From: Alphaproteobacteria bacterium SS10
GTDB taxonomy: Bacteria > Pseudomonadota > Alphaproteobacteria > TMED2
DNA length: 64,000 nt
Assembly (NCBI GenBank): GCA_019192455.1
Contig: JAHCML010000008.1
Coordinates: forward strand, 638 to 64,637
Direction of reading: 5' to 3'
The position numbers and the translations under genes were made by a program. The notes beneath the pieces were generated by a model. The model ran no database searches and was not told where the DNA came from. It saw only the letters and a list, made by a program, of their open reading frames with translations. Each line of letters starts with the position of its first letter. The stretch's first letter is position 1. Shown here piece by piece: positions 1 to 64,000 of the stretch.

Positions 1-550
1 CCGGCACATGGTTCGGGTCACCGACGGCCAGCCGCTCCCCCTCGTCGAGTAGCAAGCGCAGCGGGGCATCCCAGCCAACGGCCTTTGCCTCCCGATATCG
101 CTCAACCATGGCCGGTGTGCCGATCAGAACCAGCCGATTGCCCAGCAGGTTGGTGCGGCTGTCCGGCTCAATCAGATCATGAGCTGCCAGGTGATCCATC
201 CAGGCTTGGTCGGCGCTGATAAACAAATCCGCCGGTGCCCCCGCCAGAATTTGCCGGGCCAGGGTTGATGATGCTGCCAAGGACAGCCGAAGCTGTAGTT
301 CCGGGTGTTGATTACCTAGCGCAAGGGTAATCTCTTTCATCGCCTCACCCAGGCTGGCGGCGGCAAACAGGGTCACCGATTGGGTCGCCGCGCGCACCGG
401 TTGCGACCAGCCCATGGCAATACCCGCCGCTAGGGCCGACGAGGTAAATGCACGCCGCGATATCAGCCCTTGCCCCGACAGTTGATTTGCCGGTGGCCAG
501 CGCCCATCGCGGGGTCTAGGGTTGGCCGGTGATTGACGCGTGAAACTCAT
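1..550 (-). CDS. modA: molybdate ABC transporter substrate-binding protein ModA (N-terminal part; gene runs off window start)
   Basis: Reverse-strand translation from ATG at 548-550 gives MSFTRQSPANPRPRDGRWPPANQLSGQGLISRRAFTSSALAAGIAMGWSQPVRAATQSVTLFAAASL... A Tat-type signal (SRRAF) is followed by the ModA-like motifs VTLFAAASL and APADLFISADQAWMD. Not in the ORF track because it has no in-window stop. Confidence 0.6.
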   Translation of the reverse strand, partial: MSFTRQSPANPRPRDGRWPPANQLSGQGLISRRAFTSSALAAGIAMGWSQPVRAATQSVTLFAAASLGEAMKEITLALGNQHPELQLRLSLAASSTLARQILAGAPADLFISADQAWMDHLAAHDLIEPDSRTNLLGNRLVLIGTPAMVERYREAKAVGWDAPLRLLLDEGERLAVGDPNHVP

Positions 551-613
551 GAAGCTGCTTTTTCGCATGACACCCGCGCGACGCCCAAGTGAATTTCCAA
601 AACTGGTTTCCCA

Positions 614-1651
614 ATGCTGACCATCTTTTCAGAGGATCATGAGTTCCAGAATGGCCGCAGCGAGCTGACCGATGGCCAGCTTGTCCGCCCGTTTGAGCGA
701 CCCGAACGGGCCCGCATGATTATTGAACGGGTCCGGGAGATGAAGCTGGGTGATATTGAGGCCCCTATCGATATGGGCCTCGACCCGATCCGCCGCATCC
801 ATGATCCGGGCCTTGTCGATTTTCTGGCGGTGGCCTGGGATCTCTGGGCAGCTGAGGGGCGCGAGAATGACGCCCTGCCACTGTGTTGGCAGGTGCGCGG
901 CCTTAACCCACGGGAACCTGAGAGCATTGACGGTAAGCTCTCTTATTTCTCATTCGACGCTGGGACGCCGATTACACCGGGCACATGGCGTGCTGTCCGA
1001 TCCAGCGCGAATACTGCACTCACCGGCGCTGCCTGGCTGATCCGGGGTGAGAAGGCGGTGTTTTCCCTCTGCCGTCCCCCTGGCCACCATGCCCATGCCG
1101 ATGTTTATGGCGGCTACTGCTTCCTGAACAATGCGGCGATTGCGGCCCAGCATCTCCTGGATGGCGGCTGCGCCCGGGTGTCGATCATTGATGTGGACTA
1201 CCACCACGGCAATGGCACCCAGTCGATTTTCTATAACCGGCCGGATGTTCAGTTCCTCTCAATCCACGCTGATCCGCGTCATGAGTTTCCGTTCTTCCTA
1301 GGCCATGTCGATGAACGTGGGCAGGCCGCCGGACGGGGCCATAACTTCAACTACCCGCTGCCCTGGGGCACCGGTTGGGACCGATGGTCAGTGGCCTTGC
1401 AAGAGGTGCTGGATGAGGTTGATGTCTTCGCCCCGGATGCGTTGGTTGTCTCCCTCGGCGTGGATACGTTTGAGAAGGATCCGATCTCACAATTCACCCT
1501 GGGCACCGACTGCTTCCCACGTATTGGGGAGGCGCTCGCCGGTATCAACCGCCCTGTGCTGTTTGTCATGGAGGGCGGCTACGCCATCGATGAGGTTGGG
1601 GTGAATGTGGTGAATGTGCTGACTGGTTTTGAGCAGGCGAACGGGATTTAA
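614..1651 (+). CDS. histone deacetylase-family amidohydrolase (AcuC/acetylpolyamine aminohydrolase-like)
   Basis: 345-aa ORF with HDAC signature residues: FCFLNNAAIAA and DVDYHHGNGTQ. Confidence 0.8.
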   Translation: MLTIFSEDHEFQNGRSELTDGQLVRPFERPERARMIIERVREMKLGDIEAPIDMGLDPIRRIHDPGLVDFLAVAWDLWAAEGRENDALPLCWQVRGLNPREPESIDGKLSYFSFDAGTPITPGTWRAVRSSANTALTGAAWLIRGEKAVFSLCRPPGHHAHADVYGGYCFLNNAAIAAQHLLDGGCARVSIIDVDYHHGNGTQSIFYNRPDVQFLSIHADPRHEFPFFLGHVDERGQAAGRGHNFNYPLPWGTGWDRWSVALQEVLDEVDVFAPDALVVSLGVDTFEKDPISQFTLGTDCFPRIGEALAGINRPVLFVMEGGYAIDEVGVNVVNVLTGFEQANGI

Positions 1652-1669
1652 GCCAAGAGCGCTGTCGAC

Positions 1670-2776
1670 TTAACCGGCATGCTCCGCCCGTTGGTCAAGG
1701 CCATTGTATAGCCGGGTTGGGTCGCTGCTGACGATCTCATCCCGCCAGACATGCTGTGCCTGATTTGTCAGGTCAAACGTCCCCGTTGCCATATGCCGAA
1801 CCCGCAACGGGCTGCCTTCGACATTGTAGGCAGCACCGGCCAATTTCATCAGTTCGAAATTCCCCATGGCGCGGGTTTCCGGCGGGGTCCGTGGTGGCTC
1901 ATTGATAAATAGGATTGTGCTGATGCCGGCCCATTGCCCATCGGTCATCATCAGGGCGCCGGGCTCATGGGCGGTGGTCAGTAATATCGCCGGGCCATCC
2001 TTGCCCAGGTTCCATGGCTCGTCATAGCCCTCCGCCTGGCGCATCATGGCGCTCGCTTGCAGGGCCTGCACCTCCATGGTCAGCAAGGGGTCATCGCCGG
2101 TTGGCTCATCACAAACGCACAGTGCCAGCTCACCATTTGGTTGTGGGTCCAATACAGCAGCGAAGGGCTGGTCGTGGGGCACCGCATCACGCACAATATC
2201 CGGCAGCTCATCCATGGCGCAGCGCTGCAGGCTGATCATTTGTGGCCCACCCTCGCGGGCCATATCGTCATGGTAGGGCTTGTCATTGAACCCGGCGATC
2301 TCGGCGGTTTCCTCGTACGAGGCGCCGAAGGCAACTTGCAGAACCCCATCCGTTGGCCAGCCACGGGCGTGGAGGTCATACATGAACACCATCTGTTTCG
2401 CCCGGCAGGCAGGGCAACTCTCAGCGGAGGAGAGTTGGATCAGATGCAGCTCATGGGATCGATGGGCGCGCAGATAGTCCAGCGCCTTGTCTGCGGCCTC
2501 TGGCGTCAGGGTTTCCGCTTCCGCATGGGCGCTGGCAATACCCTTGGACAGGACAGCGTTCCCGCTTGGCCCGGCGAGGGTGATCAGATCATTCTCGGTG
2601 ACGTCATGGATCAGCAGCTCGGCTGCAAACGGTCCGCCCTTACCGGCGCGGACATTCTCCGTCGCGATCTGGTCGAGGGCGCGCAGGCGTTCGGCCACCA
2701 CTTCGTCCTCAAGACTAAGGGTGGCGCGGGCGGCGGCAAGGCGTGGGTTTTCGGGGGCTGAATTCATCATGCCCAT
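1670..2776 (-). CDS. two-domain CDA-fold nucleoside/base deaminase-like protein (intact N-terminal zinc deaminase domain + degenerate second domain)
   Basis: N-terminal domain has GGPFAA, SAHAE and SCPAC motifs (guanine/cytidine deaminase fold H-x-E ... PCxxC). The C-terminal half repeats PFAAVL and TTAHEP but lacks the Cys pair. Confidence 0.55.
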   Translation of the reverse strand: MGMMNSAPENPRLAAARATLSLEDEVVAERLRALDQIATENVRAGKGGPFAAELLIHDVTENDLITLAGPSGNAVLSKGIASAHAEAETLTPEAADKALDYLRAHRSHELHLIQLSSAESCPACRAKQMVFMYDLHARGWPTDGVLQVAFGASYEETAEIAGFNDKPYHDDMAREGGPQMISLQRCAMDELPDIVRDAVPHDQPFAAVLDPQPNGELALCVCDEPTGDDPLLTMEVQALQASAMMRQAEGYDEPWNLGKDGPAILLTTAHEPGALMMTDGQWAGISTILFINEPPRTPPETRAMGNFELMKLAGAAYNVEGSPLRVRHMATGTFDLTNQAQHVWRDEIVSSDPTRLYNGLDQRAEHAG

Positions 2777-2801
2777 CTTCTAACCGATTATTGGATCGAG
2801 A

Positions 2802-3686
2802 TCAGTAGTCGCTGGCGCCCGGTTTTACCGCAGGGGCTGGCGCATCACCAGGCTTTGGTGGGTTCAGCACGGCGGCGAGGTCATTGCGCAGGCCAGAGGC
2901 ACCAAAACGGAAGTTCTCGTTATTGCTAGCCCAGCCATCACCCATCACGTTGTCGGCGAGCGCGATGAACTGCGCAGCTTGATCGTTCTTTGAGACGCCC
3001 TTGGAAATCTTCAGGCCGATATCCTCACCGCTATCCTTGATCGCGGCCAACATGGCGGCCGCATGCTCAAGCGTGACATCGCCATCATTCTTACCGGTTG
3101 ATGTCTTCAGCATATCGCCGCCAGCGGCAATCGCTTGGCGTGACGCCCGGTAGATCATATCTGGGTCTTGCAGCTGGTTGGTCTCAAGGATCACCTTAAT
3201 CGTCGCATCTGGTGCTGCCTTACGGGCGGCGGCAACGGCGTCATAGCTTGATTGCTCATCACCCGCTTTGAAGCTATCGAAATCGATGACCACATCAATC
3301 TCACGGGCGCCATCGCGAACCGCCTGGGCGGTCTCTTGTTCGATTTTGCCGGTGCCGTCTTTACCGGCTGGGAAGTTCACCACGGTGGCCACACCACCAG
3401 AGCTGTGCCGCATGCCCTCAAAGGCTTGGCGGACAAAATCGGGGAACACGCAAACTGCGGCCACATCATTGCCGCCAAGACCCTGTGTGTCGGTGGCGGT
3501 GGCCAGGAACTCTTTCATATGGGCGCGGGCGGCGGCGCTCATCCGGCGCTTATCATCATCCAGGGTGGTGAGATCCAGGGCCCTTGCGGCGATGCCGGCG
3601 CTCTCTTCCGTGCCTTTCGTGGCGCGGGCGGCTGCAATCTCAGCCTCAAAGCGGGAGGGATCGTAAGCTGTTGGTTTCGCTGCCAC
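2802..3686 (-). CDS. deoC: deoxyribose-phosphate aldolase
   Basis: 294-aa ORF with the DeoC Schiff-base lysine context DMLKTSTGK and a DeoC-like TIM-barrel sequence throughout. C-terminal Pro/Ala-rich extension. Confidence 0.75.
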   Translation of the reverse strand: MAAKPTAYDPSRFEAEIAAARATKGTEESAGIAARALDLTTLDDDKRRMSAAARAHMKEFLATATDTQGLGGNDVAAVCVFPDFVRQAFEGMRHSSGGVATVVNFPAGKDGTGKIEQETAQAVRDGAREIDVVIDFDSFKAGDEQSSYDAVAAARKAAPDATIKVILETNQLQDPDMIYRASRQAIAAGGDMLKTSTGKNDGDVTLEHAAAMLAAIKDSGEDIGLKISKGVSKNDQAAQFIALADNVMGDGWASNNENFRFGASGLRNDLAAVLNPPKPGDAPAPAVKPGASDY

Positions 3687-3842
3687 TATTCTTATTCCCT
3701 ATTGGCCAAAATATCCTGGCGGTGGGATAGGCTGGGGTCAGCGCTATCCAGTGCGGCGTCGGGTTAGAAGAGGTGGGGGCTCGACGCCACGCCTTTGTGG
3801 TAGCGAGGCTGGGCGAAAACACCAAATGCGGGCTGGTTAGGC

Positions 3843-4427
3843 TTAACCGGGGCGGCTCTTGGAAAACACGTCCTGAACGGCTGTGTAATCCATATAGCCG
3901 AGGCGGGCGAGGGCGAACCAATTGCTCACCTTGCCGTCCTTTATGATCTGATCATCGATATGGATGCCGATAACCTCGCCGATGGCCATTGTGTTGGCCT
4001 TGCCGGGTAGCTCGACGATCCGTTCAACCTTGCATTCGAAGGTTGCGGGCGCGATGGCGACGCGGGAGACAGGGATCGTCTCACACTCGGCCTTATCCAA
4101 GCCTGCCCGCTCAAACTCATCAACGTCATCGCTGGTCGCGGTCTCATTCATCGCATGGAACAGGGTCTTGCTGACCATGTTTACAGCGAAGAAGCCGGTC
4201 TCACGCGCGTTGCGGATAGAATGTGGTGACCCATTGGCTGAGAACATAACCAAGGGCGGCGCATCAGACAGCGCGTTGAAGAAGCTATAGGGGGCAAGGT
4301 TGTCCCGACCATCGGCGCTGCGGCTGGAAATCCAACCAATGGGCCGTGGCTGCACCAGCGCCTTAAACGGGTTGTGGGATAGGCCTAGATCGGCCTTCGG
4401 GTCCTGCTCACCAGGCCGGTAGAACAT
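3843..4427 (-). CDS. flavin reductase-like (FMN-binding split-barrel) protein
   Basis: PRPIGWISS...NLAPYSFFN motif typical of the flavin reductase-like domain. Confidence 0.7.
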   Translation of the reverse strand: MFYRPGEQDPKADLGLSHNPFKALVQPRPIGWISSRSADGRDNLAPYSFFNALSDAPPLVMFSANGSPHSIRNARETGFFAVNMVSKTLFHAMNETATSDDVDEFERAGLDKAECETIPVSRVAIAPATFECKVERIVELPGKANTMAIGEVIGIHIDDQIIKDGKVSNWFALARLGYMDYTAVQDVFSKSRPG

Positions 4428-4442
4428 AAACTGGCCTTGGGC

Positions 4443-4856
4443 TTACTGATCGGCACCTGGGTCGAGCACTAGCTCGATTTCCATCAGACTCTCTTCCATC
4501 TTACGGAAGGTTTTCTTGCCCAGCTGGTCGCGCAGCTCATCCTGAACCGACTGCTTAACCTTATGCATGGTCTTCAGAAGCTTCTCACCGCTGGCGGTCA
4601 GTTTGACCAGCTTGCCGCGACCATCGGTTGGGTCTGGCACCGTCTCAACATATTTGGAGATTTCCAGGGGTTTCAGGCTTTGCTGAACCGCTTGTTTGGA
4701 GATTTTAAGCTTGGCCGCCAGGGAAACTGGGCGGACGCCATCACCTTCAAGTAGGGGCAGCAGGCTGACGGCCGCTGCGGGCACATCATCATAGCCGAGG
4801 GCCGCGAGATGACTTTGAATTCGGTCGCCGAACAGACGCTCAAGGCGACGGCACAT
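4443..4856 (-). CDS. MarR-family transcriptional regulator
   Basis: Winged-HTH region VSLAAKLKISKQAVQQSL...DPTDGRGKLVKLTASG. The track ORF begins at TTG 4931. The internal ATG at 4856 (MCRRLERLF...) gives a typical ~138-aa MarR. Confidence 0.7.
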   Translation of the reverse strand: MCRRLERLFGDRIQSHLAALGYDDVPAAAVSLLPLLEGDGVRPVSLAAKLKISKQAVQQSLKPLEISKYVETVPDPTDGRGKLVKLTASGEKLLKTMHKVKQSVQDELRDQLGKKTFRKMEESLMEIELVLDPGADQ

Positions 4857-4986
4857 GCGAATGACAGTATCAATACGGAGCTTTTTCACGAGGTACGGTC
4901 CTTCCCAAACAGACCTTGCGAAACAGCCCAATCAATTGCCTTTTAGGGCCGATCCCGCATGTGAGGCAGCCCATTAGTCATAAAAA

Positions 4987-5002
4987 TTGACCAAGTGGTC
5001 AA
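4987..5002. promoter_or_regulatory. perfect inverted repeat TTGACCAagTGGTCAA upstream of the MarR gene (candidate operator/-35 region)
   Basis: Read directly: ttgacca ag tggtcaa, in the intergenic region ~130 bp upstream of the MarR start. MarR-family operators are typically palindromic. Confidence 0.3.
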
Positions 5003-5089
5003 GGGGGCGGGCGTCGATTTTTTAGTGCATCGCGGCATAGTTTGTATGCAGCTGACGCAGCCCATGCGGAAAGCCGCAGGATTCGGTAA

Positions 5090-5500
5090 TCACGTAAGAT
5101 CGACGGCGTGGGCCTTCAGCGCATCGAGCGGAACAATCTCTAACGTCTTGGCATGGGTAGCGGCCAAATGAACCTTTGGCGCCATGCCCGCCTCATGCGC
5201 CTGCAACCAGCGGGCCGCGCAAAGGCACCAGCGGTCACCAGGCCGTAAACCGGGGAACGCAAACTCCGGCCGTGGGGTGCTGAGGTCATTGCCAACGGCG
5301 CGGGTGAAATCGAGGAAATCCTCAGTCATCACGGCGCAGACCGTGTGCACCCCATGATCCATTGGCCCGGTATTGCAGCAGCCATCCCGGAAGAAGCCGG
5401 TCATCGGGTCGGTGCTGCACTCACCCAGCGGTTCGCCCAGCACATTCAGGGCGGGCCGCTCATTCTCATTGGCGGGGCTATCATCAAGTGGCGGGGTCAT
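5090..5500 (-). CDS. DUF2237-family protein
   Basis: 136-aa protein with LGEPLGECSTDPMTGFFRDGCCNTGPMDHGVHTVCAVMTEDFL, matching my recollection of the DUF2237 conserved core. Confidence 0.55.
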   Translation of the reverse strand: MTPPLDDSPANENERPALNVLGEPLGECSTDPMTGFFRDGCCNTGPMDHGVHTVCAVMTEDFLDFTRAVGNDLSTPRPEFAFPGLRPGDRWCLCAARWLQAHEAGMAPKVHLAATHAKTLEIVPLDALKAHAVDLT

Positions 5501-5598
5501 CGCGATCTCTCACTAGAACTAAAAGTGTCCTGGGCTTGGCCAGCGGGCACCCTATCAGCTATGTGAGGGCTGCTGGTTATCAAGCGAGGTTTTCATCC

Positions 5599-6633
5599 AT
5601 GGCAGCGGACGCCGCGCCCGACACTTTGCCAAACACCATGCCGGTGGTCGAGCTTACGGCACCGGGCGGCCCAGATAATCTGGTCCCCGGTGAACGCCCC
5701 GTGCCCGCCCCGAAGTTGGGGGAGATCCTGATTAAGGTGATGGCGGCAGGGGTCAACCGGCCCGATGTGCTGCAGCGGCAGGGCCACTACAACCCACCGG
5801 CTGATGCCAGCGATCTGTTGGGCCTGGAGGCGGCGGGCACCGTCGCCGCCATTGGTGAGGGGGTCACCCGATATGAGCTGGGCGACCGTGTCACGGCGCT
5901 TTGCCATGGTGGTGGCTATGCCGGATATGTGGCCGTTGATGCCCGCCATGCCCTGCCCGTGCCCGAGGATATGTCCTGGGAACACGCCGCTGCTTGGCCG
6001 GAGACGATGTTCACCGTCTGGGCCAATCTGTTCATTGATGCCGGTTTGCAGCCGGGTGAGGTTGCCCTGATCCATGGTGGATCCAGCGGCATTGGTACCA
6101 CGGCCATTCAAATGGCGCGTGAGGTGGGAGCCCGTACCATCGTCACCGTTGGGACAGACGAAAAGGCGACACTGTGCACCGGTTTGGGTGCCGCACATGC
6201 CATCAACTACAAGACCCAGGATTTCGTTGATGAGGTGATGGCCGTCACCGATCAGCAGGGGGTCGATGTGGTGCTGGATATGGTCGGCGGCGACTACCTG
6301 CCCCGCAATCTGAAATGCCTGAAGCCGGGCGGGCGGCATGTGTCGATTGCCAGCCTTCGAGGTGCCCAGGCAGAGGTGAATATCCTATCCATTATGGCCA
6401 AGCGTCTGCGCCTTACCGGTTCAATGCTTCGCCCGCGTAGCGCTGAGGAGAAGGGCGCCATCGCGGCGGAGTTGCTCCAGGCCATGTGGTTGAATGTGGC
6501 GCTAGGCCGGTTGGAACCAGTGATCTTTCAAACCTTCCCATTGGCAGAGGCAGCTAAGGCCCATGCGCTGATGGAGACAGGCGATTTTCACGGCAAGCTT
6601 ATGCTGACCGTTGATCATGGGGATGGGGTCTAA
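5599..6633 (+). CDS. qor: NAD(P)H:quinone oxidoreductase (zinc-independent MDR/Qor-PIG3 family)
   Basis: MDR-fold sequence; nucleotide-binding GGSSGIGTTAIQ. The track ORF 5362-6633 has an 79-codon N-terminal extension overlapping the opposite-strand gene. The first in-frame ATG (MAADAAP...) is at 5599. Confidence 0.8.
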   Translation: MAADAAPDTLPNTMPVVELTAPGGPDNLVPGERPVPAPKLGEILIKVMAAGVNRPDVLQRQGHYNPPADASDLLGLEAAGTVAAIGEGVTRYELGDRVTALCHGGGYAGYVAVDARHALPVPEDMSWEHAAAWPETMFTVWANLFIDAGLQPGEVALIHGGSSGIGTTAIQMAREVGARTIVTVGTDEKATLCTGLGAAHAINYKTQDFVDEVMAVTDQQGVDVVLDMVGGDYLPRNLKCLKPGGRHVSIASLRGAQAEVNILSIMAKRLRLTGSMLRPRSAEEKGAIAAELLQAMWLNVALGRLEPVIFQTFPLAEAAKAHALMETGDFHGKLMLTVDHGDGV

Positions 6634-6635
6634 TC

Positions 6636-7622
6636 ATGGCGCGTATCCTGGTGACCGGCGGTGCCGGCTATATCGGCAGCCACACCGCAAAGGCGCTCGC
6701 CGCCGCCGGGCATGAGCCGGTGCTGTATGACAGCCTGATCAATGGCCATGCCTGGGCCGCGCTCGACGCCCCGCTGATTGAGGCTGATATCCGGGATGAG
6801 GCGGCGTTGAACCAAGCGATGGCCGATCATCAGATCGAGGCGGTCATGCATTTCGCCGCCTTGATTGAGGTGGGCCACTCCGTTCGCCAGCCCGCCCTGT
6901 TCCATGAGGTCAATTTCGGTGGCTCGGCCACCCTGCTAAAGGCAATGCAGGCGGCAGGGGTGAAGCATATCGTCTTCTCCTCCTCCTGCGCGGTGTATGG
7001 CGAGCCGATGGTCGAGCGCCTTGACGAACATCATGTTAAGCAGCCCATCAACCCCTATGGCGCCTCCAAACTGGCGGTGGAAGAGCAGCTTGAGGCGGCC
7101 GATAAGGCCGGCGCCTTAAGCTACATGGCGCTGCGCTATTTCAATGCTGCGGGTGCCGATGCCGATGGCCAGCTAGGGGAAGCGCATGATCCGGAAACCC
7201 ATGTCATCCCGCGCGCCATTCTGGCCGCCCTAGGGGCAGCGCCGATGTTCCAGATTAATGGCACCGATTACGCGACCCCCGATGGCACGGCGGTTCGTGA
7301 TTACGTGCATGTCAGTGACCTTGCCACCGCCCATCTAGCGGCGATTGAGCATCTGCTGAGTGGCGGCCAATCCGCTGCCCTCAACCTGGGCAGCGGCCAG
7401 GGCTACTCGGTGAAGCAAGTCGTTGATGCGGTGGCGGAAGCGTTGGGCCGCCCGGTGCCGCATCAGATTGGACCTCGGCGTGAGGGGGATTCCCCCGCAC
7501 TCGTCGCTGATCCGAGCGCGGCTAAGTCGCTGCTGAAGTGGGCGCCAACCCAATCGGACCTGACCACCATCGTGCAGTCAGCGGCTAGCTGGCATCAGAA
7601 GCAATTGGCCGCAGCTGATTGA
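6636..7622 (+). CDS. galE: UDP-glucose 4-epimerase
   Basis: MARILVTGGAGYIGSHT Rossmann start, YGASK active-site motif. Start 3 nt after the qor stop (operon). Confidence 0.9.
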   Translation: MARILVTGGAGYIGSHTAKALAAAGHEPVLYDSLINGHAWAALDAPLIEADIRDEAALNQAMADHQIEAVMHFAALIEVGHSVRQPALFHEVNFGGSATLLKAMQAAGVKHIVFSSSCAVYGEPMVERLDEHHVKQPINPYGASKLAVEEQLEAADKAGALSYMALRYFNAAGADADGQLGEAHDPETHVIPRAILAALGAAPMFQINGTDYATPDGTAVRDYVHVSDLATAHLAAIEHLLSGGQSAALNLGSGQGYSVKQVVDAVAEALGRPVPHQIGPRREGDSPALVADPSAAKSLLKWAPTQSDLTTIVQSAASWHQKQLAAAD

Positions 7623-7664
7623 TTAACCTTGGCCTTTTGATGTGAAGCCGTCATAACCCCGGCC

Positions 7665-8099
7665 ATGAGTAACCGGGTATCCCATCACCGCAATACGGAA
7701 CCGACCGCGCTTCGCCGTCGGTTGATCGGCCTATGGCTGGCCTTGTCTGTGCTGGTGGCGGGATTTGTGCCCGCTGGTTATATGCCTAGCTTGGCCCGGG
7801 CTGCCGATGGCTCAACCTACCTCACCATGGTGATCTGTACCGCCGATGGCGAACAGGTCATCACCATCGATGCCGAGGGTAATCAGGTTGAGTTGGATCA
7901 CGAGACGCCAGAGCAGCCAGCCCATGCTGGCGGTGCTGATTGTGCGTTCTCAATCATCTCAGCGCCGGCCTTGACGCCCGCTGATGTGGTTATCGATCAA
8001 CCCATAACGACGGCTGATCGCACTGATATTGCCGCTGCTGATCTTATCTGGCTCAGCGTTAAAAAGCGCCCCGGACAACCGCGCGCCCCGCCGGTCTAG
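7665..8099 (+). CDS. exported hypothetical protein (possibly DUF2946-like, copper-cluster associated)
   Basis: Signal-anchor LIGLWLALSVLVAGFVPAGYMP, conserved-looking ICTADG and CAF cysteines. Sits at the head of a copper-handling gene group. Confidence 0.4.
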   Translation: MSNRVSHHRNTEPTALRRRLIGLWLALSVLVAGFVPAGYMPSLARAADGSTYLTMVICTADGEQVITIDAEGNQVELDHETPEQPAHAGGADCAFSIISAPALTPADVVIDQPITTADRTDIAAADLIWLSVKKRPGQPRAPPV

Positions 8100-8201
8100 C
8101 CCTTCCAATCCATTCTGATTGATTGCTTTTCAGCGCCCCGGCTCACGCCTGTTTGGTCGTTGTGAAGTGCGACTTCCTTTGCGCATGAAAGGGCTAGAAA
8201 C

Positions 8202-9374
8202 ATGCGTCACCTCTCAAAAGCGGCCTTAACCGCTGCCTTCCTTCTTGCTGGCACGACGCCAGCACTCCCCGCTGAGCTTAAGCCGTTGGCCAATGGGCCT
8301 GGTCTTCAGCTCGCCGGTAACCTCAACGACGATCACGGTGATCATCATGGCCATCACCATCATGGTGGTGACGGTCCCATCCGCGCCGATGGCCACGCCC
8401 CCATTGGGGTGATGGGCGATCATATGCATGGTGCGGGCGAATGGATGATCTCCTACCGCTACATGTATATGGACATGGAGGGGAACCAGATCGGCACCGA
8501 TGACGTCTCACCAGAAGAGATTGTCACCACGGTCCCGAACCGTTTCTTCGGCAATCCCGGTCAGCCACCAACCCTGCGCGTCGTTCCCACTGAGATGACC
8601 ATGCAGATGCACATGCTGGGCGGCATGTACGCGCCCACCGATTGGCTGACCTTGATGGTCATGGGCATGTATATCGATAAGGAGATGGACCACATCACCT
8701 TCCAGGGTGGCATGGGCACCACCCGCCTTGGTGAGTTCACCACCGAGAGCAGCGGCCTTGGCGATACCAAGGTCAGCGGCCTCATCGCCCTTTATGATGA
8801 TGGCACCCACCATTTCCACCTCAATGCTGGCCTCAGCCTGCCCACCGGCTCAATCGATGAGACGGATGACATCCTAACGCCCATGGGGATGCGCCCAACC
8901 GTCCGCCTGCCCTACCCGATGCAGCTTGGCTCCGGCACTTTCGATGCACTGCCTGGCGTGACCTATACCGGTCGCCATTCGGATTTTGGTTGGGGTGCGC
9001 AATGGTCCTCCGAGCTCCGCCTTGGTCGGAATGATGAGGATTATGCCCTCGGTGATAAGCACCAGCTGACCGCCTGGGCGAGCTACTCACCCATGCCATG
9101 GATCAGTGGTTCGCTACGCCTCACCGGTATGACCCAGGATGAAATCGACGGGATCGACACAAACATCGTGGCACCAGTTCAGACCGCCAATACAGACTTC
9201 CACGGCGGTGATCGCCTGGATCTGAGTCTCGGCCTCAATCTGGTTGGTCAGAAGGGTGTGCTGCGTGGTCATCGCATCGGCCTGGAGGTTGGCATGCCGG
9301 TTTATCAAGACCTAAACGGCCCACAGATGGAAACCGATTTCTTCCTCACCATCGGCTATCAATACGCGTTCTAA
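8202..9374 (+). CDS. Met/His-rich outer-membrane beta-barrel protein, CopB/PcoB-like
   Basis: Signal peptide; His-rich DDHGDHHGHHHHGGDG; Met-rich MGDHMHGAGEWM and YMYMDMEG; C-terminal OMP signature ...IGYQYAF. Confidence 0.55.
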   Translation: MRHLSKAALTAAFLLAGTTPALPAELKPLANGPGLQLAGNLNDDHGDHHGHHHHGGDGPIRADGHAPIGVMGDHMHGAGEWMISYRYMYMDMEGNQIGTDDVSPEEIVTTVPNRFFGNPGQPPTLRVVPTEMTMQMHMLGGMYAPTDWLTLMVMGMYIDKEMDHITFQGGMGTTRLGEFTTESSGLGDTKVSGLIALYDDGTHHFHLNAGLSLPTGSIDETDDILTPMGMRPTVRLPYPMQLGSGTFDALPGVTYTGRHSDFGWGAQWSSELRLGRNDEDYALGDKHQLTAWASYSPMPWISGSLRLTGMTQDEIDGIDTNIVAPVQTANTDFHGGDRLDLSLGLNLVGQKGVLRGHRIGLEVGMPVYQDLNGPQMETDFFLTIGYQYAF

Positions 9375-9412
9375 GCGGCGCAGTTTCCCTCAAGTTTTTG
9401 GAGTAATACCCA

Positions 9413-9955
9413 ATGAAGATGATCTCACATTTCTATGCTGCCCTGCTCGGTGCCGTGATGGTGCTGGCGGTTATGCCAACCCTGCCCCAGGCAGCCGATG
9501 CGCATTTCCATGAGGTGGGTGATCTGACCATCGATCACCCCTTCGCCCGGGCCTCTGCCAGCCCAGCGATCAAGGCCGGTGCTGCCTATCTCGAAATCAC
9601 CAATGAAGGCGAGGCCGATCGCCTGGTCGCCGCAACGTCACCGCGGGCAAAGAAGGTTGAACTGCACACCCATGAGCTTACCGCCGGTGTCATGCGGATG
9701 CGGGAAGTTGCGGGCGGTATCGAACTGCCAGCGGGTGAGACCGTGACCCTAAAACCCGGCGGCCTGCACATCATGCTGCTGGGCCTAACCGCACCGCTGG
9801 TTGAGGGCGAAACCTTCCCTATGACTCTGACATTTGAGCAGGCAGGCACGGTTGAGGTTGTGGTGATGGTTGAGGGTGTCCAGGCCGGTGCCCATAAGCA
9901 TGATCATCATGACCATGGCGATGATCATGACGACCAGAGTGACCACAATCACTAG
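9413..9955 (+). CDS. periplasmic copper chaperone PCu(A)C (DUF461) with His/Asp-rich C-terminal tail
   Basis: Signal peptide; PCuAC hallmarks ...HIMLLGL... and a Met-containing copper site; tail HKHDHHDHGDDHDDQSDHNH. Confidence 0.7.
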   Translation: MKMISHFYAALLGAVMVLAVMPTLPQAADAHFHEVGDLTIDHPFARASASPAIKAGAAYLEITNEGEADRLVAATSPRAKKVELHTHELTAGVMRMREVAGGIELPAGETVTLKPGGLHIMLLGLTAPLVEGETFPMTLTFEQAGTVEVVVMVEGVQAGAHKHDHHDHGDDHDDQSDHNH

Positions 9956-9977
9956 GCACTTGGACTAACGGGTTGGC

Positions 9978-11486
9978 TTAAGAGGCTGGCTCAACAAAGG
10001 TATCGGGGGCTTCATCAAGCACGGTGAAGCCCTCGGGACCGATTTCAATGATGGCGAGGCCACGCTCTACCAAACCATCGGGGCGGAAGCGGAAGATGCC
10101 ATCGGTACCAGCGAACCCGTTGGGGTTGGTCAGCACATCGCTGCGATAGATCCGGCTGGTCCAGGCGGCATCGCGGATCTCTTTCTCATCGGAAAAGAAA
10201 TCAACGTCACGGCGCGCCAAAACGGCGGCGAGTGCCAACGCGTCATAGGCGATGGTCGCGATGCGTGGTGGGCGGCTACCGAAATTCTGGCGATAGCTGG
10301 TCTCAAACGCTTCCCGCTGGCTCACGGCGGGTGAGGCGAACCACGCCCCCTCTAAGGTTGGTTCCCGCAACAGGGCCGGATCATCCCAGAGGCCGGTGCC
10401 CATCAACTGCACGATCCGTGGATCAACATCGTAGAACGGCAGCAACGGGCCGATAATGCTCATCCGTGCCCCGCCCTCAACGATCAGGGCGGCGTCAAAG
10501 GGGGCATCACCATAGGTATCGGCGTTTTGCAGCTGACGCAGGGCCTGGCGAGAGGCGGTATCGGTCCGCTTTTCAAGCTCAGCCTTCACCTGCTCCAGGG
10601 CCGCTTCGCGTTCTTCGAAATCGGTGAAACTCTGCACCACCGGGCGCAAATCTTCCACATCATCCGGGTAGCGGCTGACCTTGGTCACATCGACCTGATA
10701 GCGCGCGGCGCTCTCCAAGGCACCGGTCACCACCGCATCAGCGTAAAGGGTTTCGGGCGCCAAGATGCCAAGGCGCTGCAGGCCCTGGGCTGCGGCATAG
10801 GCGATCACCCGGTCCACCTGGCTGAACGGCAGGATGCCCATGACATAGGCGCCAGAGCCGCCCTCAAGACCAAGGCGACCACGATTGGCCTGGCTGGCCA
10901 GCCGCCAATCAGTGGTGAAGCCAATCAGATTGACCCCGGCATCCTCGGCAAACGGCTTAACCGCGCCGACAGAGCCACTGAATAGGGGGCCAAGCACCAG
11001 CTCAACATTCTCAGCGAGCAGGGATTGGATCGCCAGCTGCGCGCCTTCGGGCGTGCCCTTGGTATCCCGTGGGATCAAAACGAAGTTGTCATCCGCCAGC
11101 TCAAACATCGCCAGCTGCGCTGCATTGAACAGGGCCTGGCCAACATCTGAACCACGGCCGGTTAGCGGCAGCAGCAGGCCAACCTTAACGGGCCGGGTGC
11201 GCGGGCGGGTTTGTGGGTCGGTGGTGGCACCAAACACGCTATCGGGCGCTGGCTGTGATTGGGCTTGCGGGTTGTTCACGGGGCCGGCAACGCGGGTTGC
11301 GCCGCCTGGTCGTTGACCCTGCTGGCTGAACTCTTGTCCCGCTGGGCGTGGGCCAGCCGGGCCTGCGCAGGCGCTGATCAGTACCAGCACCGCAAGCGCT
11401 GCCATCAGCCGCCCAAAGGGCGCGCCCATCACGCTACGCTGAAACATTGAATAGGGAGCGGGAGAAACTGCCGTGTCACTTGCCAT
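9978..11486 (-). CDS. lpoA: penicillin-binding protein activator LpoA-like lipoprotein (periplasmic binding-protein type 1 fold)
   Basis: Lipoprotein signal (LVLISAC); Leu/Ile/Val-binding-like PBP1 core VKVGLLLPLTGRGSDVGQ. Divergent from rsmI as in the E. coli yraL-yraM arrangement. Confidence 0.65.
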   Translation of the reverse strand: MASDTAVSPAPYSMFQRSVMGAPFGRLMAALAVLVLISACAGPAGPRPAGQEFSQQGQRPGGATRVAGPVNNPQAQSQPAPDSVFGATTDPQTRPRTRPVKVGLLLPLTGRGSDVGQALFNAAQLAMFELADDNFVLIPRDTKGTPEGAQLAIQSLLAENVELVLGPLFSGSVGAVKPFAEDAGVNLIGFTTDWRLASQANRGRLGLEGGSGAYVMGILPFSQVDRVIAYAAAQGLQRLGILAPETLYADAVVTGALESAARYQVDVTKVSRYPDDVEDLRPVVQSFTDFEEREAALEQVKAELEKRTDTASRQALRQLQNADTYGDAPFDAALIVEGGARMSIIGPLLPFYDVDPRIVQLMGTGLWDDPALLREPTLEGAWFASPAVSQREAFETSYRQNFGSRPPRIATIAYDALALAAVLARRDVDFFSDEKEIRDAAWTSRIYRSDVLTNPNGFAGTDGIFRFRPDGLVERGLAIIEIGPEGFTVLDEAPDTFVEPAS

Positions 11487-11580
11487 GGCTCTCGTCTACA
11501 CTGATCTGCGACCTGGCCCAAGGCCGCCTGGTTTGTTGTCGATGATATCCGTTAGCCCACTGTGACCCAGAATCCCAGAA

Positions 11581-12522
11581 ATGAATCCCAGCAATTCCGC
11601 TTCTGAAACCGGTAACGCCGCCGTTTTAGACCTCGGCGCCTTCTCTGTGCCACGGCAGCCGGTACCGCCCGGATTGCATCTGGTGGCGACGCCGATTGGC
11701 CGGTTAAGCGACATCACAATTCAGGCGCTGCATGTCCTGGCGGCGGCTGACCCGATCCTTTGTGAGGATACGCGGGTCAGTGCCAAGCTGCTGCAGCATT
11801 ACGGCCTGGATAAGGTGCGGGACGGCGCGCTTTGGGCCTATCACGACCATAATGCGGCGGAACAACGGCCCAAAGTTTTAGACCGGCTCCGAAACGGTGC
11901 AACGATTGCGATGATTTCGGATGCGGGAACGCCACTGGTCTCCGACCCTGGATACAAGCTGGTTCGTGAGGTGGTTGAGGCTGGTTTGCCGGTGACAACG
12001 GCCCCTGGCGCCAGCTCGGTTCTTACCGCCCTGCAGCTCTCGGCACTGCCAACCGATCGCTTCATCTTCATTGGGTTCCCACCCCCACGTTCTGCGGGGC
12101 GTAAACGGGCATTCTCCGAATGGCGTGATGCATCGGCCAGCCTGGTGGTGTTTGAAACCGCCAAGCGCATGACGTCAGTTTTGGCCGATGCGGTGGATGT
12201 GTTTGGCCCCCGACCGGCCACCCTGACCCGGGAACTGACCAAACGGCACGAAGAGGCGGTGCGTGGCACCCTGCCAGATCTGGCAGAGCGGGCGGCCAAT
12301 GGTGGGTTAACCCTCAGAGGCGAGTGCGTCCTGGTAATCGGCCCGGCGGATAAGGCCATGACAGCGGATCAGACCGATATCGACGCGGCTCTACGTGACG
12401 CGATGGCCCAATACTCAGTGAAAGACGCTGTTCGACTGGTCAGCGGCGCCCATGGGTTGGAGCGGCGGGCAGTCTATGCCCGTGCCCTGGCACTGCGCGA
12501 TGGTTTAGGGGTCGATGGTTAG
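11581..12522 (+). CDS. rsmI: 16S rRNA (cytidine1402-2'-O)-methyltransferase
   Basis: Tetrapyrrole-methylase fold; LHLVATPIGRLSDIT...ILCEDTRVS...ISDAGTPLVSDPG. Confidence 0.85.
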   Translation: MNPSNSASETGNAAVLDLGAFSVPRQPVPPGLHLVATPIGRLSDITIQALHVLAAADPILCEDTRVSAKLLQHYGLDKVRDGALWAYHDHNAAEQRPKVLDRLRNGATIAMISDAGTPLVSDPGYKLVREVVEAGLPVTTAPGASSVLTALQLSALPTDRFIFIGFPPPRSAGRKRAFSEWRDASASLVVFETAKRMTSVLADAVDVFGPRPATLTRELTKRHEEAVRGTLPDLAERAANGGLTLRGECVLVIGPADKAMTADQTDIDAALRDAMAQYSVKDAVRLVSGAHGLERRAVYARALALRDGLGVDG

Positions 12523-12898
12523 GGATAGGCGCAAGGCCTATCAAAAGGGGGCGCGGGCCGAACGCCTTGCCGCCTGGTATCTGCGGCTTAAGGGCTATCG
12601 GGTCTTGGCCCAGCGCTTCAAAACCCCGGTGGGTGAGCTTGATCTCGTGGTCCGGCGTGGCCGGGTCCTCGCCTTCGTTGAGGTGAAGGCGCGGCAGAAC
12701 CTTGAGGATGCTGCCATGGCGATCAGCCCCCAGGCGCGGGGACGGATTGAGCGGGCAGCAAACTGGTTCTTAAGCCAGCAAAACATGGCATCCCGGTCAC
12801 ACCGCAGCGCAGAAATCATTCGGTTTGATATGGTTCTGGTGGCGCCGGGCCGACGCCCGCACCATGTCGTCAACGCATGGGCGGCCGGAATGGCTTGA
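12515..12898 (+). CDS. yraN: YraN-family (UPF0102) endonuclease-like protein
   Basis: GARAERLAAWYLRLKGYRVLAQRF...ELDLVV...AFVEVKAR; overlaps the rsmI stop by 8 nt. Confidence 0.8.
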   Translation: MVRDRRKAYQKGARAERLAAWYLRLKGYRVLAQRFKTPVGELDLVVRRGRVLAFVEVKARQNLEDAAMAISPQARGRIERAANWFLSQQNMASRSHRSAEIIRFDMVLVAPGRRPHHVVNAWAAGMA

Positions 12899-12976
12899 TG
12901 GCGCGCCTTGCTCTAGGGGGATTGGCTTGATTGGCTGCTGTACGGGGGCGAACAGCGGCCCATCCCGGGAAGGATA

Positions 12977-13723
12977 TTGGCAATGACAACACCTCGTTTC
13001 GCCTTCGCAATGATTGGTTTGGCCGCAATTGGCCTTGGTGGCACCGCCTGCACCCCTGTTGGGGCTGCGATTGGGGCTGGCGCGTCCGTTGGGATCGCCG
13101 CCGCCCAAGAGCGCACCGTTGGTGCCGCAATCGATGATGCCGTCATTCAAACCCAGATCTCCGAACGCTGGTTCCGCCATAATGAGGCAATGTTCCAGGC
13201 CCTGGACCTCACGGTTGTTGAGGGTCGGGTGCTGATCACCGGCAGCATTGAGGATCCGGACAAGCGCGTGGATGCTGTGCGTCTGGCCTGGCAGGTCGAT
13301 GGCGTTCATGAAGTGATCAATGAAGTGCAGCTCAGCGAGAGCGAAGGCATTCGTGGTTTTGCCCGGGATGTGCGCATCGCCGGTGAGCTGCGGTCGATCC
13401 TGACCTTCGACCGCGAAGTCAGCGCGGTGAACTACTCCGTCGATACCGTTGGCGGTGTGATCTACCTGATGGGCATTGCCCGCAGCCAGGGTGAGCTAGA
13501 TCGCGTGATTGGCCATGCGCGCAACATCGACAGCGTGCGCCGGGTGGTCTCCTATGTGCGGCTTATCGATGAGGTGCCACCAGGTAGTGCGACCCCAACT
13601 GGCACGTTGACTACTGATGCCGCACCGTCTGCTGCACCAGCTGGCCCAACCGGCCCTCGTGAGGGCGTGGCGGTTGAGCCGTTGAGCCCGCAGGCATCAC
13701 CGCAGACCTCCTCAATCGAATAG
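12977..13723 (+). CDS. BON-domain lipoprotein (DolP/YraP/OsmY-like, two BON domains)
   Basis: Lipoprotein signal ...GLGGTAC; two BON-like segments (VVEGRVLITGSIED...; VGGVIYLMGIARSQ...). Confidence 0.7.
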   Translation: MAMTTPRFAFAMIGLAAIGLGGTACTPVGAAIGAGASVGIAAAQERTVGAAIDDAVIQTQISERWFRHNEAMFQALDLTVVEGRVLITGSIEDPDKRVDAVRLAWQVDGVHEVINEVQLSESEGIRGFARDVRIAGELRSILTFDREVSAVNYSVDTVGGVIYLMGIARSQGELDRVIGHARNIDSVRRVVSYVRLIDEVPPGSATPTGTLTTDAAPSAAPAGPTGPREGVAVEPLSPQASPQTSSIE

Positions 13724-13732
13724 GCGCTTACC

Positions 13733-14581
13733 ATGGACCTCGCCCGGGCTGAGGCCGTGCTGCGTAACGCTGGCAAGTGCCAGGACCGGGATATCGATCT
13801 CCTGGCCGTTGCCGGTGCCTTTGCCTTGATGGACCTTCCGGATGTCAGCGAGCCTGTGCCGCTGGACCCGTATGAGCGCCATTTTGATCAGATGGCGACC
13901 TCAGTCCGACACATCCTGCGCGATGATGCCGAGAAGGCCGATCTCGCGACCCGCCTTGCCGCCATCCGCCAGGTGATGGTCGAGGAAGAGGGGTATCGCG
14001 GTGATGACGAAACCTATGATGCGCTCCAGAATGCCAATATCTTCAGCGTGATTGAGCGCCGCCGTGGCCTGCCGGTGGCGATTGGCCTGATCAGCATGGT
14101 GCTGGCCGATCGGCTGGGCTGGACCATGTCTGGCCTCAACTTCCCTGGTCACTTCCTGCTGTCTTTCGTGGTTGGTCGGGAAGAAACGATCATCGATCCC
14201 TTTGACGGGATGAGTGAGCGGCAGGTTGGTGAATTGCGGCTGTTGCTTAAGGCCCATCGTGGACCGGATGCGGAGCTGCAGCCCGAACATCAGTCCCTGG
14301 TCAGTCGACGCTCGGTTCTGTTACGCCTCCGAAACAACGTAAAGATACGGCTGTTGAATGCAGAGGATGATGATGGCGCCCTTCGCTGTGTTGAGCAGAT
14401 GCGCCTGTTAAGCCCGCGCGATCCGGACCTGATGCGAGAGGCGGCGATGCTGAATATCCGCCTCGGCAAATTGCAGGGGGCCATCCAGGCGTTAAGCGAT
14501 GCGGCGACCGCCGATCCCGATAAACGGGCTGGCGCTGAGGCAGCGAGCCTCGCCGATGAGTTGCGCCGTAAGCTGAATTAG
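13733..14581 (+). CDS. transglutaminase-like/SirB1-family (UPF0162) protein with C-terminal TPR-like region
   Basis: NIFSVIERRRGLPVAIGLISMVLADRLGW...NFPGHFLL is the SirB1 N-terminal signature. Confidence 0.6.
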   Translation: MDLARAEAVLRNAGKCQDRDIDLLAVAGAFALMDLPDVSEPVPLDPYERHFDQMATSVRHILRDDAEKADLATRLAAIRQVMVEEEGYRGDDETYDALQNANIFSVIERRRGLPVAIGLISMVLADRLGWTMSGLNFPGHFLLSFVVGREETIIDPFDGMSERQVGELRLLLKAHRGPDAELQPEHQSLVSRRSVLLRLRNNVKIRLLNAEDDDGALRCVEQMRLLSPRDPDLMREAAMLNIRLGKLQGAIQALSDAATADPDKRAGAEAASLADELRRKLN

Positions 14582-14631
14582 CGCTAGCGTCACGCCTAAG
14601 CGAACAAACCGACGAAACCCAGGACATTCCC

Positions 14632-15591
14632 ATGACCCGCACCGTTGCGATCCAGATGGATCCCATGGACGGCATCGATATCAATGCCGATAGCAGCTAC
14701 ATGATGGCGCTTGAGGCCCAATCCCGTGGCTACAAGCTCTACCACTACCTGCCGACGGCGCTGCGGTTTGAGGATGGCAAGGTATCGGCCACCGCCCATC
14801 CGATGGAGGTATGGCGACCCGAGAGTAATGATAAGGCCGATGGGTATTATCGGTTCGGCCCCGCGGAGGAGCTGGATATCGCCAGCACCGATGTGGTGCT
14901 GATGCGGCAGGATCCGCCCTTTGACATGGCCTATATCACCGCCACCCACTTCCTTGAGCATGTGGCCGATCAGACCTTGGTGGTGAACGACCCCGCCTCG
15001 GTCCGCAACGCACCAGAGAAGCTGTTTGCAACCCATTTCCCGGGCCTGCTGCCACCCACGCTGATCACCCGCGATGCCGCCGCTATCCGGGCGTTCCGCG
15101 AGAAGCATAAGGACATCATCATCAAGCCAATCTTCGGCAATGGTGGTGCTGGGGTTTTCCACCTGCCACCAGGTGATGAGAACCTTGGCTCATTGATTGA
15201 GATGTTTGAGGCCGCAAGCCGAGAGCCAGTGATCTGCCAACGCTACCTGCCTGAGATTAAGCAGGGGGATAAACGGATCATCCTGATCGAGGGCGAGCCG
15301 GTCGGTGCCGTAAGCCGTATGCCAGAGGATGGGGAGGCGCGCGCCAACTTCCACGCTGGCGGCAGTGCGGCGAAAACCGGCCTTACGGCAAGAGAGCAGG
15401 AAATCTGCCATTTGATCGGCCCCACCCTGCGTGAGCAGGGGCTGATCTTTGTCGGGATTGATGTGATCGGTGACTATCTGACCGAGATCAACGTCACCTC
15501 ACCCACCGGCATTCAAGAGATCAATGCCCTCGATGGCATCCGCATTGAGGCGCTGCTCTGGGATGCGATTGATGCCCGGTTGGCGGGGTAG
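14632..15591 (+). CDS. gshB: glutathione synthetase (prokaryotic ATP-grasp type)
   Basis: VAIQMDPMDGIDINADSSYMMALEAQSRGY... GshB N-terminal domain, ATP-grasp core (IIIKPIFGNGGAGVF). Confidence 0.9.
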   Translation: MTRTVAIQMDPMDGIDINADSSYMMALEAQSRGYKLYHYLPTALRFEDGKVSATAHPMEVWRPESNDKADGYYRFGPAEELDIASTDVVLMRQDPPFDMAYITATHFLEHVADQTLVVNDPASVRNAPEKLFATHFPGLLPPTLITRDAAAIRAFREKHKDIIIKPIFGNGGAGVFHLPPGDENLGSLIEMFEAASREPVICQRYLPEIKQGDKRIILIEGEPVGAVSRMPEDGEARANFHAGGSAAKTGLTAREQEICHLIGPTLREQGLIFVGIDVIGDYLTEINVTSPTGIQEINALDGIRIEALLWDAIDARLAG

Positions 15592-15596
15592 GCTGA

Positions 15597-15620
15597 CCGC
15601 TTAAGCGGCGCCGATTTTTC
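15597..15620 (+). terminator. intrinsic terminator-like hairpin after gshB
   Basis: Perfect 12-bp palindrome CCGCTTAAGCGG followed by CGCCGATTTTTCGG. Overlaps the stop of the convergent gene. Confidence 0.45.
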
Positions 15621-16335
15621 GGTCTTCAAAGACCGGTGGCTCGTCACAGATTGCAGGCTCAATGCCAGGCTGTGAGAGGTTGTCATTAGCGCCGAGCACG
15701 ACGGGCTCAATGGTCTCTTCGCGGGCGATCAGCTCTTGTGCCCGACGCTCGGTAAGGAAGGCCAGTTCGGATTCCAGCGCGCGGCGTAGGCTGATTGAGC
15801 CAAGGCCAGGGCATTTCAGGCCATCGGCAGCGGCCGCGAAAACGGAGCGCTCAGAAATATCAGCCGGTGGCAGGGTCATCTGTGGGATCGCTGGCATGCC
15901 AGGCTCACCATTCAGCTTCTTCGTGCCATTGATCATGAAGCCAGCGGTTAGGCCATCAAGGGCCCCGCTCTCAATGCTGGCGAAGTTCTTGTTCCAAGCA
16001 ACAAAGCCGGTTGGCTGGTTCAGGAAGCTTTCCATCACGCCGTCAATTGGGGTGTCGACGGTGACGATCAGGCCAGGATCATCGGCCATGGCAATCGCGA
16101 AACCAACGCTATGGCATTGGGAGATGATGCCCATGGAAACCCGCAGCTCGACCAACCACAGCCATTTCTTGTCATTCGCCCGGCCATCGGTGCCATTTGG
16201 CTGCAGGCTAAGCAGCAGCATGGTGTCCATGGCAGCACCAGGGATAACTGGCTTTGGTGCGGCGTGATCAAGAATGTTGGTTGGTTGTGTGGGCAACATG
16301 TGGCGGCCTTCTCGCTGATTGGATGGTCGCAACAT
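15601..16335 (-). CDS. hypothetical protein (possible class-I glutamine amidotransferase/DJ-1-like fold; not resolved)
   Basis: 244-aa ORF with ATG start. Only weak resemblance (GIISQCHSVGFAIA) to Cys-nucleophile amidotransferase folds. Confidence 0.45.
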   Translation of the reverse strand: MLRPSNQREGRHMLPTQPTNILDHAAPKPVIPGAAMDTMLLLSLQPNGTDGRANDKKWLWLVELRVSMGIISQCHSVGFAIAMADDPGLIVTVDTPIDGVMESFLNQPTGFVAWNKNFASIESGALDGLTAGFMINGTKKLNGEPGMPAIPQMTLPPADISERSVFAAAADGLKCPGLGSISLRRALESELAFLTERRAQELIAREETIEPVVLGANDNLSQPGIEPAICDEPPVFEDRKIGAA

Positions 16336-16372
16336 ACGCGCAAGCTAAGAAAGCACCGCGATAGTGTATCAA

Positions 16373-19036
16373 CTATTCGACTGCATGAGCCTCATGGGAG
16401 GGTTGCAGCGCCATTTTTGTGGCGGAAACCGTGCCTTTCAGGTCCTCCAGATAATCCACAATTTCTTTTTCATCGCTGCTTGGCCAGCCATGACGGGTCA
16501 AAATTCCGCTGAGTCGGCTTAGCTGATCCGCCCCCATGGACCCGGCCATGCCCTTCATGTCATGGCAGGCCTGGCGCCAGATTTGATTGTCGGCGGCCGC
16601 ATCCCCACTCTCAATCGCACTCTCAAACGGCGCCATGGCGTCGAGAAAGTTCTTGGTCAGGCGGGCTACAGCCTTCTCACCGAGGTTGTCGATCAGCTCT
16701 TGCCGTTGGTTGGCAGACAGGACCAGACCGCTTAACGCCTTCGACCAGACGGCTTTGAGCTCATCACTGGACATGGTGCTGGCAGTTTTCGACACCCCTA
16801 GACCAACTGGCTGACCGCTGGTGCTTGGCTTTGCCTCTGCATCGCCTGGGGCTTGTATGGCCCGCGGCGTTGGTGCTGGTCGGGCAGCCGTTGAGCCAAG
16901 GTCGCGACGCGGCAGTGCCGCCAGATGGCGCATTAATAAGGGCCATCGAATTGGTTTGCCGATATGGGCAATGAAGTCGAACTCAGCCATCCGCTCTTGA
17001 ATGTCGGCGGTGTTTGCCGCGCTGAAGGCTAACAGTGGGGTTTCGGCCACCCGGCCCCCCTGGTTTCGGATCGCCTCTGCTAGCTCCCACCCATTCATAT
17101 CTGGCAGGTTTAGATCGATCAGAACTGCGTCGAAATCGAGGGCGGTCATGGCGTCCAGGGCCCGCGTCCCGTTCGCGGCGGTGGTCACCGAATGGCCCTG
17201 ACGACGCAGATAATCCTGCACCACCTGGCGGTTCAGCTCGACATCATCGACCACCAAAATACGCCGTCGCTCTGATGGGGTGGTTTGGATTGCCACCATT
17301 TCTGCCGGTGACAGGTCACGGGGCGATGGCTGGCTGGTGGTACTGGCCTCACTGGTTTTCGCCTCTGCACTCTCAGCCGCAGTGGCTGGCAGACGCACCC
17401 AGAAGGTGGTGCCTTGCCCGGGGGTACTGCGGAACCCGACCTCACCACCCATGGCTTCGGCCAGTAGTTTACAGATGGCAAGTCCAAGGCCGGTGCCCTC
17501 GGCGCCGCGATCTTTGATCTCGTGGAACTGGCTAAACCGCTCAAAAACCCGGGGTTGATCGGCAATTGGGATGCCGACACCGGTATCGGTAACTGCAACC
17601 CTAAGTGTGCCCGCCTCCATCCCCTCCGGTGGCGGGGTGTATTTCACATCAATGGTGATTCTGCCGTCTTTGGTGAACTTCACCGCGTTGCTGACAAAGT
17701 TACGAATGATCTGGGTCAGGCGCAGGCCATCAATCATCACAATTGGAACGCCGTCCGGCACCTTACGGCCCAGCTGGATGCCATTATCGGCGGCCCGGTT
17801 ACGGTATAGATCCTCAACCTCAGCCACCAAACTGCCCAGATCATGCGGCTTGGGTCGAAGCTCAAGCTGACCGCGCTCCAGCTTCTCAACATCCAGGACA
17901 TCATCGATGATCGCATGCATCGACCGGCTGGCGCTGGCCATGGATTTCACATAATCGCGCTGGCGTTTGGTTAGCCGTTCCTGAAGCAACAGGTCCGCGA
18001 TCCCTTGCAGGCCGGTAAGCGGGGTACGGATCTCATGGCTAACCATGGCCAGGAATTGTGACTTGGTACGCTCAGTATAATTCGCCAACTCCTCCGCCTG
18101 GTGGGCGAGGGTTAAGGCGCGTCCCATGGTCAAAAGGATCGCCGTGATGCCAAGCAGAACGACGGCATAACCAATCCAGACCAAGGTTATCCAACTGCGT
18201 GTGGCGCCAAGCACAACCGCTGTTGGTTGGGTTGCGATAATCTGTAGGGGCAGAAGACTACTGGCCCGCTGGACCCGGATCAGTTCATCGGCGCTATCAA
18301 CGCTTTGCGGTGCCTCTGTGCCCTGGCTTGGCATGTTGCTGGCCGCGAAGACCAGGCCGCTACTATAGGCCAGTTGGATGGTGGCGCTGGGGTAGCCATC
18401 GACCAACTGCTCTGCCGTTCGGGAGAAGAAATCGGGCGCGAAGTTGATCGCAATGGCGCCAGCAAACTCCCGGTTTTCATCTAGGATCGCCCAGGATAGC
18501 GGCACCACCTTGGCACCAGTGCCACGCGCCACCACAGGTTCCGACAGAAAAGCGCGGTTGGGGTCATCCCGCACGGCCTCAAAATAGGACCGGTCACTGA
18601 TATTGATATCAATCAGCGCCTCTTTGCTGCTGCTAACAACCCGGCCGTTCTTGCCAGCAATGATGTAGGTGTCGAATTGCGGTAGCGATGCGATAGATGC
18701 CGCAAGCACAGGCTCAACATGGTGAGTAAAGCCGGTTAGGAAATCGTCGGAGCCCAGCTCATCGGTATGCAGATGCAGCGCCTCAATCTCACCAGACATC
18801 AGGCGGTTGTGGTCAGCAAAGGCGGAGTTGATCACCACATTGACCGCGCGGAAACTCTGATCCAAATGCTCAGTCACAACACGCGCGGTGGCGTCGAGGC
18901 GTAACACCGCCTCATCAATTGTCGATTGTTGATTAGATTGGATCAGCTGCTGGATGGCCACGCCGCAGAACGTCGCCACCAACGCCAACACAATTGTGGC
19001 GGAGCGCATACGGCTTGGAAGAAAGGCCCAGTGCAT
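16373..19036 (-). CDS. hybrid sensor histidine kinase / response regulator with C-terminal HPt domain
   Basis: Two TM segments flanking a ~250-aa periplasmic sensor; HisKA H-box MVSHEIRTPLTGL; HATPase_c (GTGLGLAI); REC (ILVVDDVELNRQ...DLNLPDMNG); C-terminal HPt-like H in QACHDMKGMAGSMGA. Confidence 0.85.
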   Translation of the reverse strand: MHWAFLPSRMRSATIVLALVATFCGVAIQQLIQSNQQSTIDEAVLRLDATARVVTEHLDQSFRAVNVVINSAFADHNRLMSGEIEALHLHTDELGSDDFLTGFTHHVEPVLAASIASLPQFDTYIIAGKNGRVVSSSKEALIDINISDRSYFEAVRDDPNRAFLSEPVVARGTGAKVVPLSWAILDENREFAGAIAINFAPDFFSRTAEQLVDGYPSATIQLAYSSGLVFAASNMPSQGTEAPQSVDSADELIRVQRASSLLPLQIIATQPTAVVLGATRSWITLVWIGYAVVLLGITAILLTMGRALTLAHQAEELANYTERTKSQFLAMVSHEIRTPLTGLQGIADLLLQERLTKRQRDYVKSMASASRSMHAIIDDVLDVEKLERGQLELRPKPHDLGSLVAEVEDLYRNRAADNGIQLGRKVPDGVPIVMIDGLRLTQIIRNFVSNAVKFTKDGRITIDVKYTPPPEGMEAGTLRVAVTDTGVGIPIADQPRVFERFSQFHEIKDRGAEGTGLGLAICKLLAEAMGGEVGFRSTPGQGTTFWVRLPATAAESAEAKTSEASTTSQPSPRDLSPAEMVAIQTTPSERRRILVVDDVELNRQVVQDYLRRQGHSVTTAANGTRALDAMTALDFDAVLIDLNLPDMNGWELAEAIRNQGGRVAETPLLAFSAANTADIQERMAEFDFIAHIGKPIRWPLLMRHLAALPRRDLGSTAARPAPTPRAIQAPGDAEAKPSTSGQPVGLGVSKTASTMSSDELKAVWSKALSGLVLSANQRQELIDNLGEKAVARLTKNFLDAMAPFESAIESGDAAADNQIWRQACHDMKGMAGSMGADQLSRLSGILTRHGWPSSDEKEIVDYLEDLKGTVSATKMALQPSHEAHAVE

Positions 19037-19274
19037 TACAGCGGCTCATGCATCGAATAACAAAAAGTCAGCCATCGGGGGATAGCGACGGTACTCACAC
19101 CGACACAGAGCAGAAATCGACCGCGCAGCCATCCCATAGCGCATAATCAGGCACCATGGTCGCTGAGTGAGGGCAACAGAGCAAAGGAAATTCTGACCTA
19201 ATTGAGGCTAACAGAAAGCTAATGCCCCGGCATGACCTTGCCAAAAGCCCAATCAGATGAAAGGGTGTGCCTGC

Positions 19275-19289
19275 AACGGTATTACCGTT
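19275..19289. promoter_or_regulatory. perfect 15-bp palindrome AACGGTAtTACCGTT ~35 bp upstream of the cNMP-binding gene
   Basis: Read directly from the HK / cNMP-gene intergenic region; candidate dimeric-regulator operator. Confidence 0.3.
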
Positions 19290-19326
19290 ACCCAACTTTG
19301 CCCCTGCCCGCCCAGGCGTCCCGCAC

Positions 19327-19740
19327 ATGAACAGTATTCTGGATCGCAAGACCTTCTATCAGGACGACTTCATCTTTCGTGAAGGCGACCCTGCTTATGC
19401 CGCCTATCTGATCCGCGCAGGCCGGGTTCATATCCAGCGTCGCCGCGATGGTGAAACTGTGCATTTGGCGACTCTAGGCCGTGGCCAGTTGTTTGGTGAG
19501 TTAGCGCTGATCGATCACGAGCCACGTTCAGCTGACGCGATCGCCGCCGACAAGACTGTGGAGTTGGTAGTGGTCACCGAGCCAGCCCTGAAGACCAAGA
19601 TTGAAGAGCTGGACGACTTCATGCGCGCCTGGTTCAAGATGCTGACCGAGCGTCTGCGCCATATGAATGAACTGGTTGAGGGTAAGGGTACAACCGAACC
19701 GCCGAAGCCTGATCGCTTCCAACCACCTGAGGACGATTAA
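19327..19740 (+). CDS. stand-alone cyclic-nucleotide-binding (CAP-effector) domain protein, no DNA-binding domain
   Basis: cNMP-binding beta-roll (FREGDPAYAAYLIRAGRVHI...GELALI...RSADA). Start placed at ATG 19327 (MNSILDRK) by homology with the paralogue at 50810 (MSKILDRR). The track ORF starts at GTG 19267. Confidence 0.7.
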   Translation: MNSILDRKTFYQDDFIFREGDPAYAAYLIRAGRVHIQRRRDGETVHLATLGRGQLFGELALIDHEPRSADAIAADKTVELVVVTEPALKTKIEELDDFMRAWFKMLTERLRHMNELVEGKGTTEPPKPDRFQPPEDD

Positions 19741-20123
19741 TGCTTAATTGGCTCCGGGTATCGTTGGTTTTAGGCCTCTTGGTTGTGGCGATCCCCCCTG
19801 CCAATGCGCAGCAGGCGTTGTCCAAAAGTCTTGTCCAATGCCATGTCGTTACAGATGTGGTGGTCAAAGCTGCAACGCCGGAGCAGCAGAACCTGGACAT
19901 GGTCAAGTTCTTCGCAGATGCCAGTAAGGCCTTTGAGGAAGCAGCGTTTAAGCAAGCCCATCGTGAGGGTTTGGCGGACGTTTCAGACTATGTCGCCAAG
20001 GTAAAAACCGAAGCGCAGGCTTATTGGCAGCCCAAGCTGCACGACCCTTCAGCATCCGCTGAGTATGGTGAATGGGTTGAGTATTGCACGGCCCTCGGTG
20101 ACGAACTCAAACTGCCCTTGTAA
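19740..20123 (+). CDS. small secreted hypothetical protein
   Basis: Signal peptide LVLGLLVVAIPPANAQQ. ATG overlaps the TAA of the preceding gene (TAATG), suggesting translational coupling. Confidence 0.5.
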   Translation: MLNWLRVSLVLGLLVVAIPPANAQQALSKSLVQCHVVTDVVVKAATPEQQNLDMVKFFADASKAFEEAAFKQAHREGLADVSDYVAKVKTEAQAYWQPKLHDPSASAEYGEWVEYCTALGDELKLPL

Positions 20124-20133
20124 AAACCAGTAT

Positions 20134-21660
20134 CTAGGCGCCGACATACTGCGCGGTCATGCGCCGGTAGCTTAGCGCCTCGGCCACATGTGTACGGGTG
20201 ATGCTCTCGGCTGCTTCCAAATCGGCAATAGTTCGGGCCACCCGGATTACCCGGTGATATCCCCGCGCGCTCAACCCCATTCGATCCGCTGCTGATAACA
20301 ATAGATCATGCGCCTCTTGGCCTAGAGCTGCTGCCTTGTCCAAGGCCTCACCGCCAAGCTCGGCATTGGTGATGATGCGACCATCGGGGCCTTGTTGCTC
20401 GCTGCGGGTCGCTTGGAAGGCGCGGGCCTCTGTCACTCGGTTGGCGACGGTTTCACTGCTTTCGCCGGTCGCCTTACCGCCCAACTCTTGCGGTGTCAGG
20501 GCAGGGACTTCGACATGCAGATCAATGCGATCAAAAACCGGACCAGAGATGCGAGCTTGGTAGTCCTGGGCGCATCGCGGTGCTTTGCTACACATGCCCG
20601 GGCCGCCCAATTGGCCACAACGACAGGGGTTCATGGCGGCAACCAGCTGAAACCGTGCGGGGTAGGTTACATGGTGATTGGCCCTCGCCACCACAGCGCG
20701 GCCCGTCTCCATCGGTTGACGTAACGCCTCAATCGCGGCGCGCTGAAACTCTGGCAGCTCATCTAAGAACAGCACACCACCATGTGCGAGGGAGATTTCC
20801 CCCGGTTTCGTCCGATGGCCGCCACCAACCAAGGCTGCCTGGCTCGCCGAGTGGTGTGGGTCGCGATAGGGCCGCTGCCGCAGCAGCTTCCCGCCCTCCA
20901 ACTCGCCCGCGATCGAGTGCACCATGGAGACTTCCAACGCCTCCTGCGGTGTCAGGGGCGGCAAAATACCAGGTAATCTGGCGGCCAGCATCGACTTGCC
21001 AGAGCCGGGCGGCCCATACATCAGCAGGTTGTGCCCGCCAGCGGCGGCGATCTCCAGCGCTCGCCGCGCTGTCTCCTGGCCGCGAACGTCGCGCAGGTCG
21101 GCATGTAGTTGGGGTGCGGGTTCAACCGGTGCTGAAGGTGGCGCCAGGATCTGATGCCCGCGGAAATGGTTGATCAGGGCAATCAAGTTGGGTGGCGCCA
21201 AAATTGGTAAATCCCCGGCCCAGGCCGCCTCAGCGCCGCAAAGCTCCGGGCAGATTAGGGTCTGTTCCTCGGCCAAGGCATCGACCGCGGCGGGTAAGAC
21301 GCCCGCAACGGCCGCCAGGCTGCCATCCAGGCCCAGCTCACCGAGGGCCGTGACACCGGACAAATCCTCGGCCCCGATAACTTCCATTGCCGAGAGCAAA
21401 GCGAGCGCAATTGGCAGGTCGAAATGGCTGCCCTCTTTCAGCAAATCTGCGGGTGCCAGGTTGATTGTGATCCGCTTCGGCGGCAGGGCGAGGCCCATGG
21501 CATGAAGGGCGGCGCGCACCCGTTCGCGACTCTCGGCAACCGCTTTGTCCGGTAAACCAACAATGGTGAAGGCAGGCAGGCCCTGGCTCAGCTGTGCTTG
21601 CACATCAACGCCCAACACTTCAACGCCGTTAAAGGCTATCGTTCGAACGCGCGAAACCAT
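20134..21660 (-). CDS. comM: Mg-chelatase-like AAA+ ATPase YifB/ComM
   Basis: N-terminal Lon-like ChlI domain (MVSRVRTIAFNGVEVLGVDVQAQL...), Walker A GPPGSGKS, C-terminal ComM domain. Confidence 0.85.
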   Translation of the reverse strand: MVSRVRTIAFNGVEVLGVDVQAQLSQGLPAFTIVGLPDKAVAESRERVRAALHAMGLALPPKRITINLAPADLLKEGSHFDLPIALALLSAMEVIGAEDLSGVTALGELGLDGSLAAVAGVLPAAVDALAEEQTLICPELCGAEAAWAGDLPILAPPNLIALINHFRGHQILAPPSAPVEPAPQLHADLRDVRGQETARRALEIAAAGGHNLLMYGPPGSGKSMLAARLPGILPPLTPQEALEVSMVHSIAGELEGGKLLRQRPYRDPHHSASQAALVGGGHRTKPGEISLAHGGVLFLDELPEFQRAAIEALRQPMETGRAVVARANHHVTYPARFQLVAAMNPCRCGQLGGPGMCSKAPRCAQDYQARISGPVFDRIDLHVEVPALTPQELGGKATGESSETVANRVTEARAFQATRSEQQGPDGRIITNAELGGEALDKAAALGQEAHDLLLSAADRMGLSARGYHRVIRVARTIADLEAAESITRTHVAEALSYRRMTAQYVGA

Positions 21661-21917
21661 TGCTTTCTGGGCTTTCCGACAGGGCCGTGATTATGACGGT
21701 AACAGAGTATCAGTATTTTCTGATATTGCTATCCGGTGTCGCCCAGAAATCTTGTTCAACAGTCCTTGGTGCTTTCGTCCTGATTGACTACTTTGAGTGT
21801 ACAGAGGGCGGAAATGCCCCTCGATCGTTTCGACTACCAGACGATCATTCATCGGGGACTAGTTAAGGGATGAATGTCGTCACGCGACCGCGGGGTTGAT
21901 GCCGCCCATCACTTTAG

Positions 21918-22763
21918 ATGGATGGGAGCAACCCACTTATGATCGCGAATGCCGATCTCATTGAACTAGACGCTAACTCAATCGACCCGATGTCGGTCAT
22001 CCAGAATAATGGCTGGATGATGGAAGAGATTTGGCGCCAGGTGGCTCGTGTTGGCGGCTCTGAAATCAGTGGCGGCCCGGTTCCTGCTGGCGGCACGAAT
22101 GGTGCTGTTAATCGCGCCGGTCGTCAGCTGCGTCGTATGGGTACCGGCCTTTCCCCAGCTAATGCAGGTAACGCACAGGCGATGGCTCGCCTGACCAGTA
22201 ATGTTGGCGCGGCCTCGGCTATCGCTGCCAAGACGGGACGCCCAAACCTGCTGAAGCTGGTGCAAATGACCGCCCAGCGCGCCTATCACGTGGCGCTTGC
22301 CCGTGGCGAGGTTGATCAGGACCGTGTGTTGAAAGAGCAGATGGAGCACAACCAAAAGATGGCACGTCGTGCCGCGATGGTTGCCGGCATGTATCAAACT
22401 GATCGGATGCTGTCTGAGGATGTTCGTTTTGGCATCCAGAACGGCATGTTCAATCACTGGAAAGACACCAACCACATGTTGGGCCACGTCCTGGCTGACA
22501 AGCTGCTGCATGGCGGCGGTCTGGTCGCCGTGGTTCAAAGCACCGTTGGTCGTGCCACCCAGCCAATTCGGGGCATGGTTGGTCGCCTAATGGGCCGCCC
22601 AGAGGGTACCACGCCGGTCAACGCCAACCTGTTTGATGATGGTGCGGCACCAAAAGCCGCGGCGCCTGAGGCCTTTGAGCTGACGACGCCAACGCCAGAT
22701 GCACCGACGCCGGACACACCAGCACCGGTTGCAAACCGTCGGCCACCATCGCCGATGGGCTAG
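21918..22763 (+). CDS. hypothetical protein
   Basis: 281-aa ORF with ATG start; Ala/Pro-rich C-terminal tail; no recognisable domain. Confidence 0.45.
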   Translation: MDGSNPLMIANADLIELDANSIDPMSVIQNNGWMMEEIWRQVARVGGSEISGGPVPAGGTNGAVNRAGRQLRRMGTGLSPANAGNAQAMARLTSNVGAASAIAAKTGRPNLLKLVQMTAQRAYHVALARGEVDQDRVLKEQMEHNQKMARRAAMVAGMYQTDRMLSEDVRFGIQNGMFNHWKDTNHMLGHVLADKLLHGGGLVAVVQSTVGRATQPIRGMVGRLMGRPEGTTPVNANLFDDGAAPKAAAPEAFELTTPTPDAPTPDTPAPVANRRPPSPMG

Positions 22764-22778
22764 TAAGGTTAATAGGTA

Positions 22779-22830
22779 GCGGGCCGCGATATCGTCACAG
22801 ATTGCGGCCCGTTAGCCTCTCTTTTGGGGA
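22779..22830 (+). terminator. terminator-like stem-loop
   Basis: GCGGGCCGC ... GCGGCCCG inverted repeat followed by TTAGCCTCTCTTTTGGGG, 16 bp after the stop of the 21918-22763 gene. Confidence 0.4.
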
Positions 22831-22841
22831 GTTGAGGCTTT

Positions 22842-23207
22842 ATGGGGATCGTGACGAAAAACCCTCTTGCCAGGGCTGGCGGGGCTAGAGACAACAGGGG
22901 TAGTCCTGTTGAGGCGAGTTCCAAGCGTATGCCCGGCCGTAAAACCCGGAAATCTAGCGATAAGAAGCCATCTGGCCCCAACCCTGCTCAGGGCGTGGAT
23001 CCGGCTATCATGGCGACGACCGTCCAAGGGCGCGAGGGTGTGCTCGATCCCATCCTCGCAAAGAAGCGCCGTGTCTTCACCCGCACCCTGCGCAAGGTGA
23101 TGCGGGAAGAGCGTGAGCTCTCAAACGCGGAAATGGCGGCAATGTTTGAGGATGATGGCGATCTGGGCACCGCCATGCGGCGCATGCTGCTCAGTGAAGA
23201 GCAATAG
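22842..23207 (+). CDS. hypothetical basic protein
   Basis: 121-aa ORF with ATG start, Lys/Arg-rich N-terminus; no recognisable domain. Confidence 0.4.
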   Translation: MGIVTKNPLARAGGARDNRGSPVEASSKRMPGRKTRKSSDKKPSGPNPAQGVDPAIMATTVQGREGVLDPILAKKRRVFTRTLRKVMREERELSNAEMAAMFEDDGDLGTAMRRMLLSEEQ

Positions 23208-23222
23208 ATCTATACCTTACTG

Positions 23223-23597
23223 TTAGTCGGTCTTAGGCCGCTGGATCATTGGGCCCACATCACGGCCACCAATCACATGCATATGCAGATGCGGCACCTC
23301 TTGGCGCCCATTCTCACCAATATTGGCCAGCACGCGGTAACCGCCCTGTGCCACGCCATCTTCGCGCGCCACATGGCCGATGGCCGCGATGAATGCGGCC
23401 TGCTCCTCAGCTGACGCATTGGCTGAGAAGTCATCCATGGATACATAGGCGCCCTTGGGGATGACCAAGATGTGGGTGGGTGCTACCGGGTTGATATCCC
23501 GGAATGCCAGGACGTGATCATCCTCAAAAACCTTATCGCAGGGGATTTCAGCGCGCAGGATCTTGGCGAAGATGTTGTTCTCATCATAAGCGGACAT
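23223..23597 (-). CDS. HIT-family (histidine triad) nucleotide hydrolase
   Basis: HILVIPKG ... HLHMHVIGG histidine-triad motif. Confidence 0.85.
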   Translation of the reverse strand: MSAYDENNIFAKILRAEIPCDKVFEDDHVLAFRDINPVAPTHILVIPKGAYVSMDDFSANASAEEQAAFIAAIGHVAREDGVAQGGYRVLANIGENGRQEVPHLHMHVIGGRDVGPMIQRPKTD

Positions 23598-23914
23598 CAG
23601 CTGGTCCCCTCTGCTTCTGTAGTGTCGGGCTTAAAGCGGGCCGCCAGCACGTCATAGACTTCCGATGGCGCCAAATCGCAGGCCTGCCATAGAACCAGCA
23701 GGTGATAGAGCAGATCGGCACTCTCCTCGGCCAGCTTCTCATTATCGCCGCGCATGGCCTCGATCACGGTTTCCACCGCTTCCTCCCCCACTTTCTGGGC
23801 GATCTTGGCCTTGCCCTTGGCATGCAGGCGGGCGGTATAACTGGCCTCTGGATCAGCCTGGCGGCGTTGTTCCAGTACTTGGAAAAGGTCGTCGAGAAAC
23901 GCGGAATTGGTCAT
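23597..23914 (-). CDS. hisE: phosphoribosyl-ATP pyrophosphatase
   Basis: MazG-like HisE; typical HisE sequence (YTARLHAKG...KVGEEAVE...ESADLLYHLLVL). Confidence 0.85.
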   Translation of the reverse strand: MTNSAFLDDLFQVLEQRRQADPEASYTARLHAKGKAKIAQKVGEEAVETVIEAMRGDNEKLAEESADLLYHLLVLWQACDLAPSEVYDVLAARFKPDTTEAEGTS

Positions 23915-23929
23915 GGTCGTACTGTCTAT

Positions 23930-24742
23930 CTAGCGCAGGCGAATGGGCAGGCCGGCATCGGCCATATGCTGCTTGGCCTCGCCAATCGAGTAGGTGCCAA
24001 AGTGGAAGATCGAAGCGGCTAGCACCGCGCTGGCGCCGCCGTCACGTACCCCATCCACCATATGCTCCAAGGTGCCAACACCGCCGGACGCGATAACGGG
24101 AACCGGCACCGCATCGGCAACAGCGCGGGTTAGGGCGACATCAAAGCCCTGCTTAGTGCCGTCACGATCCATGGAGGTTAGCAGGATTTCACCGGCGCCA
24201 AGCTCGGCCATCTTGGCGGCCCATTCCACGGCATCAATACCGGTCGGGTTACGGCCACCATGGGTGAAGACCTCCCAGCGCGGCGCGCCATCTGGGCCTG
24301 GTGCCACGGCCTTGGCATCCACCGCCACAACAATGCACTGATTGCCAAACTTCTCGGCCGCCTCGGCGACGAATTCGGGGCGATGCACGGCGGCGGTATT
24401 GATCGAGACCTTATCCGCACCAGCGAGCAGCAGCTTGCGGATATCCTCTACGACCCGCACACCACCACCAACAGTGATCGGCATGAAGACGGCGTCTGCC
24501 GTGCGTGACACCACATCGAGGATAATGCCCCGATTGTCCGATGAGGCGGTGATGTCGAGGAAACAAAGCTCGTCAGCACCGGCGGCGTCATAGACCTTCG
24601 CCTGTTCAACGGGATCGCCAGCATCAATCAAATCAACGAAGTTAACGCCCTTGACCACGCGGCCATCCTTCACATCCAAGCAGGGGATGATCCGGGCCTT
24701 AAGGGCAGAGTTTGGTTGATCGGTAAGCGCGGTCGCGGTCAT
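23930..24742 (-). CDS. hisF: imidazole glycerol phosphate synthase cyclase subunit
   Basis: [19 protein letters not shown]...[11 protein letters not shown]. Confidence 0.95.
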
Positions 24743-25515
24743 GCCCGGCGACGCTCCTCACTCAAAATGCGCAGGGCCATCTTGGGATCGATACGACCAT
24801 CATAGAGTGCCTTGCCGCTGATCACGCCTTCGATGCCGGTCTGTGACTCAGCCTTAAGTGCGCGTAGATCATCCAACGATGATACCCCACCCGACGCGAT
24901 AACCGGGGTGGTTAGCGCAAAGGCCAGATCGGCCGTCGCATCAATGTTCAAACCCTTCATCGCGCCATCCCGATTGATATCAGTGTAGACGATGGCGGCG
25001 ACACCGCTGTCCTCAAACTTGAGAGCAAGGTCAAGGGCCTTAACCTCAGAGGTTTCGACCCAACCAGAAACGGCGACCTTGCCATCGCGGGCATCGATGC
25101 CAACGGCAACTTGTCCCGGGAATTCCTTACAGGCTTGTTTCACCAGCTCTGGCTCACGCAGAGCGACGGTGCCCAGAATGACCCGGCTGACACCGGCAGT
25201 GATCCACTGCTCAATCGCCGCCATGTCACGGATGCCGCCACCCAGCTGAACCGGGATATCGACACTGGAGAGCACGGCCTGAACACAGTCGGCATTAACC
25301 GCCTTGCCCTCAATGGCACCGTTCAGGTCAACCAGATGGATCCATTCAAAGCCATCATCCTGAAACTCTTTCGCCTGGGCGGCAGGGTCGGTGTTGTAGA
25401 CGGTGACATTGGCCATGTCGCCGCGCAGCAGGCGGACACATTCACCGTCTTTAAGGTCGATAGCGGGGTAGAGGATCACGGCTTTACGCGCCTTCTTGCT
25501 TCTTATCGCCGGCAT
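24739..25515 (-). CDS. hisA: ProFAR isomerase
   Basis: [16 protein letters not shown]; 4-nt overlap with hisF. Confidence 0.9.
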
Positions 25516-26059
25516 CGGCGCTGTTGGTTAGATCGATATAGTAGGAACGGCCAGCAACCGGACGGCCATTGATATGGGCATAGGCGGGATGACGGCCCCA
25601 TTGGACAAAGCCCATTCCCTCATAAAGCCTTATCGCCGCCGCCTGGGTTTCACGGACATCGAGGTTCAGAACCTTGAGGTTATAGTCATCGCGCGCTGAG
25701 CGGATAATCTCATCCAGCAAACGCCGCGCGACGCCAAGGCTACGGGCCCAGGGCGCCACGAACATGCCGGTGACATTGCCCACCATGGCTTGGGCTTCAT
25801 TGTTCTTGGGCGCGCGGATTAGCTGGGCTGACCCGGCGATAACGCCATCGGCCCGGCCGACAAATAAATGCCGCTCTGGCACCACCAGAACACCGCGCCA
25901 GAACCGCTCAAACACATCCCGCTCTGGCGGGACCAGCCAGCCAAACCCGCCGCCATCGAGGATTGAGGCCTCGGCAGCCTCACAGATATCGGGTAAATCA
26001 CCGGCGCCGAACTCTTCAAGCTCTTCGGCCGTGATGGTGGATTTGGTGGTGACGGTCAT
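25484..26059 (-). CDS. GNAT-family N-acetyltransferase embedded in the his operon
   Basis: GNAT acetyl-CoA-binding region ([18 protein letters not shown]...IRLYEGMGF). Confidence 0.65.
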
Positions 26060-26095
26060 GGGGATGGCTATGGGGTGTGGTTCTAAGGCGCTGGC

Positions 26096-26800
26096 TTAGG
26101 GGCGCCAGGTAAGGAAATTGGCGAGAAGGCGCAGGCCGGCGGCTTGGCTCTTCTCAGGGTGGAATTGGGTGCCGACGATATGATCGCGCCCAACCATGGC
26201 GGTCAAGGGCACGCCGTAATCAGCATGGGCCAGCAAATGGCCATGATCAGCCGCCTGGAAGGCATAGGAATGGGCAAAATAGACGTGATCACCGGCATCA
26301 ACCCCGGCCAGAACCGGGTGATCCGCTTGATCAAGCGATAGGGCGTTCCAACCCATATGCGGGATCTTCAGCCCGTTAACGGCGGCGCCTGCAATCTCAG
26401 TGATTGGGTCGACCGTACCGCCAACCCAGCTAAAGCCTGGGTGTTTGCCATGCTCATGCCCCTCATCGGCGAAGAGCTGCATGCCGACACAAATGCCGAA
26501 TAGCGGCCGCTCATGCTGTTCCACATGCTCACGAAGCGCATCGATCAGGCCCGGCACGGCGGCGAGGCCAGCCCGGCAATCGGCAAAGGCGCCCTGGCCG
26601 GGTAGAACGATGCGGTCCGCCTGGGCAACAGCCTTTGGATCGGCGGTGACGTCAATGCGCGCAGTATGCCCAACATCGCCGGCAGCCTTCTCAACAGCCT
26701 TCGCGACCGAGCGGAGATTGCCCGATCCGTAATCCACCACCACCACGGTCATGGCGGTCGTGCTGCTGTGTTGCGCGGTGTCGCTCACAATGGCGTCCAT
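26096..26800 (-). CDS. hisH: imidazole glycerol phosphate synthase glutaminase subunit
   Basis: VVVDYGSGNLRSVAKAVE, catalytic GICVGMQL. The true start may be the internal Met (MTVVVVDYG). Confidence 0.9.
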   Translation of the reverse strand: MDAIVSDTAQHSSTTAMTVVVVDYGSGNLRSVAKAVEKAAGDVGHTARIDVTADPKAVAQADRIVLPGQGAFADCRAGLAAVPGLIDALREHVEQHERPLFGICVGMQLFADEGHEHGKHPGFSWVGGTVDPITEIAGAAVNGLKIPHMGWNALSLDQADHPVLAGVDAGDHVYFAHSYAFQAADHGHLLAHADYGVPLTAMVGRDHIVGTQFHPEKSQAAGLRLLANFLTWRP

Positions 26801-26815
26801 GATTGGCTGGGCGCT

Positions 26816-27499
26816 TTAATTCTTGCTGCGGCTGGCGCGGCTGGAAACCGCGGCGGGTGAGAGTGTGCCCTTGGTTGATGGCACCATACCGGCCTGACGC
26901 GGGTCATGGGCCACCGCTTCCTTCATCGCGCGGGCCACTGCTTTAAAGCAGCTCTCGGCGATGTGGTGGTTGTTGCTGCCATAAAGGGTGTGGATGTGCA
27001 GGGTCATGCCTGATGCTTGGGCGAAGGCCTGGAAGAACTCACGCACCAGCTCGGTTGCCATGGTGCCTAGCATTGGCGCTGTAAACCGGCTGCGGAACAC
27101 CAGGAATGGCCGCTGTGATAGATCGATTGAGCAGCGGGTCAGCGCCTCATCCATGGGGGTGAAGGCATTGCCAAACCGGTTAATACCGGCGCGGGAGCCG
27201 AGCGCTTCATTTATCGCAGCACCGAGGGCCCAGCCCACATCCTCAACCGTGTGGTGGGCATCGATATGCAGATCACCATCACAATTGACTGCGATATCGA
27301 TCAGGCTATGGCGGGCCAGCTGGTCCAGCATGTGGTCAAAGAACCCAATGCCAGTGTGGTTGTCGGCCTTGCCGCTACCATCCAGGTTCACCGAGACTAG
27401 GATCTTGGTTTCCTTGGTCTCGCGCTTAACTTCAGCAGTCCGCGCCGCCGGGTCGGTACCCGCCGCTGCTGCCTTCTTCTTGCTCCGCTCGCCTGCCAT
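26816..27499 (-). CDS. hisB: imidazoleglycerol-phosphate dehydratase
   Basis: [18 protein letters not shown]...[17 protein letters not shown]. Confidence 0.9.
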
Positions 27500-27671
27500 T
27501 ATTGCTCACGCCCATATCCGTGTTTTCAGGAGACTAGCAGAGGCCATGGCTAGGGTGTTAAGTCAAGGACAACTCAAGCATTACGGCCCTGCAGGCGAAG
27601 ACTCGCCAAACATACCCCTATGCCGTATCTTGCGGTTTGGCATATCAGCTAATGCTGATAATGGGGTGGGC

Positions 27672-29090
27672 ATGACGATGTTCAGGCAGACAATCGGGCG
27701 ATGTGGTCGGGCGGTATTGGTCGCGCTGCCCTTTGCCCTGCTCGCGGCCTGCGCAGCAATTGAAGTGCCCGAGGTTGCACCGACTGCACAGGCTGGTGGG
27801 CTGCAGCCTTGGCCAGTATCAGGCAACCAACCCCCCAATATCCGTCTAAACTATGTTGATCTGGCTCTGCCCGCCTCCCGCCAGATTGGTGGCTATCGGT
27901 TTGATATTGAGTGTATGGGCCCCTACAGCAATCTGTTCGTTCGGGATTTACCGCGCAGCCGCACCTCGACCGCCTGGTGGCAGGATGGTGCCACCGGTGC
28001 CATTCGGGATGCTGGTTTCCAAGTGCGCCGCGATGAGGATCAACGGCCTACTGGTCAGCTGATCTTGGTGGGCGCTGAGATCAATGAGCTGAAGGTCGAT
28101 GCTTGCCGTGAGAGCGATTTCTTCTCCCTCGTCGGGTCTGAGGGTGGCGAGACGGGCCAAGCCTATATCCGGGTTCAGTGGGAAGCGTTCGATCCGAATG
28201 GCCAGGCCATCTTCTCGGAGGAAGTTGAGGCCACCGCGTTGCTGGCGGATGCAGCTAAGGAAGGCTGGGTCATTCTGGCGGCGGATGCCTTTGCCAACTC
28301 AATGCATGAGTTTGCCCTCGACCTTCGTCGTCACATGATTGCCGAGGATGTGCGCGTCACGGGTAGCTTTGTTCCCAGCCCACCAACACCACAACCCCGC
28401 GCCCCGGTGGCCGTTGCGCCGCTTAGGTCCAGTGAACCCGCCGTTCGGGCAATCTCTCAGCCGCTTCTGAAAGGCCCGGTTGAGGAGCATGCGGTGGCGC
28501 TGTTGGCGGCGACGATGTTGGTGGATGATGGCATTGCACCGCGTCTGGCGATGGCCATGGGCTCGCTTGCTGGTCAGTCGGTGGTGGTCAGTCACTTACC
28601 CGCCGATCCAAAGATAGGGGCGCCGGTGACCTTGATGGACAGTGCTGGTCAACAATCATTGGGCCAGGTCATGGCGGTTCCGGGCGATTGGGCCCTGGTC
28701 GGCGCCATGGGCCAAGCTGCGAAGATGCCCAAGGGCTTACCCGTCGCCACTGAGGCCCCGGCGATTGGCGATATGATCTATGCCGTTACGGGCCAGGTGG
28801 ATCGGCAGGGTTTTGAGCCGCAGATCAGCCGTGGGATCATCAGTGGTTTCTGCCCTGATGCGGCGGTGGATGGCAGCGCGCTTTATCAGGTCGACCTCGC
28901 GATTGGTCGCGGCGCCATGTTGGGCACGGTGCCTGGGCAGGCGGGTGGCGTGTTGGTGGATGCCAGCGGTAATCTGCTGGGCCTTGCCGTTGCCGCCGAA
29001 ACCGGCGACCATGACCCGGCCTTAAGCTGTATGCGCACGCTAACGCCCCATGGGCCAGTGCAGCGGCCAGGCACCCTGGCGACCAGATAG
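27672..29090 (+). CDS. lipoprotein with C-terminal trypsin-like (S1C/DegP-like) domain lacking the catalytic Ser (pseudo-protease candidate)
   Basis: Lipobox ALLAACAA. The C-terminal GQAGGVLVDASGNLLGLAVA aligns to the DegP [15 protein letters not shown] oxyanion/Ser motif but has Q-A in place of N-S. The track ORF 26988-29090 is an artefactual extension; the first plausible start is ATG 27672 (MTMFRQ). Confidence 0.55.
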   Translation: MTMFRQTIGRCGRAVLVALPFALLAACAAIEVPEVAPTAQAGGLQPWPVSGNQPPNIRLNYVDLALPASRQIGGYRFDIECMGPYSNLFVRDLPRSRTSTAWWQDGATGAIRDAGFQVRRDEDQRPTGQLILVGAEINELKVDACRESDFFSLVGSEGGETGQAYIRVQWEAFDPNGQAIFSEEVEATALLADAAKEGWVILAADAFANSMHEFALDLRRHMIAEDVRVTGSFVPSPPTPQPRAPVAVAPLRSSEPAVRAISQPLLKGPVEEHAVALLAATMLVDDGIAPRLAMAMGSLAGQSVVVSHLPADPKIGAPVTLMDSAGQQSLGQVMAVPGDWALVGAMGQAAKMPKGLPVATEAPAIGDMIYAVTGQVDRQGFEPQISRGIISGFCPDAAVDGSALYQVDLAIGRGAMLGTVPGQAGGVLVDASGNLLGLAVAAETGDHDPALSCMRTLTPHGPVQRPGTLATR

Positions 29091-29142
29091 GCGATTTAGC
29101 CTTAACCGCGTGCCAGGCCTTAGAATGGGAAGGGCGCAGATT

Positions 29143-29979
29143 ATGGCGATGTCTCGATCAATTCGACCTGGCTTGTTGTTTGGCCTGCTTGCCGTGACCG
29201 CAATCTCGATCTCGCTATCCACGATCAGCACCGCGCCAGCCCAAGCCTTCAATCCCAGCTGTGATGAGCGGGGCAAAGCGATCGATATCGAGCTTGTCAC
29301 CGCCAATCCAAACCGGCCCGGGGCCAGTAGTGAGGCGCGCGATCCAATCCGCATGGCCATTCCCTTCGTCTATCTACCGGTGCCGGGGGAGTATTATGGC
29401 GGGGAGACGGTCAGCCTGATCCTGCGCGCCACCTGGCCAGGGCTGGGGCCTGCCTGCCTCGACCTGACCGAGTTCCCGGAGAATATGGAGCAGGACCCCT
29501 TCGCCCTGATGCAGGCGCGGTTCAACAGCTTGATCACCCTCCATGTGGCCCGGATGGCAGGGCCTGGGCTAGATGCCGAGCTGGCCGGGCAGCAGCGCCG
29601 CGCGCCGTTTGAGCATGGGACAACCGAGGATGGCTCCCTACGCATTTATAAGAGCGTGAGCGGTGAGGACGGGAGCGAGGAGGAGGCAGCTAGACCACCA
29701 GCACGGATGAGCCCATTTGGCGCCCTGCCGATGATGCAGGAGATGGAGCTGCTGCTGCCTGTTGACCCTCTCAACACCAAGCTTGCCTGGATGACCTGTC
29801 TGCGCCTGCCGATCCCGGGTGCCCCAAACCAATGTCAGGCCCGCATTCAGGTGAGTGAGGAAATCCAGGCCGAGATCAGCTTCAATCGTGATCTGCTGCC
29901 GAAATGGCGGGAGGCCTGCGATGAGACGGTCGAGCTGATCAATCGCTTCATCGATACCGCTGATTCTGAGCCGCTATAG
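29143..29979 (+). CDS. secreted hypothetical protein
   Basis: Signal peptide MAMSRSIRPGLLFGLLAVTAISISLS...AQA. Start moved to ATG 29143 within track ORF 29050-29979. Confidence 0.5.
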   Translation: MAMSRSIRPGLLFGLLAVTAISISLSTISTAPAQAFNPSCDERGKAIDIELVTANPNRPGASSEARDPIRMAIPFVYLPVPGEYYGGETVSLILRATWPGLGPACLDLTEFPENMEQDPFALMQARFNSLITLHVARMAGPGLDAELAGQQRRAPFEHGTTEDGSLRIYKSVSGEDGSEEEAARPPARMSPFGALPMMQEMELLLPVDPLNTKLAWMTCLRLPIPGAPNQCQARIQVSEEIQAEISFNRDLLPKWREACDETVELINRFIDTADSEPL

Positions 29980-30087
29980 GGATTATTGAGCGCCAATCCT
30001 TGCGGTGGATGAGTGGCACTCATCACCATAGCGCTTGACCTTGGGCGCCTCGCCGCACATCTAGCGGAGTCTGAATGACCCGCAACA

Positions 30088-30666
30088 ATGACCAGCCGCA
30101 TGACTGACAACGCACACGGGACCGTCACCTGGCACGGCACCACCATCCTAAGCATTCGCAAAAACGGTAAGGTGGTGATCGGCGGTGATGGCCAGGTTTC
30201 CATGGGTGACACCGTGATGAAGGGCACCGCCCGTAAGGTCCGCACCCTGGGCAAGGGCCAGGTGATTGCTGGCTTTGCCGGGGCGACCGCCGATGCCTTT
30301 ACCTTGTTTGAGCGGCTTGAGGCGAAACTTGAGACCTACCCCAATCAGCTGACCCGCGCGGCGGTAGAGCTTGCCAAGGATTGGCGCACAGATCGATACC
30401 TGCGCCGGTTAGAGGCGCTGATGGCTGTCTCTGATGCTAAGACCAGCCTGGTGATCACCGGTAATGGTGATGTGCTGGAACCCGATGACGGGATCATCGG
30501 CATTGGCTCCGGCGGTAACTACGCCCTGGCGGCCGCCCGTGCCTTGATCGACCGGGATGAGCTCTCAGCCCGTGAGGTGGTGGAGAAGGCCATGGGTATT
30601 GCTGGCGATATCTGCGTCTACACCAACCACAATCTGACCATTGAAGAACTAGACAGCGAAGCCTGA
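30088..30666 (+). CDS. hslV: ATP-dependent protease subunit HslV (with N-terminal propeptide)
   Basis: ...[24 protein letters not shown]... Catalytic Thr is preceded by a short propeptide. Confidence 0.9.
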
Positions 30667-30670
30667 TCCT

Positions 30671-31981
30671 ATGACCGCCTTTAGCCCCCGTGAGATCGTC
30701 TCCGAACTCGACCGCTACATCATTGGCCAGGATGAGGCCAAGCGCGCCGTCGCCATCGCGCTTCGCAATCGTTGGCGTCGGCAACAGCTGGAAAGCCCGA
30801 TGCGGGAAGAGGTGCTGCCGAAAAACATCCTGATGATCGGCCCGACCGGCTGCGGCAAGACCGAGATTGCCCGCCGCCTGGCCAAACTGGCCGAGGCACC
30901 ATTTATCAAAATCGAGGCGACCAAGTTTACCGAGGTCGGCTATGTCGGCAGGGATGTGGAGCAGATCGTCCGCGACCTGATCGAAACTGCGATCACCATG
31001 ATCAAGGATAAGCAGCGCAAGGCGGTCCACGCCCGGGCTGAGCTACTCGCCGAGGATCGGGTGCTTGATGCCCTGGTTGGCGATAACGCGTCTGAGGAGA
31101 CCCGCACCAAATTCCGCGCCCGCCTGCGTAATGGTGAGCTGGATGATCGGGAGATTGAGATCGAGATGGCGGATACCGGCAGTGGTGGTATGCCGACCAT
31201 GGATATCCCCGGTATGCCCGGCGCCCAGATGGGCATGATCAACCTGCAAGACATGCTGGGCAAAGCCCTGGGCCAGCCGATGAAGAAGCGCCGCATGCGG
31301 GTTGCCGACAGCTATGAAGGCCTAGTTGCGGAGGAGGCGGACAAGCTTCTTGACGAAGATAAGGTGCTGACGGAGGCGAAGGAGGCGGTTGAGCAAAACG
31401 GCATTGTCTTTCTGGATGAGATCGACAAGATCTCCGCCCGCTCAGAATACAAGGGCGGGGATGTCAGCCGCGAGGGCGTGCAGCGTGACCTGCTGCCCCT
31501 GATTGAGGGCACCACCGTCTCAACCAAATATGGGGCGATTAAAACCGACCATATACTGTTCATCGCCTCCGGTGCATTCCACGTCGCCAAGCCATCTGAC
31601 ATGCTGCCAGAGCTTCAGGGTCGCCTGCCGATCCGGGTGGAGCTTAAAGCTCTGACTGAGGCTGATTTCCGCCGGATCCTAACCGAGCCAGAGGCCAGCC
31701 TGATTAAGCAGTATGTGGCGCTGATGGGCACGGAGGGGGTGACCCTGGACGTCACTGATGACGCCATTGATGCCCTCGCCAAGCTAACGGTTGAGATCAA
31801 TAGCTCGGTTGAGAATATCGGCGCCCGCCGCCTGCAAACGGTGATGGAACGCCTGTTGGAAGAGATCAGCTACACAGCCTCAGACCGCAAGGGTGAGACC
31901 ATCACCATCGATGCAGAACTCGTCACCGAACGCGTCGGCGAACTCGCCAAAGACGCTGACCTATCGAAGTTTATACTGTAA
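30671..31981 (+). CDS. hslU: ATP-dependent protease ATPase subunit HslU
   Basis: [32 protein letters not shown], Walker A GPTGCGKT. Confidence 0.95.
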
Positions 31982-32019
31982 ATTCTTGCTCATCATAGTA
32001 TGCGTCGGACTAAGGCGAT

Positions 32020-32628
32020 TTGATGAGTAATCTTGCTGAAATTGTAAAGAATCTGAAGGGGGCATTCTACGCTGCATTTGGCGGCCTTATGGCGCTAATG
32101 TTTATCTATTATGGGTTTGATTTTCTATTTTTGAGGAGCCGATTTTTGAATGGCGATGCGATCGTCATTTACCATATGATCGGGTTTATCTCTTTTTTAA
32201 TTGGTTTGCTTGTCCTATCTGTATCTCTAATCGCTTTTACTTTTGTTAAGCTTAATATTACTGATCAGAAACTGAAATATGTATTAGTCTGGTTAATAGT
32301 AGCATTGGGTGTTGCAACAATAATTCTGATGGTCGGTTTTCCCAGAACAATTGGTCAGAATATGGCGTTCCAGAATGGCTATGTCTTGTGTCTAACTCAG
32401 GACTCAATGCGAGATCGTGGCGCTAGGTATTATGCAATCGACCAGGTGGCCTGCGACACATTTAAATCCTATTACGGATCGAGATTAAGGCAGACTACTA
32501 GGGGTGGGTGTTACTCAATAAAGTTAACAAGCGCAGATATCAGGGCGTTCAATAGAGACTATCCCGACAAGATATCTGGTTCCGATGCGCGTCGGCGTGC
32601 CGTACAAGGTCTGATCAGACAACAGTGA
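32020..32628 (+). CDS. AT-rich hypothetical membrane protein (3 predicted TM helices + Cys-containing C-terminal domain)
   Basis: ATG start. Codon usage conspicuously AT-rich (third positions A/T; ~35-40% G+C by eye) in a 60%+ genome. Confidence 0.5.
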   Translation: MMSNLAEIVKNLKGAFYAAFGGLMALMFIYYGFDFLFLRSRFLNGDAIVIYHMIGFISFLIGLLVLSVSLIAFTFVKLNITDQKLKYVLVWLIVALGVATIILMVGFPRTIGQNMAFQNGYVLCLTQDSMRDRGARYYAIDQVACDTFKSYYGSRLRQTTRGGCYSIKLTSADIRAFNRDYPDKISGSDARRRAVQGLIRQQ

Positions 32629-32718
32629 TTAAATTTCTGGCGGATCAGATATCTTTTGCGCTTTCGCATGATGGGCGCAGGGTCGGCTTAACAACGTTAG
32701 TATTAAGCAGTTTGTGCC

Positions 32719-33630
32719 ATGTCTTCACCCGCTACCATGCGTCGGCCCGCCCTTGCGGCCCTTGCTATTGGTGCCACCCTGCCGTCAGGCGGGGCGCTGG
32801 CTGATGACGCCAATTTCGGTCGGTCGCCCGCGCTTTGGCTGGCCCAAGCGACGGTGCCATCAATCACCCAACCTGCCGCGAATGTGTTGGTGCTGGATGC
32901 AAGCCAACTGACCACGGGCGCGATGATTGAGCATGACGGGCCCATTCGCATCTATGGCGACATCGTTGGCACCGGCCCGCGGATTGAGATCCGAACCCCC
33001 GACCTCGAAGTTTTTGGCTCGGTTACCGGTCCGAATATTCATCTGCTAACCCAGCCCCTTGGTGGGGTTGATCTGCACCGGGTGGATGAGCATACCGCCC
33101 GGCTTAAAATCCATGGTGATGTACAGGTTCTAAATGGCCATATCGGTGGTGCCGGTACTGGTGAGCTCGACGTACTTGGCAATGTCTCCCTAAGCGGCTT
33201 TCGAGCCGCTACGGGTATGGTGAGTTCGATGTTCCTGGGCCGTGAGGTCTGCGTTGCCGGCAGCTTGGATGCGACCGGCATTCCTCACGCCGTGATGGTG
33301 GGGGCAGATGATCTTCGGGTTGGTCGCGATGTGACCGGTGCCGATCTCAATATCGGCGTGTACTCGGTTGGCTCGGCCATGACCCATATTCGGGAAGAGG
33401 GCGAGCTGCCCAGTTTCCCAGGCAGCGCCCTCATCGGTGGCAGCGTGCTGGGTGACCGGATTACCATCAGCAATGGTGAGGTCAGCATCGGCGGTATCAT
33501 TCAAGGCGCCGATATCAACATCATGGGCCAGCGTTCACCATTGCTGGTCCTGCCAGAGGATGTCAGCTGCGAAGACCCGGCAGCCCTATCAGACAACCGC
33601 CATCAACCCCCAGCCGCCCGGTTTGGGTAA
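32719..33630 (+). CDS. secreted beta-helix repeat protein (bactofilin/DUF4097-like repeat pattern)
   Basis: Signal peptide MRRPALAALAIGATLPSGGALA, then ~18-20-aa periodic repeats (IYGDIVGTGPRIEI / VFGSVTGPNIHL / IHGDVQVLNGHIGG / VLGNVSLSGF / VGRDVTGADLNIGV / IGGSVLGDRITISNGEVSIGGIIQGADINI). Confidence 0.5.
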   Translation: MSSPATMRRPALAALAIGATLPSGGALADDANFGRSPALWLAQATVPSITQPAANVLVLDASQLTTGAMIEHDGPIRIYGDIVGTGPRIEIRTPDLEVFGSVTGPNIHLLTQPLGGVDLHRVDEHTARLKIHGDVQVLNGHIGGAGTGELDVLGNVSLSGFRAATGMVSSMFLGREVCVAGSLDATGIPHAVMVGADDLRVGRDVTGADLNIGVYSVGSAMTHIREEGELPSFPGSALIGGSVLGDRITISNGEVSIGGIIQGADINIMGQRSPLLVLPEDVSCEDPAALSDNRHQPPAARFG

Positions 33631-33765
33631 GAGTGGTCGGCCTCGACCGGCTTACTTAAGCGGCTAGTTGCGAGCTTGCGATGTGCTCCGCGTACGCCCA
33701 TATGTAAATAGATGTAGCTGGGCATTGGTCGTGAGAACGGCAATGCAATTGCCGATATGGGGTGA

Positions 33766-34368
33766 ATGGTGTCGGGTAAGTTTGAAAAGCCTAGACCTTT
33801 AACATCTAAAGACGAGGCGGATCAGGCAAGGGCCTCCGACCATACTGGGTCACAGCAGTCAAAAGATGGTGCCGGGTTCGTTCTAACCGGCCCACCGAAA
33901 AGCAGCCTTGAGAAGCCGATGGAACGGAACTTGGCACTCGAGCTTTTGATGGAAGATCGCCAAGAGAAGCGATCCCGCACACGTTTCTTCATCAGCTTTA
34001 CCTGCTTCAACGTCATTCTCTTGTTCTTGATGGTGGTGGTTTACGGTTCCCGAGACCGCCCAAGTATCATCACCGCCGGATTGGTAAACCAGAGCCCTGG
34101 GTCATGGACTAATTCGACTGGTCTCATGTTCCTCGTCACTGTCGCAGGGGCTATTGCCATGTCCTACGCATTGGCGAAATTTTGGGCGCTGTTCGTGACA
34201 GAGGGGAACACAATGTTGATCCGCGCGGTTGCCCGGATCATGTGTGTTATGACCTACTTTTCCATTCTGGCTGTTGCCGCCGGTAGCGTCACAGAAGCAA
34301 TTGGATGGTTTTTTACAATGCTGGTGCCAGCATTCCTGTACTGGCTGGCATTCCGGCGTGTTTTTTGA
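33766..34368 (+). CDS. hypothetical small membrane protein (paralogue of 34424-34960)
   Basis: ~65-aa hydrophilic N-terminus then 4 TM helices. C-terminus SVTEAIGWFFTMLVPAFLYWLAFRRVF aligns with SLAEAALYWTGWLIFALFYWVFMSNYFK of the next gene. Confidence 0.5.
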   Translation: MVSGKFEKPRPLTSKDEADQARASDHTGSQQSKDGAGFVLTGPPKSSLEKPMERNLALELLMEDRQEKRSRTRFFISFTCFNVILLFLMVVVYGSRDRPSIITAGLVNQSPGSWTNSTGLMFLVTVAGAIAMSYALAKFWALFVTEGNTMLIRAVARIMCVMTYFSILAVAAGSVTEAIGWFFTMLVPAFLYWLAFRRVF

Positions 34369-34423
34369 TCTTCAGCAATGACCTTGGAGTGGTGCCCTGG
34401 ATAAGCCACCAACCGAACAAGAG

Positions 34424-34960
34424 GTGCGTGAAGCACAGAAGTTGGCCGATGCAGTGCTTCGCAAGAAAACCGGTAAAGGGCTTACTCACCAGCGCGCATA
34501 CTCAAGCCTAGGGGCATTTCGACGCCGGTTTCTCCAGTTGACGGATGATATGAGCGCATCCCAGCAGTACTGGCGCATTCTAACTGTCAACTTATCGATT
34601 ATCGCCGCTCTATTCTTGCTTTCGTTTACTTATCACGCCGGTGGTTACATCGACCAACTGAGTACCGTGGCGAACAGTCACCGACCGGGCAGATGGTTGC
34701 CTGGCCTGGCAACCAACACGATCTGGTGGGTTGGCTGCTCGATCCCCTTCAGCTACGCGATTATGCGGGTTTGGCGGCGTACAACGGTTGGTGATGGGTT
34801 CACCATCGGCGAACTTATCGGCCTAGTAGGCTTTGTCATCATCGCAATCTCATCAACCAGTCTGTTCTTGGGCAGCCTTGCTGAGGCCGCCCTCTACTGG
34901 ACTGGTTGGTTGATTTTCGCACTTTTCTATTGGGTTTTTATGAGCAACTACTTCAAGTAA
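34424..34960 (+). CDS. hypothetical small membrane protein (paralogue of 33766-34368)
   Basis: GTG start per track (ATG alternative at ~34550); same hydrophilic-N/4-TM architecture and conserved aromatic C-terminus. Confidence 0.45.
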   Translation: MREAQKLADAVLRKKTGKGLTHQRAYSSLGAFRRRFLQLTDDMSASQQYWRILTVNLSIIAALFLLSFTYHAGGYIDQLSTVANSHRPGRWLPGLATNTIWWVGCSIPFSYAIMRVWRRTTVGDGFTIGELIGLVGFVIIAISSTSLFLGSLAEAALYWTGWLIFALFYWVFMSNYFK

Positions 34961-34971
34961 GCCCTACTCGC

Positions 34972-36723
34972 TTACCCAAGCATTTTCATCAAGCCGGCAT
35001 CGGCACCGCTGTCGTTGCTCGCCTTGCCCTGGTGCTTGTGCTTGCCGCCGGCTGGCTTGCCGCGACGACGCTTTTGGCCGTGGGCTGGCTTTGAGCCCTT
35101 ATTGAAGCCTTGCTTGTCGTCATGGCGGCGTGACTTGCGCCCGGCAGTGCGGTTGTCGCCCCGGTTCTCGCTTCGGTTCTCACCCCGATTATCACTGCGC
35201 TTCTCATTGCGCCGGTCGGTACGCTTCTCACCTCGGCTATCGCTATAACCGTCTTTGCGGCCATCCTTGCGATCATCCCGATAACCGTCTTGGCGACGAT
35301 CCTGGCGGCCATCATGGTTGTGGGTCTTGCGGCCGCGTTGCTGACGATTGCCGCGTCCTTCACCCTGCCGGTTATCACTGCCGCGGTTGTCACCGTCGCG
35401 GTCTTGTCGGCCCCGACCTTGACCACCTCTACCGTGACCACCCCGGCCTCGGTTGCCACCGTCTTTGCCTTGGCCACGGCGCTTATGGGGGCGTTGGCGA
35501 TCGCCTTGGCGTTCATCTTCCAACTCTTCAAAGCGTTCTTGCTTGCCGCCTAGCTCTGCCGCCATGGCCTGGGCTGCACGCTCGGCATCGAGGGCATCCT
35601 CAATATCCATTTCCATGACTTGGAGTTTGATCTTGGTCAGCTTCTCAATGTCACGGAGGTATTTGCGTTCAGCGCCATCACATAGGGCAATCGCGACACC
35701 ATCACGGCCCGCACGGGCGGTTCGGCCAATGCGGTGCACATAGGATTCTGAGACGCTTGGCAGCTCGTAGTTAATGACGTGGCTGACATCGTCGATATCA
35801 ATGCCGCGCGCGGCCACATCGGTTGCCACTAGGATCCGGATATCGCCTTTCTTAAAGGCGTTCAGCGTGCGCTGCCGGTTGTTCTGGCTCTTATTGCCGT
35901 GGATCGCGGCAGAGATCAGGCCCGCCTTGTCTAGCTGCTTTACGACCCGGTCAGCACCGTGCTTGGTGCGGGTGAAGACGATGGCTCGCTCCACACTACG
36001 GTCGGCAAGCAGTTTGACGAGCACCGCGCGCTTCGCCTGTTGCCGCACATGGATGACCGATTGCTCAATCTTCTCGATGGGTTTTGAGGCAGGTGCCACA
36101 GACACCTCAACCGGGCGGTGCAGGAAGTCATTGGCCAGCTTCCGGATCTGGTCCGGCATGGTGGCCGAGAACATGGCTGTTTGCCGGCTGTTCGGCAGTT
36201 TAGCCATGATCTTCCGAATGGTTGGCATGAAGCCCAGATCAAGCATCTGGTCTGCCTCATCCAGAACGACGGTCGTGGTTTTATCCAGGCGAACCGCGCC
36301 AGTGCTGATGTGGTCCAGCAGACGGCCAGGGGTCGCAATGATGATGTCGAGGCCAGCGGTCAGCGCCTTGATCTGGCCGCCTGGCTTAACGCCGCCAACC
36401 ACCACGGTGGCCTTATGCGGCACATCCTTGCCATAGATTTTGAGGCCGTCGGCGATCTGGGTTGCCAACTCGCGCGTCGGGACCAGAATCAGGGCTTTTG
36501 CCCGGCGCTGGCCGATCTTGTCCTGGTCGCTATTCAGCTTATTCAACAGCGGCAGTAGGAAGGCGGCGGTCTTGCCGGTACCCGTCTGGGCGATACCAAC
36601 CAGATCGGCACCATCCATCAGTGGCGTGATCGCCTGTGCCTGAATAGGGGTTGGCTTGTCATAGCCCTCCGCCTCAATAGCGCGGAGGATTGGCTTAGCG
36701 AGATTAAGATTGCCAAAGGTCAT
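34972..36723 (-). CDS. rhlE: DEAD-box ATP-dependent RNA helicase (RhlE-like) with long Arg/Gly/Asp-rich C-terminal tail
   Basis: Q-motif, Walker A AQTGTGKT, DEAD, SAT, HRIGRTARAG. Start at ATG 36723 (MTFGNLNLAKPILRA). The ~170-aa tail is RG/RD/RQ low-complexity. Confidence 0.85.
   Translation of the reverse strand: MTFGNLNLAKPILRAIEAEGYDKPTPIQAQAITPLMDGADLVGIAQTGTGKTAAFLLPLLNKLNSDQDKIGQRRAKALILVPTRELATQIADGLKIYGKDVPHKATVVVGGVKPGGQIKALTAGLDIIIATPGRLLDHISTGAVRLDKTTTVVLDEADQMLDLGFMPTIRKIMAKLPNSRQTAMFSATMPDQIRKLANDFLHRPVEVSVAPASKPIEKIEQSVIHVRQQAKRAVLVKLLADRSVERAIVFTRTKHGADRVVKQLDKAGLISAAIHGNKSQNNRQRTLNAFKKGDIRILVATDVAARGIDIDDVSHVINYELPSVSESYVHRIGRTARAGRDGVAIALCDGAERKYLRDIEKLTKIKLQVMEMDIEDALDAERAAQAMAAELGGKQERFEELEDERQGDRQRPHKRRGQGKDGGNRGRGGHGRGGQGRGRQDRDGDNRGSDNRQGEGRGNRQQRGRKTHNHDGRQDRRQDGYRDDRKDGRKDGYSDSRGEKRTDRRNEKRSDNRGENRSENRGDNRTAGRKSRRHDDKQGFNKGSKPAHGQKRRRGKPAGGKHKHQGKASNDSGADAGLMKMLG
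34990..35500. repeat. low-complexity coding repeats (RGG/RDG/RQD units) in the helicase tail
   Basis: Protein tail ...GRGGHGRGGQGRGRQDRDGDNRGSDNRQGEGRGNRQQRGRK...RSDNRGENRSENRGDNR... Confidence 0.6.
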
Positions 36724-37120
36724 GTCAGTAGAGTTGGTCAAGTGTCTTGCTTTCAAGTTGCATGCGCCAAACTCAGCCGGACACCGCACGGCAACCGGTC
36801 ATGATGACGGGCGTGCGAGTGTGAGCCGACCAAAGGGCGCGGATCAGTTTTTCAGGAAGCGTGGCGCAGAGCAGCTGCCAAAATTCTAAGTCAATGCAGG
36901 GTCTAAATATGCATTGGGGAAGACGCGGTCCGGTCGGCGTATGTCGCCCTTCATCGGTCTCTACGCGCGTCTGATGCCGCAGGTTTAACCATAACGGCTA
37001 AGAAAGCGCAAATTTACCAACTGCATAGCTGCTGCGCTGCCTTCTATCGTAGACTGGTTGAGTGCCACTCTCGTTGATCGGCTTGATGACGATCACCCGC
37101 TCAAAATACCCTAGATAGCA

Positions 37121-38119
37121 ATGGCAGAGACCGACCAATCCGCGACGAAAGGACAGCCGCCGCCGAACGGCATTCTATTTTTGGCGATGATCGGCGGGGT
37201 TGCACTCTTCTATGCCTACTTCGCATCAAACATCAGGGGTGTCATCGGCCTAGCAGAGCAGTTCCAGGCGCTGACGCCAGTTGTTGAGATAACGGGCAAC
37301 ATCACGACGATCGCCATACAGCTGGCCATCGCCCTTCTTGTTCTGGGCTATATCGTGAAGCAGCTGTTTAGCTTCGGCGTGCCCAATCGTTTTGCGCGCG
37401 GGTTTCTTGCCGTCATCTTTCTCTGGGCGACCTTCTTCCCGCTGCATTGGCTGCGGGGCTATTTCGCCGATGACATCGTCGCCCACAGGCTGGCCACGAT
37501 GCATGGCTATGAGTTCTGCACCGACTATATGGGCCGGATTGAGCGGGGCTCTAAATCCGCAATCAGCAAGCCGTTTCTGATCTTCACCCCATCCAATACT
37601 GAGTGCCTATTTGTAAAATCGGTCCTGCACTATAAGCACCAGCCACGGTTTCCCGGCCTCCAGAGTTTCCAAATGCCGGAGGTTTTCTATTTTCCAGGCC
37701 CAAAGGGGCGATGGGAGAGTTTTGAAGGCGAGGCCGCGCGGTTTATTGAGCGGGTTGGTAACTATGGTCCAAGGCCGACCCCAGAATTGGTCGAGGCCCT
37801 ACCGCCGGACGATCTGGAGCTGCTGAAGCAGCAGTTCACCAGCATGACCAATCTGGAGCGGTGGATCATCCTACGGAAGGGCAGGCTCGCTGGAGCTGGC
37901 GAGCCGCCGCGCAAGATCTACTACCCATCTGAGGGTCTCCTCGATGCCTGGAGCGCCTTAGAGCGGATAGGCTGGGTAACGCCCACCGGGCCGCTGGCCG
38001 GTACCCTGGCAGAGCTGGAGCATGAGGAGAGCCATTGGCTCTTCACCCGTGAAACTGCGCAGGCGTATCGATGGGTGGCAGAGGCGGCCGCAAGAGACTT
38101 GAACGCCGCCCGCGAATAG
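37121..38119 (+). CDS. hypothetical membrane-anchored protein (3 TM + ~200-aa soluble domain)
   Basis: ATG start, N-terminal TM helices, no recognisable domain. Confidence 0.45.
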   Translation: MAETDQSATKGQPPPNGILFLAMIGGVALFYAYFASNIRGVIGLAEQFQALTPVVEITGNITTIAIQLAIALLVLGYIVKQLFSFGVPNRFARGFLAVIFLWATFFPLHWLRGYFADDIVAHRLATMHGYEFCTDYMGRIERGSKSAISKPFLIFTPSNTECLFVKSVLHYKHQPRFPGLQSFQMPEVFYFPGPKGRWESFEGEAARFIERVGNYGPRPTPELVEALPPDDLELLKQQFTSMTNLERWIILRKGRLAGAGEPPRKIYYPSEGLLDAWSALERIGWVTPTGPLAGTLAELEHEESHWLFTRETAQAYRWVAEAAARDLNAARE

Positions 38120-38140
38120 CAGAATGGGCGTCAGCCAGCT

Positions 38141-38857
38141 CTAATCACCCAGGCCCGTAAACTTATAGATTTGGGGATCGCTGACCCCACTCTCATCGGT
38201 CTCGTACCGCTCTTGCTTCCATGGGTCGCCGCGCTTGTGATAGCCGCGTGCCTCCCAGGTGCCGCGATGCTCTTTATCCGTAAACCAGATCTGGCGCAGC
38301 CATTTGGCGGATTTCCAGAAATAGAGATGCGGCACCACCAGCCTAACCGGCCCGCCATGCTCCCGCGTAAGGGGTGCGCCCTCCCAATGGGTGGCGAGGA
38401 ACGCATCCTCATGCAGGAAGTCCTTCATCGACAGCGCGGTGGCATAGCCGTCATAGCTGCGCAGGGTGACGAATTTGGCGGTATGCAGGGGTTGCACCGC
38501 CTTAACGATCTCCCGGGTTGAGATGCCCTGCCAGACATTGTCGAGGCGGGACCAACCGGTAACGCAGTGAATGTCGTTGCGCCATTCCACCTGCGGCCTG
38601 GCCTGGAAATCATGCCAATCCCAATGGATGCGCTTATTGACCATACCGCCCAGGATCAGCTGCCAATCCCGTGGCCGGACCAATGGGTTGTCGCCGATGC
38701 TCAGAACCGGGAAACCCTTGGTTAGGGTCTGGCCGGGTGGCACCCGCGGCTTGGTGGTCGCAATCTCTGCTGCCTGATCTTCCGGCAGCTCAACCAGCAA
38801 TCGACCCTCATCGGCCCATTGCAGCTTGGCGTCCATCAGCTTCCAGTTTATGCCCAT
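38141..38857 (-). CDS. sulfite-oxidase-family molybdopterin-dependent oxidoreductase (no signal peptide)
   Basis: Molybdopterin-binding Cys in HCVTGWS, plus YDGYATAL and GGPVRLVVP characteristic of the SO/MsrP/YedY fold. N-terminus lacks a Tat/Sec signal. Confidence 0.65.
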   Translation of the reverse strand: MGINWKLMDAKLQWADEGRLLVELPEDQAAEIATTKPRVPPGQTLTKGFPVLSIGDNPLVRPRDWQLILGGMVNKRIHWDWHDFQARPQVEWRNDIHCVTGWSRLDNVWQGISTREIVKAVQPLHTAKFVTLRSYDGYATALSMKDFLHEDAFLATHWEGAPLTREHGGPVRLVVPHLYFWKSAKWLRQIWFTDKEHRGTWEARGYHKRGDPWKQERYETDESGVSDPQIYKFTGLGD

Positions 38858-38916
38858 ACCAATCCCTTACCGGTTCCCCCTTAATATAGAAGCGAACGCG
38901 CCCGGCGCGAGATCAC

Positions 38917-39594
38917 ATGAGCGATAGCCCCCTGTTTGCCGCCGTCGATGCCTATCTGGAAGAAACCTTCCTGGGTCAAGATTCCGTTCTGGATCAGGTG
39001 CTTGAGAGCAGCCAAGCTGCTGGCATGCCGGATATTCAGGTCTCTGCCCTGCAAGGGCGGTTTTTGATGCTGATGGCCCGTTTGACGGGGGCTGAGCGGA
39101 TCCTGGAGATCGGCACCCTGGCGGGGTACAGCACAATCTGGCTGGCTCGTGGGCTGAAGCCGGGGGGGCAGGTCACCACGCTGGAACTACGGCAAAACCA
39201 GGTTGAGCTGTCCGAAAAGCATTTCGAGATCGCCGGTGTCGTTGACCGCATCCGCTGTGTGCAGGGGGAGGCGGTGCGCACCCTGCCTCGCCTCGCCGAC
39301 GAGCCGCCGTTTGATCTGATCTTTATTGATGCGGATAAGCCGAATTACCCCGCCTATCTCGATTGGTCGATTAAGTTGGCGCGCCCCGGTGCCCTGATCA
39401 TTACTGATAACGTGGTGCGGGCGGGCAATGTGCTCGACCCCGATGGGGCGCCCAATCAGATTGAGCAGGATAACGCCCATGCCGTGCGGGACTTTAACGC
39501 GCTACTGGCCAAGGATGATCGGGTTGAGGCGGTGGCCATGCAACAGATCGGCGCCAAGGGCCATGATGGCTTTGCCCTGGCCGTGGTGAAATAG
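38917..39594 (+). CDS. class I SAM-dependent O-methyltransferase (family 3, CCoAOMT-like)
   Basis: ILEIGTLAGYSTIWLA SAM motif I, DLIFIDADKPNY. Confidence 0.8.
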   Translation: MSDSPLFAAVDAYLEETFLGQDSVLDQVLESSQAAGMPDIQVSALQGRFLMLMARLTGAERILEIGTLAGYSTIWLARGLKPGGQVTTLELRQNQVELSEKHFEIAGVVDRIRCVQGEAVRTLPRLADEPPFDLIFIDADKPNYPAYLDWSIKLARPGALIITDNVVRAGNVLDPDGAPNQIEQDNAHAVRDFNALLAKDDRVEAVAMQQIGAKGHDGFALAVVK

Positions 39595-39615
39595 CGCTCA
39601 GATCGCGGTTACGCT

Positions 39616-40014
39616 TTAGTGCGGCGCCATTCCAAAGGCTGGGCCAGTTGCTTTGGGTCCAGTGGCCGCGGCGGTTTTGGCGGCCTTATCTTTACGCCAA
39701 CCATCGACGCCACCCTTGCGCAGCAGGGATTTGGCACCGGCATGGACCACATCATCCACCGCATCGGCGACATGATCCGCCCCTGGCATCTTACGCGCAT
39801 GCTTGGCGTATTTGAGGAGTTTGGCCGCATCCCCGGCAATGGGAACAACCCCAATACCGGTGAGGGCGGCATCAACAACGCGACCCTCAGTCAGCAATTT
39901 TCCGGCATGGATGACATCAATGGCGCCGGTGGGATCGGCGGTGCCAGCGGCGTCCAGCAGCATCTCCATGCCGCGGTCACCTGCGCTTTGTTCGGCTGCT
40001 CTTTTGCGTGCCAT
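39616..40014 (-). CDS. hypothetical protein
   Basis: 132-aa Ala/Lys-rich ORF; no recognisable domain. Confidence 0.35.
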   Translation of the reverse strand: MARKRAAEQSAGDRGMEMLLDAAGTADPTGAIDVIHAGKLLTEGRVVDAALTGIGVVPIAGDAAKLLKYAKHARKMPGADHVADAVDDVVHAGAKSLLRKGGVDGWRKDKAAKTAAATGPKATGPAFGMAPH

Positions 40015-40104
40015 CTCTCACAAAACCCCATCCATCTACATATTAGGGTGACCGAATAAGATGTGGGTGACCAGGAAAACTTTCCAGGCCTGATAGCTAG
40101 GAGT

Positions 40105-41187
40105 CTAACCATCCACCGCAAACGCCGCCCCTGTCCGGGTCTTGAGGAAGGCATCGAGTGGGATGTCTTCCTGGCGGAGGAAACCCTGCCCGCTCAAAGC
40201 GCCGTCGCGCACCATCTCGATAACCGCAACGACGGAGCTGGCGGTGGTCCAGGCGATGGCGGTGCTGCGTTTGCCCGCCATCTCGCGCGGTTTATAGGCG
40301 CGGACGAATTCATGGCGGCTTAGGGCACCGTTGATGGTGCCCTCGGCGGCGACATGGACATAGACCACATCGTCATCGACCGGTGGCTTGGCATTGACCA
40401 GAATTTCACCGGCCAGGTCTCGACGCTCACGCATCAGCAGCTCATGGAAGAAGAAGTTCATCAGCTGCACATGGCCTGGGAAGCGCATGGTCTTGTAATC
40501 GATATTGGCGACCTTGCCGTGATAGGTCTCACACATGGTGCCGAGGCCACCGGAGGTGGTGAAGGCCTCAAGCTCGGTGCCTTGGATGACGATCTTCTCA
40601 ATCCACTCCATGGCCGAGACCCATTTGCGCTCGCCCTCCTCGATTACCTCACAATCATTGAGGTATTCATTCACCACACCCTCGGGTGACCAGTTGAAGG
40701 AGTAGCCCATCAGCCCGCTTGGGTTCTGGGGCAGGGCGCCGACGCGCATCCGGCAGGACCGGCATTCGTCAAAGCGCTCAATCAGGCTCGCACCGACAAT
40801 ACCAACAAAGCCGGGCGCCAGGCCGCATTGGGGCGCCATCAGGCCCTTGGCCGTGCCAGATAGCTCAATGATGGATTGGGTGGTGGGGACGTCCTCAGTG
40901 AGGTCGAAATAGTGGATGCCAGCCGCATGTGCAGCGGCGGCAATCGCCTTATTCAGCTGATAAGGCATGCAGGACAGTACGGTATCGAAGGCGCCAAACT
41001 CGGCCTTCAAAACGGCTGGGTCACTAAGGTCCACCGCCTTAACCGGGAAGGGGAAGTCGCGCCCGCCCGCCTGCTTGTCAAAACCGGTAACCTCAAACCC
41101 ACCATCGGCCAGCAACGCAGCGGCCAAATGGCCAACCTTACCCAGCCCCAACACAGCAATCTTATTCACGGCAGTTATCGATCCCAA
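40105..41187 (-). CDS. saccharopine dehydrogenase-family NAD-binding protein
   Basis: KIAVLGLGKVGHLAA Rossmann start (track start TTG 41187; GTG at 41169 gives MNKIAVLG); Sacchrp_dh-like core. Confidence 0.7.
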   Translation of the reverse strand: MGSITAVNKIAVLGLGKVGHLAAALLADGGFEVTGFDKQAGGRDFPFPVKAVDLSDPAVLKAEFGAFDTVLSCMPYQLNKAIAAAAHAAGIHYFDLTEDVPTTQSIIELSGTAKGLMAPQCGLAPGFVGIVGASLIERFDECRSCRMRVGALPQNPSGLMGYSFNWSPEGVVNEYLNDCEVIEEGERKWVSAMEWIEKIVIQGTELEAFTTSGGLGTMCETYHGKVANIDYKTMRFPGHVQLMNFFFHELLMRERRDLAGEILVNAKPPVDDDVVYVHVAAEGTINGALSRHEFVRAYKPREMAGKRSTAIAWTTASSVVAVIEMVRDGALSGQGFLRQEDIPLDAFLKTRTGAAFAVDG

Positions 41188-41257
41188 GCTTCAGACAAAA
41201 CAAAACGCCGGTCGGGCATAGCAACCGGCGTTTCGCTTGGGAAGGGTGTTGACCGAT

Positions 41258-42703
41258 TTACTCAGCAGCTTGGCTCGGTGTGAGGCTTTCTAGGGCGCCA
41301 TCGAGATCGCGGATATCGGTCAGGCGACCGGTGACAGCGGCGGCGGCGGCCATGGCTGGGCTCATCAAATGGGTACGTCCACCACGGCCCTGACGGCCCT
41401 CAAAATTACGGTTTGAGGTCGACGCGCAACGCTCACCAGGCTCCAGCTTGTCGGCGTTCATGGCGAGGCACATGGAACAGCCAGGCTCACGCCAGTCAAA
41501 GCCAGCCTCGATCAGGATATTGTGCAGGCCCTCTTTCTCGGCCTGCTCTTTCACCAGGCCGGAACCCGGCACCACCATGGCATAGACGCTATCGGCAACC
41601 TTACGGCCACGGGCGACGGCGGCGACGGCGCGCAGGTCTTCAATCCGGCCATTGGTGCAGGAGCCGATGAATACCTTATCGACCGGCACATCAGTCAGCT
41701 TGGTACCGGCGGTCAGGCCCATATAGTCGAGGGAACGCTTAACCGCATCGCGGCGGCCCGGATCATCATAGGCCTCTGGGTCCGGCACATGCTCGGTAAT
41801 CGGGGCGGTATCCTGTGGGCTGGTGCCCCAGGTGATGGTCGGCGTGATGTCTTCTGCCTTCAGCACCACCTCTTTGTCATAGGTAGCGCCCTCATCAGAT
41901 GGCAGGGAGGACCAGAACTCGACCGCCTTTTCCCAATGCTCATCCGATGGCGCCATGGGGCGGCCCTTCAGATAGGCGAAGGTGGTCTCATCCGGTGCGA
42001 TCAGGCCAGCGCGGGCGCCGCCCTCAATCGACATGTTGCACATGGTCATGCGGCCTTCCATGGACAGGTTCCGCACGGCCTCACCAGCGTATTCGATCAC
42101 ATGGCCGGTGCCGCCGGCGGTGCCGATCTCACCAATGATCGCGAGGATCATGTCCTTGGCGGTGACGCCGAGCGGTAGCTCACCATCCACGGTGATCCGC
42201 ATATTCTTCGACTTCTTCATCAGCAGGGTCTGGGTGGCCAGGGTGTGCTCAACCTCAGAGGTGCCAATGCCGAACGCCAGGGCGCCAAACGCGCCATGGG
42301 TGGAGGTGTGGCTGTCGCCGCAGACGATGGTCATGCCGGGCTGGGTCATGCCCTGCTCTGGCCCAATGATATGGACGATGCCCTGGCGCTTATCGTTGAT
42401 GCCGAAATACTGGATGCCGAACTCTTGGGTGTTCTTCTCCAGCGTCTCAACCTGCAGGCGGCTTTCAGGGTCGCTGATGCCCTGGGCCCGGTTTTCTGTC
42501 GGCACGTTGTGGTCAACCACGGCCAGGGTGGCGTCGGGGCGGCGCACTTTGCGGCCGGTCATGCGCAGACCTTCAAAGGCCTGCGGGCTGGTCACCTCAT
42601 GCACGAGATGGCGGTCGATATAGAGCACGGTGGTGCCGTCCTCTTGCTCGTTCACCACGTGGTGGTCCCAGATTTTCTCGTACAGTGTGCGGGGTGCGCC
42701 CAT
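41258..42703 (-). CDS. leuC: 3-isopropylmalate dehydratase large subunit
   Basis: [12 protein letters not shown]..., aconitase-family Cys ligands (GSCTNGR), [10 protein letters not shown]. Confidence 0.95.
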
Positions 42704-42880
42704 GGTCGTCAGCCTTGCCGTTAGCCGTTATGCGTCAGTGTTTAGATGGGGAGGTTTTAAATCATCTGCGAGGCCGGTCTTGCAAGTCTTTGCGGGGCTG
42801 CACTGCCCGCATAGCGGCTTGTTTTGATGCCGCACTGCCTTCATATTCTGTTCAGACAGAAATAAGCGAATGGTCTGACC

Positions 42881-43396
42881 ATGACACCGGCGGTTGAGCG
42901 TTTTGTTTTGCATTGGGGTGAGATGGGCTCCCGCTGGGGTGTTAACCGCTCAGTGGCGCAAATCCACGCCTACATGTTTGTGGCTACATCACCGGTGAGT
43001 GCCGAGGATATTGCCCGGGACCTAAATCTCGCCCGCTCCAACGTTAGTAACAGCGTCAAAGAGTTACTGAGCTACCAGTTGATCCGCCAGACACCGGTTA
43101 AGGGTGATCGTCGTGACTTCTTTGAGGCTGAGACGGACCCATGGCAGGTGATGATGCGCCTCTCAGAGGCACGTAAGCAGAAGGAGATCGACCCGGCCAT
43201 TGCGATGCTGGACCAAGCCTTGCGTGAGATTAAAGAAGAGGGGAAGGCAGATCCGGCGGTGATCAAACGCCTGGAAGGCCTGGACGCTCTGCTCGGCCAG
43301 ATGGCCGGTTGGTACGATCAGGTGAAGCGCTTACCTCAAGGGGTGCTAAAGGCCCTGGTAAAGCTTGGTGGTAAAGTTGGCGGGCTAGTGAAGTGA
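42881..43396 (+). CDS. MarR/GbsR-type winged-helix transcriptional regulator
   Basis: VAQIHAYMFVATSPVSAEDIARDLNLARSNVSNSVKELLSYQLIRQ wHTH. Confidence 0.6.
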   Translation: MTPAVERFVLHWGEMGSRWGVNRSVAQIHAYMFVATSPVSAEDIARDLNLARSNVSNSVKELLSYQLIRQTPVKGDRRDFFEAETDPWQVMMRLSEARKQKEIDPAIAMLDQALREIKEEGKADPAVIKRLEGLDALLGQMAGWYDQVKRLPQGVLKALVKLGGKVGGLVK

Positions 43397-43431
43397 CATA
43401 AGTTCGAGCGCTGGGTTGTGCGCAGAAAAAA

Positions 43432-43462
43432 GGGCTGCGCCCGGTTGGGTGCAGCCCTTTTC
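43432..43462. terminator. bidirectional intrinsic terminator between convergent genes
   Basis: AAAAAA GGGCTGCGCC cggttg GGTGCAGCCC TTTTCAAA: GC stem flanked by an A-run on one side and a T-run on the other. Confidence 0.55.
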
Positions 43463-43484
43463 AAATTCGAATGACGCTGTGCGT

Positions 43485-43901
43485 CTAGCCTTCGGCTTGT
43501 GCCTTAGCTTGTTTTTTGCTGACGCGTGGCTCGATGCCGTGGCCGGTAACACGCTCGGCAATACGAGCGGACTTACCGCGACGGGTGCGCAGGTAGTACA
43601 GCTTGGCGCGGCGGACATCACCACGACGGATCAGCTCAATGCTGTCAATCCGTGGGGAGTAGAGCGGGAACACACGCTCAACGCCTTCGCCATAGGAGAT
43701 TTTGCGGACGGTGAAGGAAGCGTTCACGCCTTCGCCTTTTTTGGCGATGCAGACACCTTCATAAGCCTGGACACGCTCACGGGTGCCCTCGACAACCTTC
43801 ACATTGACCTTAACGGTGTCGCCTGGATCGAAATCCGGGATCTGGCGCTCGGCCGTTAGGCGCTCAACTTCAGCTTTTTCAATCTTTTGAATGACGTTCA
43901 T
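43485..43901 (-). CDS. rplS: 50S ribosomal protein L19
   Basis: [15 protein letters not shown]...; start at ATG 43901 (the track ORF extends to upstream GTG 43931). Confidence 0.9.
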
Positions 43902-43963
43902 CGTTTCATCCTTCCAAACCGACGGCCTCACGCCGTTGGTTCAATTCAAGGGTCGCCTGACCC

Positions 43964-44707
43964 TTATTCCGTGTCTGTGCCGCGATAAACCGACCAAAGG
44001 TCAGGCCGCCGCTGGCGGGTTATAGCCTCGGCCTCGGAAAGACGCCAGCGCTTCACAGCACCATGATCGCCCGAGGTGAGCACCGGTGGTACCGGATGCT
44101 CGGTTCCCTGCCGGTCGGTCCAAACCGCTGGCCGGGTATAATGCGGGTATTCAAGCAACCCGCCGGTAAAACTCTCTTCGCCATGGGTCTCGGCATTGCC
44201 GATCACCGCTGGCAGTAAGCGCACCACCGTGTCGATCAGGACTTGGGCCGCAATCTCGCCGCCTGAGACGATATAGTCGCCGATCGATACTTCTTCCACG
44301 GCATTGGCGTCGAGGACCCGTTGGTCCAGCCCCTCATACCGGCCGCAGATAATGGTGCAACCCTCGCCATCCGCCAATTCACGCGCCAAAGGCTGGTCGA
44401 GCAATCGACCGCGGGGCGACATATAAATCAGCCGATGATGTGGGCCACTTTCCGCGATCGCCCGGTCCACCACATCGGGTTTCAACACCATACCTGCGCC
44501 ACCCCCATAGGGCGTGTCGTCCACGGTACCGTGCCGGTCGGTCGCGAAGCTGCGGATATCTACAGTTTCCAAGCCCCAACGTCCAGCCTTAAGTGCTTTC
44601 CCTGCAAGGGAATGTCCCAACGTGGCCGGAAACATCTCCGGGAACAGGGTCAGGCAAGTGACTTGCCAGGGTTTCTGGGCTTGATCTCGTGCGTGATCGT
44701 CGCTCAT
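43964..44707 (-). CDS. trmD: tRNA (guanine37-N1)-methyltransferase
   Basis: LTLFPEMF...[12 protein letters not shown]...[11 protein letters not shown]. Confidence 0.95.
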
Positions 44708-45249
44708 GCCGCCCCCTCATCATCCAGATAGCCTGGTGGTACCTCGACGGTTAGGTGGCCGGCGGCTTTATCGATCTCTGGAACCACTGCCTCGGTAAAG
44801 GGCAGCATCACCGGCTGCTTCACCCCGTTGAACGCGATTTCGATTAACGGGCCAGCACCAAAATCTTCAAACGCCACCACTTTGCCCAGGGTTTTGCCCT
44901 TGGCATCGCGCGCCGTCAGGCCAACCAGATCGGTGGCATAGAACTCACCATCATCGAGGTCTGGCCTGGCATCGGCCTGGACATAGAAGTCGGTGCCTTT
45001 GAGGGCGGCGGCGGTTTCCCGGTCCTCAATCCCCTCAAGGCTGGCGACCCAATGTCCCTTCTGCGCATGGCCGAGCGCAATGGCCCATTCCGTGCCCTCA
45101 GCATCGGTAATGGGACCAAACGCATGCAACTCGCCCGCATCCTCCAGAAAAAGTTTGAGGCGCACAGCGCCTTTAACGCCGTGCACCCCAACAATTTTGG
45201 CGATCCGCAAGCGACCATCGGCGAGACGGTCAGGGTCTTGGGTCGACAT
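44704..45249 (-). CDS. rimM: 16S rRNA processing protein RimM
   Basis: [21 protein letters not shown]; 4-nt overlap with trmD. Confidence 0.9.
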
Positions 45250-45270
45250 GTTTGATTAAAGGGAAGTGCC

Positions 45271-45798
45271 TTAAGAGGCCTTCTCTTCCTCTTTAGCTTC
45301 TTCTTCAGCAGGTGCCTCTTCAGCAGCAGCTTCTTCAGCTGGAGCCTCTTCAGCGGCAGCCTCTTCGGCTGGTGCTTCCTCTGCAGGCGCTTCTTCAGCT
45401 GGTGCAGCTTCAGCGGCAGCGGCCTCAGCAGCAGCCTCTTCAGCGGCTTCCTTAGCGGCAGCTTCCTTCTCAGCCTTCTCTTTCATGCGCTCCTGGGCTT
45501 TCGCTTTCGGGGCAGACTTCTTCGGCTGCTCACGAATTTCAGGGGCTTCGGTCAGGCCGAGCTTGGAGAAGATTTTCTGCAGACGCTCAGTTGGCTTGGC
45601 GCCAGTGCCGAGCCAGTGTTTCGCGCGCTCTTCGTTCAGAACAAGTTTCTGGTCGTGGTCATCGGCCAGCAGTGGATTGAAGGTGCCCAGTTTCTCAATG
45701 AACTTGCCGTCGCGTGGGGCGCGAACATCGGCAACGACGATTGAGTAGAATGGGCGCTTCTTGGTGCCACCACGTGCCAAACGGATTTTAGTAGCCAT
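45271..45798 (-). CDS. rpsP: 30S ribosomal protein S16 with ~90-aa Ala/Glu/Pro/Lys-rich C-terminal extension
   Basis: [24 protein letters not shown] core (~85 aa), then [41 protein letters not shown]... Confidence 0.9.
45283..45450. repeat. 15-nt-period tandem coding repeats ([10 protein letters not shown] units) inside the rpsP 3' extension
   Basis: cttcttcagc(a/t)gg(a/t)gcctcttcagc(a/g)gcagc units visible on the + strand. Confidence 0.6.
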
Positions 45799-46279
45799 GG
45801 ATCTCGGATCCTCGTGTCAAACGTTGTTAGGTCGGTTGTCATGTCTGGATATCGGCTGGGGGCGCGGTGTTGATGAGCCATCGCGCTTGGCTGACATCCA
45901 AGTTTGGCCACCTCGCTCCAGAGGACTGACGACACGTTAAACACCGGTTGTGTCGCGCAGGGGGTCAGCGGCTAAATTGGGTTATTCCTATAAGGATGCG
46001 GGGTTTAATCATGCCGGGCCCTGGAAAGCAAGTTTCCCCGTGTATTAGCAAAGCTTGCGGGCCCTGATGCCAGTCATGCGATTCCGGAATATCAGACTCG
46101 TCAACTTGGCTTCCTATCTTTGATCGGCACTTTCAACTCGCGCGCGTATCTAGCGGGACAGTCGCGCGGGTGAAAGCGATCTCCCCCGCTCCGTGCGCCT
46201 GAGAGTTTTTTCGAAATTGAACAACGTCGCATCGACGTAACCGTGGCCCCGGCCCGGAACAGTCGAGTTCAAGCAGCCC

Positions 46280-47299
46280 ATGGCAGTGACAGCTGATCGA
46301 TCCCGCGCCAAGGACCGTCCGACCGAGACGGCGCCCTTCTCTGCGCGCGCGCTGGATGGCGTTGACACCGTGGTCATTGACCTCGGTGATACATTGATCC
46401 CGCTAGGTCAGGCGCGAAACACCGCGACGAAGATTTATTATGATGCGCTGGCGCGAGAGTCTGGCCTTGATAAGGTCACGCTCGCCGATGGCCTGCGTCA
46501 TCCGCGGAATCAGGAATTGCTGGCCCTGCCTTTCGGTCTGAACAGCCATCCCGGCCTTACCGCCGCTTTCCCGGATCAGGATTTGGTGCAGAAGTTTGCG
46601 CCGCTTGGCCTTCAGATGCGCCGGACCTTTGGCGATCTGGTCGCCGCTGATCGGCCAACCGTTGCCTTCCTTGAGCGGTTGAAAGAGCAGGGGCGCAAAG
46701 TTGTGGTGATGACCGCCCTGCCGGAATCTGCCGCGCGCTATGCCTTGCGTGAGAGCGGTTTAACCAATCTGGTCCACCACACCTATCCCGGTCAGGATAT
46801 TGAGCAGGAGGCACCGGGTGGTGCCAATTCCCGCCGCTTGAACCAGGTACTGGGTGGTGGGACCGAGGCCCCAATGACCGCCATTCCGGCTGGCCTTAAT
46901 ATGCGTGAGAAGCTGCAATTCGTGATGGCGGCCGAGGGTGCGAAGGCGGACAGCTCGCTTCGTATTGCCGATCACGTTCGCCGCGATCTTGGGCCCGCTA
47001 AGTCCCTGGGCCTCCGCACCGCGCATATTACGGCGCATTGGGGCGCTAGTGATGCTGATCTAGCGCGTGAGATGCATCGCCTCCGCCGTGGCTCTGGCCA
47101 GGTTGAGCCGCTGCAGATCCTGCCGATGACCCCACGCTATGAGCCAAGCGCTGGCGATATGGTGCCGGATTTTGAGATCAAGAAGACGACGCAGCTCGCC
47201 GCAGCCGTGAGTCCCACACAGGCGCCCGGCAAATCAACAGCCGCCGCCGCCCAGGCGCCGGCACCAAGGCGGATCGCGCAGCCGGTTGGCGCGCTCTAA
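46280..47299 (+). CDS. HAD-superfamily hydrolase-like protein
   Basis: VVIDLGDTLIP (DxD motif I), VVVMTAL (motif II-like), C-terminal Ala/Pro-rich tail. Confidence 0.5.
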   Translation: MAVTADRSRAKDRPTETAPFSARALDGVDTVVIDLGDTLIPLGQARNTATKIYYDALARESGLDKVTLADGLRHPRNQELLALPFGLNSHPGLTAAFPDQDLVQKFAPLGLQMRRTFGDLVAADRPTVAFLERLKEQGRKVVVMTALPESAARYALRESGLTNLVHHTYPGQDIEQEAPGGANSRRLNQVLGGGTEAPMTAIPAGLNMREKLQFVMAAEGAKADSSLRIADHVRRDLGPAKSLGLRTAHITAHWGASDADLAREMHRLRRGSGQVEPLQILPMTPRYEPSAGDMVPDFEIKKTTQLAAAVSPTQAPGKSTAAAAQAPAPRRIAQPVGAL

Positions 47300-47302
47300 C
47301 CT

Positions 47303-48415
47303 TTAAACCGTGTAGAGATGATTGATCAGGGCCGCGACGACCACGGTTTGCGGCACTGAGATAATGGGTAGGGCAAAGGCCAAAACCCAACGGCCCGTCG
47401 TCTCGCGCAGGCTCATAATCTCAGTATAGTCTGTTGCCACCCCAGCCATCAGGAAGGTGAAGCCATTACCCGGTGCCCCGGCCCGGTTGATAATATCGGC
47501 GGCAATTGGCGCCGAGCCTTCTGAACAGACCTCGACAATTGTCGCGACGATCACGGTTAGGAACAGCCCCATTAGGCCGGGCCCAAACCATTCTGCGAAG
47601 ACATCCGCGGGCACAAAGGCACGGATTAGGCTGGCCAAGACCACGCCGAATAAGATCCAGCGCATGACGATGCGGCCACCACGAAAACCATCTTTGATGA
47701 CATTGATTGTACCCTGGCCACTCGGCTTAAGCCCCGCCATCCATTCTTTAACCCCGGACATCAGGCTGTGATCGCCAATCTCGACCCCCTCCCGGTTGGG
47801 ATTGTCCGGCAGCTTACCCCGGGCGACCAGGCCGTCTGCGATTAGCCCGGTGATCATGCCGATAATGGCGGACAGGATGACGAAGGCTAGGGTCCATTCC
47901 CAGCCGATCAGCGCAATCAGGATGATGGTCAGGGAAATAGAGTTCCAAGGGCTCGCCAGTAGGAAGGCCAAGGTCTGGCCGATGGTGGCGCCACGCTCAT
48001 AAAGCTTCATCCCCACCATCAGGATGCCGTGACTGCATAAGTCAAACAGCACACCGGCGGCGGTGGCCTTGGCGATGCCGGTCGCCGGGCGATTACCGCT
48101 CATCGCCTTCATGACGAGCTCTTTCGGCATCCGGTCCATTAAGCCAACAAAGATGATGCCGAGCAGGAGGCCCCACCACAGGGTGTTCATCAACTCAAAC
48201 ACGCCATGGGCGTAGTGATGTAGGGCGCCGTGACTGTGTTCCGGGCTTAGCAGGAAGGTGATGTAGCCGGCGACAACCAGCACCGCACTGCCCCAAAGCA
48301 TCCAATCGAACGCACGCACCCGTTGCCATAGCGTCGGCGGCCCCGCAGCCTTTTTGGGGCAACAGCCGCCACTTCGGGAAACCCCTTCTGGCGATATGGA
48401 GGTGTCAGCACTCAT
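47303..48415 (-). CDS. predicted permease (COG0701/UPF0718-like multi-TM protein)
   Basis: ~10 TM helices, N-terminal GGCCP Cys cluster. Confidence 0.55.
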   Translation of the reverse strand: MSADTSISPEGVSRSGGCCPKKAAGPPTLWQRVRAFDWMLWGSAVLVVAGYITFLLSPEHSHGALHHYAHGVFELMNTLWWGLLLGIIFVGLMDRMPKELVMKAMSGNRPATGIAKATAAGVLFDLCSHGILMVGMKLYERGATIGQTLAFLLASPWNSISLTIILIALIGWEWTLAFVILSAIIGMITGLIADGLVARGKLPDNPNREGVEIGDHSLMSGVKEWMAGLKPSGQGTINVIKDGFRGGRIVMRWILFGVVLASLIRAFVPADVFAEWFGPGLMGLFLTVIVATIVEVCSEGSAPIAADIINRAGAPGNGFTFLMAGVATDYTEIMSLRETTGRWVLAFALPIISVPQTVVVAALINHLYTV

Positions 48416-48504
48416 GGATCAGAATATAGGTGTTGTGGCTCTGTTATGTAATGACACCGCTCGTCGCTGCGCGGTGTCAGGCTGTTTTGTGGGTTGTTTG
48501 TGCC

Positions 48505-49452
48505 ATGACTGGATTAATCGCGCTACTCGACGATGTGGCGACGCTGGCCAAGTTGGCGGCGACCCAGGTTGATGATATCGCGGCCAAGGCGGCGAAGGTC
48601 AGCACCAAAGCCATCGGCGTCGTGGTCGATGATGCCGCCGTCACACCGAAATACGTTCAGGGCCTGCCCGCAGCACGCGAGTTACCAATTGTCCTGAAGA
48701 TTGCCCGGGGCTCGCTGTTTAACAAGCTGGTTATCCTGCTGCCAGCGGCTCTGCTGCTTAGTGTCTTTGCACCCTGGATCCTGACGCCGCTGCTGATGCT
48801 GGGTGGCTGTTACCTCTGTTTTGAGGGGGCAGAGAAGGTGCTGCATGTCTTCTTCCCCCAAACCGATCACCACGAGAAGCCCACCAGCCTTGATGCTGCG
48901 CATCTGGAGGAGGATCGGGTTAAAAGCGCGATCAAAACCGACTTTATCCTGTCCGCTGAGATCATGGTGATTGCCCTCGCCGCGATTGAGGCGGATAGCC
49001 TTTGGATGCAGGGGATCATCCTCGCCGTGGTCGCGGTGGGTATCACCGCCCTGGTCTATGGCAGCGTAATCATCCTGATTAAGGCCGACGATGTGGGCCT
49101 AAAGCTCGCCCAAACCGGCATTCTGAGCTTCAGCCGCGCTTTTGGTCGTGGATTGGTCAAGGCGATGCCCGGGGTCATGACGGTACTGGCCGGCATTGGT
49201 ACCGCCGCCATGCTCTGGGTTGGTGGTTCCATCTTCACCCATGGGTTGGAGGAGCTGGGTTATGGCCTCATCGGCCATACCATCCATGACCTCGCCCATG
49301 ATGCCGCCCATGCGATGCATGTGGCTGAAGGCTTCGTTACCTGGGCGGTAGGTGCCGCCCTAAACGGCGTATTCGGCCTGATCCTTGGGTCGCTGATTAT
49401 CCCGCTTGTTATGGCAGTTTCGGTACTCCGCAAGCGCCTGGTTGCAGATTAA
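48505..49452 (+). CDS. DUF808 (YedI-family) inner-membrane protein
   Basis: MTGLIALLDDVATLAKLAATQVDDIAAKAAKVS... canonical DUF808 N-terminus. Start moved to ATG 48505 inside track ORF 48430-49452. Confidence 0.7.
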   Translation: MTGLIALLDDVATLAKLAATQVDDIAAKAAKVSTKAIGVVVDDAAVTPKYVQGLPAARELPIVLKIARGSLFNKLVILLPAALLLSVFAPWILTPLLMLGGCYLCFEGAEKVLHVFFPQTDHHEKPTSLDAAHLEEDRVKSAIKTDFILSAEIMVIALAAIEADSLWMQGIILAVVAVGITALVYGSVIILIKADDVGLKLAQTGILSFSRAFGRGLVKAMPGVMTVLAGIGTAAMLWVGGSIFTHGLEELGYGLIGHTIHDLAHDAAHAMHVAEGFVTWAVGAALNGVFGLILGSLIIPLVMAVSVLRKRLVAD

Positions 49453-49560
49453 GTCTGTGGCATACGAATTTAGGAAAAATTGCGAAATCAACTAGTTAAT
49501 TGGCGCAGGATGGGTCAGTCTGCGGTTATTGGGGAGTTAACTACAACTTAAGGCTGTGCC

Positions 49561-50799
49561 ATGAAGCCCCGGTACATTCGTATTCGAATTGCCGTGCTGT
49601 CGATCGTTATGCTGTTGATCACGGCCTCACTTGTGACGGTGAGCGTCAAATGGGTGATCAGCAGTTTTGAGTTGGCGAGCCAGATCCAGGAGCGTGAGGC
49701 CCAAACGATCTTTGAGGCCTCGGCTGCCGAGCTGAACAACACCTTTGGCCGGGCCCCGGCAATTCTGAACAAGTTTTCGAGCAACATGGCTGTCGGCGCG
49801 ATTAGCTATACCGATCTCGACAAGCTGGCCGTGTTGTTCGCTACCGAACTGCGAAATGCACCGTTTTTGAGCTGGGTTAGCTACGGCACCCGGGAGGAGG
49901 GCTCGTTCGTCGGGGCCACCCGGCGTGGTGATGACATCGTAATTAATATGTCGGTTCCGTCGCGGGAGCAGGGCCGAACCCAGGAATGGGTGTTTGAGAA
50001 GAACGGGGAATGGCGGCCGATTGAGGCGCTGGTGCCCGCTCGGTTCGATCCGCGTGGTCGCGAATGGTTCTACCAAGGCTATCTGAGGCCCGGCGTGTCA
50101 TGGACCCGCCCCTATGAATTTCGAGAAGGTGGATTGGGCGTCACCTCGGTAAAGGCCATGCTGGGTGGCTACCCGCCATCTTGGGTCGGCACCTTAACCG
50201 CTGATTTCAACATCAATTCGATTAAGCAGCGGCTGTATTCCATCTCATCACAGTTTGCTGGTTCGCTGCTGCTGGTCGTGCGTGGGAAAGAGGATGTCTA
50301 TGTCTCAATCCAGGGCGACGACGGGCCCTTTATATCGGTGCTGAAAGACTTATCCGCCGACCGTGAACGGCTTGAGGGGCAAGGTGAGATTGATATCCCA
50401 ATGTCCTCTGACGGAGGGATGGATCGTTTCTTCTACGCTGCATTTCCTTTGGACATTATTGAGGGGCTGAACAAGCAGGTCGGCACCCGCATGCTGGCCT
50501 CGGCCACGACACTTGAGGGGTCAACGGTCGATCAGCAATGGCGTTCCATCGGCCATTATCAGTTCGTCGGTAAATCCAAGCCGCTTGAGATGTTTGAGGC
50601 CTTGCATACCGATGGTGATGAAGATCGCCTCGATGCATTTGCGGCCTGCCTATATGCCTGTCGCCAGAGTAGCGGCGAAGCGGAGGTTATGGTGGCCGCG
50701 TTTACCGAGAAGTTCGGTGAAGACAAGGCGCTGACCCTCCACTTGACCCAAATCAAGGCGGGCCACGGCAGCGACGTTATTCTACTGCACAAAAAGTGA
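49561..50799 (+). CDS. membrane-anchored Cache-domain sensor-like protein without recognisable output domain
   Basis: N-terminal TM (LSIVMLLITASLVTVSV), Cache-like DPRGREWFYQGYLRPGVSWTRPYEF...GLGVTSVKAM...VGTLTADFNINSI, no second TM. ~130-aa C-terminal region of unknown type. Confidence 0.55.
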   Translation: MKPRYIRIRIAVLSIVMLLITASLVTVSVKWVISSFELASQIQEREAQTIFEASAAELNNTFGRAPAILNKFSSNMAVGAISYTDLDKLAVLFATELRNAPFLSWVSYGTREEGSFVGATRRGDDIVINMSVPSREQGRTQEWVFEKNGEWRPIEALVPARFDPRGREWFYQGYLRPGVSWTRPYEFREGGLGVTSVKAMLGGYPPSWVGTLTADFNINSIKQRLYSISSQFAGSLLLVVRGKEDVYVSIQGDDGPFISVLKDLSADRERLEGQGEIDIPMSSDGGMDRFFYAAFPLDIIEGLNKQVGTRMLASATTLEGSTVDQQWRSIGHYQFVGKSKPLEMFEALHTDGDEDRLDAFAACLYACRQSSGEAEVMVAAFTEKFGEDKALTLHLTQIKAGHGSDVILLHKK

Positions 50800-50809
50800 A
50801 GACGGGACC

Positions 50810-51166
50810 ATGAGCAAAATTCTAGATCGTCGGCTGATCCCAGCCGGTACCTACATCTTCCACGAAGGTGATGAGGCGCGGACCGCCTATCTGATCGCCT
50901 CTGGCAAGGTCAGCATTGAAAGGCAGGTAAACGGCGAGACCGTTCACCTCGTCACCCTGACCAAGGGCGGCTTCTTCGGGGAGATGGCCCTGATCGATGG
51001 CAAGCCACGTTCGGCGGACGCGAAGGTGATCGAGAATGCCGAGATCGTCGCGATTGATGAGTCGACGTTTGAGAAGAACCTAGACCAGCTGAATGACTTT
51101 ATGCGTGCCTGGGTCAACATGCTGATGACCACCATCCGCCGCCTAACCAATCGGGTCGATAGCTAG
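50810..51166 (+). CDS. stand-alone cyclic-nucleotide-binding domain protein (paralogue of 19327-19740)
   Basis: FHEGDEARTAYLIASGKVSI...GEMALIDGKPRSADAK...LNDFMRAWVNML; ~45-50% identical to the 19327 protein. Starts 10 nt after the Cache gene stop. Confidence 0.75.
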   Translation: MSKILDRRLIPAGTYIFHEGDEARTAYLIASGKVSIERQVNGETVHLVTLTKGGFFGEMALIDGKPRSADAKVIENAEIVAIDESTFEKNLDQLNDFMRAWVNMLMTTIRRLTNRVDS

Positions 51167-52680
51167 TTCCCGCCAAAGCCTGGGGGCAGTTTGCCAGGGA
51201 AGCCTGGTGGCATACCGCCACCGCCCAGCAGATTGCCGAGGCCCTTGCCGCCGCCCATACCACCGGCCTGGGCTTGCTTCATCAACTCGTCCATCTGCTC
51301 TTGGGTGACGCCCTTGGGCAGTTTGCCGCCTGGCATACCGGGCATTCCACCAGGCATGCCTGGGAAACCACCCTTCTTGGCCATCTTCTTCATCTTTTTC
51401 ATCATGCCCTGCATCTGCTGATGCTGTTTGATCAGCTTATTGATGTCAGGCACGGGCACGCCAGCACCGGCGGCGATGCGGCGCTTGCGTGAGGCGTTGA
51501 GCAGTTTTGGATACTTCCGCTCCCGTGGTGTCATGGAGCGGACAATGGCGATCTGCCGGTCGATCTGCTTATCGTCGATATCAGCTTCGGCCATCTGTTT
51601 CTTGATCTTGGCCGCACCGGGCATCATGCCCATGAGCCCCTGCATACCGCCCAGCTTCTTCATCTGTAACAGCTGGTCGGCGAGGTCTTGCAGGTCGAAC
51701 TGACCCTTCTCAAGCTTGGCGACCATCTTGGCCGCGTCTTCCTCCTCGATAACCTCGGCGGCGCGCTCAACCAGAGAGACCACATCGCCCATGCCAAGGA
51801 TGCGGCCAGCGACACGTTCAGGGTGGAACGGTTCAATCGCGTCCAACTTCTCACCCACGCCAAGCAGCTTGATCGGCTTGCCGGTAACCGCACGCATGGA
51901 CAGCGCGGCACCGCCGCGGCCATCACCATCAACGCGGGTCAGCATGATGCCGCTGATGCCAACGGCCTCATCAAACTTCTGCGCGGTATTTACCGCGTCC
52001 TGACCGGTTAGGGCATCGGCAACGAGCAGGGTTTCAGCCGGGTTGGTGGCATCGCGGACGGCCTTAATCTCGGCCATCAGCTCTTCATCGATGGATAGGC
52101 GGCCGGCGCTATCCAGCATCACCACATCATAACCCTCAAGCCGCGCGGTCTTCAGGGCGCGCTGGGCGATGGCGACGGGCTCTTGCCCCTCAATAATTGG
52201 CAGGGTGTCGATATTGAGCTGTTCACCAATAAAGCGCAGCTGCTCTTGTGCCGCTGGGCGCCGCGTATCGAGCGACGCCATGATCACCTTCTTCTTGTCC
52301 TTCTCGGTTAGAAGCTTGGCGATCTTACCGGTGGAGGTGGTCTTACCAGAGCCCTGCAGGCCAACCATCAGCACCGGTACCGGTGGTTCTGCGGCGAGCG
52401 TCAGGCCTTCCGTGGCCTCGCCCAGGGTCTCAACCAGCGTGTCATGGACAACCTTGATCACCTGCTGGTCTGGCTTGACCGAGCGCAGGACCTCTTGCCC
52501 GATGGCGCGTGGCTTTACATCGGCGATGAACTGCTTGGCAACAGGCAGGGCGACATCAGCCTCAAGCAAGGCGATGCGCACCTCGCGCAGCACGCCCTCA
52601 ACATCGCTCTCGGTCAGGGCGCCGCGTTTGCCAAGGCGTTCAAAGATACCGCCAAGGCGGTCGGAAAGACTGTCGAACAT
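51163..52680 (-). CDS. ffh: signal recognition particle protein Ffh
   Basis: MFDSLSDRLGGIFERL, GLQGSGKTT, M-domain with Met/Gly-rich tail. Confidence 0.95.
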   Translation of the reverse strand: MFDSLSDRLGGIFERLGKRGALTESDVEGVLREVRIALLEADVALPVAKQFIADVKPRAIGQEVLRSVKPDQQVIKVVHDTLVETLGEATEGLTLAAEPPVPVLMVGLQGSGKTTSTGKIAKLLTEKDKKKVIMASLDTRRPAAQEQLRFIGEQLNIDTLPIIEGQEPVAIAQRALKTARLEGYDVVMLDSAGRLSIDEELMAEIKAVRDATNPAETLLVADALTGQDAVNTAQKFDEAVGISGIMLTRVDGDGRGGAALSMRAVTGKPIKLLGVGEKLDAIEPFHPERVAGRILGMGDVVSLVERAAEVIEEEDAAKMVAKLEKGQFDLQDLADQLLQMKKLGGMQGLMGMMPGAAKIKKQMAEADIDDKQIDRQIAIVRSMTPRERKYPKLLNASRKRRIAAGAGVPVPDINKLIKQHQQMQGMMKKMKKMAKKGGFPGMPGGMPGMPGGKLPKGVTQEQMDELMKQAQAGGMGGGKGLGNLLGGGGMPPGFPGKLPPGFGGN

Positions 52681-52789
52681 GGGTGATTACACCGGCTCAA
52701 ATCGGATGGTTGCTTGAACAAGCACATGGGGGCTGGCCAAGACAAGGCCAAACACTTCCTTTGAGCCTGATTGGCGATGACGGCTGGGG

Positions 52790-53833
52790 CTAGGTTCGGC
52801 GCCGGAATTGAAGCACCTGGCCCATTTCTGGGGCTTCGGCGGCGGCGCGCTGCGCGAGGATAGCGGCCTCGGCCAGTTCTTCGCGGTATTGCTCAACTGC
52901 GGCGGCGGGCACCACACGCTTGGCATTGTTACCGATGGCGATACCGCCCGGATAATTGCCGGCGGGATCAACCTCGTCCCAGTGCCGTTGCGCCATGTCG
53001 ATGACGTTGATCACCGGCTGACCTTCGCGTGGCTCAAGATCCAGATGCTCGGCCACTTCACCGTAGAATGGCTCCATATCATCAAAGGCGCGAACCAGGT
53101 TCTGGCTGGTTAGGCCATCGATGAGGCCCTGGATCGCATTGCTGCGGGCCTCGGTCGGATCAACGGTGTCCAGATCATGCTCAAGCTTGACGAGCGTATC
53201 CGCCATGGCGAGGTCGGTTAGCATCCGCTCGCCCGCGCTGCGGGTCACAACACCAACCCAACCGCTGGGATCAGGGCGTGCGTGTAAGCCCTTGCCATGA
53301 TCGCTGCGGGCACGCCGGGCGGCCCAGGCGGTCTCTTGCAGTTCATGGGCGGTGGCGCTTGGGAAGTCCTTATGCAGCCAGCTGCGCAACACGGCCTGAT
53401 GTTGATCCAGATGGTCATCCAGGACTTTGGGGCCGTCACTGCCTGTCAGTTCTTGGCTCCAGGCGTCCAGGCGGGCTTGGGTTAGCTTACGGTACCGGCC
53501 CCGGGCATCGGCGCCAGCATCCAACAGGTGGTCGATAACCTGCCCGGCTACTTCTTGGCGCACGCTCAAGCTTTGTGCGGCGATGTGATCGAGTAGATTG
53601 GTGCTGTCGCCCATCTGTAAGGCTTCGCCCAGCGGCGCATCATCGGTGATGGCGAGGGGCTTCGGCGCATCGGGGCCACTTTGTAGGTATGTCGCTTGAC
53701 CAGGGGTGCCGGCGCCAAGCTCAGCCTCGGGCCCTGTGACCAGTCGGAACCAGCCAGCCTGCCGGCTAGGAACCAGCCATTGCTCGGCCGGGTCTTTGGT
53801 GCTGCTTCCGGGTGTTGTTCCAGGTGGCGCCAT
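52790..53833 (-). CDS. hypothetical protein, tandem paralogue A (unknown family)
   Basis: Shares WLVPSRQAGWFRLV and AQRHWDEVDPAGNYPGGIAIGNNAKRVVPAAAVEQY with the upstream paralogue. Confidence 0.5.
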   Translation of the reverse strand: MAPPGTTPGSSTKDPAEQWLVPSRQAGWFRLVTGPEAELGAGTPGQATYLQSGPDAPKPLAITDDAPLGEALQMGDSTNLLDHIAAQSLSVRQEVAGQVIDHLLDAGADARGRYRKLTQARLDAWSQELTGSDGPKVLDDHLDQHQAVLRSWLHKDFPSATAHELQETAWAARRARSDHGKGLHARPDPSGWVGVVTRSAGERMLTDLAMADTLVKLEHDLDTVDPTEARSNAIQGLIDGLTSQNLVRAFDDMEPFYGEVAEHLDLEPREGQPVINVIDMAQRHWDEVDPAGNYPGGIAIGNNAKRVVPAAAVEQYREELAEAAILAQRAAAEAPEMGQVLQFRRRT

Positions 53834-53942
53834 GGTGGCGGTCCTTCACATCCGTGATTACGGGGTCAGTGCGATTGAAGGAGGCTAATCCCGCTTCATG
53901 AAACTACCGAGTCAGGTGTTCATGATAGTTGCCGCGCAATGC

Positions 53943-54920
53943 TTAGCGGCCACCGGGTCGGCGGGCCGTTGCATCCGGTGCCGTTGCGGCTTTTGGCTTG
54001 CTGGTCACCGCGTCGAAATCGGCCTGGTCATTGACCCGAACACCCTGCGCCTCAACCACGGCGGCGGGGACGGCGCGAACCCGGCCATTGCCGATGGAGA
54101 TACCGCCAGGGAAGCGGTCACCCCCACTCACCTCATCCCAATGGCGCATGGTGAGGTCGATGGCATTCAGCCGTGCCTCAGACTCTGCCCGGGTTGGGCC
54201 GTCCATCCAGTTATCCGGGCCGCCGTAATGCACTGGCAGCTCATCAGCCAGGCGCACCAGGGTATCGGGGGATAGTTTGGTTGATAGGGTCTCAATCAGC
54301 GCGTCACCAACCGGGCCCGGCTTTCCCCCGCTGCGCATGCTGGCGGCGAAGCTGCTCAGCGCCTCGGCGGCAGGTTTCAGGCGGTCGAGGTAATAAATCT
54401 CCGGTTGCAGGTCCGTACCCTGCCAATTCTTCTCCAGCCCCTCGGCGAACAAACGCTCCCGTGCTTTATCCGCTTTCAGCATGGTGCTGGCGAGTTCAGC
54501 CTCAGCCTCACTGGCCGCATTGTCGAGGGCGGGGGACTCAACGGTCAGCGGTGTCTCAACATCGGCGCGCATCTCTGCCCGGTCCCAGAGGGTTTCGGCG
54601 AGGTCACCCATCGCATCACTCATCCGGGTCATCAGCGCGTCTGTCCGACCAGGCTTGGCGAGCATATGGGCCACCACAACCCGGGCGAGATCCTGGCGGG
54701 CGCCCTGGCTCGCCGCTGAAACACGGTGGATCAATTCGTAATTGCCGGAGGCTGAGAGAACCTGGCCAAGGCCGCTGCGCACAGGCCCTGAGAGGTGATA
54801 GAGCGGCTTACCATTGCCGGTACCCTCGCCAACCAATTTGGCCGCATCGCCATTTTGCACGCCGCGATACCAACCCGGGTTACGGGCGGGGGTGAAGAAG
54901 GCCTTCTTTGCTTTAGCCAT
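53943..54920 (-). CDS. hypothetical protein, tandem paralogue B (unknown family)
   Basis: FFTPARNPGWYRGV and MRHWDEVSGGDRFPGGISIGNGRVRAVPAAVVEAQ align with paralogue A. Confidence 0.5.
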   Translation of the reverse strand: MAKAKKAFFTPARNPGWYRGVQNGDAAKLVGEGTGNGKPLYHLSGPVRSGLGQVLSASGNYELIHRVSAASQGARQDLARVVVAHMLAKPGRTDALMTRMSDAMGDLAETLWDRAEMRADVETPLTVESPALDNAASEAEAELASTMLKADKARERLFAEGLEKNWQGTDLQPEIYYLDRLKPAAEALSSFAASMRSGGKPGPVGDALIETLSTKLSPDTLVRLADELPVHYGGPDNWMDGPTRAESEARLNAIDLTMRHWDEVSGGDRFPGGISIGNGRVRAVPAAVVEAQGVRVNDQADFDAVTSKPKAATAPDATARRPGGR

Positions 54921-55156
54921 CGATAACCTTTGGGGAGAGATGCTCTTGCCATCTAGGGCTCGAATGCCCGCACCCTATGCCAAGCGGTAGAAAGCTTTGG
55001 CACCAATATCGACCGGTCGAAAAATCGTGGTCGCTCTCAACTCATCGCCATCCCGTGATCAGCCGTGTTTGGCAGTCTTTTGCCCGGGCCCCTACCTCCT
55101 GAAGCAAGCGGATCGGCATCCAATACCGGACCGATCTAGAACCAGGAGTGGACCCC

Positions 55157-55624
55157 ATGACGACATCAACCACCAACCGCCAGGCAAAAGACTGCACCCT
55201 ATCCTGCGCCCAACCGCGCGCCTTACTCGTCGCCCTGGCGATGAGCCTCGCGCTGTTTGCCGCCATCGGTTTTGCCGCGCCGGTTAGCGCGCAGATCTCC
55301 ACCGTGGGTGATGTGGTCGCCCAGGGTCAGCTGCAGGGCCGTGGCAATTACACGGTTCAGGGCACCATCCAGATTATTGAGACACCCCAGGGCCATGTTG
55401 CCTTGCTGGCCGATGATTTCCGCTTCCGCGGCGCGCCGGACCCACAGCTGGGCTTTGGCAATAATGGCCGGGTGGATAACCGCACCATCTTTACCAAGCT
55501 GGGCAACCACAACGGGCGCCAGGCATATCTGATCCCGGCCGGCATCGACCCATCGAATTTCAGTGAGTTTCACGTCCACTGCGTGCGCTTCAACGTGCCC
55601 CTCGGCTCCGCCCGCATCAATTGA
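55157..55624 (+). CDS. DM13-domain secreted protein
   Basis: Signal peptide, then YTVQGTIQIIETPQGHVALLADDFRFRGAPDPQLGF...AYLIPAGIDPSNFSEFHVHCVRFNVPLGSARI, matching the DM13 consensus. The track ORF starts at GTG 55148; ATG at 55157. Confidence 0.6.
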   Translation: MTTSTTNRQAKDCTLSCAQPRALLVALAMSLALFAAIGFAAPVSAQISTVGDVVAQGQLQGRGNYTVQGTIQIIETPQGHVALLADDFRFRGAPDPQLGFGNNGRVDNRTIFTKLGNHNGRQAYLIPAGIDPSNFSEFHVHCVRFNVPLGSARIN

Positions 55625-55948
55625 ACTGGTGATAACGGAACCAAATCCTACCCAGGGGAACTGAGTAAAGGAGCGTCATACCACTAGCCGGTCATTGCGG
55701 GCCCCTACCCCCTTAATCCGCATCCGCAATCCCGGCAGTTCAGGCACCGGCCTCGCCTATCCCCCTCAATGTCAGGCGATGCCGGTGCCTCTCAAGTTTT
55801 AACGCCCCCGAAGCCCACCGGGCTTCAAGACCCAGATGGGGGCGTGTCCACGGATGGCCGAACCTTCGGCCTAGGCATGGGCGTCCGGTCCAGGGTAAAG
55901 CTAGGGCGGTTTCGGTTCCCCCACTCTAGCATTACGGATCAGGCGCCC

Positions 55949-56752
55949 ATGCCTCCTTCTGATACACCCTCCACCGCTGACACGGCCTCTGACAATCTGG
56001 CAGAGGATCACGGCACCCTGGTCATCACCGGTGGGTCGCGCGGCATTGGTGCCGCTTGCGCCCGGTTGGCGGCGAGGCGCGGTTATGATGTCGCGATCCT
56101 GTTCGCCAAGGATGAGGCTGCGGCCGAGGCGGTGGTCGCCGATTGCAACGCCGCCGGTGTCCATGCCCTCGCGGTGCAGGGTGACGTCTCAGACCCGAAC
56201 CATGTGACCAAGCTGTTTAAGACGGCGGCCGAGGATCTGGGCCCGGTTCGCGCGTTGATCAACAATGCCGGGATTACGGCACCGCAGGGACCGTTTGAGA
56301 GCTATACCGTCGACCGGATGCAGCGCGTCTTTGCCACCAACATCATGGGCGCCTTCCTGACCGCACAGGAAGCGGTGCGCCATATGGCCAAGCGTAATGG
56401 CGGTCAGGGCGGAGCGATCGTCAATGTCTCCTCCGCCTCCGCCCGGCTGGGCAGCCCGAATGAATATATCGACTACGCCGCCAGTAAAGGGGCGATGGAC
56501 ACCATGACCATCGGCATGGCGAAAGAGCTGGCGGGTGAGGGCATCCGCGTCAACGCGGTCCGCCCCGGCATCATCGACACTGAAATCCACGCCCTAAGTG
56601 GCCAACCCGACCGCGCCGACGAACTAGCCCCGGTCCTCCCCATGGGCCGTGCGGGTTCAGCGGAGGAAGTGGCAGAGCCGATTTTGTGGCTGCTGTCGGA
56701 TGAGGCCAGCTACATGTCGGGTGCGTTGCTTGATATTGCTGGAGCCCGCTGA
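55949..56752 (+). CDS. SDR-family oxidoreductase
   Basis: TGGSRGIGAACA, NNAG, S...YxxxK (YAASKGAM). Start at ATG 55949 inside track ORF 55769-56752. Confidence 0.8.
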   Translation: MPPSDTPSTADTASDNLAEDHGTLVITGGSRGIGAACARLAARRGYDVAILFAKDEAAAEAVVADCNAAGVHALAVQGDVSDPNHVTKLFKTAAEDLGPVRALINNAGITAPQGPFESYTVDRMQRVFATNIMGAFLTAQEAVRHMAKRNGGQGGAIVNVSSASARLGSPNEYIDYAASKGAMDTMTIGMAKELAGEGIRVNAVRPGIIDTEIHALSGQPDRADELAPVLPMGRAGSAEEVAEPILWLLSDEASYMSGALLDIAGAR

Positions 56753-58105
56753 ATATGGAAGCTCTCACTTTTGAAGATGCAGAGAGTATTTTTGATAACT
56801 TAAACAAGGCTGTAGTGTCCATACCAGACAAATTACTCTTGTTTCCTGAAGATCCTTCGCATTTTTATACTCATGGAATTGTATTTGATCTGAATGATTA
56901 GGAAAAAAAACGTAATTTTGAGAATTCAGTAAAAATAATTTTAAGAAAACTCAAATTAAATAGTGAGCTTGAGCCAGAATATTTTGATATTCAAAGAATA
57001 ATATTCAAGTGTTTCTGTCGTGTTAAAAAAAATTATCTTGGGGTGAGTGATTTACTTGAATCTCTTAATGAAGAAATAAGTAAGTATGGTGAAAAAGTTT
57101 ATAATGCAATTTTCCCATGTGGATATTTTTATTTTATTAACAAGATGATGGGATTAAGAAGCAACTATATATCTATTATAAATAAAAATTCAATAAAAGA
57201 CCTCGATGCAGATTTTAAGGTTTTTAGCGAAGCGAAAATCCCTGGAGATCATGAATGGTATTGGCTGGTCAAAAGTCGTTGTTCTGCACTCTCGTGCCAG
57301 CCAAAAGCATACTGGATGGCTGGTGTTTTCACATCTGCATTTAGGCTAGGGCTTCAGGCAAATTCAATATGCTTTCGCGCTGGTAATGGTCAGGTAGAGC
57401 CTCATCCAGATAGCAATATGTTTAATACGGTGCCCTTCTTGTGTGGCGAGCATAGTGGCAATACTTTTTACCAGGACTCGGGTGGGAAACCCTCTCAATA
57501 CTGGGTAGATGCTCCAAATAAGGCCGATTTTTATCGGGAAGATTTTCAAGATAAAATAAATAAAATTTTCCAAAGAAAAAAAGGAACTATATCTGAATCT
57601 TTATATTATTCCTTGGGTTGGTTGGCCTCTGCAAGGCAGTCTTATGATAGAGCGCACCGTGTCGTTCTATATTTTACTGCATTAGAGTCATTTTTAAATG
57701 TGGGCAAGGGATTGCCAATTTCTGATACTATATCAAGATTTTCAAGCTGTATAATAACAGATTTGAGTAATAATAGAGAAAAATACTACAATAAAATCAA
57801 ATATCTTTATAAAATAAGATCAAAAATAACCCATGCGGGTGTAAGGGAGGTTGAATTCAATGATCTCATTGCTGTTGAGGATTTTATAAATGAGGTTTTT
57901 CGAATTTCTCTTTATTTGATCGATATTGAAATGCCTATGCAAGAGTTTCACGAGCACCTTAGAAGTTCAACTCATGGAATTGATCTGAGTATCTGTTCAA
58001 GATTTAAATAGTCTCTGCTGTATGGAATGATTTTCAAGATTATTTTTGTAAGCATTACAGTCAACGATTGGCTTCAGGCAAACGGTCGAGGTTGCTGTGC
58101 CAATA
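56753..58105. other. AT-rich single-gene genomic islet (putative horizontally acquired), no mobility genes
   Basis: Composition drops abruptly to ~30% G+C (by eye) exactly between the SDR stop (56752) and the stop of the convergent gene (58106). Long A/T runs are present. Confidence 0.7.
56755..58011 (+). pseudogene. HEPN-domain protein gene (Abi/defence-like RNase candidate) interrupted by an in-frame TAG at 56899-56901
   Basis: ATG 56755 opens a 48-codon ORF ending at TAG 56899-56901, in the same frame as track ORF 57043-58011. The 47 codons between them are stop-free and contain no ATG/GTG/TTG. The C-terminal part carries the HEPN motif IRSKITHAG (Rx4HxG). Alternative reading: an independent CDS from GTG 57043 or ATG ~57145. 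Confidence 0.5.
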
Positions 58106-59059
58106 TTAATCAACTTCACCCACATCGACGCTGAACCAGCCAGCTTCGCCGATTAGGTGCATTCGGCTGCCATGGCCGATCGGGTTTAGGTGCCGGATGT
58201 CCAGCCGCCCATCCGGCAGTTTGGCGCGGTAGGCCTGGGGCTTTTCCGATAGCTTGCCGTCACGGCGGATTAGGTGGAAGCGGCTATTGGCCTCACCATA
58301 TTGGCGGCTAAGCAGGAAGGCATCATCGCTGACCGCGATGGCGTCCGAGCCGTTGATGCCCCGGGATTGGAAGAACTGCACTTCAAAATCCGTGTCGTCC
58401 TGATCCATGCCGATCTGGCAGATGCGGAAATCTTCGTAATAGTTAATCCAGACGCCGTCGGTGGTGATGTTGAGGGCATAGCAATCATCGATGCTGCTCT
58501 CCTTCACCACATGGTTGAAGGACCACAGTAGCTCGCCATGGTCATCGAAACAGACCAGGCCACCCTCACCCGGGCTAAGCGGGCTATCGCCCTCGCCCCA
58601 GCCGTAATTGCCGAAGATGCCCTCATCATAAAAGCTGGCCCAGATCCGGCCACGGCCATCGACACCGATAGCGGTGACGGCGTCGCCGATTAGGAAGCTA
58701 TAGGCATGGCCGGTGATGGGGTCATAGACGGCGGCGTTCTGATCGCAGGTACCGTCGCGGTAGAGTTGACTGCGCGGTTCAACCAGCAGCAGGCGACCAT
58801 CGGGGAAGGTGGTGACATAGGCCGGGTCTTCCAGATGCAGCAGGGTGATCTCAATCTGCTTGGTCGCCTTAGGCGTGACGATGAACAGCTTAAGCGGGGC
58901 CTTATCCTCGCCGCTGCCGGGTTCATTCGCCTTACAAAGGAACAGCCCCTCACCGGTTGATGAGATGCCCTGATAGGCATGCCAATAGCCCTCTGGCGCC
59001 GCCGGCACATCGGCATGGCGTTGGAAGCTCAATGTCTTTGCAAGTTTCATATAGCGCAT
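58106..59059 (-). CDS. hypothetical protein (possible beta-propeller-like repeats)
   Basis: 317-aa ORF with ATG start, normal GC, Asp/Gly-rich repeat-like segments; no recognisable domain. Confidence 0.45.
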   Translation of the reverse strand: MRYMKLAKTLSFQRHADVPAAPEGYWHAYQGISSTGEGLFLCKANEPGSGEDKAPLKLFIVTPKATKQIEITLLHLEDPAYVTTFPDGRLLLVEPRSQLYRDGTCDQNAAVYDPITGHAYSFLIGDAVTAIGVDGRGRIWASFYDEGIFGNYGWGEGDSPLSPGEGGLVCFDDHGELLWSFNHVVKESSIDDCYALNITTDGVWINYYEDFRICQIGMDQDDTDFEVQFFQSRGINGSDAIAVSDDAFLLSRQYGEANSRFHLIRRDGKLSEKPQAYRAKLPDGRLDIRHLNPIGHGSRMHLIGEAGWFSVDVGEVD

Positions 59060-59270
59060 TGATCAAACTCCGATCCCGGCATGGTGGCGGGTCCCTTATT
59101 TCATGAAATCAGGCTGTCATTCCTGAATGGAAGCGGCAATGCAGGGCTGGGTTGCGGCGTGGCGCTAACCCGCATGCTACCTTGCTTGTGCACCTGCGAA
59201 GACCTGAAACGCATACCGGGTTTGCGGCTAGTGGCCGCCTCTTTCATGGACATGTCGGGATCTTGCGCTA

Positions 59271-60179
59271 GTGTTCGTCGCCATGGAAAACGACCTTACA
59301 TTTCGCAAAATGCACGGCCTCGGCAATGACTTCGTGATCATTGACGGGCGCCACCTCACCGCGCAAACCGCTGGCCTTAGCAAGGACCAGGTGCGGCTGA
59401 TCAGCGACCGCCGTTTAGGCCTTGGCTGCGATCAGTTGATCACCATGGAACGCCCGGCCACCATGTCGGCCGATGCCGATGTGTATATGCGCATCCTGAA
59501 CAATGACGGCTCCGAAGCTGAGGCCTGTGGCAACGCGACCCGCTGTGTCGCCGATGTCATCATGGACGAGCTGGGCCGCGATACCGTGGTGATTGAAACC
59601 GTCGCCGGCCTGCTGAAGGCGGAACGCCTGGCCGATGGTCAAATCTCCGTCGATATGGGCATGCCAAAGCTTGAGTGGGATCAGATCCCGCTGTCTGAGG
59701 AAACCGACACTGCCCGCCTGCCGCTGGCCATTGGCCCGCTGCATCACGGTGTGGCCGTCAATGTTGGTAACCCACACGCTGTTCACTTCGTCCCCGATAT
59801 TGAGGCCGTGCCGCTTGAGCGCCTTGGCCCGGTGATCGAGCATGACGAGTTGTTCCCAGAGCGGACCAATGTGGAAGCCGCCCAAGTGCTGAACCGTAAG
59901 ACGATCCGCATGCGGGTTTGGGAACGCGCCGTTGGTGTGACCCAGGCTTGTGGGTCTGCTGCTTGCGCGACCCTGGTTGCCGCTGTGCGCCGTGATCTCA
60001 CCGACCGTAAGGCTGAGCTGCTGCTGGATGGCGGTTGCCTGACCCTGGAGTGGCGTGAGGAAGACGACCACATCGTGATGACCGGCCCGGTCACTTACGT
60101 GGCGGAGGGAACCCTCAGCCCGGGTGCCTTGGGAAACGCCAAACATAAACCGACGCCCAAACTGGCCGCGTCGGCTTAA
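59271..60179 (+). CDS. dapF: diaminopimelate epimerase
   Basis: FRKMHGLGNDFVIIDGR, catalytic Cys pair (ACGNATRC; ACGSAACA). Confidence 0.95.
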   Translation: MFVAMENDLTFRKMHGLGNDFVIIDGRHLTAQTAGLSKDQVRLISDRRLGLGCDQLITMERPATMSADADVYMRILNNDGSEAEACGNATRCVADVIMDELGRDTVVIETVAGLLKAERLADGQISVDMGMPKLEWDQIPLSEETDTARLPLAIGPLHHGVAVNVGNPHAVHFVPDIEAVPLERLGPVIEHDELFPERTNVEAAQVLNRKTIRMRVWERAVGVTQACGSAACATLVAAVRRDLTDRKAELLLDGGCLTLEWREEDDHIVMTGPVTYVAEGTLSPGALGNAKHKPTPKLAASA

Positions 60180-60211
60180 GTCTTCATCGAAACTGCTATA
60201 GTTCAACGATC

Positions 60212-61504
60212 ATGACCGGGACCGATGCCAAAGACAAAGGCGCGGCGGGGCCGGAGATCGTTACCTTCGGCTGCCGCCTCAACGCCTATGAGAGTGAGGT
60301 GATGCGTGACCATGCCCAAGCTGCGGGCATGGATGACGTGATCATCGTCAATACCTGTGCCGTCACGGCAGAGGCGGAGCGGCAGGCCCGGCAGACCATC
60401 CGCAAATTGGTGCGCGATCGCGGTGACAAACGCGTCATCGTCACCGGCTGTGCCGCCCAGATTGATCCCGACACCTATGCCGGGATTGAGGGGGTGGCCG
60501 CCGTCATTGGCAATGATGCCAAGATGAAGCGCGAGAGCTGGTCAAACACGCTGCTCAAGCCCGCTGACGAACCGGTGGTGCTGGTCAATGACATCATGTC
60601 GGTGCGGGAGACGGCGGAACATCTGATTGAGGGCTTTGACGGGCGCGCCCGTGCCTTTGTTCAGGTGCAGCAGGGCTGCGACCACCGCTGTACCTTCTGC
60701 ATTATCCCCTACGGCCGTGGTAACTCCCGCTCCGTCCCCCTTGGCGTCATCGTCGATCAGGTGCGGATGTTGGTTGAGCAGGGCTTCTCAGAGGTGGTGC
60801 TGACCGGTGTTGATGTCACCAGCTATGGCCCTGACCTGCCGGGCAGTCCGACCCTCGGCCAGGTGATCCGCCGCCTGCTGGCGCAAGTGCCAGAGTTGCC
60901 GCGCCTGCGTCTTTCCTCCCTCGACCCGGTTGAGATGGATGAGGATCTATGGCGCCTGGTGGCGGAGGAGCCCCGGCTGATGCCGCATCTGCATATGAGT
61001 TTGCAGGCCGGTGACGACATGATCCTCAAGCGGATGAAGCGGCGGCATCTGCGCGCCGATGCGATTGAGATGTGCCGCCGTGCGCGAGAGCTGCGCCCCG
61101 GCATTGTCTTTGGCGCTGATATCATCGCCGGTTTCCCGACCGAAACCGATGAGATGTTTGAGAATACCTATGCCTGTGTTGAGGAATGCGATCTGACCTT
61201 CCTCCACGTCTTCCCATATTCGCCGCGCCCCGGCACTCCGGCGGCCAAGATGCCCCAGGTGCCAAAGGATGCCCGTAAAGAGCGCGCCGCCCGCCTGCGT
61301 GAGTTGGGCACCCGGCAGGTTGGCAAGCTGCTGGAAGCGCAGCTGGGCCAGGAGGCAAAGGTGCTGGTTGAGAAGGACAGAACCGGCCGCACCGAACACT
61401 TCACCGAGGTTGTGCTGGATGGCGACGTTGAGGCTGGCGGCCTCTATACCGCCAGGCTCACCGGCATCGCCGATGGTAAGCTGATTGGGCAGGTTGTGCC
61501 GTGA
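60212..61504 (+). CDS. mtaB: tRNA methylthiotransferase MtaB (MiaB-like radical SAM)
   Basis: MTTase N-domain VTFGCRLNAYESE, radical SAM CDHRCTFCIIP, C-terminal TRAM-like region. Confidence 0.9.
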   Translation: MTGTDAKDKGAAGPEIVTFGCRLNAYESEVMRDHAQAAGMDDVIIVNTCAVTAEAERQARQTIRKLVRDRGDKRVIVTGCAAQIDPDTYAGIEGVAAVIGNDAKMKRESWSNTLLKPADEPVVLVNDIMSVRETAEHLIEGFDGRARAFVQVQQGCDHRCTFCIIPYGRGNSRSVPLGVIVDQVRMLVEQGFSEVVLTGVDVTSYGPDLPGSPTLGQVIRRLLAQVPELPRLRLSSLDPVEMDEDLWRLVAEEPRLMPHLHMSLQAGDDMILKRMKRRHLRADAIEMCRRARELRPGIVFGADIIAGFPTETDEMFENTYACVEECDLTFLHVFPYSPRPGTPAAKMPQVPKDARKERAARLRELGTRQVGKLLEAQLGQEAKVLVEKDRTGRTEHFTEVVLDGDVEAGGLYTARLTGIADGKLIGQVVP

Positions 61505-62586
61505 TCAGGCGCCTGGGCCTTGCCTGCCTAACGATGGCCTTGTGCCTAATCTTCGTCACCATGGCCGCATCCCAAACCCATGCGCAGACCGAGCCACCCG
61601 TTCATCGTGGTGATCGCCTGCTGGGCCTCGCGATCATCGAGACCAAGACCCAAAGCTATGGCAATGCCATGGATGCCTCGATCGAAGCCGGGTCCGATTA
61701 CATTGAGTTGGTGGTCGGCTGGGATGATGTTGAGACCGCACCCGGCGCCCATAACCCCAGGCCAGATTTCGCGCAGCTGGCCAATGGCACCTTCCCCGCC
61801 TATGGGCTGAAGGTGGCGCTGTCATTTCTCACCTTCGATACGGTCAGTGACCGCCGCCCAGCCTGGCATCAGAACGCGAGCTGGGATGACCCTGAGGTGA
61901 TTGAGGCCGCCTGGCGCGCTCTGAACCGGACGATCATCCGCCTCCGCGATGCCGAGCTGATCAGTGTTTCCCTGGGGAATGAGGTGGATGTGCTGCTGAC
62001 CACCCAACCGGCGCAGCAGGCCGCCTACCTCGTGTTTATCCGCGCATTAAAGGTGCGCATGGCAGCGGCCTACCCAACCCTGCCCGTGGGTGTGAAGGTA
62101 ACGGCAGCGGGTGCCCTGGCCTTGGAAGAGCCAGTCATCGCGCGGCAGGTGACTGAGGGCATGGACCTCGCCATGATCACCTATTACCCGCTGGATGCTG
62201 AGATGAAGACCCAGCCGATCGATGTCGCCGTCACCGTTTTGGACCGGTTGGTTGGTACTTTCCCTGATCAGCCAATCCACCTGGCAGAGATTGGGTACCC
62301 ATCCGATCCCGCCTGCGGTGATGGGCCCGAGGGGCAGGCCGATTTCGTCTATCAAGTGTTTCAACGCTGGGACCGATATGCTGACCGGATCAAGGCAATG
62401 AACTGGGTCTGGCAAACCGACATCGGACCGGATGAGGCCGCCAATCTGGCTGGGGCCTATGGCAGCGATGCGCCTTGCTTTGTCGGCTTCCTAGGCTCCC
62501 TCGGCCTACGTAACCACGATCTGAGTGAGAAGTCGGCCTGGCCCGTATTCCGCGCCGTCGCGTTTGAGCGCGGCTTCACCCGCTAA
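61501..62586 (+). CDS. secreted clan GH-A (TIM-barrel) glycoside-hydrolase-like protein
   Basis: Signal peptide LACLTMALCLIFVTMAASQTHA. Candidate acid/base SLGNEVD and nucleophile HLAEIGYPS in the clan-A arrangement. ATGA overlap with the mtaB stop. Confidence 0.5.
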   Translation: MIRRLGLACLTMALCLIFVTMAASQTHAQTEPPVHRGDRLLGLAIIETKTQSYGNAMDASIEAGSDYIELVVGWDDVETAPGAHNPRPDFAQLANGTFPAYGLKVALSFLTFDTVSDRRPAWHQNASWDDPEVIEAAWRALNRTIIRLRDAELISVSLGNEVDVLLTTQPAQQAAYLVFIRALKVRMAAAYPTLPVGVKVTAAGALALEEPVIARQVTEGMDLAMITYYPLDAEMKTQPIDVAVTVLDRLVGTFPDQPIHLAEIGYPSDPACGDGPEGQADFVYQVFQRWDRYADRIKAMNWVWQTDIGPDEAANLAGAYGSDAPCFVGFLGSLGLRNHDLSEKSAWPVFRAVAFERGFTR

Positions 62587-62655
62587 CGCGCGATTGGTCG
62601 CCGTCGCTGCTATGGGCTTGCCCGGCTGGCCCGGGACCGGTACACCGCCCGCACC

Positions 62656-63618
62656 ATGAGCGATCAAACCACACAAAATGACCCTGGTCAGAAATCCGGT
62701 GGCTGGCTGTCACGCCTGGCCGGTGGCCTGTCCAAATCCTCCGACAAGATCGGCGGCGGCCTCTCCGACATGTTCGGTGGTAAGCGCCCACTTGATGATG
62801 AGGCGTTGGAGGAGCTGGAGGAGCTGCTAATCACCGCCGATCTGGGCCCGGCTACGGCGGCCAAGATCACCGCAGAGCTGGCGGATAAGCAATTCAGCCG
62901 CAACCCCTCAACGGAAGAAATTAAGCAGGGCCTGGCCGAGGTCATCGCCCCGATGATTGAGAATGTGGCGAAGCCGCTTGAGGTCAAAACCGTTCACCGC
63001 CCGCATATTGTGCTGGTGGTTGGGGTTAATGGTTCGGGTAAGACCACGACGATCGCGAAGCTTGCAAACCTGCTGCAGGATAATCGGTTCCGGGTCACGC
63101 TTGCCGCGGGTGATACGTTCCGCGCGGCGGCGATTGAGCAGCTGAAGATTTGGGGTGGCCGGGTTGGTTGCCCAGTTATCGCCAAAGACCATGGCGCTGA
63201 CAGTGCCGGCGTCGCCTTTGAGGCAGTGGAAGCCGCGCGTGAGACCGATCACGATGTGGTGCTGATCGATACCGCTGGCCGATTGCAAAACCAGGCTAAT
63301 CTGATGGCCGAGCTTGAGAAGATCAGCCGGGTTTTGAAGAAGCTGGATGGCGAGGCACCACACTCAACAATCCTCGTCCTCGACGCCACGGTTGGCCAAA
63401 ACGCCTATACCCAGGTGGAGGCATTCCAGAAGATCGCCAATGTCACCGGCTTGGTCGTGACCAAGCTTGATGGCTCCGCCCGTGGCGGTGTCGTCATTGG
63501 CCTTGCCGAACGCTTTGGCCTGCCCGTTCATGCCATTGGCGTGGGTGAGGGCATCGACGACCTCCGCCCCTTCACTGCCGAAAGCTTTGCCCGGCTATTG
63601 GTTGGGTTGGACGCTTAA
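62656..63618 (+). CDS. ftsY: signal recognition particle receptor FtsY
   Basis: VGVNGSGKTTTIAKLA, DTAGR, NG domain. Confidence 0.95.
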   Translation: MSDQTTQNDPGQKSGGWLSRLAGGLSKSSDKIGGGLSDMFGGKRPLDDEALEELEELLITADLGPATAAKITAELADKQFSRNPSTEEIKQGLAEVIAPMIENVAKPLEVKTVHRPHIVLVVGVNGSGKTTTIAKLANLLQDNRFRVTLAAGDTFRAAAIEQLKIWGGRVGCPVIAKDHGADSAGVAFEAVEAARETDHDVVLIDTAGRLQNQANLMAELEKISRVLKKLDGEAPHSTILVLDATVGQNAYTQVEAFQKIANVTGLVVTKLDGSARGGVVIGLAERFGLPVHAIGVGEGIDDLRPFTAESFARLLVGLDA

Positions 63619-64000
63619 AGCGCAGCCCGAAGCCGGGAACACGCCTGTTCAACAGTAGCGAGGTCATGGACCAGGGCGACGCGGATGTAGTCGCGGCCTG
63701 GGTTTGAGCCGTCGGCCTCTTCCTTGCCGAGATAGGCGCCGGGCAGGACGCGCAGGGCTTGTTCCCGCCACAGTTTCTCGGTCATCGCAAGGCTATCACC
63801 CGTCTTTAGCCAAATGAAAAAGCCGCCATCGGGGATCTGCCAATCCGTGACGTCTTTAAGCGCGTCATGGGCGATCGCAAAGCGGTCCTGATAGCCCTTG
63901 CGGATCGTGGCGGCATGGTCATCATCATTCCAAAGCGCGGTGGCAGCGGCCACCAGTGGCAGGGGCATGACAGCGGCGCCATAGCTGCGTAGACGCTTAA
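63615..64000 (-). CDS. class I/II PLP-dependent aminotransferase (C-terminal part; gene continues beyond window end)
   Basis: C-terminal aminotransferase segment ...GGFFIWLKTGD...VLPGAYLGKE...DYIRVALVHDL...; overlaps the ftsY stop by 4 nt. Confidence 0.6.
   Translation of the reverse strand, partial: KRLRSYGAAVMPLPLVAAATALWNDDDHAATIRKGYQDRFAIAHDALKDVTDWQIPDGGFFIWLKTGDSLAMTEKLWREQALRVLPGAYLGKEEADGSNPGRDYIRVALVHDLATVEQACSRLRAAL

Follow-up and report, generated by a model that had tools for sequence, protein, structure and literature searches.

HEPN proteins and the closest described systems

HEPN domains are defined by an R-x4-6-H motif that closes core helix 3 and whose arginine is followed by a polar residue, and their second acidic residue typically lies in helix 2 as part of E-x3-[KR] (PMC3710099). 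Not every HEPN domain is catalytic, as some act in binding (PMC3710099). Among defence genes, HepS, ApeA/Gao_Ape, PD-T4-5, PD-T7-3, AbiJ, AbiV, PrrC and RloC each encode a single HEPN protein with an intact R-x4-H motif, and HepS both senses and acts (PMC13043305). Dazbog is a two-gene abortive-infection system with DzbA as the presumed sensor of methylated DNA, and toxin-antitoxin systems of the HEPN-MNT or RnlAB type need an adjacent antitoxin (MNT, RnlB or similar). The HEPN toxins RnlA and LsoA (type II toxin-antitoxin, anti-phage) also count among the closest known systems. MauJ (methylamine utilisation protein J), encoded in methylamine-utilisation clusters, is of unknown function, and the literature on it yielded nothing informative.

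Here, we compare these systems with a gene on an AT-rich islet in the Micavibrionales MAG HetDA_MAG_SS10, found in a window of 64,000 nt (the whole stretch of DNA that was analysed). The gene belongs to a stand-alone, unnamed and uncharacterised family whose products of ~435 aa combine a ~270-aa N-terminal domain with a C-terminal HEPN-fold domain. Like the single-protein HEPN defence genes listed above, members of this family have an intact R-x4-H motif, no conserved partner gene and mobile, toxin-antitoxin and defence neighbourhoods. The family was exposed by an exhaustive HMMER search, which found 305 representatives, typically of 420-445 aa, whereas word-indexed searches, started from one sequence and from two alignments, brought back little more than self-matches. 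Of the 150 best relatives, 118 are 400-480 aa long. Shorter entries exist, such as proteins of 234 and 255 aa, which may be contig-end fragments. Members in other genomes are called 'HEPN domain-containing protein' by PGAP, and searches of Pfam, NCBIfam, PHROGs and PDB sequences with the window protein, its relatives and the family profile gave nothing significant.

The C-terminal domain (57574-58008, + strand) is all-helical. Its model matches HEPN structures and has the four-helix up-down bundle as its core. The motif R-S-K-I-T-H-A-G (57817-57840, + strand) contains R-x4-H-x-G, with R355 (codon 57817-57819), H360 (57832-57834) and G362 (57838-57840) in the numbering of the joined frame. The preliminary description had read IRSKITHAG as a HEPN motif, and its relatives agree: R-x4-H-x-G is invariant in both 122 and 101 aligned family members. 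In 369-aa numbering, R306, H311 and G313 are invariant and S307 is at least 90% conserved across the 122 sequences. The motif lies at the C-terminal end of the long third helix (289-312 in the model), which is the canonical HEPN position. An upstream conserved acidic residue is found in F-T-A-L-E (57673-57687, + strand), where T259 and E262 are invariant and E262 falls in model helix 250-265. Position +4 from this glutamate is S or L, not K or R. The family shares its fold and active-site class with the HEPN superfamily (PMC3710099), but differs from it in the glutamate of F-T-A-L-E, in a fused ~270-aa N-terminal domain without known relative, and in that no named HEPN Pfam family was matched, even by the family consensus.

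The N-terminal region of ~272 aa (56755-57570, + strand) consists of helical and mixed alpha/beta subdomains and has no known relative in fold or family. It had gone unrecognised from the letters alone, and this did not change at the level of sequence or fold. A Foldseek search of the PDB with the full model yielded no significant match.

Comparison of 101 family members with the PADLOC profiles (E<=0.01) returned solely DzbB (11 members) and GajB (1 member), whereas ApeA, PD-T4-5, PD-T7-3/4, Hhe, AbiJ, AbiV, AbiD/F, AbiU2, PrrC and RloC matched none of the 101. DzbB is thus the only defence-library model with recurrent similarity (best E 1.4e-5), which is weak and limited to the C-terminal 70 positions of the profile, the region of the R-x4-H helix. 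The window protein matched it at E 1.5e-3 over positions 269-337 of the 341 in the profile. Dazbog comprises a full DzbB with an adjacent DzbA, whereas the islet has this partial match and no DzbA (DUF262) partner. Similarly, the islet contains no second ORF of note that might be the antitoxin of a HEPN-MNT or RnlAB-type system. HepS is shorter than 250 aa, has no extra domain and is prophage-borne, whereas the islet family is ~435 aa and is essentially absent from phages: one partial match was found in 2.9 million viral contigs and none in 50,697 phage genomes. PrrC and RloC have ATPase domains, unlike the islet family.

Relatives are stand-alone genes that occur on plasmids and have toxin-antitoxin pairs, integrases and defence genes as neighbours. 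The family is distributed patchily and moves horizontally, and its genes are low in GC in several hosts. All-against-all BLAST of the neighbours in 14 loci of relatives showed no recurrent neighbour gene; BrnT/BrnA pairs adjoin two relatives, and each pair is a complete toxin-antitoxin module by itself. We infer an Abi or anti-phage role of the family from this genomic context, and the HEPN domain is a predicted RNase. The family could instead be a selfish addiction or toxin module, or a housekeeping HEPN protein that acts in RNA processing or regulation, as a MauJ-like protein might. MauJ (PF17419) is the closest Pfam family and the best and only recurrent Pfam similarity (weak hits in 21 of 101 members, best E 7e-7); its match spans the first three HEPN helices including R-x4-H. 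Plasmid-maintenance and toxin-antitoxin neighbours are as frequent as defence genes, and the non-catalytic HEPN domains (PMC3710099) would also fit a role outside defence. However, the window's HEPN region scores 13.5 bits and the family consensus 18.7 bits against a MauJ gathering score of 28 bits, the MauJ model (116 positions) has nothing equivalent to the N-terminal domain, and there is no methylamine-utilisation context at the islet. As the full catalytic signature, typical of active HEPN RNases, is invariant, as no antitoxin-like partner is conserved, and as the family is patchy, mobile and low in GC in several hosts, we consider a role other than anti-phage defence unlikely.

A foreign islet between two convergent host genes

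The islet (56753-58105, neither strand assigned) is a 1353-nt insertion, bounded on either side by the stop codon of a host gene that runs towards it. Its G+C content is 34.4%, compared with 59.5% in the remainder of the window, and it is the lowest-GC stretch of 1353 nt in the whole window. The sharp AT-rich dip noted earlier by eye is thus real in windowed G+C and in GC3, although the estimate of roughly 30% was slightly low. Windows of 300 nt reach a minimum of 0.28 within the islet, while its central part (57250-57549) rises to 46% G+C. GC3 is 0.28 in the islet frame versus a mean of 0.69 (minimum 0.62) in 49 host ORFs.

The left flank is a host SDR oxidoreductase gene (MBV6634022.1, 55949-56752, + strand), and the left boundary of the islet is exactly at its stop codon. 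This stop lies 2 nt ahead of the islet ATG, and a GGAG (56741-56744) is found 10 nt before the same ATG. The right flank is a host gene that converges on the islet and whose function is unknown (MBV6634024.1, 317 aa, 58106-59059, - strand). Ahead of its stop, a non-coding tail of 94 nt (58012-58105, no strand assigned) contains the right boundary of the islet at ~58050-58065, where GC changes from ~0.25 to ~0.55. The tail has no terminator-like site, and its fold z-score of -0.78 indicates no 3'-tail structure above chance. A tRNA search of the whole window found none, an Rfam scan gave no match of note, and direct or inverted repeats at the islet boundaries did not exceed chance. As had been remarked from the sequence, the islet has no integrase, transposase or tRNA target. 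It has no flanking direct repeats either, and the HEPN gene is its sole coding content.

A contig from a related strain (L086) matches window positions 56647-56750 and then 58110-59068, without the islet. On this contig, the SDR gene converges directly on the 317-aa gene, and ~13 nt separate their stops. This empty site in a related strain indicates that the islet was inserted between the two stop codons. The islet is thus a 1.35-kb horizontally acquired insertion that replaced a spacer of ~13 nt, as the suggestion of foreign DNA had implied. It has both features of a horizontally acquired genomic island, namely presence/absence polymorphism at a conserved site and deviant composition. In this comparison of two genomes, composition argues for an insertion here rather than a precise deletion in the related strain.

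The flanks are 82% (left) and 95% (right) identical to the related contig, with the 317-aa gene at 95.0% nucleotide identity. In the empty-site strain, the C-terminal 34 aa of the SDR protein are kept with one difference, with synonymous changes in 18 of 35 codons, and the final codons of the 317-aa gene differ (EVD-stop versus EVEG-stop). Such divergence of the flanks is a hint that the islet arrived by homologous recombination and not by a mobile element. A further synteny comparison via DapF was uninformative, since the nearest GTDB representatives are 57% identical and have neither the SDR gene, the 317-aa gene nor the islet gene upstream of dapF.

One reading frame and an amber codon

The islet gene (56755-58011, + strand) is a single frame of 418 codons in its ancestral form, with one TAG inside. 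It starts at ATG 56755 and runs for 48 codons (56755-56898, + strand) to the amber codon (56899-56901, + strand). It continues in the same frame with 47 open codons that contain no ATG, GTG or TTG (56902-57042, + strand), and enters the ORF annotated by NCBI as a 'hypothetical protein' of 322 aa with a GTG start (KI792_13435, MBV6634023.1, 57043-58011, + strand). Of the 419 codons in this frame, 2 are stops, whereas the other five frames have 20-50 each, and at the local composition a run of 47 open codons would arise by chance with a probability of ~0.005.

The family profile, which was built without the window protein, matches the joined frame as one collinear domain (HMM 16-432 to joined residues 8-410) at 241.6 bits, compared with 226.0 bits for the 322-aa ORF. 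The 48 aa before the TAG are worth 8 bits, a value reached by none of 1000 shuffles, and the 47 aa after it 7.3 bits, reached by 13 of 1000. The phmmer alignments of three relatives (P0003, P0009 and P0030) begin at query residues 28-30. In the alignment, the first 48 codons correspond to the first two helices of the family N-domain and to its conserved G-x-x-F beta-hairpin, and the equivalent segment in the N-domain model of a relative (P0004) has a pLDDT of ~96. The TAG, at codon 49, directly follows the first two helices and the hairpin and aligns with the second residue of the third helix of relatives. The 47 open codons are homologous to family helices 3-4. The NCBI ORF lacks ~100 N-terminal residues that its relatives have. 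The proposal of one ~418-codon gene thus holds, with relatives of similar length and a single domain match that crosses the TAG; orthologues that start at the downstream GTG with unrelated sequence upstream, which the preliminary description had named as evidence against it, were not found.

A 13-nt repeat, ACTCATGGAATTG, occurs at 56869 and 57970 and encodes THGI both times. It prompted the idea that the 48-codon ORF is the remnant of a tandem paralogue, which was dropped because these 48 aa align in register with the N-terminal part of the family profile. A second candidate was an ancestral start at ATG 56894, which lies in the +1 frame and would reach the main frame if ribosomes slipped by -1 on A_AAA_AAC at the A8 homopolymer (56903-56910, + strand), a potential slippage site that begins two bases past the TAG. 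ATG 56894 was rejected as the ancestral start because the residues encoded ahead of the TAG share homology with the N-terminus of the family. The same slippery heptamer, of classical form, could serve a deliberate bypass of the stop, as could low amber suppression. Either would supply a toxic protein of full or nearly full length in amounts small enough to be tolerated, and the intact frame downstream would fit. We consider this extremely unlikely, as the window contains no tRNA of any kind and the aligned full-length relatives are all free of stops and frameshifts at this position; 14 of them carry ordinary residues there. Reassignment does not apply either: TAG terminates 16 of the 49 host ORFs in the window and is an ordinary stop in the SS10 genome.

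The SS10 genome is a metagenome-assembled consensus from subsampled Illumina reads (PMC9933672), so the TAG might be a consensus error, or one allele, in the minority or the majority, with intact copies in the same sample. A Logan assembly is 100% identical across 16.8 kb including the TAG. As this sole confirming contig comes from the MAG's own reads, it is not an independent sample, but two different assemblers did arrive at the same base. Moreover, Illumina substitution errors seldom outlast a consensus, the site itself is no homopolymer, and no intact close relative was found in 5.8 billion indexed proteins. That the TAG is not real or not fixed is therefore very improbable.

Apart from the TAG, the gene has no other lesion. 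The 369 codons after it are open and every family-invariant residue is kept, which would also be expected if a shorter product were under selection. Such a product could start at GTG 57043 (322 aa) or at ATG 57148 (287 aa), and would be a HEPN protein that misses most of the helical N-subdomain, with possibly altered regulation. The downstream ORF is called by NCBI and, from ATG 57148, by the Logan gene caller, and the 234- and 255-aa family entries could be read as precedents. On the other hand, neither a Shine-Dalgarno nor a promoter-like site was found upstream of GTG 57043, a start there drops helices 1-4 and the hairpin, and ATG 57148 lies inside the beta-sheet of the modelled N-domain. 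As the best relatives are mostly of full length and the short entries may be incomplete, a functional truncated protein is quite improbable.

Of the three origins first considered for the TAG (nonsense mutation, sequencing error or readthrough), a real nonsense mutation is thus favoured. The gene has a premature in-frame stop relative to its full-length homologues, and this stop terminates translation in this genome, as in a pseudogene. Most likely, the copy in SS10 lost its function recently.

A probably silenced HEPN gene and its family

Taken together, the islet probably carries a foreign gene of the HEPN RNA-cleaving defence or toxin type that was recently inactivated by a nonsense mutation. 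The intact protein would be an RNA-cleaving toxin of the abortive-infection or defence type, in which the N-terminal domain keeps the HEPN nuclease silent and senses a trigger. Activation would bring the R-x4-H motifs of two HEPN domains together in one metal-independent RNase site, which would cut cellular RNA (tRNA, rRNA or mRNA) and stop growth. PrrC, RloC, ApeA-type proteins and HepS serve as models for this mechanism. With its ATG 2 nt after the SDR stop, the ancestral gene may have been expressed by read-through transcription from the SDR gene. During 5 years of enrichment in the laboratory, the nonsense mutation may then have become fixed because pressure from phages was relaxed or because the toxic gene was selected against. 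A bolder version of this reading is that the family is an uncatalogued single-protein HEPN abortive-infection system with a new sensor fold in its N-domain, spreading as a naked gene that inserts between convergent genes with no mobility function of its own, and freshly silenced in SS10; we put this forward tentatively, and as a whole it is rather doubtful.

For the window itself, this is a modest finding: a single broken accessory gene, for which 'disrupted ~418-aa HEPN gene' would be a more accurate description than the 322-aa 'hypothetical protein' of NCBI. The locus is nevertheless a clean natural example of gene movement and death, with a one-gene insertion, an empty site in a sister strain, and a single nonsense mutation as the first step of decay. 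If the intact members are anti-phage RNases, the family adds another single-gene HEPN system to the defence catalogue, and its N-terminal domain, which has no structural precedent, would be a candidate for a new phage-sensing module.

An AT-rich islet between two convergent genes

The interval 56753–58105, which lies between an SDR gene (55949–56752, +) and a convergent gene for a 317-aa protein (58106–59059, −), has a G+C content of 34.4%, compared with 59.5% for the remainder of the window, where no stretch of this length is lower. The preliminary description had proposed an AT-rich islet holding one reading frame split by a single in-frame amber codon, and both parts of this proposal were borne out. 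The GC of 300-nt windows falls to 0.28, with a partial rise to 0.46 around 57250–57549; the drop sets in at the SDR stop codon (56750–56752), give or take a few bases, and ends at ~58050–58065, some 40–55 nt past the TAA of the islet gene. From ATG 56755 to TAA 58009–58011 a single frame is open, interrupted solely by TAG 56899–56901. This frame has stops at 2 of 419 codons, compared with 20–50 in each of the other five frames, and a GC3 of 0.28, where the host mean is 0.69. Neither ATG nor GTG nor TTG occurs among the 47 codons that follow the TAG, and the probability of their being open by chance is ~0.005.

The synteny comparison suggested in the preliminary description placed the SDR and 317-aa genes side by side, with the islet absent, in a related strain. 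The contig concerned (Logan SRR22824283, 1085 nt; here L086) carries an at least 90%-identical variant of the right-flank protein, and aligns to window positions 56647–56750 (81.7% identity) and then directly to 58110–59068 (95.0%). In L086 only TGGCGGTCAGCGC, 13 nt, lies between the stop codons of the SDR gene and of the 317-aa homologue; from the alignment, the 1353-nt islet is therefore an insertion exactly between two convergent stop codons. The C-terminus of the right-hand gene differs at the junction (58106–58112), ending ...GEVD* in the window and ...GEVEG* in L086, so the insertion may have supplied the last codon and stop of this gene. The flanks have diverged unequally from L086, with mismatches at 19/104 positions on the left and 48/959 on the right (Fisher p = 6e-6), and nearly all left-flank changes are synonymous (18 of 35 codons, with only one changed non-synonymously). 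The contrast suggests that recombination had a breakpoint at the islet; over these 104 nt, it would fit an islet that came in with a larger segment through homologous recombination and not on a mobile element. We found no repeats at the islet boundaries, no tRNA in the whole window and no significant Rfam match, and promoter- or terminator-like sites were not in excess. The GTDB representatives lacked the SDR gene, the 317-aa gene and the islet gene upstream of dapF, and are too distant for comparison, the nearest DapF being 57% identical.

Two exact 13-nt direct repeats occur within the 1.35 kb (56869–56881/57970–57982 and 57350–57362/58070–58082), each with a chance expectation of ~0.05 as estimated from base composition, and with no apparent function; both copies of the first encode THGI, one towards the end of the 48-codon ORF and the other towards the end of the gene. 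Elsewhere in the window, a second compositional dip (~31689–32795, 500-nt GC minimum 0.39) holds a 202-aa ORF (32020–32628, +; GC3 0.42) just past the end of an hslU-like gene. Its product has hydrophobic, membrane-like segments and no Pfam match, and it may be another small acquired gene. A weak Rfam match to CsrC (55659–55853, −; E = 0.054, 16.7 bits where the gathering score is 61), overlapping the region upstream of the SDR gene, is almost certainly due to chance.

One ancestral gene across the amber codon

Word-indexed homologue searches with the islet protein recovered only itself. An exhaustive phmmer search against 1.84 billion cluster representatives yielded 305 relatives at E ≤ 1e-3, 192 at ≤ 1e-10 and 7 at ≤ 1e-30 (the query's own cluster included), mostly 420–445 aa long, the closest being 32% identical. 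In these alignments residue ~120 of the 369-aa post-TAG translation pairs with residue ~190 of the relatives, while the starts of a few lie at query residues 28–30; the full-length relatives therefore reach upstream about to ATG 56755.

We built a family HMM from 118 full-length relatives, leaving out the window protein. The translation joined across the TAG matched it as one domain (HMM 16–432 to residues 8–410, 241.6 bits), and dropping the first 48 residues lowered the score to 233.3 bits; the 322-aa ORF alone scored 226.0. When the 48 residues before the TAG were shuffled, the score was 233.3 ± 0.7 bits and reached the real one in none of 1000 trials; with the 47 post-TAG residues shuffled, the real score was reached in 13 of 1000. 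The sole conserved N-terminal feature of the family, G-x-x-F, pairs in the alignment with HGIVF, which comes just before the TAG. The N-region of a relative was modelled with confidence (pLDDT 91.0, pTM 0.81); there, the stretch corresponding to the pre-TAG residues makes up helix 1, helix 2 and the G-x-x-F beta-hairpin, and the TAG pairs with the second residue of helix 3. The earlier proposal of a single ~418-codon gene is borne out, with one HMM domain spanning the TAG that breaks it.

NCBI annotates only the 322-aa ORF with a GTG start (57043–58011; KI792_13435, MBV6634023.1, 'hypothetical protein'). In the models this start would remove helices 1–4, and a start at ATG 57148 would lie within the beta-sheet; a functional truncated product is the less likely reading. 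For MBV6634023.1, the evidence points to a HEPN-domain gene of ~418 codons that has been disrupted and is a candidate pseudogene. The source genome, HetDA_MAG_SS10, is a Micavibrionales MAG (genome GC 57.9%) assembled with MEGAHIT from Illumina MiSeq reads of a cyanobacterial enrichment kept for 5 years in the laboratory (PMC9933672). A TAG that is erroneous or not fixed is less likely: the Logan assembly of the project's own read set SRR14140256, independent although from the same sample, is 100% identical to the window over 16.8 kb, TAG included. The protein collections searched held no intact close variant of the islet protein.

Of the 49 long host ORFs in the window, 16 end in TAG, so the genetic code is the standard one. 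An A8 run adjoins the TAG, and the heptamer A_AAA_AAC (56905–56911) would permit a −1 shift into the main frame; no evidence was found in support of this, and slippage at this run or programmed read-through is also less likely. A 12-codon ORF in the +1 frame (MIRKKNVILRIQ*), starting at ATG 56894, crosses the A8 tract (56894–56932). The SS10 allele has one lesion, all else is intact and the culture has a long laboratory history; the best reading is that the allele lost its function by a recent mutation.

An uncatalogued HEPN family in mobile neighbourhoods

For the 369 residues after the TAG, AlphaFold gave a confident model (pLDDT 90.2, pTM 0.90), in which three helices at the N-terminus are followed by a mixed alpha/beta part and then by a C-terminal domain made up of helices only. 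W240, T259, E262, R292, R306, H311 and G313 (369-aa numbering) are invariant in 122 aligned sequences, as is R245 in a 101-sequence set, and these residues group into the blocks LGWL..RGRQ, FTALE and R-S-x-L-V-H-x-G. The protein has a HEPN fold, and the catalytic-type motif noticed at the outset is invariant in the family (R306, H311 and G313), with R306–H311 at the end of helix 289–312. RefSeq labels plasmid-borne relatives from Sinorhizobium, Agrobacterium, Martelella and Thalassospira 'HEPN domain-containing protein'.

Whether run with the window protein, with its relatives or with the family profile, searches of Pfam, NCBIfam, PHROG and PDB sequences gave nothing significant. Only two library models were matched recurrently, both below threshold: Pfam PF17419 MauJ, matched by 21 of 101 family members (best E 7e-7; family consensus 18.7 bits against a cut-off of 28), and the C-terminal 70 positions (269–337) of PADLOC PDLC03836 DzbB (Dazbog), matched by 11 of 101 (best E 1.4e-5). 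These matches fall on the HEPN helices of the family. The literature searched did not describe DzbB or MauJ as HEPN; judging from these alignments, both may contain unrecognised HEPN-like domains.

The relatives are stand-alone genes. At 14 loci, with 115 neighbouring ORFs in all, only integrases recur (4 loci), and all-against-all BLAST found common neighbours solely between near-identical loci. A BrnT/BrnA toxin–antitoxin pair lies immediately upstream of the relatives in two contigs from different samples (L066, 3244–5180; L067, 1762–3715), an association absent from the other loci. A Sinorhizobium plasmid locus contains an integrase, VapBC, a GIY-YIG nuclease and UvrD, and one on a conjugative Martelella plasmid contains RepC, ArdC-like, VapC and thermonuclease genes. 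Several relatives are themselves low-GC islets in high-GC hosts (0.43, 0.39 and 0.53, each against 0.70), the first two being those of L066 and L067. The family matches no catalogued HEPN defence system in PADLOC; its neighbourhoods are mobile, toxin–antitoxin or defence territory, and a non-defence role is less likely. Viruses are nearly free of it: a set of 2.9 million viral contigs gave one partial match, and 50,697 phage genomes gave none. This match (L070, IMGVR_UViG_3300002334_000367, 5965–6528) is a 187-aa ORF covering the HEPN part only at 29% identity, and may be a truncated or domain-only version.

By analogy with PrrC/RloC and ApeA-type proteins, and especially with HepS, the intact protein would be a trigger-activated RNase of the abortive-infection or toxin type, with the novel N-domain as a putative sensor or inhibitor and an active site presumably built by two HEPN domains. 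HepS is a single HEPN protein, inactive by default; once a phage tail-tip protein has activated it, it cuts the anticodon loops of tRNAs (PMC13043305). The SS10 copy is broken, and its clean empty site and insertion between stop codons are attractive, though unsurprising to a specialist. HEPN effectors standing alone on acquired islets are known in kind; this family is uncatalogued and its N-terminal domain is without precedent.
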